DNA of 64,000 nt from Aplysia californica (Eukaryota), in NCBI RefSeq assembly GCF_000002075.1, contig NW_004797475.1, positions 241,017-305,016 of the forward strand, written 5' to 3'. Below the pieces are notes generated by a model. That model saw nothing but the letters and a program-made list of their open reading frames with translations, was not told the origin of the DNA and made no database searches. Below, piece by piece: positions 1 through 64,000 of this stretch. Positions within the stretch are counted from its first letter, which is position 1. Every line of letters starts with the position of its first letter. The position numbers and the translations under genes are program-made.

Positions 1-12731: not shown

Positions 12732-14938
12732 TACTCAGGTAAAAAACTTATTGATATTCCCTTGTAATTGTGACAATTTGAACACATTTTGCATGAAACT
12801 ATTAAAACATTTTTTTTAAAAACAAACAAACAAAAACTGTCGCACAACATGTGACCATGATTATGATATCTGATTTCCATGAAAGGGTAAATTATTTAAA
12901 ACAGTACAACCGTTTTTATCAAAAAGAGGTGAGATGTCAGATCTTCAACCAAAACTCTTTCCTTGGCTTGGAAAAGGTTCATCATTGACCCTGAGCCCCT
13001 CCGAGCAATGAGATAACCAAGTCGACAGGTCTAGAGACTATAAATGACAATGGATTTGTTTACATACATGTATTCGCGGGCAGTATTGCATACAGACGTA
13101 TCTCAAAGGCCGCTTAAAATGACTTACGTCTGTATGCAACACTGCTCGCGTATTGTGTTGCATCAGAAAAAGCATCAATGAACATTGGTCCAAAGAGAAT
13201 TCTGGCTCAATCCGCAAACTCATGCTTATTATATAAACATCACAAGGGTTTGCAGGATGAGCAACTGAGCGATTGATAATTGTAAACAATGTAATACTCT
13301 CTGTATAAAAAAACAGCAATAAAGATAAGATATTTATATAAACCCAAAAAATTGTTTTTCCTTTTTTTTGTCTATATTATTACATTACTTTTCCCATTTA
13401 TAAGTCAATTTGAGAAAGGGAAAGCAGTATTTGCTGATAAATTTAACAACCCGTTGGACCACATCCAGGGAATTTCAACGGAAAAACTCAAGTCCTCTAG
13501 CAGGACAGCAGACTGAACGGAATCATTCCGGGAAGCACACACACACAAAAATAATAATTCGGATCTCAGTATCCATGACATGAAACATAATGGGAAACAG
13601 CTAACACACTTTATCCACAGCTCCATAAAAAAAAACATTTGTCTATCAACATTCAAATTTTCGTTGTCCCCAGAACATGCCATTGTTCTCTTAAACTTAA
13701 ATGTACAGTATGCTGCATCTACATAGATAATCCTTGCTGTGATCAGATTCAGTGTACAGCTCACCATTAACTACTCACAATAGTCACATCTCTTGTTTGT
13801 TTGTTGTAGTGTCAGAAAAAGACACAGAGAGATGACAAAGAAATGATAGTAAATGCACAGAAGATTTGCAAACACTCCATACTTTCTGATCATACACAAG
13901 TAACATTCATCTCAGAAACAAAATGTAAATTCTTCATCTCAACAAAGCATGCAAAAGGCCAAAAACACGCTCACGTCAAATTTTTTAAAAAGGTAGATAT
14001 TAGTAATATTATCTGATAAAATTATCAGCTGTATAATAGCCACATTGAAAAATGCTTGGATATCAATGGACACATTTTTTTTTACTGTCACTGCCACACT
14101 ATCCACTAAACTTGAGGGGAACATAAAAACGCATAAAAAATAATACTAGTCATTCGTACTATTACAACCCTAAGCATTTTTGTCCCTTCATATCTTCTGC
14201 AGTAGGCCACAAATTCAGACAAAACGTTCTTCCAAATAAAATTGTGTTCACCTAAAGTAATATGTACAAAATATACATTATAAATAGCCAAGCTCAACCC
14301 ACAACATATGAGAATTTGTACACAGATAGAAAAATAGAACAGTTTATGCCATTTTTCAACTCAATCTCTCACTCGTCCTAATTTAAAAACTTTACAGACA
14401 GACAGACAGACAGTCAAAAAAACATTCACGTCACTGATCATGCGCTTAAGACTATAGCAATACTTTGAATACGCCACAGATAAAGCAGTCCCTCTTTTTA
14501 TAAACCTAAAAGTCAGTTGTTGCTTACACAAAGATATTGTATACTGTCTACATATCCAGAGCAAACCTTATTTGCATTCTTTTACCAAAACAAATTTACA
14601 AAATGACTAGCATTGGATGAAGACAGCAAAAATCCCAATCTCTCATACTTAGTTTGAATCTAAAAGCTCCTGTCATCTTATAAGAGACTAAACCGGTATA
14701 TATGATGAATCTGCCCTGAGGGCATTAGGGAGTCTGGCATGCAGAGGCAGCTAAAACTAGTCAGAGGAAGCTCCAGAACAAAAAGATTATGTATCAATAA
14801 TAATAATAACAGATTGCATTTATAAAGCACACATCTCAACTAAAGAGTAGGCTCTATGAACTTTGCAATTTATTAAAGACGGAACCCTCCGGCTAAGAGT
14901 CCCTTGCATAAAGATCATAACTATGTCACAAACAGCTG

Positions 14939-17900
14939 TTAGCGATGAATTCCCATCCATATAAGACCAGCACAGCCAATAATCGACCCCGCCTTCCAGT
15001 ACAGATCTCGGGACTGCTTGAACCAATTAGCCACAGCGAATGCTCCACCCCATAACAGGAAGGAGGGAAGAACATACGTCAGAGGTAAAGGCTTTGTTAT
15101 GGCTTCACCGGGAAACTTTGCTTCCTTGTCCGAAGGAGCTGAGTAGAAATAATTCAACAATCTGTGGAAAGAGGAAGACGGGCTTATCAAAATGACAGCA
15201 GAGTAGTCTGTCATAGGTTTGAATTTAACTCTCTCGAGGTAGTCTGTAATATCTAGGAAAGACATAACTTAATTTTTTTTTTTTAAGAGGCTCAATGTCC
15301 AAACCAAGAACTGTACAATTACTCATAAATCCAAATTGTACAAAATATTTTTTTAAATTTATTTTTTATGCAAACAATAATCATTCCCGTGAAAAGGTTC
15401 ACTCACTCCTCCCCATTCTCAACCTCAAACTCAAACATTATGCACCTACCTTTGATTCATTTCTCATCCGCAGAAACAGAACTGCTTATTTTGTTTGAGT
15501 ATGACGCCCGGTTGGCCCAGCTGACTACATTTACATTCTTGAACAGTCTCAATTCAAGAGTCTATGTCTAGTTTTATTATTATATTAAATACAAAATTCC
15601 TCAGATAAAAAGTTTCGTCTAGTAAGGACATCCATATTTCATAATATAATGTTAGCCCACAAAATTTTTAGTGTATTAAACTGTACGCTTTTTTTTTACT
15701 TGCTATATTTGAAGGCTGCTCAGACAACAACTATGACATCAAGTTAGGAGCCCAAAAACATGACAGGAATTTCCAGGTACTACCAAGCAAAGAAAAGAAA
15801 AATGTGTCTCAGGTCTACCACAGTCAAATATTCGAAAAGGATCATATGAATACCCTTTTCAACTCTGTCCATTGCTCATAAACTTGAACTTTGACAAACA
15901 GGGTATAACATTAAAGTTTAGGATGAAAAGGATGAGTAAAAGTTTTTTGTCTGACAGCTCTTCAAACAAAAGAGTTCTCAAAATGAATAATTTACTCTTT
16001 ACAGTAAAAGACATCTTCATTATTTTAACGGAATCATAAAAATATTAAGACACAAAAAGATCTTTCAGTCAAGTGTGAATGAAACATTTCCCCAGCAACA
16101 TTCAAGAGTGACTGACACATTAACAGCATAAGAAACGTAGATTCACTCAAACACGTAGAAGTGACGCACTTTTCCTTTTCTTGAAACCTCTGGTACAGCC
16201 ATGTCTTCAGCTCTTCGGGTTCAGAAGGTACATCAGAGATGGGAATGCGTTGGATGTGGACATGAACACGTTGAGAATGGCCCATGAGGAAGTCTAGGTG
16301 GGGACAAAATTGAAAATTAAATTTTCCTTATGGGAGTAAAGTAAAACAAATTCAACCAATGCTCATAAAGGCCCACAAAGCGAGAGTTTTTTGTTTTGTT
16401 TGTTTTAGTAGAGGTTTTACGGCGCTCGCAACTGCATAAGGTCATATGAGCGCCAACGGGTGGATGTCAACAGAGAAGTCCTTACAGGGAATCAGATTTA
16501 CTCTACTCACCTCTCCAGCTTCAACAGCACATAGTCTGCTTCGACTATCAAGGCACCCCGGAAATAGCAAGTCACAAGACTGTGACAAACAAACAAAAGA
16601 AGAAGAGGAAAAATGACAATAGTAAGGAGTAGGAAAGAAAAAACAGCAGCTCCCTGTTGCAGTTCAGGCACAGTTATAAGTATGACATTGATGAATCAGC
16701 CCATTTACAATTCTACTGTGCATAAGAACATGTTAATGTCTCCCCTTTGGGAATGGCCTAAAGACACTCCAGTCAGTAGCACCGCCCCAGGGGGTTAGCG
16801 AGAGTTTATTCAAGTTGCCCCGAAGACGACGAGAAAAAAGACAAAAACTAGTATCTACGAGGAGAAAATAATAGGTGTGGCATCGAGTTGAGATCAGGTG
16901 CTCGTCAAAATAATGAAACCAAAGATTATATTGGCATTTTTCAGCCAGTTTGTCTCAAATTTTTGTATTTTAGCTCAACATCTTTTATGTTCATTTTAAA
17001 ACACATTTAAGAGAGGATTTTACTGAAAAACATTGATTAAAGGAACAAAAAAAAAGTGAATTATCAGCCCCCCAGTACTCTCAAGCTATGGTAGTCACCA
17101 AACTTTGGCGGCCATTTTCTCGCTAATTTTACAACTGAAACCAGGCAACCCTCACCTCCTTCAATTACAAATATCTTGACTTCTATTTAAGATAATTTAG
17201 AATTTTTTCAACGAAAGCAAGACAAATGAACAAGCTTTAAGACAATACCAATAACTCCAAATGCAAAAAAATTGACGAGGCCTGATTCATGCACTACAGT
17301 TCTCACGGGGCCTGAACTTCTAAATTTATACACGAAAAGGTTGTTATTTCATTTTCAAACTATTTGAAACGCTTTTTACACATTTGTTCTTTTATCTTTT
17401 CTCTGCACCAGAATGTAATTTTGTTTTACTCTTTGTTCTTGCTACTGGATTTTAAGATTGTCTTCTTAACGCAACCTGTGCCTCTTTTTACTTTCATTGG
17501 GTTTTTTTTTATTGATTAAGCAAATTGGTAGATATTTCACACATAAACAAAAACCACATTTCCATGAAGGAAATCTGCAGATGCACAAACTCCAAAAAAA
17601 ACAACAACATAAAAACCGTCATCCTTATTGAATAAGTCTGCACATTAAAAAAAGTAAACAAGGATCATATCCCCCCCTTGACCTTGAAGTAGTTTGTGGA
17701 TACACACACTTCAAACAACCCCCCCCCTCCCCCCCCCCCCCCAATAGAAGCGATCTGCAGATACCTTGCATTGTAGGAGAAGGCCGACGTTGCCCTTTAT
17801 CATAGTCAAATGTGTTGCTGTACGCCAGAGTCACGTCATAGAGCGACTCTACGGAGTTCCTCAGCTGCTCCACACAGACTTGTACGGCTCGTATCCGTGG

Positions 17901-19495
17901 GTAGAGGACAGTATTCAGGGGTTCCAGGCCTGAAAAGCAAAAGACATTGTAATTTTAATAACAATGATAATAATTGCATTTATTTAGCACTTATTTGTGT
18001 TCTACAGCGTGCTCTATGCGCTTTACAGCTTTTATCACCCCAGCAGATCCTAGAATACTCAGAAACATTCTCTGCTTCCCGGGAAGCATACAGTGCAAGC
18101 TGCTGATTTCACGCGCTTTAACACTCACAAACTGACAAGATTTTTCACGGTCTATAGCTGGGTATCCATTTCCACCTGGGTGAATGGGGAAAATCGGTTG
18201 AAAGAGCTTTTCCCAAGGACACAACGACAGGCCCCTGACGGGATTTGAACCCATCACTGTGTGGTTGTGAGTCCAGGAGCCTAACCACTGTGCCATGAGC
18301 GCCATTTTAGTCATGCAATACAATCTGGGCACTTTAGTTAAGGTATGCATCATGTGCATTGACTACATGATCATCTTGTCATGGTGTAGACATATTTCGA
18401 TGGCCTGCCATTACAAATTATTTGTGGCGTTTGTAAGGATGAGAGTGTATGACAGGGTACAGCATCACTGTTCCTTGACTATTTCTTTAGTCATGAATAA
18501 TGAGAGTTTCAAAGATAGTGTTGCAGAGCAACAATATCAATCGAATAGATTGACCTAAATCATCAAGGAATTATGTCTCATTACATTTGCTTTAAAGTAG
18601 TCTGGAATACCTTGAAAAGTTGGTAAAATTTCATTTCAAAAGAAAACATGGCAACTGAAACACACTTTCACAAAAGAACAAAAAATGCAGACGCTGAAAA
18701 ACCCAACAACTTCTTCCAACAAAGGTGAAATATTAATGCAAATTTAAGCATGAAATTTTCATAGGGGCAATATTGTAAAATGTTTTTGATTCTCTAATAT
18801 AGGCAAAAAAAGTTGTTTTTTTTCTCTTAAAATCCCAAAACCAATCTATGATAAAAGAAAACTGGCAGCAGGAAAGACCAAACTTACTTAAGATCTAAAC
18901 CAAAGCCTGGCATTCACTTCTGTTCAAGGAATGTTAAAGAATGTTTTGGAAAGAAAAGTTGTTTCTTTGCCAAGCTGCAGGAAGAAAGAAGTAATTTCAT
19001 TAACTTTAACTTGACCTCACCTTCCTCTTTCTTTATGTTACAATACAATCTTAATTCTTTAAAGCTTTTAAGTCCAAAGAAAACACAATAAAACTTATTC
19101 ATAACAGTTAATTCACTATAGAAAATTGCTTACCCTGACTCTGAGTAAACTGTTTACTCTCCTCAATTACGTTAGGCAATTCCGGATTAAAGCGAGTTCC
19201 CTCTGGAAATATTACCAACCACATCTGTAAGAACAAAACAAGACATTATGATCAGAATGTATGCTCAAGGGGCTCCATTAATGCCTCATTCTAGGAGATA
19301 GAAAGGGGTATGATGGTAAAGAGGTAACAACTATACCCACTAGGAGATGATAACTTAACTGGGTACCAGAATACGACTTTGTATTTGTGAGAGATCAAGG
19401 TATGAGAAAGATTTTTGTTGGCACCAAAACAAACCAACGTCCTGAAAAGAGAAAATAATTCATTGGGGCGGAGGGAGGGAGAGAGAGAGAGAGAG

Positions 19496-19538
<43 letters not shown>

Positions 19539-19656
19539 NNNNNNNNNNNNNNNNNNNNNNNNNNNNNNNNNNNNNNNNNNNNNNNNNNNNNNNNNNNNNN
19601 NNNNNNNNNNNNNNNNNNNNNNNNNNNNNNNNNNNNNNNNNNNNNNNNNNNNNNNN

Positions 19657-19701
<45 letters not shown>

Positions 19702-22700
19702 TCCATGGTGAAACTTTTAATTACATGCTTGGGAACACCAAGCAGTCCCTTTCCTTAACATAAACTCACAGGTTTTTTATCTTTGGCATCTCGAGATAAC
19801 TGCTTCTCTGCTTTCTCCTTGCTAAATCTTCCAGCTCTTTTCACAAAAACTGAGCCATGCTGTAAGAGAAGGAGAAATTACAATGTTTAGAAATTTCTTT
19901 TAATTCTATGGTACCATAAAACATAACTTTTTTCTCAAAACCACATTCAACTGTCCCCATTGTATATGAAAACATTTCAGTGCTCTGCAGTTTATAGGGG
20001 TACACATAATTTATATTTCTTTTTTTTTTTCTTGTTTCTTCAAATTTCCCTAACATAGAAATACAACACTAAAAATACATGGTATTTAACACAGTGTTCT
20101 GACTTGTAAGTTCAGAAAACACTGCCTTAACTCCTTATCTCTGGCAAGACGCTCCCAGCGGTCAGAACCGTTGTACCAGTGATCCGATGCCAGCAGCTCT
20201 GACAAATTGTTGCGACGACAACAGCATTATATTAATTTTTTGCAGTAGATTTGTCTCTGTTACAGAGTTTTTAAAAAATAAGATGAAGAACTATCAAAAT
20301 AAATTCATTTGTTTTGATTTAATGGCCAATTAAGTGATGTGTATGTCACTCAGGTATTGTACCAAAGTAGGGCTCCCATATTGTGGGAAAACCCCTCCAG
20401 AAATAAAAAGTTAAACATTAAACACAATCCTTTCCACTCACCATCCCAAGGTAAAATCCATACAAAGGCAAATATCTCAGGCCATCCTTCAACACATAAC
20501 GCAATCGGCCTAAGCTGCCTCGTCGTAGCGCCACAGAGCTGGCCATCACCCAGTCCACTAGAAAAAAACACAAAAACAAAACCAAACCCAAAATAGGTGA
20601 GAGAATAGTTTCCCACACCAACAAAATACCCATATCATTTCTTGTCAGTTTTTTATTGTGTGCTTTTAAATAAATGAAAACACAGCAGCTAATTGATAAA
20701 CTTAGTGACAGTTACAAAGTTTCAACTTTTTCTTTTGTGCTGATCAAAAGTAAGTTGTGGTATAGTCAGATATACCCTCAGATCTGTTTGTATCTATTTA
20801 TAATAAGCCAGAGCCTCATTTCTAGAGACTGACTGTCACTGCTCTTAAAAAGAGTACGTTTAAAAAATTCAATACAGTAGTCTCCGCCTAAGATCCCGGT
20901 GCTCGGGAGCAAGAAAAAGCGGGATCTTAAGCGAACCGGGATCTTAACCGACGAACCCAGGGAAGAATCTATGGTGACCCATGTTAAGGCCCACAATCAG
21001 TAAAATGGTCTCCCTCCACTCTAAAATGAACTGACGTGACCGCTTGGTGGGTTTATGACGTATGGCGAGCAAAGAGTGGTTAACCTTGATGACCTATCAC
21101 AGGGCATAGTGGGATGAGGCGTGCCATTTTCACTTATTATCCTATCATGAGGCTCAAGATCTACGCTTATCAAGTCGCCCCTCCCCTCCCCCTTACCTGT
21201 CGAAAATGTACAGCTTTCCATCTCCCCCAACCGCCTTTGTCGTTACACACTATTACGTTGTGAACACACCAATCAGTCTGTCTCGCAAATTCGGGAGTAG
21301 AATCTGAAACAACTTCTCCAATGGTCAGGGAAGAGTTCACAGTTCAATGTGATCCCGTCAGGAGCGAACGTGTTGGCCCTACCCACCCAGCGAGTAATGT
21401 AAGTTTAGGGGGATAGCTCAGGTGTGAGTGAGATGTTCGGGGAAATCAAACGCGTCGGTTTATTGATCTCAAATTTTCACTCTTGGTTGATCGACTGTCC
21501 CGCCCGGGGTTTTTTCCGCAAATTATGATCTGAAATGCGGGATCTTAGCCGAATGTAGACCTTCAGAGTGAATCAGAGCGGGATCTTAGGGGTGACTTTT
21601 GTATAGTAAAAATTATGTTTTCTTAAAACAGCGGGATCTTAAGCGAACCGGGATCGTAAGCGGTGGGATCTTAGGCGGAGACTACTGTATCTATAACTGA
21701 ATATATGTCTCACCCGTGCATTGATGATTGGAGATATACAGTGCGTTTTCACCAAGGACCAGCTCTTTCATGGACTCTGGGTCACCATAGAACATCAACT
21801 GACAATAAAAGGAAACAGAAAAATCACATGACTTCCGTCAGATACACAACTCATTCTTTGCAAGCAAAGCCTCCAAATTACAGACACCCCTAAAGGCATG
21901 GAAAGATGAAATTTAGAAAACGTATATGAGCACAGTAGTGGAAATCATTACATATACATGTAAAAAAGTATTACGGTATACAGAAATACACTCAACTGTG
22001 CACCCATGTAAAAAACTTGTAAATACTCTAAATTATGATCTACACTTAACACTTGTATCAGAAATAGTCTGTAATTTCACTATTGTCAGTTGATTCATTT
22101 CTTCACAAGAAAGTTTTATTCCATAACAGTAAAGTCCACAAATCTCGAACATGAAAGTCACGAATTCTCGGGTATCTCAAACATAATACTCGGTCCTGTT
22201 TCAGTCCCAATGTTTTCTTTGTATCGACTTGACAAAGTTCCCTAACACGCTACACTCAAATCTCGAACAAATCCACTTCGCATTCTCAACTACAAACCCG
22301 GCTCTACAGCCTTTCTAGCCGCGGGTAGGTGATTCTTTGTTATTGCTACAGCCAAAACGTGGTTCTTGTCTCACCACGAGAGGGGAAGAGGGGTTGGGGA
22401 GTGATGCTTACTGCACCACATGACTGGCTCACCACACATGCAATCATGCTGTGGGACACGTGCGGTGCCGATGGCGAGAGGCGTAATTTTCTGTAAGCCA
22501 ATTAAATGAGAGGAAAGGAAAGACATAGGAGTCGGCTATGCAAATGGGATGTTTTCTGCTTTTCACTTTCATTCATCTTCTTCCTTTCAGACCATCCACA
22601 CGTTCATCAGGGGAGCTAACCATGTTAATTGTTTTAATGTTCTTTTTCACCTTCCTTGATTTTCTCTCTATTTCTTTGTATTTGGGGCTTTCATAGACAT

Positions 22701-23367
22701 GACAAATTACAAAAATCTCGAACTCTATTTCCAATCCTTGACGAATTCAAGTTACCCATATTTGACTATATATATATATATATGTGTGATGGTACAGGAA
22801 ACCCTTCAAGCAGGTTTCAAAAACTAATATCAACATTAAGAAAGTTTTATGAAGTTCCATCTTGTCTTTAAAGCAGTTTGCTTTTTATTTGAAGTCTTTT
22901 TTTTTAGATTTAAAGTTTTGAAGGCTAAGTACATTGAGAGCAATCTTTTGCTTTTGAGAAAGCCAGCTTTTCATCTATCTAAATACCAATGCTTGTAACT
23001 TCTCCTTCACCAATAATATAAGCATGGAATTACCAATAAAAACTCTAACTGCAATTCATTCTTGAGGCAAGTTAAGTTAAAATTACTGTTAAGCATACAG
23101 CCAAACTTATCTTCCATGAATGGCCCCAAGCCTAAACTAAACTGCACCTACCTCTGTGCCTGTAAGCGTTTCAAAACAGAATAGAACATTCCGCTTGTAA
23201 GTGGAGAACAAAAAATCGTCTCCCTTCACATAAACCCATCGAGGAAGAATGGCAGAGAGTGCTCGCCAAGCGGTCCACACTGTAATGTATGCGGGAGCTG
23301 CTCCAATCATAAACGTGGTCGGGACCATCCATCGCAGGTTCTGAATGAGGATCACTACTGTCAGCAT
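14939..23367 (-). CDS. AGPAT5: 1-acyl-sn-glycerol-3-phosphate acyltransferase epsilon (LPAAT-epsilon), complete, 369 aa
   Basis: Eight coding exons: 23367-23152, 21798-21714, 20557-20442, 19859-19770, 19224-19134, 17929-17765, 16293-16170, 15161-14939. Total 1110 nt, all GT-AG, phases consistent. Motifs NHQCTVD (HX4D), LRYVLKDGLRYLPLYG, IFPEGTR and YDVT are present, and the protein is colinear with vertebrate AGPAT5. Confidence 0.95.
16390..16796 (-). mobile_element. 5'-truncated retroposon (probable I/Nimb-clade LINE 3'UTR) in an AGPAT5 intron
   Basis: 11-bp TSD AGCGAGAGTTT. Tail GGCGCTCATATGACCTTATGCAGTTGCGAGCGCCGTAAAAC followed by CAAA repeats. Confidence 0.7.
17958..18303 (-). mobile_element. 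tRNA-derived CORE-like SINE with an L2-type (ATT)n tail
   Basis: A box TGGCACAGTGG, B box GGTTCAAATCC, central GTTGTGTCCTTGGGAAAAG...CACCCAGGTGGAAATGG, an ATT-rich tail and an ATTTTA direct repeat. Confidence 0.8.
20875..21687. mobile_element. pogo/Tc1-like MITE in an AGPAT5 intron
   Basis: Perfect 23-bp TIR CAGTAGTCTCCGCCTAAGATCCC, TA TSD and GGGATCTTA subterminal repeats. Confidence 0.9.
22127..22768. mobile_element. Decayed pogo-like MITE
   Basis: CAGTAAA start, TTTGACTA end and repeated ATCTCGAAC motifs. Confidence 0.45.
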
Positions 23368-23619
23368 TTTGAACCTGTGAAAATAATTATCAATAACGGT
23401 CCATAATGAAAAATGATTTTTATTTTTATTGACCAAAAATCCCAACCCATGTGTATAAATTATGGCAGGTGCTAGCCACCCGACCTCAGGTGGCGAGCAT
23501 TTTTCTGCCCACCCGGAACCGGTCACCTAACACTAACTGCCCAGCATTTATTTCACAGTCAACAGGGTGTGTAGTAGCTCTGTGACTAGAAAAGAAGCCT
23601 CACAGCCTCTGTTCTGTTC

Positions 23620-23688
<69 letters not shown>

Positions 23689-24400
23689 NNNNNNNNNNNN
23701 NNNNNNNNNNNNNNNNNNNNNNNNNNNNNNNNNNNNNNNNNNNNNNNNNNNNNNNNNNNNNNNNNNNNNNNNNNNNNNNNNNNNNNNNNNNNNNNNNNNN
23801 NNNNNNNNNNNNNNNNNNNNNNNNNNNNNNNNNNNNNNNNNNNNNNNNNNNNNNNNNNNNNNNNNNNNNNNNNNNNNNNNNNNNNNNNNNNNNNNNNNNN
23901 NNNNNNNNNNNNNNNNNNNNNNNNNNNNNNNNNNNNNNNNNNNNNNNNNNNNNNNNNNNNNNNNNNNNNNNNNNNNNNNNNNNNNNNNNNNNNNNNNNNN
24001 NNNNNNNNNNNNNNNNNNNNNNNNNNNNNNNNNNNNNNNNNNNNNNNNNNNNNNNNNNNNNNNNNNNNNNNNNNNNNNNNNNNNNNNNNNNNNNNNNNNN
24101 NNNNNNNNNNNNNNNNNNNNNNNNNNNNNNNNNNNNNNNNNNNNNNNNNNNNGTCGGGGGGGGGGGGGGGCATCCCCCCCTGAAACCCTCCATGTAAAAA
24201 ATAAGTTAATTATTACAACGCCACTGGTCCTAGTTCTGTTTTCAAGCTTCAATAACTCAGTAACTATTGATTTACGGCAAAAATGAAGGCCATATTCTAT
24301 TTGTGTTTGGCATGCAAAATACTACTAGATATATAATCTAGATCTAGAAATAAAGCATATTCAAACGAGTACATGAGACGGGTGTATTAGTTTTAAAAAA

Positions 24401-25977
24401 CACTGTGTCTACGTACACGGTTACCGTGTACGTAGCCTCGGGGTCAACGTACACGGTAACCGGGCACGTAAACTAGCCTCAGTGTCTACGTACACGGTAA
24501 CCGGCAACCGGGCGCGTAGCCTCAGTGTCTACGTACACGGTAACCGGGTATGTAGTCTCAATGTCACACACACGGTAACCGGGTATTTAATTTTGTTGGG
24601 GAGGGGGGGGGGCTTGAGCTAGGTGCACAATAACTGCTTTGCTCTCTTCATGACGTTGACCTTTTTCCTTTTTCACCGTATAGTCCCAATATCACACACA
24701 CGGTAACCGGGCACGTAGCGTCAGGGTCTACGTACACGGTAGCCGGGCACGTAGCGTCCGGGTCTACGTACACGGTAGCCGGGCTCGTAGTGTCAGGGTC
24801 TACGTACACGGTAACCGGGTGTGTAGTTTCAATGTCACACACACGGTAACCGGGCACGTAGCCTCAATATCTACCAGCACGGTAACCGGGTATTTTGTTT
24901 TGTGGGCGGGCGCTTGAGCTAGGTGCACGGTAACTGCTTCGCTCCCTTCGTGACCTTGACCCTTTTCCTGTTTCACTCCGCTTTTTATGTCCCAAAACCA
25001 CGAAAATTATCCCAATCTACTCCCCGTCATCTTTCCTAGTTTAGTTTAGTTTTAGCAGAGGTTTTACGGCACTCGCAACTGCATAAGGTCATATGAGCGC
25101 CAGAGAATTAGAGGTGTTACAAGAGAGTAACAAACATAAAAAAGAAGAAGGTGAAATAAGGACGATAGATGTTTGATAGAAAAGAAGGAGCAAACCACAC
25201 CAGAGCCCCCACCCGCCAACCACCCACGTCATCTTTCCTTAGGGAGGGCAAAATTCAGTGNNNNNNNNNNNNNNNNNNNNNNNNNNNNNNNNNNNNNNNN
25301 NNNNNNNNNNNNNNNNNNNNNNNNNNNNNNNNNNNNNNNNNNNNNNNNNNNNNNNNNNNNNNNNNNNNNNNNNNNNNNNNNNNNNNNNNNNNNNNNNNNN
25401 NNNNNNNNNNNNNCAGGTTCCCCCCCCCCCCCCCCCCGACTGTACCTTTAAAAAAAAATCAATAATTCCCCCCCATTCCGGAACCCTATACACACTTTGA
25501 ATGAACTTTGGTGACCCCATGCGATCACTGGTACTCACAATGTGATGCGAAGGTACAGGTCCATTGACCGGTCACGATGTCGAGCCCGACAAGACGCTTG
25601 TGTAACTTTCTTTTTTTTCAGCAAGTGAAAACACAGGACAATGATTTATCTGGGTGGTAACGAAAGCCAAAGTAGATCGAGCTTCGGTACCAGGCATACA
25701 CTTACGCTTGCCGCCAAAGCGCCATGTTCATACCAAAAACTATCTTTTGTTTTCGTAAAAGTTAGAACTTGCAACACAATAAGTTCATATAAGTGCCGAA
25801 GATTAGAGGTGTTAGTGTTACAAGAGAGTAACAAACACAAAAAGAAGGAAAAGAAAGATAAGGATGACAGATGTTGAACAGGAAAGAAGGAGCAGACCAC
25901 ACAAGAGTACCCACCAACCACCCACTAATACTATCTTTACACACACCACACTTACAATCACACACAAAAATACATTA

Positions 25978-26048
<71 letters not shown>

Positions 26049-26153
26049 TTGAGACAGATTGAGACAGAGAGTGAGAGAATAGAGAGAGAGAGGGGAAAAG
26101 TAAAAGAGATAGAGTGAGAGATGGGAAAAGTAAAAGAGATAGAGAGAGAGGAG

Positions 26154-26216
<63 letters not shown>

Positions 26217-27374
26217 NNNNNNNNNNNNNNNNNNNNNNNNNNNNNNNNNNNNNNNNNNNNNNNNNNNNNNNNNNNNNNNNNNNNNNNNNNNNNNNNNNNN
26301 NNNNNNNNNNNNNNNNNNNNNNNNNNNNNNNNNNNNNNNNNNNNNNNNNNNNNNNNNNNNNNNNNNNNNNNNNNNNNNNNNNNNNNNNNNNNNNNNNNNN
26401 NNNNNNNNNNNNNNNNNNNNNNNNNNNNNNNNNNNNNNNNNNNNNNNNNNNNNNNNNNNNNNNNNNNNNNNNNNNNNNNNNNNNNNNNNNNNNNNNNNNN
26501 NNNNNNNNNNNNNNNNNNNNNNNNNNNNNNNNNNNNNNNNNNNNNNNNNNNNNNNNNNNNNNNNNNNNNNNNNNNNNNNNNNNNNNNNNNNNNNNNNNNN
26601 NNNNNNNNNNNNNNNNNNNNNNNNNNNNNNNNNNNNNNNNNNNNNNNNNNNNNNNNNNNNNNNNNNNNNNNNNNNNNNNNNNNNNNNNNNNNNNNNNNNN
26701 NNNNNNNNNNNNNNNNNNNNNNNNNNNNNNNNNNNNNNNNNNNNNNNNNNNNNNNNNNNNNNNNNNNNNNNNNNNNNNNNNNNNNNNNNNNNNNNNNNNN
26801 NNNNNNNNNNNNNNNNNNNNNNNNNNNNNNNNNNNNNNNNNNNNNNNNNNNNNNNNNNNNNNNNNNNNNNNNNNNNNNNNNNNNNNNNNNNNNNNNNNNN
26901 NNNNNNNNNNNNNNNNNNNNNNNNNNNNNNNNNNNNNNNNNNNNNNNNNNNNNNNNNNNNNNNNNNNNNNNNNNNNNNNNNNNNNNNNNNNNNNNNNNNN
27001 NNNNNNNNNNNNNNNNNNNNNNNNNNNNNNNNNNNNNNNNNNNNNNNNNNNNNNNNNNNNNNNNNNNNNNNNNNNNNNNNNNNNNNNNNNNNNNNNNNNN
27101 NNNNNNNNNNNNNNNNNNNNNNNNNNNNNNNNNNNNNNNNNNNNNNNNNNNNNNNNNNNNNNNNNNNNNNNNNNNACCACTAGCCTACCACAGCCAATCA
27201 GCTTCTTGCTGACGGGCTGCAGTTAGCCGCATGTTGCCCGGTAACCGTGGCTGAGTGAACTATCTCTTGGACCTTCCGGTTACCATGTACGTAGACCCTG
27301 AGGCTACAGGCCCGGTTACCGTGTACGTAGACCCCGAGGCTACGTACACGGTTACCGTGTACGTAGACACTCCG
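24401..27374. mobile_element. Foldback/Mutator-like element whose long TIRs are built from ~36-bp tandem units
   Basis: Arrays of CACGGTAACCGGGCACGTAGCCTCAGTGTCTACGTA at 24401-24900, inverted at 27230-27374. The 9-bp direct repeat TTTAAAAAA lies at 24392-24400 and 27375-27383. A related solo end is at 59285-59433. Confidence 0.7.
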
Positions 27375-27479
27375 TTTAAAAAATACCAAAAGGAAAACTA
27401 ATCAATAAGGACTCACTTTAAAAATTGCATATATGTGTCTTTATCATACTTCTTCAACTATTTCTCTGATTTTTCTTCT

Positions 27480-27740
27480 CTAGATCTAGATCTAGATCTA
27501 GATTCTAGATCTATAATCTAGATCTAGATCTAGATCTACATTCTAACACTGTCAAGATCTAGATATAGATCTAGATCTAGATCTAATCTTAGATGTATAC
27601 TGTATACTAGATTTACATCAGACATCATCAGTGGTTGTTAAATTGAATACGATCATGTCATGGTGCCGCGAACGTAGTTTTTTTTCAGTAGTTTACAGAT
27701 ATCAATAAATCAATAGATCTAGATCTAGATCTAGATAGCA
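27480..27740. repeat. (AGATCT)n self-complementary hexamer arrays; also at about 24330, 60240-60305 and 61970-62040
   Basis: Tandem TCTAGA/AGATCT units read directly from the sequence. Confidence 0.85.
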
Positions 27741-27779
27741 GTTTTCAGGGAAATCTGAACTGAGGGTGAGGGCCTTGAG

Positions 27780-28090
27780 ACTGACTGAGGGCAGTGAGGG
27801 TCGAATCTTACTTTTTTTTCTGAACAACGAAACCACAACGGGAAAAAAACGTCGTCAAGATGCGTTCAGTTCTTGAATTCTGACCCAGCTTTATAAAGGC
27901 CGCAGGAGTTGGCCGGCTCACTTACGGAATATGTAAAAGACGTGATACTGTATCAACATGATACTAAGGCACAAGCCAAGCGTCCTTGACAGCATGCACG
28001 GGAGCATCAACAATGAGAAGCCCGGCGAGCCGACTGTTGTTTCGTTTCAACGAAGTTTCCGGTTTGCTTCGTAATGAACTAATCACAACG
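27780..28090 (-). promoter_or_regulatory. Probable non-coding first exon(s) and promoter of AGPAT5
   Basis: The first coding exon has a splice acceptor just upstream of its ATG (ttttcacag|gttcaaaATG). Minus-strand GTAAG donors occur near 27810 and 27925, and a CpG-rich stretch with an ETS-like TTCCGG lies near 28060. Confidence 0.4.
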
Positions 28091-28567
28091 ATGTGGTTTG
28101 GCAATATTAGTTTTCAATTACATTCTCATTCAAACATTATGATTATTCATTTATTTATGTTCAGCATACACGCAACTCCACATACGAGCATTGGTTGAAT
28201 TATTAAACACAAAATAAAGTAATGAATCACAAAAATAATAAATGAATGTTTTAAAAATCGCTTTGTACAGTGTAACAGGGCCTTCTTTCAAAAAAGTGAT
28301 AAAATATTGAAGTTTAACATCGATGTTATATTCTATAAATTATATTAAGATTTATCATCGATGTTATTTTCTATAGGCCTATCTTGGGTTTTTCTGACTG
28401 TCGTTTGTCTTGATTCTAATTCACTTCTTGTTTGTCTGTTTGTTTCTTTGTTTGTTTGAATGTACACTACTCGCTGTCCTTGGATAACTTGACAGGGTAA
28501 GGGGAGAGCGGGGAGGCTTTTCGGACATTTTTACTTTTGGCTACACTACTCGCTTCAGGAACAATTT

Positions 28568-29082
28568 GGGGGCTCTCGTGGCCTTGAGGTTAATGTGTTC
28601 GCCTCTCATTCAAAGGTCCCGCGTTCGAATCCGGGTAACGACGGAAAAAATTCTTCTCTAAATTTGTCTCCTTTCACCTCCTTTCCTGCTCTCTAGCAAT
28701 GTTCTGTCGTCTGCTTTCGTCTCCATTCTGCCCCCACCCCCTCACCTCCTTTGCCCCCTCCTCTGGGCTCCATGACTCTCTCTGTAGCCTTTCTGCTGCT
28801 TCTCCTTGGCTCCTTTTTACTGCTGTCTTTCAGCAACACCCCTGATCTTCTAGTAGGAAAAATCTACACCTAGCCTTCTCGGACAAGGGCGAAAAATCTC
28901 GGAGGTCCCGTGTGCAATTTGCGAACGTTAAAGATCCCTTGGTGGTCTCAAATCGATAAGAGTAGGCTTCGGCCGCCACCTGGGCAAAATCCAAAATTTC
29001 ATATCTATGTTTAATGTGTCCCGCGCGCTCATATGTGACCTTATGCAGTTGCAAAACGCAGTAAAAACACTTACCAAAAAAA
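28568..29082 (+). mobile_element. Full-length tRNA-derived Deu/Nin-domain SINE
   Basis: A box TGGCCTTGAGG, B box GTTCGAATCC, Deu-like CCTTCTCGG...CGGAGGTCCCG...GTTAAAGATCCC...TAAGAGTAGG, a stem-loop tail and the TSD AGGAACA(A)TTT. Confidence 0.88.
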
Positions 29083-29167
29083 AGGAACATTTAAGCCTAA
29101 GCAAAAGGTTTCACCATTATTGCAGGCCATTTTAATTGGGCGTCACCACTTGGGATACAGTTATAAT

Positions 29168-30501
29168 ATAGCGTGATTTTAAAAAAACGGTATAAATTTT
29201 TGTGTTAACACTTTCCTCCACACTGAAGTTTTGCGTTTCAAATTTCTACACAGAATTTGAAAGTCAAAAGGAATTTGTCTGATATTCATTTTAGATAAAT
29301 CCACAGAATAGTTTTGCTCCACATAGAGCGTAAAGAAACAGCCCATTTTCAGCTATGTCCCCATTTTTGTAGCTTGACGCATTAGTTTGCATAAGGCCTA
29401 TCATTAAAAATCCCAACGATTGCGCCATATTGCAAACTACATAGTACAACAGACCAACAGAAGTTTGAAGATAGTTTTTATCAAGTTTACTTTGCCTACT
29501 GAGATCATGGCTAAGATCAATAAAGAGCAGAGAGCACTTCAGGTCAAACACACACCGTTCACACCCCTTTTAAATGTCACCAAGGTGCAGAATTCAGTAG
29601 ACGGACCCAATGAGACCTCTCTCCGTAGACGATGTCTCTCAACGGTCCGCATTCTCAAGGCTGTATCTTCATCTTCGACTGTACCATTTCCCCGTTAGCG
29701 AAGCTATCAGAAGATAGCAACATGTTCATGATTCCTCGATCGTCTCGAAAAGCGTGAACATAATTCCTCTATGACATTTTCTGTTCCTTGCAAAGCTTAT
29801 ATTCACCCTTCAGGTTATATTAACTCCACTAATGCTGTCTATTTGGGCAACTTCACCCCCCNNNNNNNNNNNNNNNNNNNNNNNNNNNNNNNNNNNNNNN
29901 NNNNNNNNNNNNNNNNNNNNNNNNNNNNNNNNNNNNNNNNNNNNNNNNNNNNNNNNNNNNNCCCCCCCCCCCCCCCCCCCATAGTCTCTAGAAACAGCTC
30001 CACACTGTAAGGTGTAGTACAGTGTTTATGGCTTTTAGTACTCATGGTTGAATGGATCCTTGTGTTTGGCCACCACTGAACATTACGAGCGATGCGTTAA
30101 AATGTGTCGAAGGACATGTGGAGCATTGGTTCTCGGAATTCCAGAATTAAAAAAAAAATTATACTCTGAAGGAAAATGAAATAGTGTGTGAAGGTTACAG
30201 GGGTGGAAATATTAAATGTTAAAAATAAAAGGAAATGAAAAAAACAACAACAATCATTTCATGACGTTCCTTACAAGATCTTTTAACATCGTGCATTTTG
30301 CATTTATAAAATTATAGGTGTTTTTTGTAAACGCCGCCATTTCCGTTTTCGCAAATAAGCTTCTTTGTGAATTTTATGTCAAATAATTTCCTTTTGAATG
30401 AATTATATCTGTTCCAAATTACAACATTCTAGTACAAATTTTGTGCGAGATATTAAGGAAAAAAGTTGTACCGTTTTTTGGGGGGTTTTTTTTAATCACC
30501 C
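29168..30501. mobile_element. Decayed Tc1/mariner-like element
   Basis: Imperfect inverted ends (G)GTGATT...AAAAAACGGTA(T/C)AA. No clear transposase remains. Confidence 0.35.
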
Positions 30502-30502
30502 T

Positions 30503-30966
30503 TAAGTACGGCTAGCCGGTCAGTCCGTGTACTTAGGTTAGGCCCTAATTTGACCGAAACCTGTTTCAGAGTACACAGGTCTCATTAGATCTAGTAATTG
30601 TTCAGGTTTAAGCTAGGTACATGCATGTCAGTAAGGCACCTTTTAGTTTCATCTAAAATACTAAATACTTTAGGTATTGCAAACTTAAATGTTATTTGCA
30701 ATTCAGCCATCATTATTAAGAACGGCTAGCCTGCCAGTCTTGCCGTACTTAGGTAAGGCCCTATTGACCAAAAACTGTAGAGTACACAGGTCTCATTAGT
30801 AATTATTCATGTTTAAAATACATGCACAATAAGGCATCTTTTGATTTCGTCTCAAATACAAATAAAAGCTTACTTTAGGTATTGCAAGCTAAAATTTGTT
30901 TACAATTCAGTAGGCATATTTTTTGCTGTTTGTCAGTCTAGGCCATTATTATTAAGTACGGCTAGT
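30503..30966. mobile_element. Partial copy of the Mutator-like MITE at 58704-59269
   Basis: Shares AAGTACGGCTAG repeats and internal sequence with that element, in opposite orientation. Confidence 0.65.
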
Positions 30967-31200
30967 NNNNNNNNNNNNNNNNNNNNNNNNNNNNNNNNNN
31001 NNNNNNNNNNNNNNNNNNNNNNNNNNNNNNNNNNNNNNNNNNNNNNNNNNNNNNNNNNNNNNNNNNNNNNNNNNNNNNNNNNNNNNNNNNNNNNNNNNNN
31101 NNNNNNNNNNNNNNNNNNNNNNNNNNNNNNNNNNNNNNNNNNNNNNNNNNNNNNNNNNNGCCCACTCCCGTGTGCACACAGCTCTAGGAATTTACAACAA

Positions 31201-34200
31201 CCAAATCAATCCGTTAAGGGACACAAAGTCTGCAGATTGAAAACATTATATCAGAATTTACTTTTTGAAAAGAGCTTGAACTTCAAGTGTTGCACTTGAG
31301 CTTTCGAAGATGAAATTCAAACGCACTGGAGACTTCAATGCAAACAGAAACATTAACGGATGCCATTTTAACGGCAAACTTAGAGGAGCTTTTTTTTTTT
31401 ACCTCTTTGTTGAGCCTTAAATAGGGGGAGGAATAATGGTCTCATTTTACAATGACCAAATCTTCTACAGGTTGATTAAAGATGGAAGAATTGTTTTCTT
31501 AAGATTTTCTTAGGGAAGACACTCAAAGTCCTCCCGTTCGTCTTCTTCTGGCAGCATTTCCCAACGTAGTGGACACACTCCCAAATAATCCCAAGTTCGT
31601 CGACACCAAAGTAACGTTCTTCGGGTTCCAAGGGAAGGGCGCCACTTTCGAACCAGAACCCAGAAAGCCAGTCTTTTCGGGTCGCGTATGTTCACAATAT
31701 GCCATGTTTCTGGTTTGATAATATTGTTTGCCGTGGCAAATTATGATATAATGTAATGACAAACGTCGGGTTAGAAGAACGTCCTTGAACTTTTTTATCA
31801 AATACTCCGAGAGTTTTTTCCCCCATAGGATCATTAAGAACTTGTGCAATCGTGAACAATTGTCTCTAATGTCTTCACACCGTTTTAAACAGAATCTTTC
31901 CGAGTAGATTTCCACACATTATACACATAGCTTCAGCAAGACGCAAAGACAATGAGTCATTAATAAATGCATATGTATTGTGAGTTTCATCTTTTTGTGA
32001 ACTAAAAGGTTCTTTTCCCTTTTGGGCTCTATTTTTCCTTGATATGGTTGAGTATGGGAAATACAACAACACATGTATACTTTTTTAAAAATTCAATTTT
32101 CGTAGAAACTCTGATTCCAACTACTCTTGATCTTACCAGAGAGGGTTTACAGTAATAGTAATACTTACATTAGCCGTCGGGAGACTTCGAACGGGGACTG
32201 CCCAATTTGTCACAGGTCCAGTTAGTCACAGGATAAACTAAAGTTTGTCATAGGCCCATTAATTAGTCACAGGCCCAGTATATGAATTTAAAAACGAAAG
32301 AACATTCATTGTTGAAATTTTACAGAGTAATTTGAATTTGCTTTTGATTTGCATACAAAAAGGAAGAAATATTGAACAACACGAACTGAATTGACATTTT
32401 AGAGGGACTTTAGGGCTTATGACTAACTGGGCACCCAAAACTGGGCACCCAAAAGGGTATAAGCGGCGGATAAAAGTATTTTTAAAAAGTAAGACTAACT
32501 GGGCCTGTGATTAACTGGACCTGTGACTAACTGGGCCGGTGACTAACTGGGCATGTGACAAACTGGGCATGTGACAAACTGGGATGCCTCCCTTCGGAGA
32601 GTGTTCGAAGTCACCCCACTGTTCGAAGTCACCCCACCCCCTGTACGAAGTCTCTCTACATGTGGGTAGTGTAGGAAACATGTTTATGAAACAGCCACCA
32701 TGAAAATTTGATGGATATGGCATGAAACAGACACACTGAAGCAGAGATACATAGTTTTGTGAAAGGATTGGTGGACTATTGTGACGTTTAAACCTTACTA
32801 CAAACTGAGGTATGAAAGCTTGATACACCACACCCTTGTCAAAAACACAATTTCGTTCATAGCAAATGCAAGATTTCGCCCAGGGAGGTAACAAAAAACA
32901 CAGCAAGCTAAACCCCAAATGACACACTATGTGATCCAGTGACGAAATGAGGCATCGTAGTGAGACCAGGCGCTCGTCAAAATAATGAAATCCGAGAAAT
33001 CGGCAATTTTCGGTCAGTTTGGAAATATTTTCGAATTTTTGTTTTTTGGCTAAGCACCTTCATTCAAAAACGCTTCTATGTGTGGGTTTTGTGGGAAAAC
33101 GATGATTGAAGACACAAAAATGTCAATTTGCAGTTTCCAGGGACTTTAAAGCTATTGAAATCACCAAACTTTGGTTCCCATTTTTTTACTCCTTAAGATG
33201 CAACTATCTCGACATCTGTTCAATATAAATGGATATTTGTCTTAATCTAAAGCAAGGCAAATGAATAGCCTTTAACATGATACCATAACTCAACATGACC
33301 CAAAACTGACCAGCGCCTGATTCCAGTTTCCACCGCGTCGTAACACAATAACTATCAACAGCTCAGCGAGAATTGACGTGTCCGAAGTCTCCTCGNNNNN
33401 NNNNNNNNNNNNNNNNNNNNNNNNNNNNNNNNNNNNNNNNNNNNNNNNNNNNNNNNNNNNNNNNNNNNNNNNNNNNNNNNNNNNNNNNNNNNNNNCCAAA
33501 TCAATCCGTTAAGAGACACAAAGTCTGCAGATTGAAAACATTAAATCAGAATTTACTTTTTGAAAAGAGCTTGAACTTCAAGTGTTGCACTTGAGCTTTC
33601 GAAGATGAAATTCAAACGCACTGGAGACTTCAATGCAAACAGAAACATTAACGGATGCCATTTTAACGGCAAACTTAGAGGAGCTTTTTTTTTTACCTCT
33701 TTGTTGAGCCTTAAATAGGGGGAGGAATAATGGTCTCATTTTACAATGACCAAATCTTCTACAGGTTGATTAAAGATGGAAGAATTGTTTTCTTAAGATT
33801 TTCTTAGGGAAGACACTCAAAGTCCTCCCGTTCGTCTTCTTCTGGCAGCATTTCCCAACGTAGTGGACACACTCCCAAATAATCCCAAGTTCGTCGACAC
33901 CAAAGTAACGTTCTTCGGGTTCCAAGGGAAGGGCGCCACTTTCGAACCAGAACCCAGAAAGCCAGTCTTTTCGGGTCGCGTATGTTCACAATATGCCATG
34001 TTTCTGGTTTGATAATATTGTTTGCCGTGGCAAATTATGATATAATGTAATGACAAACGTCGGGTTAGAAGAACGTCCTTGAACTTTTTTATCAAATACT
34101 CCGAGAGTTTTTTCCCCCATAGGATCATTAAGAACTTGTGCAATCGTGAACAATTGTCTCTAATGTCTTCACACCGTTTTAAACAGAATCTTTCCGAGTA

Positions 34201-35772
34201 GATTTCCACACATTATACACATAGCTTCAGCAAGACGCAAAGACAATGAGTCATTAACAAATGCATATATATATATATATATGTATTGTGAGTTTCATCT
34301 TTTTGTGAACTAAAAGGTTCTTTTCCCTTTTGGGCTCTATTTTTCCTTGATATGGTTGAGTATGGGAAATACAACAACACATGTATACTTTTTTTTAAAT
34401 TCAATTTTCGTAGAAACTCTGATTCCAACTACTCTTGATCTTACCAGAGAGGGTTTACAGTAATAGTAATACTTACATTAGCCGTCGGGAGACTTCGAAC
34501 GGGGACTGCCCAATTTGTCACAGGTCCAGTTAGTCACAGGATAAACTAAAGTTTGTCATTGGCCCATTAATTAGTCACAGGCCCAGTATATGAATTGAAT
34601 TTTATTTTTCAATTTTTTTAAAAACGAAAGAACATTCATTGTTGAAATTTTACAGAGTAATTTGAATTTGCTTTTGATTTGCATACAAAAAGGAAGAAAT
34701 ATTGAACAACACGAACTGAATTGACATTTTAGAGGGACTTTAGGGCTTATGACTAACTGGGCACCCAAAAGGGTATAAGCGGCGGATAAAAGTATTTTTT
34801 AAAAGTAAGACTAACTGGGCCTGTGATTAACTGGACCTGTGACTAACTGGGCCGGTGACTAACTGGGCATGTGACAAACTGGGCATGTGACAAACTGGGC
34901 ATGTGACAAACTGGGATGCCTCCCTTCGGAGAGTGTTCGAAGTCACCCCACCCCCTGTACGAAGTCTCTCTACATGTGGGTAGTGTAGGAAACATGTTTA
35001 TGAAACAGCCACCATGAAAATGCCTTTGAAAACCAGATTTAATTTGATGGATATGGCATGAAACAGACACACTGAAGCAGAGATACATAGTTTTGTGAAA
35101 GGATTGGTGGACTATTGTGACGTTTAAACCTTACTACAAACTGAGGTATGAAAGCTTGATACACCACACCCTTGTCAAAAACACAATTTCGTTCATAGCA
35201 AATGCAAGATTTCGCCCAGGGAGGTAACAAAAAACACAGCAAGCTAAACCCCAAATGACACACTATGTGATCCAGTGACGAAATGAGGCATCGAGGTGAG
35301 ACCAGGCGCTCGTCAAAATAATGAAATCCGAGAAATCGGTAATTTTCGGTCAGTTTGGAAATTTTTTCGAATTTTTGTTTTTTGGCTAAGCACCTTCATT
35401 CAAAAACACTTCTATGTGTGGGTTTTGTGGGAAAACGATGATTGAAGACACAAAAATGTCAATTTGCAGTTTCCAGGGACTTCAAAGCTATTGAAATCAC
35501 CAAACTTTGGTTCCCATTTTTTTACTCCTTAAGATGCAACTATCTCGACATCTGTTCAATATAAATGGATATTTGTCTTAATCTAAAGCAAGGCAAATGA
35601 ATAGCCTTTAACATGATACCATAACTCAACATGACCCAAAACCACAGAATTCTACACTTAGTGTAGAATTCTGTGCCCAAAACTGACCAGCGCCTGATTC
35701 CAGTTTCCACCGCGTCGTAACACAATAACTATCAACAGCTCAGCGAGAATTGACGTGTCCGAAGTCTCCTCG
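31201..35772. repeat. ~2.2-kb near-identical direct duplication (31201-33395 and 33496-35772) made of decayed transposon pieces
   Basis: The two copies align throughout with few SNPs and small indels, and are separated by an exactly 100-N gap. Confidence 0.95.
35643..35675. mobile_element. 33-bp palindrome with 8-bp TSD; the empty site is at 33299-33306
   Basis: CCCAAAAC-[CACAGAATTCTACAC-TTA-GTGTAGAATTCTGTG]-CCCAAAAC. The other duplicate copy has a single CCCAAAAC. Confidence 0.85.
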
Positions 35773-36241
35773 TGCCAGAGGCCTCCCGCTCTCCCATAGG
35801 TAATTAGACCCCAGCAAATGTTTTGGCCTACTAGTACTAGGTTGAATACGATCTCTTCATATCATTTTGGAAGCCATGCGCAGTGGTGTGGCAGACAACA
35901 CTTTGATTATTGTTTTTCTTATCGCAGGATCTACTTTTATTTTCTTATTATTTTGTACTGTGGGCGTATTCTGTTACTGTTTTTGTTGCTGTTGTTGCTT
36001 TTGCTGCTGTTGTGGATGTCGTTGCTGCAGGCATCCTCAGCTGAGGTAAAGTATATCATTTTAGGTGATTTGTAGGAACATCTCAAGCCACTTTGGCTAA
36101 TTAATTCACTATGATTGTAGATTACTTTTATATTTTATCAGTGACATTTACTTTTATAAGTGTTTTCAAAGGGTTTATCCTGTCTCCCTTGATTTTAACT
36201 AATCATGATCCCAAAGTGTGTGCCCACTCTCTCTCTCTCTC

Positions 36242-36280
<39 letters not shown>

Positions 36281-39200
36281 ATATACACGCGCGTGTGCAC
36301 GCACACACACGCGTTCGCATGCATACAAGCACACATATCACATAGGCTACATAATAATATAAGGATCTGTAAACTAAAAAATCATGAGACTTGATTGTTC
36401 TAGTTCTTGTTAACTTGTTACATATTACTACATTCACGTATATTGTTCTTTTCCACCTGTTTATAGGGAGGACTCAAAAGATTGAACAGCCTAATTGCAG
36501 ATGGTTTCAAACTAATTTCGAGTTGCTTAAGTCTGTACGATAAAAAAGTATAGACTAACTATAATTGGGTAAGTTGAACGTAATAATATTATTATGCGTC
36601 AGCGAGAGAGAGAGAGAGGGGGGGGGGGGGGACGGGAGAAAGAGAGGNNNNNNNNNNNNNNNNNNNNNNNNNNNNNNNNNNNNNNNNNNNNNNNNNNNNN
36701 NNNNNNNNNNNNNNNNNNNNNNNNNNNNNNNNNNNNNNNNNNNNNNNNNNNNNNNNNNNNNNNNNNNNNNNNNNNNNNNNNNNNNNNNNNNNNNNNNNNN
36801 NNNNNNNNNNNNNNNNNNNNNNNNTTTTTGTGTTCTTCTAAAGCTGGTTTTCAACTCCTACAGGTTTACATTATAATAATAATCTTCATCATCAGCATCC
36901 AGTGCCATGGAAAGTTAGAGAAATAAGCCCTGGTACAAAATGTAATTGGATCGCTGACTAACACTAACATTCTTCTGTTAACTGGTCGATTAAAACTATA
37001 CTTTTTTATAGAGTGGTCTAGGGGTAAGATGAAGTCTCAAATTTCACAAAGGACGAGTGGGTCAACAGTTGTTTACTAAAGCAATAAACAGTCTGTCATA
37101 CCCCCACCCCCCAAAAAACAACAACAACAAAAAACAAACCAAAAAACCCACAGCTTTTCCATTCACCACCATCACAGTTTTGTTTAGTTCATATTATAAG
37201 TTTCTTATTGCATGAACATAATAATATGTGTACTATTAGAATTTAATAAGTAAATATCTTTAGAGTACTCACACCAATATACATGATACATTTGATACAT
37301 GTATCTTCCAGATTAAAGGTTGCTTCGGTCACAAGAAAATACTTTAATGAAAAATATAAAATTTTGATTTCGTACGCCATTCTCACTCTCACCCCTCCTT
37401 TCTCTCTCTCTCAGACTTGTCTACGCAACTAACAAGGGGACTGCAGATCTCTTCAGCCCGAAGGCAAAAGTTGAATAAATTATTTTACAACATTTAGATT
37501 TTTAAAATGTAATTGTTTTAAAGTCAGTCATGCCAACATCACAGTCAGGCATCTGCTCATGATCACAATCATAACAATTGAACTTTACGTACATGTATTT
37601 TTACTTGTATTAATTTTCAATTTAAACGGTGAACCAGAAGGCTTGCATTGCAAGTGAAACTGTATTACAAAAATACGTACACGTATGAATAAATGTATTA
37701 AAGAGAAACAGCTGGATCTTCTAAATGTTGCAACAGCTTGTAATTTGTATCTTGTCGACAACGCCACTCAGCAATAAATCATACAAAAAATGTATCTTTC
37801 TGATAGGTCTGAACCTCAGGTTTCTTGGTTCTTTCCTGCTTGGTACAAGGGGAGACCAACGCATCCCGATGGACTTGCTCATAATGCAGTGACGCTGATC
37901 CAAGAATCAAACTTGCTTTGTTTTAAGCACTTCTTAATCATTTTGTCAATAAATCTGTGCTTTATACTTTGTTTCCGCCTGAAGAGTTATCTACTTGGAA
38001 TTTCTCAGAAATTGAACAAAGAAATGCCTTACATGTATAGCAGTATCGGAATCAAACTGCTCTACCATTACTTTTTAACAACAAACATATAACAATTGTC
38101 AGATAATTTGTAAAAAAAAAAGAAAGAAATTGTGCAAGTGTTTTACGATCTCATCAATACGCTTTAGATCACTGAGGAAACAGGCTGCATCTACCCTGCC
38201 TGTCATGGCCTACTATGACCGAGTAAGATAGCAGGATAGAAGCAACTGACTCCTAAGTTTATTTTTAGTAAGCGTTTTATGGCACTTGCAACACATTTTA
38301 AGTTATAAGTGCTGAATATTAGAGGTGTTACAAGAGAGTAACAAACATAAAAAAGGAGGAGAGATAAGGATGAAAAATGTTTGCTTGGAAAGAAGTAGCA
38401 AATCACACCAGAACATCTGCCAACTACCCACTGACTCAGAAGTGATCTAACTTGTGTCATCAATCAGTAAAAAACTTGACTGCAATTTGGAAGATGTGTT
38501 TTCAAATCTCTGCTTGTGAGTATCTAAACAAAGTTATTTGAAGCACTTTGACTTTGACTGAAATGTCCTTGCCTGTTCTGTACACCAGACCTGGTGGGTA
38601 TTGCATGTCAGAACACACATCACATTGATGTTAACTCAAGCAAACAGCAAAATAACTTATACATTGACAGCCGATTTGTTTGAGACGCCTAGGAGTACCA
38701 TTGCACTACATTGTAGGCCTACATGTACTAAGTGAGAGATAAAAAGATTCCAAATTGTAACACGTTAGAGAAAATTAAGTGTGTGCTTGATTCTGAATGT
38801 TAAAAAAAAAGAAAAATGTCAATAAGACACAACAACAACAACAAAACTCTGCACAATAATAAATAAAAGAACACCAATATCAATAATATCATATTTAGAT
38901 ACACTACTTTTATTTATGAAATGAGAAGTTAACAGTATCCATTATCACCTTCAAAACATTCATTTTAACTACTATTCATCAAATAGCCCATGTAAACAAA
39001 CATAAAACAATAAATAAATGGCCATCTATTACAAAGAATGTAACTATCCCCACAACATTCTCACTTAACCACTCAAAAGAGACTAAAATACTGTCAGGAT
39101 AATAGACATATTACATCATTTTTTAAAATTGCCACCATCATTACAACATTCTTTTAAAAAAACACCAAAAAAAAACCTAATCCCCCGTCCCCATATAAAA

Positions 39201-39670
39201 GGCATAAGTTCACATTCAACACACATCAACAGTCTTGCATCCAGCAAAAATTAAAATTATTTTACATAAAAGCATTAATGATACCATGATCTTTCTCATC
39301 TTAAATGCAATGACTTCAGACAGAATACAAATAGATGACATTCAATCCCACACCAAATCACTAGTTTTCAACAACAACAAAAAACACACAAAAAGTTAAG
39401 TGTTACTTTTGTTCTACTCTGGCAATACAAACTGATTTAGTTTAGAGGTATTTTTTAAGCTACTTTCAATATATTGTAGTTGGAGACAATTCATGAGGTA
39501 TCACTCATAACTTAATATTTTTGGATCACATTCCACTTTTGGTTTAGCAAGGATTAACTTTGACAGGGAACATGTACATGAATTTTTATTGCTCACAACG
39601 CTGATAACTCAGGAAAGGGTGATCATCTATGTATTCAAGAACAGTTAAACTTGGAAACACACATATATGG

Positions 39671-40199
39671 GGGGGCTCTCGTGGCCTAGAGGTTAAGGTG
39701 TTTGCCTCTCATTCAAAGGTCCCGGGTTCGAAACCGGGTAGCGACCGAAAATTTTTCTTTTCTAAAATTGTCTCCTTTCACCTCCTTTCCTGCTCTCTAG
39801 CAATGTTCTGTTGTCTGCTTTCATTTCCACTTCCTGCCCCCACCCCTTCACCTCCTTTGCCCCCTCCTCTGGGCTCCTGACTCTTTCTGCAGCCTTTCTA
39901 CTGCTACTCCTTGGCTCCTCCTTACTGCTGTCTTTCTGCCACACCCCTGATCTTCTGGTAGGAAAGATCTACACCTAGCCTTCTCGGACAAGGGCGAAAA
40001 ATCTCGGAGGGCCCGTGTGCAAGTTGCGCACGTTAAAGATCCCTTGGAGGTCTAAAATCGATAAGAGTAGGCTTCGGCCGCCACGCGGGCAAAATTCAAA
40101 ATTTCCTACCAACTGAAAATATTAGGAGTGCCCCGCGCGCTCATATGACCTATGCAGTTGCGAGCGCCGTAAAACACTTTACAAAAACAAACCCCCCCC
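39671..40199 (+). mobile_element. Full-length tRNA-derived Deu/Nin-domain SINE
   Basis: Same family as 28568. A box TGGCCTAGAGG, B box GGTTCGAAACC and 11-bp TSD CACATATATGG. Confidence 0.9.
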
Positions 40200-41652
40200 C
40201 ACATATATGGCATTCAATAATGACAAAAAATTTGGAAGTGGAAAATACACAATGAAAAACATAACGAATCTAACATATATATGGCAAAATTGTCTTAATA
40301 ATGTAAACCTGTAATTCTAATGAGAACTGAAACTATTGCACATGTTTGAGGTCAATATTTTCACCTTCCCCTTTTGACTGGGCGAAGCATTGCAAGTGTT
40401 AATTTTGTTCGTTAGTTTAGATTCTACAAATTAATGCTAACTTTAAAAGCATGCATCAACACACTATCTTCATGGGACTTCATATATAGTCTGTGTTGAA
40501 AAACTCTATGACAGCTAGGCAAACTTTTTTATCACTGCATCATCAGAAAAAAATCACACACTGTGTACCTCAGACTCAGAAAATCTGTTGCCCTAGCTTC
40601 TTCGTAGGTCAATTCACATACTTTCTATTGTACAGTTTGATCTTCTCTACCTATGTCTGATAGAATTATTAAGAAAACAATAAGGCCATAGATGAATCAA
40701 ACAGCACCAAAGCTACCTCATGCAAGGCCTGGATACATAAGGTAAGCACACTTGACAATATTGAATGGGCATGGTAGTTGATGTCAAACTACACATGCAA
40801 ACATTCAGATAACTGTATAGCAAACTGGATTGCACAAGATGATCACTTATATAAATAACCAGGCTAACCCTTTCTCATGATCTATGGTACAGTATGGTAT
40901 AGTACAGAGAAATACATCAACAGGATAATGACCATTTAATGCAAGGGGAAAGCAAGAAAGATGGACAGAGAGAAAAAATGGAAAAGAAAAGGAGGACGTA
41001 CGAGTGACGCCTTCCAACCACCTGCATCCCGCCCGTGATTTACACACCCAAGTCCTAACTCTTCTTAGTATACGGTGCGCCACTCTTTTTTAAAATATTT
41101 TTTTAGTCATAACAAATACAACTCAGCAAATCCATCTTTTCTCAATTGTAGTCTATGATTACTACTTGGATCAAAGCCACACAGAACAGACAAGCCGTGC
41201 CAAGGCACCCCTCTCACATCTAGCGTTGTTGTAGGCTCAAAGCTTGTACACTGTCCACTGTACAGCCCGCCAGCACACAACCTCATTGTTCCACGCTAAG
41301 GGTGAAAGCAGACTACCTGTACAAGCGATATGTGCTGAGAAGCAACACATACCCTCTGCCTCGCAGAGTAATCTTCGCGGGAGTTACCCCATGCTTGCAG
41401 TTAGTAAGGCCTATTGACACAGTCGTCTGTCGTGTGTTGACAAAATCCCATTGTGTTTGTGATCACTGTTTTGATTGCTCTTTTAAACTCTTTATTGTGA
41501 TATTTCAGTGGATACATGTAGATCTATATATGATTGTTTGGAACTGAATCTCAACAACACAGTTGTGGATTTATTTCTCCAAACTCACTTTTACATTGGT
41601 ATTGTGTCTATGTTCATGACAATGGTTGTGATGTAATCTAGAGATCCATATT

Positions 41653-42420
41653 CAGTGGAACTCGGATTCAACGAGATGAGATAAATTCCCCGTTTTCTTC
41701 TTCTTTAAAATCAATAAAAATAACCCGGATTCAACGAGAACTTAAATCAGCGAGCTCGGATTCAACGAGGTCGCTTCCAGGGTGAACAGCCCCCGCAGAC
41801 GTGGCGTCCCTCATATTTCTCCCCAACGAACTCTATCTATTCCCGGAAACCATCCATTGCACCTGCATCGTGAACCATTATTCATTTTGCCAATTGCATG
41901 CGACCAATCAGTGGCCTTTTTTCATACCAACACATGCGTTGCTGGCATGCACACGTGTCTACTCTGGCGTGGGGGTGGGATGGGTGGCGTGCACACCTTT
42001 GACTGTGTGTGCGTGTCGGGGGGGGGGGGGGGGGGGGGGGCACTAGCGGAGCGGGCGTTGAACATTCTTTTTTCTTTATTACACAATGATAAGCTAGTCT
42101 TGACATAGATCAACGAAATGAATTGTGTGCTGGTCTATGAAATCAAAAGTTGCCGTATGCTAGGCTCTACACAGCAACACAACTTTTTGGCGAAGTCGAG
42201 ACGACATCGGCGTGTGCATTTGAACAAATCAGTCTTTTTTTTTTTTTACACTGCTCGTAATATGCAGGCATTTCAGGCACTACTTATGACTTCTCTTTAT
42301 ACTTCACTTGCTCAGTGCCTGCAATTATCTGCACAAAACCTCGTGTTTGCTATAACGAACACTCGGATTCAACGAGATTTTAGGTCAGGCCCGGCGACCT
42401 CGTTGAATCCGAGTTCCACT
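41653..42420. mobile_element. pogo/Tigger-like MITE nested in the P element
   Basis: TIRs (C)AGTGGAACTCGGATTCAACGAG and CTCGTTGAATCCGAGTTCCACT, with internal CGGATTCAACGAG repeats. Confidence 0.85.
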
Positions 42421-43189
42421 ATGTGTCACGATGTGGTGGAATCAGGCGCTCGTCAATTTTTGGGCATGTGGAGTTATTGTTATTATCTTAGAGCTTATTT
42501 ATTTGCCTGTCTTTCGATGAAAACCCCCCCCCTCCCAACTATATTGAATAGAAGTAGATATATTTGCAATTGAAGAAACGGGGGTCGCCTGATTTCAGAG
42601 GTAAAATTCGACAAAAATTGCCAAACCGTTGGAAAAATGCTGATATCTTCGATTTCATTATTTTGATGAGCGCCTGATTTCACCACGAAGCCTCACATAT
42701 TTAGAGCTAGACTACTGCCAGACATTCTATCTTTAGATCTAGACACAATTGGAGTGTTTCTGTGCTTGTTTTGTGTGAATTTGATTTTTCCATTCTGATA
42801 CTGCTGACAACAGCGAATTGCTAGACTCTAGGCTACTCTAGAATAGGCAGAAAACACTGCAAACCTTTTCATCATGGGGAGGAAGTGCTCTGTCTGTAAC
42901 TGTCGGACAGGCTTCTGTAAGAGTAGGAGAAAGCAATACCTTTCTGCTTATCATCGGCCGAGAATTCTAACCGACAAACTCCTAAATTTCCTCGAATTGT
43001 TTTTCTCCAAAAAATAGATCGATACGACGAAGGGCTACGTCCTAATTAAATCCTTATCAATTTTGTTTTATAAAAAAATTCTAATTGTACATTCCGACTG
43101 GTTTCCATGACAGAAGAATTCAAAGCGTCTAATTCATTTAGGTTGCCCGTCATTGTGCATTACGGCGATGCGATCACGCATTGCTCTGA

Positions 43190-44605
43190 AGGAGGTGTTT
43201 GATTATGTTTGGACTTTGTCCAAGCCAGAAAAGGCTGCTTTTGTTTAAGGGTTGATCCACAGTGTTGAGCCTGTGGAGAAAAAGGAGGGAGAAAGCAGAA
43301 GATCAAGGTCCATGAAGTACCATCTGATTCTGCGGGTGAATGGGGCCAGGGTCAAAGTGTGTATGGCTGTCTTTTTCAGTCCTGGACTCTGCAACTGGTG
43401 GGTTCACAATGTTCTCACATGTGGGTTGGGTATAGCAGAGGGTGAGGTTCCAGTTCAGAGAAAAAGGGTAAGGGAGGAGACTACAGAATCAAAGGCACTT
43501 AATCAGTTTCTTCGTGATCTGCCCAAGTTGCCATTTCACTATTGCCGAAGGACTCCAGTAAGTAATACTTGGAACCTGTTTTTCAGAGCTTACAGACAGT
43601 GTACCTAAGCTTGTATTATAAAGATAAGTGTGAGTCTGTGTGTGTGAGTGTGTCAAGGTACTTTCTGTACCTTCATGTTTAAGGAGGAGCTCAATGGTAA
43701 GAACCTGTTATTGTTCCATCCTCGAAAAGAGAAGTGTGACCTTTGTGTGGGCTTTGAGGAGGGAAATTTGGAAAAGGGGGCATACAATCAGCATCGCTTG
43801 AGAGCTAAACGTGCACAGGATGAAAAAACAACAGACAAGGAAAAATGCATGAGCGGCCCCAAAATCAAATGCATCATCATGAACCTGCAATCAGTTCTGC
43901 TATGTCCACGCACTAATGCATTTGCCTTGTACTATAAGACGAAATTGTGTGTACATAATTTCACAGTATGATCTAAAGAGCAAGGACTGTGTATGTTATG
44001 TCTGGAATGAATGCGAGGGTGCTCTGACTGCAAATGAATTTGCTTCTTGTATGGCTGGGGTTTTTTTGGTCATCTGATTAAACTCAAGATGAATATATCA
44101 TATTATTATATTCAGATGGATGTGGTTATCAAAACCGCAATGTCACAATGAGTTCTGCACTGTTACATTTCAGCTCTGTCAATGGTAAGACTGTAACACT
44201 GAAATTCCTAGAGAACGGCCATACACAGATGGAGGTGGACAGTGCTCACAGCACATCTACTGCCCAGCTGATTATGTCAGGCTGATGGAAGAAAGTAGGA
44301 AAGTGAATCCATATGTTGTCAAGTATTCGACTTGTGATTTCTTTTCTGACTTCACCAAAATGATCAACCTGAGTTCAATTAAGAGCACTTCAATATATAC
44401 ATCAGATGGTCAAATCAAATACAAACTGAGATTTGATGATGACTGGTCACATCTGCCATTGAAGCGTGGCAAGTCCACAGACATTCTCCATAAAGGCATG
44501 AAGGAACTGCCTCTGTACCAGGATAGAAGAAAAATGACACAGGCCAAGTTCAAACACATGCAAGAAATGAAGTCTGCGGAGCCATGTGACTACAACAGTT
44601 TCTAG
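43190..44605 (+). pseudogene. Sola-like DDD transposase remnant nested in the P element
   Basis: Frameshifted pieces: CDLC, NLQSVLLCP...YYKTKLCVHNFTV, CYVWNECEG...ANEFASC, SDGCGYQNRN and FLENGHTQMEVDSAHS. The superfamily assignment is from motif recall. Confidence 0.7.
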
Positions 44606-45175
44606 GGTACAGAGGCATCAAGTCTTATCACCTGCAAAGGATTGACGTCAAAATACATCACTCGTTGGAGTCAACTGTTCAAGGTAATTAAATCTAAAGG
44701 CCTACCTATTGTTATGCAATCATGTTCTTGTGCTAACTTTACTTTCATTATGTTTTTTTTAAAAGGAAGAAGAAATATGAAGATAATATCATGCATTGTT
44801 CACCTTTCTGCTTCAGACTTTCTATTTGTGGAAATTTAGCTGTTGCATTTGCTTTCACATTCACTAGTTTCATCTGGAGAAGGGTCTTAAGTCTTTCTTT
44901 TTGTTAACATCTTTGGTTATCGCTTGTTCTCAACAGATTCAGATAGTTTTCTGTTAATTATGCTGGTATTCATTTTAATTATTTTGGAAAAGTAACAGTT
45001 TTAAAATGAACACAAAGACACCATGATTTATTCTAATCTATCACAAGAGAAAATTTTAAAAGCACATTCTACATCAAAGGTGTGTTTAGTTTAGGTTTAG
45101 TAAGAATTTTATGGCACTTGCAACACAAAATAGGTCAGATAAGGGCCAAAGATTAGAGGTATTACTATAGAGTAA

Positions 45176-45439
45176 GGTAAAAAGTTAAGTTGTTCCCGCA
45201 TCCGATCCGGACATTGGGGATTGCCTTGTTAATGAGACAACTTCCTGGGCCTTAGGCATATTGTGGTAGGGTGGCTAGTTCCTTTCCATGCCCCCTTTAC
45301 TTCCCTAACCTGAAGTCAGGTACCCATTTCTGCTGGGTGGGCAGGAGGGGGCGGAAAAAATCAGTGACCGACCCGAGGCTCGAACCCGGACTTTCCGCTT
45401 CGGAGATGAGCGCACTAACCACTCCGTCACCACACCCTC
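45176..45439 (-). mobile_element. tRNA-derived SINE with a Meta-like central domain, nested in a family-B retroposon
   Basis: tRNA head GTGGTGACGGAGTGGTTAG...GGTTCGAGCC, central CCACCCAGCAGAAATGGGTACCTGAC, an ACTTT/ACCTT tail and 13-bp TSD TACTATA(G/A)AGTAA. Confidence 0.85.
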
Positions 45440-45866
45440 TACTATAAAGTAACGTACATAAAAAGAAGTAGGGGAGATAAGGATGACAGACATTTGATAG
45501 GAAAGAATGAGCAAACCACACCAGAGCACCCGCCTACCACTCACTCCAAGGTGTGACACAAGTTTAAAAGTATAATGTTTTCTTTTTCTTTCCAGAGCTT
45601 CTAAAGTTTGTCTCAATTGATGAAAGTAATGACTGCCCTGCTGACAAAAAGCCGCTCTTCTTTGAGTGTCAAATCCAGCTATTGAAAGCGCCAAAGACAC
45701 CTGCAGCCTTCTATGACTTAAACGATTTGTGCAAAGCCTTTCCTTGGTACACAAGATCCAAAGCTCTGTACCTTCAAATGAGATGTCATCTGACCCTACC
45801 ATCATTGACCATACTCAGGAAACTCACTTGTAAGTCAAAAAATCTTTCTGAAACAACACAGTTTAA

Positions 45867-46609
45867 CCCTTTCGCACTTAGCAGGCTTGGCCAGCTGTGG
45901 CCCCCCATCCTTAAGACAAGGGCAACAACTCCACGAAAATTGAAGGGGTACCTTACTAAAAAAATTGTATAAAATCACAAACACAACCAAAAATTATGAA
46001 AATAGTATTTTCTGAAAGGAAAATGAATGAGCTAAATTACTAATACAAAATTATAAGTGGAATAGGAGAGTATGAAATGATATGAGAGGTCTTTCTGAGA
46101 TGCGTGTCTTGGATTCCGAGCCTAGATCTAGATCTAGATTATCTCGTATACATTTCTTCAACTCACGAAGTTTTTGCCACTGACAAAGAGGTAATCCACA
46201 CAAAAGAAATACAACACATTCACAGAGATTGAAGCCTCTGGTGGAAACTTGAAAGCACCTAAAAGACTTTTCTTTGGGTGTTTTTATTTTGTTTTTGCGG
46301 TACTCATATCGGGCGGCTTTGCGCCCATGCATCCTAGAGACATGATGGCGTGTTTACAACTAAAATCTCCTCCGACTTTTGTTCCCGCTCAAAAAGTGAC
46401 TCTTTGTGCTAGCGAAACAAGAAAAACACCACAGTAAACCGGAACTCTTCCTCTATAAAGATAGCTAAGTTAAACTTCTGATGATAGTAAAAGTAGAAGC
46501 CTCCAGCGGCAACGAAACAAACACCCCCGTGGCGGGCGCATTCGGGCGCTATAGGGATGAGCGGCGGTCACCGGCGCGGGCACATACGGGCGCTGTAAGT
46601 GCGAAACGG
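45867..46609. mobile_element. piggyBac-type MITE interrupting the P transposase
   Basis: TTAA on both sides and TIR CC(C/G)TTTCGCACTTA. Confidence 0.88.
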
Positions 46610-48790
46610 TTAAGACATTTTTTGACAGGAAGAATGGAGTAGAGCCTGCCTTGTCATCATTGATGAGGTCTATGTCATGGCACAGATTGTATATTCGAGG
46701 GGAATATTTTTTTGATATGCTGAGGATGTGGAGGGAGAGCAGAGAGCAGCGACTACTTTGCTTGCAATGGTTGTGAAATGCTGTTTTACGTCAAAGAGGT
46801 TCCTGACCAAACCTGTTCCATAAATGCAGATTTCCTGTATTCTGTTGTAGTTGATGTGCTGACAATGCTGGAAGAAAGTGGTGCCAAGGTAATTGCAGTT
46901 ATCAATGACAACAGCGAAGTCAACCAAAACTCCTCAAAGTTCCAGTCATTCGACGGCCCTGACAGACCTTGGATTGTCTAGTCCCAGGCAGATCCACCTG
47001 GACCGATGTTTCTGATGTACGAACCTGTCCACATTATGAAAAACCTAAAAAACAACTGGCAGACAGATTCTACACAACAACTGAAGTTTCCAGTGGAGTG
47101 GGAAGAGAATCAAGAAAGCCTGCATTTATACGTTGTTGCAAAGAGGACGGATCTTTTTTCTTAGAAGCATGAAGATGTCACCCTGTTCAAGTTGTCCAAG
47201 TTGACGCAAGAGACCCTGTCCCCAACCAACATCCAGAAACAGATGGTGAAACTGGCAATCAAAGTCTCCAATTACCAAACGGCAAAGGCCTTGAAGAACA
47301 CCTCAATATCAACCTTCTCTGCACAAGTGTTGGATACAGCAGTTTTCATCGAAGCAGTGGTGCAGTTATGGAAGCTACTGAACAGCAAGTCCCCAAGAGA
47401 GACCATACGTCAGCGCGACAAAGGCCACATAGCTGTTGACTGCTCTCAACAGGGAGATGGAGCACTCCAGCTGCTCCATGATTGGTCAATGACTGCTCAA
47501 GCAATGAAAGCTTCTCTCCCACACAGAGTGAAGAGACTGACCAAGGACACTGCAGATGCCCTGGCTTGGACAAGCAACAGCCTGACTTCTCTGAGCCCAT
47601 ACCTTCTGGAGACTGACCTGCCACACAGACACAACTTTGTTCTCTTGGGATTCTACCAGCAGGATGACCTATAAAACTATTTTGGACACTTCCCATGGCA
47701 GCAGAGAGCAACTACTATGTAACAACTAAGAATGTCTTCAGCACTCATGAATTGGATCGCTCCAAATTTCTTCTGGTAAACAACATGATTGTCGAAGACC
47801 AGAATGACCAGCATGAATGCAGTGACTGTTCCAAAGGCCTCTCAAAAGCTGAAACAAAGTCACTCAACATTTTGCAAGAGACTGGTGCTCTGAAGAATCT
47901 GTCTGGGGGGAATGAAGTCCAAGCAATCTATCATGACGCTGGATGTGTGGCAAGAAAGCACGGAAAGACTGCCCTTGCTGTTCCACCTGGGTTATTTTGA
48001 ATCCCTGAACAGAGGAGGCTTAGTAGGTTTATCTGAAGAGTTTTTTATACTGTATGGCCCTGACTTACAGCTTCGTTAGGAAAACACCGGAGACATACTG
48101 CAGGAATCGTCTAGTGAACATTTTCACTGACTTTGCAGCATTTTCCTGATTGACATCGCAGTCTGCTATCAAATGTATTGTAAATGAAGTGAGTTGAAAT
48201 TACAAAAATATTGATAAAAAGCTAAGACTTGAGAGTAGAGGTCAACTCTTACATGAGTTAAATACTACATATTGAGAGCTAGAACTAGAATTACCGGCTT
48301 CAGACCGACAATCTTAACTTAGACCAATATTTTAGTAGAATATTAATAAATCGAATCGGATGCTAATAATAAAATACATGTAGCTGTACCAGTAGATTTT
48401 TTCATTTAAATTATTGTATGTTTGTTACTGGCAATATTGTCACCCGGGTTCACGGCATGGTTTCCCTACTGTGCCTTACACAAGAACTGATGCGCAGAGC
48501 TTGGCGAGTCAGCGAGCGAAGAGGGCTCAGTGATCCTCTGACGCGAAGCCAGGCTCAGTGATCCTCTGATGCGAAGCCAGGCTTGTCTGTTCTGTGCGGC
48601 TTTGACTTGGATCATTCACTTCAACTTAGTTTAGTGTTATTTTATGCTAATAGGCTAAGTAGTGCCAGAGTTATTACGAATTTTGCGGTGTTGACATCTT
48701 GAATGACAAAATTGGCTGCGTACAAAGGAGGAATAGTCTACCGTGTACTAAGAGCTAAGGGACCCCAAGTTCTAGTTGTCCATCATAATG

Positions 48791-51700
48791 TTATCTTTTA
48801 GCCATTGCACTTGGGTTGGGGCGGAAAATCTCATTTTCATCCTCAATACCGTTGTGCATCATGCGGTGACGCAGGTCCAGGCGATTGTAGAAAGAGAGCA
48901 CCCGAGGATCAGCCCGCACGCAAGAGTTGCTAAAGTCCAAGACCCTCAGGCCCTCCAAACTTTTGGCTCTGGACAGTGCTACGTAAGCCTGGCCCGTCTC
49001 AAACACACGACTCAAAGACATCTCCACACAGTCCAGGGTCATACCCTGAGGACACAAAAAATCCAAGGCAAACAAAATCAGACATAATCAAAACATTGTT
49101 TTTTGACAAATTAGGAGTATGAAATAAAACCTTCATACCTTTGGCCACTACCTGTAAAATTCTAGCCAATGCAATAGACAGCCCATAAATGTAAACTTTC
49201 TAAAGCTTTGCATACCCATTAGAAAAACAATGTGCAATCAAAAACACTAAAAACTATCATTACAAACTGCTTACATGTTTTGTAGTGTGACCTCCATCAG
49301 TGAAGAAGATGCCTTGTAAATATCTGGCCCACTGTGATCAATATATTGCAGTTGTAAAGACTAGGTTTCCCACGATAAAATAGGGGTGAAATCTGAATTA
49401 CATACTGCATTTTTCTGATGCAAATGAAAGAATAAGCAGAAGCAGGTGGCACGATACCGGCAGTCAATTTTTACACCACTTACCTGGCTTTTGTGTATAG
49501 AGATAGCCCAGGCAAGTTTGAGTGGGACCTGTCTCCGCACCACAGTGTTCCCTCCGCTCAGCCTGAATACCCATCTGCTTGGCTTGATGATCTCCGTCAC
49601 ACCACACACAAATTTCACAACCGGATGACCTAATCAAAAAATTATTTAAAAATATTAATAAATAAAATAAAAAATAAAACATTAACAACATCACACATTT
49701 CATTCACATCCAAGAGAGACAGAACAGAAATGCTGGTGAGATAAAACTGAAAAGACAAAAATTGCATGAACCAAACAGAATAATGGCCAAAATTTCATCC
49801 AGTCCTCACTTTGGAGAGCAAAAGATTTATCTTGAATAAAAAAGAGAAAGAACCATGACTTTAAGGCTTTAATTGTGAACAAAACCATGATGTTTTTTAA
49901 AAAATACGTTGGCAAAAGGATTTAACATTAGGCTATCTCTGTCACAGCCACTCAGTAAACCTACTTTTTGTATTTTGTTTCCACAAACACCAAAAAAAGA
50001 TTCCAAGAATGTTTCATACAGAGAAGTTTTTACTGACCACCTGAGAGTTGTTACCAACAGACATCATCTTGCAAATAATTGGTAGAAGTGAACTAAAACA
50101 ATACTGAACAGTTTTCATGATTCCGGTCTTCAACACTTTTCCTCCCCCGACTATCACATAAACAAAACAACTCTCACCATGATTCTTGGTATCGTAGGAA
50201 GTGACAACCCCTCGTGCTCCATTGACCAGACCCCGTTGAACATCCAGGTTCTTGCACAGCATTACCTTTGTAAAAAAATCAAACAAATATATACTATAAA
50301 CAAGTGTCATGATGATGACTAGCGAACACAATAACAATGTCAACCTACTGTGTCTCACTTATAACCAAACATGCATTATACCATCAACACAGTAAGCTCT
50401 GATATCTTATTCATACTTTCCCTTTTTCTTTTCTAGTTCTGACATGTGTTAGCTCAACTTTTATTCATCATCTCCATGAAACTGTGCTTGTGTGCGAAGA
50501 CACATCTTACAAAAAAGACAAGATATTTGAAATGACAAAACATGACAGCAATATCATGGTAATCTCTTTCACACCGCACTATAACAGCAAAGGTGAAGAA
50601 GTATTTGCTGCCTAGTCCTATGACCAATTTCAAAGTAGTATTATACAAAGCTTTTCCTCATCAAATGAGAATACATGTACTTATTTGAAGAAAGTTTTAT
50701 TAAAAAAATTTCAAGACTGTTCATTCATTATAAATTATTTCCAATGATGAAAAAAAGCAATGCACTATGGCAAATTTAAGTACACGGAAAAGTCACCACT
50801 CTAAAGGACAAAACAAGACCTGGCCTCTCCAGCTATAAAATCCCAGAAAGTTGAAAACATAGAATGTACCTGGGCTCCAATTTTTAACTCCAGACTAGCT
50901 GGAACTGGGCACAAAGTATTTAGGTGCAGCGCATAGCCTTCTTCTGAGTCTGTGGCTGCAAATTTACGACTTTCTCCTGTGAAATATATTTTTTTAAAAC
51001 ACATTTTAGAAAAGAATAGAAAAAAATTCATGAATCCTCACACGCTAGTTTGTTCGATCTTTTGACAATTACTAATGATGTGGTAACAATCAGACATGTT
51101 ATGAATAAATCAAAAAGTTGCACAAACGGATCCTTGTCATCAATTGCTGCCTCAAAAAATCAGGCATATATGCACACTGAGCAAAAGCTAACATTTTTCC
51201 GTTTCTGCACCCCCTGTTTACCTTGCAGCTCCTTAAGACTGGACACATTTATTTCCTCCACATCCACCTTGTGAGTGCACAATCTTGTGGCTACGACTCC
51301 ATCCTTCTCTATGATGTGGTGCTTGGTCGCCTGCAGAGTATCCGAAACAAAATCTGGACACCTGTCAAAACAAAGAAAGAAAATGTATTTATTGTGAAAG
51401 AACAGAGTATTAAGTGATGATTTACAGAGCTCTTCATGGTCAATAATATTTACTGAGACATCCAGTCCAGAAATACTACTTGTAAGCATGAGTCTTTTTT
51501 GACCCAATCAAATGAATGTATGTCATGTATGACTTAATCATGGCCTTACAATATGCCTCTGGCTGCAGAGTGAACATCAAGTATCATTTGTGAGGCATCA
51601 TGGTGAAATGAGGCACTTGTCAAAATAATGAAACAGAAGAAACCTGTATTTCTCCGCCCATTATCAATTTTTTTCTTTTTTTGCTCAATACCTTTTACAT

Positions 51701-54700
51701 TAATTTAAATACATATTTCTGTGCAGATTTATTAACATGTTGATTAAAAGCACGAAAATGTAAATCTGCAGTGTCCTAGGACGCTCAAGCTTTGGAAGTC
51801 ACCAAACTTAAGCGACCATTTTCTCGTTAATTTTACGTCTGACAACAGGCGACCCCCACCTTCCACAACTGCAAATATAGCCTTCTATTCAAGATAGATA
51901 GGTATTTTTTTCACCAAAACAAGGAAAATGAACATGCTTTAAGAATATACCGTACCAATAACTCCACATGTCCAAAAATTGGCGAGCACCTGATTCCACC
52001 ACGTTGTGACACATTAATTAAAAAAATTTCAAACATCAGAGGGAAGAAAAGCCAACATGACCATTGTCTTTCGAGAAAAACGATACAGAAGAAATATCTG
52101 ACTTACATTCCCTTACGAACATATTGCAGTATGTTGATGAAGGACTTGTCTGCTTGTCGTTTCACATCTGTCAGTTGCATGGTTGTCTCTAAACATTTCT
52201 GCCATGCTTCTGACTGAAAAAAACAAAACAGAAAATACTTTTAAGATCCAACAAACAATAGTCTTATTCTTATACCCGAAAGCATGCTCAAGATTTTGTC
52301 AATGAACATTTTAAAGTCGATTCCAAACTTATTAAGCAGGCACATCAGATTGTTTTCTCACAGACTATTCATGTTTTTTTATAACCTATTTCTTTTTTTG
52401 TTAATCAATTAAACAATACTATTTACAGAATTGAACATCAACTTTGAATATTGATTATTACTGTCGTGTACAGTGATTTGTCTTCGTATACAAGAGGACA
52501 AAATCCATTCTGAAATAAACTCAGAAGTTCACTGGCATTCAAATAGGTTTGTACTTTATATTTGAAATAAAAAATTTTTAAAAGGTGTTTACTTCAATTG
52601 CATCAAAATTCTAGAAATTAAAAAAAAATGCTTATGGCAAAGGTCTACTTCAGTTTCCACCCCCACCCCAAATAAGTTAAAATCATCTTTCATGCATGAT
52701 GACACGGTTACCTCCAAATTGGACCCAAAATGGATGGGCTTAAGAGATTAAGTAATATGTTCCAAATTGAGGGCTAAAATAAAACTTTACCAAAAGAGCT
52801 CGAGGCATACAACTACCATAATCTGATAACCTCCTGGACCAAATAATACATGACAGGTGATTTCATACATCAACTCTAACATGTTAAACTGTGTACGGAC
52901 AGAAAAACATTCTGCTGGTGATGTAAACATCTTTAGATGTCATACGAAGATAAGCTCGGTTGTTTAGCAAAAAAGTAATAATGGACAGAGATCTCGAATA
53001 TCAGTAAATGTTTGTTTAATCTAACAAACATATGCACCACATTTCACAAACATAAACTAACCTCTTTGCATTTTAAAAACAACACAACATAATTCAATCG
53101 TTGAACAAGAAAGGCACAAAACTTTACCTGGAAACAAAATCTCCTGATTTCCCCAGGCCTGGTGACGGGAGGAAGCTGTAGAAAGTCTCCGCACAGAATG
53201 AGCTGAATGCCACCAAACGGCTGGTCAGACTTACGAATCACTCTAAAAGGGGGGGAAAAAGCACAAAAGAGGGATTATAAAATTAAATTAATTATAAACA
53301 GAATTTAGTCAAAGACAAAAAAGTAGAAAACCAAAGCTCAAGATGGGAACTGGGACATAAAAAAGCAAAATACAAAGTCAAAACAAAACACCACAAATCT
53401 TAAATCAAGCTGTCAGAGACAGGTGAGAACCTTGTTGACATCATTATACAATTGAGAATTAATCTAAACTAGTTAACCTTGATGATATCATAATACAATG
53501 GAGATTTAATCCAAGCTTGTTAGAATGTATAAGTTTCATGCCTATTACTTTGCACTAAAGAGGTCATATATTTATTACTAGAGTTCCTGACACTGATGTC
53601 CCTCACATTATGGGGGCTGCATGTGCCCTTTATGGGATGCTGAACTTCAAGGGCAAGACATGCACAGTTCAACAGATGGGCGAGTACTTTTCGAGACACG
53701 CGTAAAGATTGGAAATCTACAGGCTTGCACTGAAATATGGGAGCAGGGTGGTGTTTAAAATACTAGAGCTCGTGGTGAGGAGCAGGGTGGAGGCTCAGTC
53801 TGTTCATGTAAATGGGGGCATGCCGGCCATGTCGATGAGGATAAAAAGGCCCAGATGTCTGACACGTGTGAGGGCGTCACTGCTGCGAGCTCTAGTATTA
53901 TAATATAACCTCTTTGCTTTGCACCCAGATAAATTTGTCTACGCCAATAAAGCTAACCTATCAACATTCGTACAGGTGTTTATTGAGGGGGAAAATTATT
54001 TGAATTAAATCACCTTGCAACATTTTCCAGCTTGTCAAAAAGTTCACCATCCACCATGGAGACCTCATCAATGATGAGATGTTTGCAAGCTCTCCACTGC
54101 TGAGCCACTCGTTGCCTGGAGGCCAGCTCTATGCACTGCTGGAGGGGAGCTTTGCCAGACCCGATGCCTGGAGGGGACAAACAGGAAAAGTTACACGAGG
54201 AAAGAGAAGTACATCAACACAACAACGGTCACTTCATGGGAGAAAAAAGAAAGACAAATAAACAGAAACTACAGACGGAAAAAAAAGAAGCAGGACATAT
54301 CAGTGGTGCCCTCCAAAACTACTGGGCAAAGATGGCAGACGCGCATATATACAAGGAAGGAATTAATTTTATCTTAAACTACGTAACAGAAAACTCATAT
54401 TTGACATTAAAATTGTGAAATTACTTTATGACAGAACATTTCCTTTGCAAAAAGAACACTACAAGGACTTCATTCAAAACTACACAAAAGGAACAAGACT
54501 GATTGATGGTTCAATCGATTTAAAACGTTCTCCTCAATTAGAATAATAATGTAAAAACTCATTTTTCGAAGGTAAATTTGACTAATGTTAGTTTTTATAA
54601 GAAACTCTATTAATGAAGAGATATGTAAGCCCCCCCTCCCTCCTTTTTTTTCTCCTGTATACAAATATTAATCCCTCTGCCCATTTCAGGCTTCTATTCT

Positions 54701-57700
54701 TAAAGCAAAGCCTCAAAACCACATCATAAATATGGTCTTTATAAATAAGCAAAAACTGCATTTCTGAGAATGAATACAGAGCAAGAGTAATAGCAAGTTC
54801 TCAAATACATAGTTTTTCAGTGAAATCTAAAATATCACTATGAAAGAGTGGGATGAGTTTGTTCTTGGAAATTCTGCTCATGTATATTCGATTTCAACAG
54901 CGGCATGTCAGAGTGAGCTAACTCGTCACATACACTGCAATATTCAGGGTTGCCAGCAGGCTCTGACAAAAAAGCCTAAAAATTTTTCGATATAAAATTC
55001 TGTTTTGTTTTGTTCATTAGGATTTTTAAAATACTAGATCTAGGTATCTACCTATTTATTCGTTTTGGTTTTTTTAACCGAATAATGCCAAGCCCCAACG
55101 GTAATGCACAGGAGTTAAACGATCTGTTTTGGTCTTCCTTCAGGCCTTGCCGGTGCTGGGTTACAATTTGCTGACCAGGCAGGAAAAATTTCCCCGGCTC
55201 CGCTGATCTCGGCAGAAAAAGCTGTGAAAGCCGGATTTCCGGCTATAGCCGGAAAACTGGCAACCCTAAATATTGTATTTTTACACCTATGTAAATAAAG
55301 AAATCATCTCCACAACATACATTTCGGAAATCAGTTATAAGCTCAGTACCTGCAAACGAATGTAATGTAGTCCCTCCTATATGGCAAGCTGCAACGCCAG
55401 TACTCGCAGTTGCAAAAGTATGATTGGGCGGAAGAGCACCTGTGTTCAGATACAGAATAGTACAAATACAATATATATTCGCCACATTTTCAAAAGTATG
55501 GTTAACCATGAATATGCTTCCTTCAAAAGTACTTTTAACACTTTAAAGCTGGAGACAAAGATCAGTAACACCCCAAATCCATAATTAAAGTTAAAGAGGA
55601 AAGGCAGAAAAAATGTTTAAAGTCCAAAATAAAACCCAGCATAGCATTACCATTGAGTAATAATACTTTCCTATTTCGTCCCTATCTACCATCTATATGG
55701 ACATGTTGATTTCACTTCAAAAGACTGGTGAAATATAACTGATATCGTGCTGACTTGCTATATAATATAAAACTCCGCAAAAATAACCCAAAACCACCCA
55801 AAGGCTACTGTGTTCAGAAGGGTCACAAAAAAAAACCCTACTTGAATTTCACTCCTACTAGTTTTCCAAGTACAGAAACCATAATATGCTGAAAGAGACC
55901 ATATTCCCTGAGTGAGTGTACTTACCGATGATCCTCTTGAGTAAGAAGGACTTTCCTGTTCCTGCACTACCGGTGAAAAATATACTCCTGCCCTTCTTCA
56001 CCATTTCCAGAACTTGGTTTTGTTCAGGAGTGAGCATCACTGACTTGGCTAGCACTTTGGACGGGCTGATTCCATTGATTTTGGACATTGTCATAAACTT
56101 CGGCACCCCAGGGCTAACCTTCTGACGTTTATCACCATTTTCCTTCTGGCTCAGAGATGACAGATGTCCACCTTGATCGCTAGTCCTTTTCTTACCAGCA
56201 ATGCTGGCAGTGGACAATGAGGATGAGGATGATGATGGTTTTGATGGCATGGCCAGCTTTGACTTTTGAGTAGCTTTCACCTTTGCATTATGAGCAGTTT
56301 GCAAATCTTTCAGTGTCAAGGGCGAGATCTCTTCAAATTCACGATGCTTTCCTGAAAACAGTTTTTGCCTTTGAGACAAGAAGCCTTTATCTTTAAGACA
56401 ATCCAATTTGGTCTGTAGAAGGAAGAGGAATAATTCATTAACAGTAGAAAATTGTAAATGTTTATTCGGCGGATATGTTTTTATATCCATCCCTCCATAC
56501 AGGGGTAAATATCAAGCTTCGAAACAAAATGAGTAAGGTAACAGTTTGAAGACCAGGTTCTGATCCTCCTCCCCCCCAAAAAAACAAACAAAAAAAACAA
56601 CTGTGTTTTAATCCAGAGAAATAAACACTGTGATTTTGAAAACTATTGATTAAAAGTACACCAATAAAACCATTTTTACTAACAGTTTTATGTGTTCTTT
56701 CAAGCCTAAAAAGAAAATGGAGTTTACTTGCTTGTCAGTTTTTGGCCCAGTTAAAAAAGCTAAAAGAGAGAAGTGCTATAAATCAAACTCTGTAATCGTA
56801 AAATACAAGTTAAGAGTGAGAGACATCACACTAGATGCCTAAAAGATTATATTCATAAAGCGCAGATTTTATCATGCTAAGTTGTGACTCTACATTGACC
56901 AATAATGACAGACTTCACCACTGATAGAGATCAGTAACAAGCTTTTTAACAATGAAAGGGAATGACTTTACAAAGAAATAAGCTGTTTCTTTTTTGTTGT
57001 TGGGGCAAGTGTTTTATGGCACTTGCATAAGGTCATATGAGCGTACGGGAAACATGAAACATTTTTTCAGCTGGTAGGAAATTTTGAATTTTGCACGCCT
57101 GGCGGTCAAAGCCTACCATTTTTAGGACCACCAAGGGACCTTTAACGTGCAGAACTTCCACAGGGGACCTCCAGGATTTTTCACCCTTATCTGAGAAGGC
57201 TAGGTATTCTGGGACATATTTGAATAAACAAAACATTATGGCCTTGAAAATCTAGCTCTCATTGGCAAAACTGAAAGCAAACAAGGCAGGAGTAGACTCA
57301 TAGCAACCTACTTGGAGAGCCCAAACAGATGGGTAACAGGGGAAAATCAGGATAATGTAGCTTCTTTGGGAGTATCTAAGCAAAGGAATAAATATGTGAA
57401 ACATGATCACTGATGTCTGTCACAGATCTGGCACCTGATGATGATAATGAAAAATCATACCTGGAGGGTCTTGAGAAACATCATCAATTTGTCAGGAGGG
57501 CAATTTGACAGCATCAATTGCACTTTGTGGTCTGGAAGTTTAACTGTCGCTTTCCCATCCTTAACAAATTTCTTGTGGATAAGAAGTTCCTTCACTAAGT
57601 ACTTAGACTCCTTCTTCGGAAAAGTTATCTGTTGAAAATTTGAAAAAAGAAATGAGCAAACAGAACAAGCACACAATACTGACACCTCCTCTCCTCCCAC

Positions 57701-60232
57701 GACAGAATATATACGAGGGAAGTCAAAAAATTAAGTACCGTTTAAAAATAATTATAAAATAAATAACTTTCCCAATCAAAACAATTTATTTTTTAATACC
57801 TCATAGATCTATAGGACTACTTCTCCATGTAATCACCAGAACTGTTGAGGCATTTGTTGTAGCGTGGGACGCGCTTCTGAATGCCTGCATCATAGAAAGC
57901 TGCCGCATGCGATTTCAGCCAATGTCCAGTCTCTCCTGTGAGACCAGCGTCTGAGTCAAAGTCCTGCCCAACCAAAAACTTTTTCAAATGCAGGAACAGA
58001 TGAAAGTCACTCGGAGCCAGGTCTGAGCTGTACGATGGGTGCTTCAACTGTTCCCATCCGAAGGAGGCGACCAGGTTTTGAGTCTGTACAGACTTGTGAG
58101 GAGTTGCATTGTTGTGAAGCAGAATAATGCCGTCGCTAAGCATTCCACTTCTTTGGTTTGAATCGCTCTACGCAGGCCGCGTCAGGAAAAAAAAGTCATG
58201 TGTACAGTGTTTTGGGACAGGCAAGGAGTTCTTTTAGTAGAATTTTGGGGAAATGGGATGACAATTAACTCTGATGTGTACTGCAACACGCTTAAAAAAC
58301 TGCGTAGAGCGATTCGAAACAAAAGATGCTGAATGCTTAGCGACGGCGTTGTTCTGCTTCATGACATTGCAACTCCTTACAAGTCTGCACAGACCCAAAA
58401 CATGATCGCCTCCTTCGGATAGGAACAGTTGAAGCACCCATCGTACAGCCCAGACCTGGCTCCGAGTGACTTTCATCTGTTTCTGCATTTGAAAAAGTTA
58501 TTGGCCGGGCAGGACTTCGACTCAGATGCTGATCTCACAGGAGAGATTGGACACTGGCTGAAATCGCAGGCGGCAGCTTTCTATGATGCGGGCATTCAGA
58601 AGCTCGTCCCACGCTACGACAAACGCCTCAACAGTTCTGGTGACTACGTGGATTTTTTTTTTCAGCAAGTGACAGCACAGGACAAATATTGAGCTATTTT
58701 CATGGAAGAGGCTAGCCGTAATGACGGCTAAACTGGCAGTCTAGCCGTACTTATTCTAAATAAGATGGCTAGACTGACCCTTTAAAAAAAAATAGGCCTA
58801 CTGAATTGTAAAAATATAAATTTTTAGTGTGCAGTACCTAAAGTTTGTATTTGAGACGAAACCAGGTGCCTTAATGACAGTGCATGTATTTTAAACCTCC
58901 TGTTTTCTAATGTCTAATGTTAATAGGGCCTAAGATAAATATAGCTAGATTCTTGTCTAGCCGTACTTAAGTACGGGTAGACAGCCAGGCTAGCCGCACT
59001 TTGTCAGGCTAGCCGTACTTGATATTGATGGCTGAATTGTAAATGAAATTTTTAGCTTGCAATGCCTAAAGTATTTTTGTATTTCAGACAAAACCAAAAG
59101 GTGCCTTACTGACTTGCACGTATTTTAACCTGAATAATTACTAGATCTAGATCTAATGAGACCTGTGTACTTAACAGGCATGAGTCGATAGGGCCAAACC
59201 TAGATCTAAGTACGGCTAGACTGGCAGTCTAGCCGTACTTAACTAAACTAAGTACGGCTAGCCACTTCGTATTTTCATTCTGGTTTTACCGTGTACGTAG
59301 ATACTGAGACTAGGTGCCCGGTTACCTTGTACGTAGATACTAGATACTGAGACTAGGTGAGACTAGGTGCCCGATTAGTGTACGTAGATACTGAGAGACT
59401 AGGTGCCCGGTTACCATGTCGGTAGACATTCCGTACTATACAGTCAGTCATTTTTCTTTTCAATGAAAGTGGCTATTCTCACCCGCCCGGAAGTTCTCGC
59501 AAGATCTACTCCTCCCCTCTTCTCTCTCTCTCTCTGTCTCTTTCTGAATACTGTCTATCGGTGTGGACGATCAAATTGACCAAAACAAAGTTAAAACACA
59601 AAAGTAAATTAATTTGGTTGTCTACAAAGATGCTACGGCTATTTAACTTTTCGAATCGAGCCGAACTACGCGGGTCGCCATTTTGTTTTGTTCTCTCTCT
59701 CCTCACTCTCTCTCTCTCCCCTGCCCACAGACAAAATTGTACGCTTTTAGTAGGCTACAAGTACAGTTGTAATGGAACGTTTGTTCACAGCACAGAATTC
59801 TACAATTTTTCTCTTATCACAGTGTAGAATTCTGTGGTTTAGGGTGAACGCAAAATTTGTTGACACGCGCACCGGGTGAGAATAGCCACAAGACCCGCCT
59901 GCACTATTCTCACCCCGGGTGAGAATAGAGGTGGCCCTTTTCAATGGGTACATGTCCTTCAGAATCAAGACACAAAATTGACAATGAAACCAACGAACGC
60001 TGAGCCTCCTGATGAGTGCAGAAGTAACAGTAAATATTTACCCAATTATTCCCCCCAAAAAGGCCAGCTAGACAAAACTACCAACAATATTACTAACCTT
60101 GAGTTGCATTTCTTTGAATTCATCTCTTCCAATTGTCAGCGTAAGGTTTCTGTGTTGCACTTTCCTCACAACATTTCCAGTTGATGAGAGTTCTTCAATG
60201 CAGACAGTGCAACACAAACATGCATTTTCCAT
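48791..60232 (-). CDS. PIF1: ATP-dependent 5'-3' DNA helicase PIF1, complete, 663 aa
   Basis: Twelve coding exons: 60232-60098, 57628-57461, 56412-55926, 55439-55350, 54167-54014, 53242-53128, 52213-52107, 51361-51222, 50976-50870, 50265-50178, 49629-49484, 49045-48791. Total 1992 nt, phases consistent. Contains the N-terminal PINT-like region (CTVCIEELS...LSNCPPDKL), Walker [55 protein letters not shown] and GQAYVALSR. Confidence 0.96.
54945..55268. mobile_element. hAT-like MITE in a PIF1 intron
   Basis: Termini CAGGGTTGCCAG and CTGGCAACCCTA. Only a partial direct repeat (AATATT) flanks it. Confidence 0.55.
56990..57205 (-). mobile_element. Truncated, decayed Deu/Nin SINE
   Basis: Reverse-complement match to the 3' half of the SINE at 39671. 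Confidence 0.75.
57714..58652. mobile_element. Mariner remnant arranged as an inverted duplication of the transposase C-terminus
   Basis: TA followed by a CGAGGGAAGTCAAAAA TIR-like end. A minus copy at 57817-58175 and a plus copy at 58180-58652 both encode HPSYS(P/S)[10 protein letters not shown]...SSGDY. Confidence 0.92.
58704..59269. mobile_element. Mutator-like MITE
   Basis: TIR (G/C)GAAG(A/T)GGCTAGCCGTA and a perfect 9-bp TSD TATTTTCAT (58695-58703 and 59270-59278). Confidence 0.82.
59469..59928. mobile_element. MITE-like element with GTGGCTATTCTCACCCG inverted repeats and a terminal palindrome
   Basis: Perfect 17-bp inverted repeat at 59469-59485 and 59873-59889, plus the palindrome CTATTCTCACCCCGGGTGAGAATAG at 59904-59928. 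Confidence 0.55.
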
Positions 60233-61418
60233 TGGAATATAGATCTATAGAAGATCTAGAGAGGCAGTCAAGACCAAGAGAGGCAGTCTAGTCTACAGAT
60301 CTATAGTAGTGACTGTAGTTGTAAGTTGTAGGCCTACTGTTCCAGCGCCCAAGCATCAATTCAATGAACTGGAAATTGTTAGGAGTGTTGGATCAACAAT
60401 ATCGAATTTAAAGACTACTTTGTTATTTTTGAGAACTTAGCTGCACCGCCAGGCCACAATAGTAACAGTAGTCATATGCTAGATTTCTAGGTCTCAAAAT
60501 ATCAAATTGATTGAAAATGTACGTATCTGAAACGGCTCCGATCTGAAACACCGTCTGCGTTGCCGGGAAGAAGAGTTCTTATCACACTCTCTTGACTAAA
60601 TTTGTACCTGGGAAAAAAGAAGACTTTGACGTGTTTAAACATAAGAGGGATTGAACGTCTTTGTTGCTGTTGACTGGAGACAACAGCTTTCAATTTTCTT
60701 TCACACTGAGGAACAAACTCTATCCTTTTCCCAATAGCCCAGTTGTGATCTGTTGAGTAGTGGCCTGGCCAGTGCTTTGGTTCATTTGATTGATGCTTTG
60801 TTCATCTTTCGAAATTGGTAGCACTCGAAGAGTTGCCGGGTTGCGATTGACTTGCATTTGAGACACTTGATCAACACAAGGAGCTTAGAACTAAAATGTA
60901 AACTCCTTGAATCCGCACAATGTTTCATAAACGTTTCTGTTTGAAGAGAAAAAAGCAAAACAATTTCCAAGCTGTGAAACGAAGTATGGTATAGAACCAA
61001 TGAGATAATCCTTGTATAGAACAAAAGCTATTTAGATATAATTTTATTTTGTTCCTTAATTCTTGATCTGGTGTAACTAGGCCTAGCAGAAGCAAAATGA
61101 ACAACTTTAGAAAATGGCAACTGAAAATAAATGAATTGCAATTTTTTTGCTCTCGTTATTCCGTCAGCGACTAGAACAGTTTTGGTATAAAACAGCTATA
61201 CAGTAGCCTACAGGCTTGTTAAAGTTAGAGTATGTATTTTGTTTTGCGACCTGGCAATCGAACGGAAGTGGCTGTTTGTGTGTCCGTCCGTCGACCATCC
61301 GATTGAGCTAGGCCCTAGGCCTACTTTCGGTTTCCCCAGAAGGACTACCAGGACACGTCGTGGATTGTTCATTTCACCCTTGCTACCGGTCTTTCCAAGC
61401 AACTGGACTAAAGTTAAA
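60233..61418. promoter_or_regulatory. Putative bidirectional promoter and 5'UTR region shared by PIF1 and RIDA
   Basis: The divergent start codons are about 1.2 kb apart. An ETS-type CGGAAGTG lies at 61263-61270, with CpG-richer sequence around it. TSSs are not determined. Confidence 0.55.
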
Positions 61419-63106
61419 ATGGCTTCCAAAATTATCCGTAAAATCATTAGCACCCCAAAAGCTCCGAAAGCTGTTGGGCCTTACAGGTAATGCAGCACTG
61501 TCTCGGTAATTTGTAAGTCGAGTCGTCAGTGGGCGTTGACGCGTGCCATTGTCACTTCAAGTCACTTACAAGTGACCATTTTTTAGATGATTTAATAATA
61601 CGGCTAGCCACTTCGTAGAGTCTAGTCCAGCACGACACCATTGACTTTGAGTTTGACTTCTGGGTGTAGCATGATGCCTTTGCTAATTAGAACTAATCAT
61701 TATGATTTTTAATGCTTGCATTTTGTTGTTCATTGAGCTTTTACAAGGCAGCAAAGTAGGCTAAATAGGCTAATGATTATGTCTTTTAATACTTTTTTGA
61801 AGGTTTTTTTTTTTTTACTTTCACTCACGCCTCATGCTCAGCAGAGGGATTGCGCTGGCATAGAGAGGCCCTGCTTACATTCTGTTTTCTTAACCCTATC
61901 CGTATGCCCTGGGCCTGGAGTCATTTTGCACCCCCGGGGTTGTATTCTTCACATCTTGAAAGAGATATGTAGAATCTAGATCTAGATCTAAATATTGATT
62001 CTAGATCTAGATTTAGATCTAGATCTAGTACGAAGATCTCTTTTGAAACTTTCAGTATTTCTCCAAAAAATCATTTTGACCTGTAGACTGCTATGCAAAG
62101 CGTACGGATCGGATTAACGAGTAGTTTCCTCTTTGGAAAGTGGTGGCACAGAGTTCCCCTTGTCGTATGAATACGACAGTAAAACTCGACGTACGGATAG
62201 GGTTTAAATTTTGTCCATTTTAAATTTTACTCACATTTCAACTTTATCCCTTGTAAATTATAATTAGTTTATGAGATTTTTTATGTTATGATGTTAACTA
62301 AATCTAGATCTAGGCTATACTATATAATTTTAAATGATAAATCATGAATAATAAAAAATTATATTACCGTAATTACGGAGGATTGATTGTGTAGCATCTT
62401 CTATTAGGCCCAAGTCCATATATATATATCGAATGCGTACTTCTTTTTTGTGGGTGGGGGTGTTCATATTAGTAGATTAAAGTATTGAAGTAAATATAAT
62501 GAAACTCATAGGAATATTGTACCTTGGAATTTACACAAATGTGACAGTTAGGGTCAAATGCTCCACTAGAATGAAAAAAAAGTCAGTANNNNNNNNNNNN
62601 NNNNNNNNNNNNNNNNNNNNNNNNNNNNNNNNNNNNNNNNNNNNNNNNNNNNNNNNNNNNNNNNNNNNNNNNNNNNNNNNNNNNNNNNNNNNNNNNNNNN
62701 NNNNNNNNNNNNNNNNNNNNNNNNNNNNNNNNNNNNNNNNNNNNNNNNNNNNNNNNNNNNNNNNNNNNNNNNNNNNNNNNNNNNNNNNNNNNNNTCATAT
62801 ATAGAAAATGTAAATAAATATATATGACAGTGACAGAGTCAATTTGAATTCCTGTATCCTAACGACTCAATCGACTGTCTGAGTATAATGTTTGAGGTGG
62901 ATCCTGTGGAATTTTCCTGCTTACTCACAATTTTATTATTTTCTGTTTTGTTGTGAAAACTTCATACTTGTCGTCATGTGTTCTCCTCCCTGCCATTCAG
63001 TCAAGCTGTTAAGGTGAATGAGACCCTGTATATATCTGGACAAATTGGATTTATTCCGGAAACCATGGAAATCGTTGCAGGGGGTGCTGCTGCGGAGACG
63101 GATCAG
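61419..63106 (+). CDS. RIDA: Reactive intermediate imine deaminase A (UK114/HRSP12), exons 1-2; the gene continues past the window
   Basis: Exons 61419-61486 and 63001-63106 join in frame as MASKIIRKIISTPKAPKAVGPYSQAVKVNETLYISGQIGFIPETMEIVAGGAAAETDQ. This contains the YjgF/RidA signature AP.A.GPYSQA...ISGQIG. Confidence 0.93.
61894..62202. mobile_element. piggyBac-type MITE in RIDA intron 1
   Basis: TTAA-CCCTATCCGTA ... TACGGATAGGG-TTTAA. Confidence 0.75.
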
Positions 63107-64000
63107 GTAAATCTATAGTAAATTTATGCTTTCGTGATAAATAATGATCATATTTTTCAAACTGTTTCTAATTGAAATGGCAATTTTAGATTACAACTGA
63201 TATGATGATGTTTATAATTATAGGGCAGTTGCTTTTTTTATACTTAAAGGTTGGAGAGGGCAAAAATTAAAGTGAAAAAGGTGGGGCTCGAGATATCTGT
63301 GAGATCTTGGGAGTCTGCTGGATGGAAAGACTTGAATGAAATGATAACCCTTTCTCATTTTGTCTTCTTGCTTTTGTAGTTTTAGTATTTCATCACAACT
63401 ATTTTTATCTCTTACAAAACAAATTTCAATTTCTGTCAGAGTTTATTGAAGAGGAGCAGATAGGAGAGCTAGAGCATTGGGTATTATTAAGTAAGGAATA
63501 GTGCAATACAATTTTTAAGGAAGAAATTTTTTGTGACATAGAAAGGTTTTTTGGAATATTGCAAAAATTTGTATGCATTTAATTATTTAGCATCTCTAGC
63601 AAAGCTTCCTTACTACCAGGGTGATTTTTCTTCTGCTGTGCACCCATTCAATTACATTTTTTTCTTACGTATAGTTGAATAAGTTGTCATTGTGTTACTT
63701 GACATACATGATAGTTAGAAGAGTTGGAACTTGTACTCCTGAAATACATATCTGCTAGAAGTTAAAATGCAAAAATTGAAATATTTTTTCTCACATTTTT
63801 CTTTATTTGTACCAGCACAATGAATTGACAAAAATATTATTCCACAGGGATGCAAAAGTTTCATTTGGATATACATAGCAAACAACTCCATATACTGCCA
63901 TTTTTACCATGTGTAATTTTTCTACCTAATGGGGCACTAAAAACTGTGACAGTATTACTAGAGTAAGTAAGAGAGGAAAGAATATATATATCCCTTCATT

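What the first reader, a model, noticed from the sequence alone, without database searches (positions are those of the whole stretch)
35635..35683. 33-bp palindrome with 8-bp TSD and a visible empty site: candidate P-element excision scar
Seen: CACAGAATTCTACACTTAGTGTAGAATTCTGTG lies between two CCCAAAAC copies, while the near-identical duplicate block has a single CCCAAAAC (33299-33306). The insert parses as 16 nt of a left end plus 17 nt of a right end of the terminus CACAGAATTCTACACTA. Known: Drosophila P transposase makes 8-bp TSDs, its ends begin with CA, and it cuts with a 17-nt stagger, so end-joining leaves scars of about 16-17 nt from each TIR. Inference: a second P family, with a TIR different from the CAAAGCC element at 41172, inserted and excised here recently. 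That would extend the 17-nt staggered-cut chemistry to a non-insect P element. Alternative: a minimal 33-bp MITE that moves as a unit.
Basis: partly seen in the sequence, partly recalled or inferred. Interest (0 to 1): 0.8.

Follow-up and report, generated by a model that had tools for sequence, protein, structure and literature searches.

The report
P-transposon excision scar, still polymorphic
The 33-base palindrome is the repair scar left where a P-type cut-and-paste transposon jumped out; this animal genome holds about 600 such scars, which suggest its transposase cuts about 18 bases inside each element end, close to the 17 bases of the fruit-fly P element.

Summary
CCCAAAAC | 33-bp palindrome | CCCAAAAC lies at 35635-35683, and an empty CCCAAAAC site lies at 33299-33306.

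- **Empty site.** The "duplicate block" abuts a 100-N gap and is 99.4% identical. It is probably the other haplotype. Public contig sets show the 41-bp-shorter form in two samples and the filled right junction in a third.
- **Parent element.** The palindrome arms are the first 16-18 nt of a 23-bp terminal inverted repeat. About 180-190 non-coding elements, mostly 2.5-3.5 kb, carry this repeat. So does a 4,955-bp autonomous element (G000:C986:103647-108601).
- **Transposase.** That element has an open 855-codon frame with all five P-transposase domains (THAP, HTH, RNase H N and C, GTP-binding insertion) and a conserved DDE triad.
- **Scar census.** There are 473 short junctions with full 15-nt arms (251 of them the exact 33-bp form). 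Another 154 are 20-32 bp long, with a small overlap. Twenty sampled scars of five sizes all have 8-bp duplications.
- **Cut geometry.** Junctions vary by microhomology and templated filler, as in Drosophila P excision. Retained arms stop at nt 18.

The scan found the same scar family earlier elsewhere in this genome. It is a new member of a known kind.

The parts
35635..35642 (.). Left copy of the 8-bp target-site duplication, CCCAAAAC
   Evidence: Identical to 35676-35683 and to the single copy at 33299-33306.
35643..35675 (.). 33-bp excision scar. Nt 1-17 of one TIR (35643-35659) are joined to nt 16-1 of the other (35660-35675). It can equally be read as 18 + 15 with a shared A at 35660.
   Evidence: Sequence. 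The arms equal the terminus of intact elements, CACAGAATTCTACACTTA|TAGAA. The same 33-bp form occurs at 251 loci.
35676..35683 (.). Right copy of the 8-bp target-site duplication, CCCAAAAC
   Evidence: The 41-bp skip 35634->35676, with 8 nt fitting either side, is seen in contigs of runs X1 and X9.
33299..33306 (.). Empty site: a single CCCAAAAC in the near-identical block
   Evidence: The only difference at this place is the 41-bp insert.
31201..33395 (.). Block 1 (empty allele). It runs into the 100-N gap at 33396-33495 and is probably the other haplotype of 33496-35772.
   Evidence: 2162 aligned bases, 13 mismatches, 8 indels. Block 2 starts directly after the gap.
33496..35772 (.). Block 2 (allele carrying the scar)
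   Evidence: A contig of run X6 joins 35649-35675 to the right flank as far as 36212.
2355..2403 (.). Second, independent scar of the same family: GAGGGGGC | 33-bp palindrome (central A) | GAGGGGGC
59791..59836 (.). Scar-like hairpin (CACAGAATTCTACAA...18 nt...GTGTAGAATTCTGTG) with no TSD. It is part of the long inverted repeat of another repeated element, so it was copied along with that element rather than made here.
   Evidence: The same hairpin with the same flanks appears at both ends of L039 and L040 and in 10 of 23 sampled contexts.

Best explanation
A member of one P-transposon family inserted at CCCAAAAC and duplicated those 8 bp. It was most likely one of the roughly 2.7-kb non-coding derivatives. 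The family's P transposase later cut it out. Each transposon 3' end was cleaved at the element boundary. The opposite strand was cleaved about 18 nt inside the element. Each flank therefore kept a 3' single-stranded tail, CACAGAATTCTACACTTA.

The two tails have the same sequence and are not complementary. End joining paired their last three bases: T16:A18 and A18:T16 around a T:T mismatch. The gaps were filled and the nicks sealed, giving TSD + 33-bp palindrome + TSD. Pairing only the terminal TA gives the 34-bp form. Other microhomologies or templated synthesis give the remaining forms.

Shown here: the TIR identity, the TSDs, the coding parent, the junction spectrum, the 18-nt limit of retained arms, and the filled and empty forms. 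Inferred: the order of events at this locus, the cleavage chemistry, and the repair pathway.
For: **TIR and TSD**
- Intact elements carry CACAGAATTCTACACTTATAGAA at both ends. Six of the seven in L032-L038 have perfect 8-bp TSDs.

**Coding parent**
- The 4,955-bp element on C986 has the same TIR. Its subterminal DNA matches the non-coding family at 80% over about 300 bp and 88% over about 250 bp.
- Its 855-codon open frame scores PF21787 153.6 bits, PF21788 134.8, PF12017 74.5, PF21789 63.6 and PF05485 45.5.
- It matches the Drosophila P transposase structure 6p5a at E 1e-27. D275, D367 and E607 align with D230, D303 and E531.
- A second copy on C124 has the same ends and a 7/8 TSD.

**Scar census**
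- 473 loci have 15-nt arms no more than 30 nt apart. Of these, 251 are the exact 33-bp form, with T or A at the centre about equally often (26:24 in the first 50). 111 have a spacer of 5 nt or more.
- 154 loci have total lengths of 20-32 bp.
- Recurrent short forms fit tail-to-tail microhomology. The 28-bp form is 16+(TA)+10 and the 22-bp form is 10+(TA)+10.
- Fillers often copy the tails, for example ...CACTTAGTGTAC... and ...CACTTCTGTG...

**Limit of retained arms**
- Among the 222 arms of filler-containing junctions, 102 reach nt 18 but only 10 reach nt 19. That is below the base-composition expectation.

**TSDs of scars**
- Twenty sampled scars of 22, 28, 33, 34 and 36 bp have 8-bp TSDs: 18 perfect and 2 with one mismatch.

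**Drosophila comparison**
- Experimental P excision gives the same picture: TSD + up to 17 nt of each TIR, short microhomologies at the tail ends, blunt joins and templated insertions (PMC2895639, Table 1).
- The 17-nt stagger is described as a distinguishing feature of P transposase (PMC7776569).

**This locus**
- The filled and empty forms differ by exactly 41 bp. Both are seen in public data.
Against: - No allele with a full element at this very site was seen, so insertion followed by excision at this locus is inferred from the family, not observed.
- The sampled non-coding copies differ by 5-8%, and the two coding copies by 4-8%. That suggests an old family. A still-polymorphic scar would then need late activity, or a secondary precise loss of the palindrome between the two 8-bp repeats.
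- The intact coding copy on C986 has no TSD (GGAAAGAC versus GGTTCGCC).
- Scars cannot strictly separate an 18-nt stagger from a 17-nt stagger followed by addition of one A.
- The public runs were contigs, not raw reads. Allele frequencies and zygosity are therefore unknown.
Confidence: 0.88

Rival explanations
1. The 33-bp palindrome is a minimal MITE that the transposase moves as a unit, so the filled site is a plain insertion and never held a long element.
For: Identical forms recur at many loci: 251 copies of the 33-bp form and a recurrent 36-bp form. Every copy has an 8-bp TSD. The locus shows only filled and empty states.
Against: Sizes run from 20 to 57 bp. Each common size is explained by a microhomology between two identical 18-nt tails, or by filler copied from them. 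All five sampled sizes carry TSDs, so each variant would have to be mobile. Two 18-nt staggered cuts in a 33-bp unit would overlap and leave no duplex transposon (inference). Drosophila P needs at least 138 bp and 216 bp of its ends to move (PMC1562414, citing O'Hare and Rubin). The 33-bp unit also lacks the subterminal motif shared by both ends of real elements.
Confidence: 0.05
2. The scar is an extreme internal-deletion derivative. After excision, the gap was refilled from a sister copy, synthesis stalled within the first few nucleotides at both ends, and the nascent ends were joined.
For: Internally deleted copies of many lengths exist: 666 bp, 1,085 bp and 1,290 bp. Aborted copying is how deleted P elements arise in Drosophila (established knowledge).
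Against: Aborted synthesis should give a smooth range of arm lengths. Instead, arms stop sharply at nt 18: 102 arms reach 18 and 10 reach 19. The 33-34-bp classes make up well over half of all short junctions.
Confidence: 0.05
3. The empty allele is secondary. An old, once-fixed scar was lost precisely by replication slippage between its two 8-bp repeats, so the polymorphism says nothing about recent transposition. This rival concerns only the timing and is compatible with the scar reading.
For: A palindrome flanked by direct repeats is a classic slippage substrate (established knowledge). The sampled family copies are 5-8% diverged, while the two blocks differ by only 0.6%.
Against: A 33-bp palindrome with a central mismatch is short for strong instability. 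An intact transposase frame still exists.
Confidence: 0.25

Closest known systems
Drosophila melanogaster P-element excision footprints (donor-site end joining after P transposase cleavage; Beall and Rio 1997 as cited in PMC7776569; junction tables in Chan, Yu and McVey 2010, PMC2895639)
   Same: An 8-bp TSD is kept on both sides. Most of a long 3' tail from each TIR is retained. Junctions form at 1-3-nt microhomologies near the tail ends, alongside blunt joins, longer internal microhomologies and templated insertions. The transposase has THAP, HTH, a split RNase H fold with a GTP-binding insertion domain, and a DDE triad.
   Different: The tails appear to be 18 nt, not 17. The TIR is 23 bp and unrelated in sequence to the fly's 31-bp TIR. 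The host is a non-insect animal; earlier scan notes call it mollusc-like, and I did not test this. The scars are natural, germline-inherited and number about 600, rather than being recovered from crosses. They outnumber the extant elements with exact ends (about 180-190).
Zebrafish Pdre2 / THAP9 and human THAP9 (P-superfamily members outside insects)
   Same: These are P-superfamily transposases in non-insect animals. Excision of P-type ends has been shown experimentally (PMC10983969).
   Different: In the passages I read, zebrafish THAP9 excision gave larger flanking deletions and no cleavage stagger was reported. Here the stagger can be read from natural scars.
hAT elements (8-bp TSD, short TIRs)
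   Same: 8-bp target-site duplication.
   Different: hAT excision proceeds through hairpins on the flanking DNA and leaves no TIR remnants (established knowledge). The parent here encodes a P transposase, not a hAT transposase.

Membership tests
P superfamily of DNA transposons (the parent element) | Transposase with an N-terminal THAP domain, the P-type HTH, an RNase H fold split by a GTP-binding insertion domain, and the C-terminal RNase H part | tested here: met
   PF05485 45.5 bits (profile positions 22-87), PF12017 74.5, PF21787 153.6, PF21788 134.8 and PF21789 63.6, all above the curated cut-offs. The missing THAP start lies in a candidate upstream exon, L066:4729-4800:-, with a GTAAGT donor. 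The joined model was not built or searched.
P superfamily of DNA transposons (the parent element) | Catalytic DDE triad (D230, D303, E531 of the Drosophila enzyme) | tested here: met
   alignment to 6p5a: D275, D367 and E607 of the 855-codon frame align with D230, D303 and E531. D339/H342 and D444 are also conserved. Residue roles are taken from PMC8230255.
P superfamily of DNA transposons (the parent element) | Terminal inverted repeats with a 7-8-bp target-site duplication | tested here: met
   The TIR is 23 bp. Non-coding copies have 8-bp TSDs, 6 of 7 perfect. The C124 coding copy has 7/8. The C986 copy has none.
P superfamily of DNA transposons (the parent element) | GTP-dependent cleavage with a long (17-nt in the fly) stagger | not testable with these tools
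   The evidence is indirect only. Scars retain up to 18 nt per arm, with a sharp stop. GTP dependence is untested.
P-element excision footprint (the feature in the window) | Both copies of the 8-bp TSD are retained around remnants of both TIR ends, facing inward | tested here: met
   for this locus. Twenty of 20 sampled sister scars also meet it.
P-element excision footprint (the feature in the window) | Arm lengths are bounded by the cleavage stagger, and junctions are heterogeneous (microhomology, blunt joins, templated filler) | tested here: met
   compared with the Drosophila junction tables.
P-element excision footprint (the feature in the window) | A full element formerly occupied this exact site | tested here: inconclusive
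   Only the filled (scar) and empty forms were seen, in the assembly and in contigs of four samples.
   There is no direct test. The size spectrum, the overlapping cut geometry and the missing subterminal motif argue against it.

The most novel reading that the evidence does not exclude
The family is still active in this non-insect animal. The 4,955-bp element on C986 would then encode a working P transposase that cuts with an 18-nt stagger. The roughly 600 scars would be a natural germline record of how 18-nt non-complementary 3' tails are joined. That would give the first cleavage geometry for a P transposase outside flies, and a candidate transgenesis tool for a group of animals that lacks one.
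Probability: 0.3. Interest if true: 0.7.

Novelty: new member of a known kind. Interest (0 to 1): 0.55.

Why it matters
The 17-nt staggered cut is the oddest feature of the fly P transposase. In the papers I read it is documented only for the fly enzyme. Here a distant animal genome preserves hundreds of independent excision scars from a P family whose intact coding copy is also in hand.

The scars suggest that the long stagger is conserved, shifted by one base. They also show that the donor breaks are repaired much as in flies. This makes two things directly testable. One is whether the long stagger is ancestral to the P/THAP9 superfamily. The other is how germline end joining treats long non-complementary tails in an animal with no genetics.

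For genome annotation, short TIR-only palindromes with TSDs in this genome should be read as scars, not as MITEs. The scan had already reached this reading at other places in the same genome. This window adds an allelic empty site and the link to the coding element.

Tried and rejected
- **Finding the parent took several failed routes.** The first 30 loci with the 15-mer, and ten long elements, held no long ORF and no tblastn match to P transposases.
- **Other P-transposase loci lack this TIR.** The twelve loci from the PF12017 search (L041-L052) held no TIR in their 3.2 kb. That set included two copies of the eventual parent family, whose ends lay outside the fetched stretch. Longer flanks around seven further copies (C820, C334, C167, C1896, C20, C313, C911) also lacked the TIR. 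An eighth stretch, on C148, showed no TIR but also no long open frame. The C820 family has its own ends, AGACCTGCATGT, with an 8-bp TSD and a length of 6,355 bp.
- **A fetch limit intervened.** I continued with small requests.
- **What worked.** Listing exact end-A and end-B 30-mers put an end B 5 kb from a P-domain hit on C124.
- **A coincidental scar.** A 34-bp scar lies 960 bp from the C167 transposase gene. It sits inside another small repeat and is not an end of that element.
- **An uninformative ORF.** An open frame reading outward through end A of the non-coding copies has no Pfam match.
- **Limits of the run data.** The public runs were contigs only. The 31-mers inside the palindrome are shared by hundreds of loci, so contigs break there and zygosity could not be read.
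- **Not done.** I did not use the large protein searches. I did not build the spliced exon 1 + exon 2 protein. I did not test the host's identity; the assembly size and scaffold count match my recollection of a sea-hare assembly, from memory only. The 'CAAAGCC element at 41172' was looked at briefly and showed no clear inverted partner.

Full report
**1. The observation**

Window 35635-35683 reads CCCAAAAC, then CACAGAATTCTACACTTAGTGTAGAATTCTGTG, then CCCAAAAC. The same context with a single CCCAAAAC lies at 33299-33306.

This is not chance. The 15-nt arm occurs six times in the window against 0.23 expected. It occurs 1934+1909 times in the 927-Mb genome, with no hits for the reversed control.

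The window holds a second scar with its own TSD, GAGGGGGC, at 2355-2403. It also holds a scar-like hairpin without a TSD at 59791-59836.

**2. The "duplicate" is probably the other haplotype**

Blocks 31201-33395 and 33496-35772 align over 2162 bases with 13 mismatches and 8 indels. One of those indels is the 41-bp insert. The blocks are separated by exactly 100 N, and block 2 begins directly after the gap. This is the usual picture of two alleles placed either side of a scaffold gap.

I laid contigs of four public samples on 34800-36600.
- A contig from run X1 and one from run X9 skip 35635-35675, with 8 nt fitting either side. The X1 contig continues without a single difference to 36212.
- A contig from run X6 joins 27 nt of the palindrome to the same right flank.

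Both forms therefore exist, and they share a flank. Because these were contigs, and because the palindrome's 31-mers are shared by hundreds of loci, zygosity and frequency cannot be read.

**3. What the arms are**

Long elements with the 15-mer at both ends read CACAGAATTCTACACTTATAGAA. This is followed by CGGGAAC... at end A and GCGGAAC... at end B. Six of the seven in L032-L038 have perfect 8-bp TSDs.
- They are 1.3-3.4 kb long and 92-95% alike, with internal 200-bp tandem repeats and no long ORF.
- Exact 30-mers count 177 for end A and 192 for end B.

**4. The parent is a P element**

The genome has at least 83 matches to the P-type RNase H domain, falling into several families. Most lack this TIR.

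An end-B hit 5 kb from a P-domain hit on C124 led to an element bounded by end A and end B, with a 7/8 TSD. Its interior is 92-96% identical to the P locus on C986.

On C986 the element is complete:
- It spans 103647-108601 on the minus strand and is 4,955 bp long.
- It has both 23-bp TIRs, and its first 70 nt are identical to those of the non-coding copies.
- Its subterminal regions are shared with the non-coding family at 80-88% identity.

It carries an uninterrupted 855-codon frame (L066:1149-3713:-). The frame holds THAP, HTH, RNase H N, the GTP-binding insertion domain and RNase H C, all above the Pfam cut-offs. Its alignment to the fly enzyme's structure places D275, D367 and E607 on D230, D303 and E531.

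The THAP match starts at profile position 22. A 24-codon candidate first exon (L066:4729-4800:-) begins MVLNCCVFGC and ends at a GTAAGT donor. A pyrimidine-rich acceptor precedes the long frame.

This copy has no TSD (GGAAAGAC versus GGTTCGCC).

**5. The junction spectrum**

| Class | Loci |
|---|---|
| 15-nt arms, spacer 0-30 nt | 473 |
| of these, exact 33-bp form | 251 |
| of these, spacer of 5 nt or more | 111 |
| of these, the remainder (about 111), mostly the 34-bp perfect palindrome | about 111 |
| 10-nt arms, total length 20-32 bp (small overlap with the first class) | 154 |

In the 33-bp form the centre is T or A about equally often (26:24 in the first 50 loci).

The recurrent forms are what two identical tails, CACAGAATTCTACACTTA, would give:
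- 34 bp = 16+(TA)+16
- 33 bp = a three-base overlap with a central T:T mismatch
- 28 bp = 16+(TA)+10
- 22 bp = 10+(TA)+10
- Fillers often copy the tails, for example GTGTAC, CTAC and CTGTG.

Of the 222 arms in filler-containing junctions, 102 reach nt 18 and only 10 reach nt 19. A sharp stop at 18 fits a fixed cleavage point and does not fit stalled copying.

Twenty sampled scars of 22, 28, 33, 34 and 36 bp all have 8-bp TSDs, 18 of them perfect. Two of the twenty are one duplicated locus.

**6. Comparison with the fly**

[quoted passage not shown] The fly junction tables show the TSD plus up to 17 nt of each TIR. They also show junctions at (AT) or (TA) near the tail ends, blunt joins, longer microhomologies and templated insertions (PMC2895639).

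The pattern here is the same, with the limit one base further in. In the fly tables the first inserted base after a full tail is mostly T, not A. A general habit of adding A is therefore not supported, but 17 nt plus an added A cannot be excluded from scars alone. For zebrafish THAP9, the passages I read report larger flanking deletions and give no stagger. My paper searches found no report of genomic P scars outside flies. That is a limited search, not proof of absence.

**7. Rivals**

- **Mini-MITE.** A 33-bp MITE would need every size class to be mobile. Two 18-nt staggered cuts would overlap inside it. It also lacks the subterminal motif shared by both real ends (TGTGAGGAATTGAA...AACAATGGCG).
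- **Aborted gap repair.** This predicts a smooth range of arm lengths, which is not seen.
- **Secondary loss.** The empty allele could arise by slippage between the TSD copies. That remains possible and affects only the claim of recency.

**8. Verdict**

The palindrome is an excision scar of a P-family element (confidence 0.88). The retained tails point to an 18-nt stagger; I put this at about 0.75 against 17 nt plus one added base.

Earlier notes of this scan reached the same reading at other places in this genome (s1-700934, s1-716524, s1-721681, s1-680747). I re-derived it from my own counts. What I add is the allelic empty site, the public-run check and the explicit coding parent.

It is a new member of a known kind. 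It has moderate interest because it offers a natural read-out of P-transposase cleavage geometry outside insects.

Noticed in passing
L066:4870-4899 region (element nt ~150-190 of the C986 copy; also C124:1031317): Inside end A of both coding copies lies a 22-bp hairpin, CACAGAATT(T/C)T(A/T)CAATTCTGTG, flanked by GTCACGAG on both sides. It looks like an old 10+(TA)+10 scar of the same family, made inside its own parent. The non-coding copies lack this stretch.
   Followed up: partly
G000:C109:1302616-1302672; C58:1290453-1295271; C214:686430-686531; C30:1159560-1159741; C118:594376-595531: Scars cluster. There are nested scars (a 36-bp scar inside a 33-bp one), pairs 60-150 bp apart, and one scar 8 bp from an element end B. 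This window itself holds two scars where about 0.04 would be expected. The pattern suggests local hopping and re-insertion near ends, but no statistics were run.
   Followed up: no
window 59791-59836; L039:201-1116; L040; L031: A separate repeated element, about 0.9 kb in L039, carries a scar-like hairpin (15 nt + 18 nt filler + 13 nt) inside each of its long inverted repeats, always with the same flanks (ACCCTAAAC ... CCGTGAACAAACG). A fossil scar has apparently been amplified as part of another transposon. It accounted for 10 of 23 sampled contexts of the 15-mer.
   Followed up: partly
G000:C820:93603-99965 (L053+L045+L054): A different P family has an open 892-codon frame in a 6,355-bp element, with ends AGACCTGCATGT and the 8-bp repeat ATTTTGGT on both sides. 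At least five other P loci have open frames of 700-850 codons.
   Followed up: partly
L056:540-1070 and many loci: Dense runs of TAGATC/CTAGAT-type short palindromes lie downstream of the C167 P transposase gene. Earlier scan notes describe similar six-base 'TA-site scars' elsewhere in this genome.
   Followed up: no
window 34861-34921, 35288-35348: Two short stretches next to the scar have word depths of 5,000-19,000 in all DNA runs, so they belong to very high-copy repeats. The left flank of the scar (35601-35634) also resembles other repeated sequences.
   Followed up: no
G000:C131:1338455-1344773; C173:79266-85798; C229:361202-366051: These end-A/end-B pairs are 6.3, 6.5 and 4.85 kb apart, with no P-domain hit inside. 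They may be copies with nested insertions or gaps, or further coding copies hidden by N runs.
   Followed up: no
   Followed up: partly
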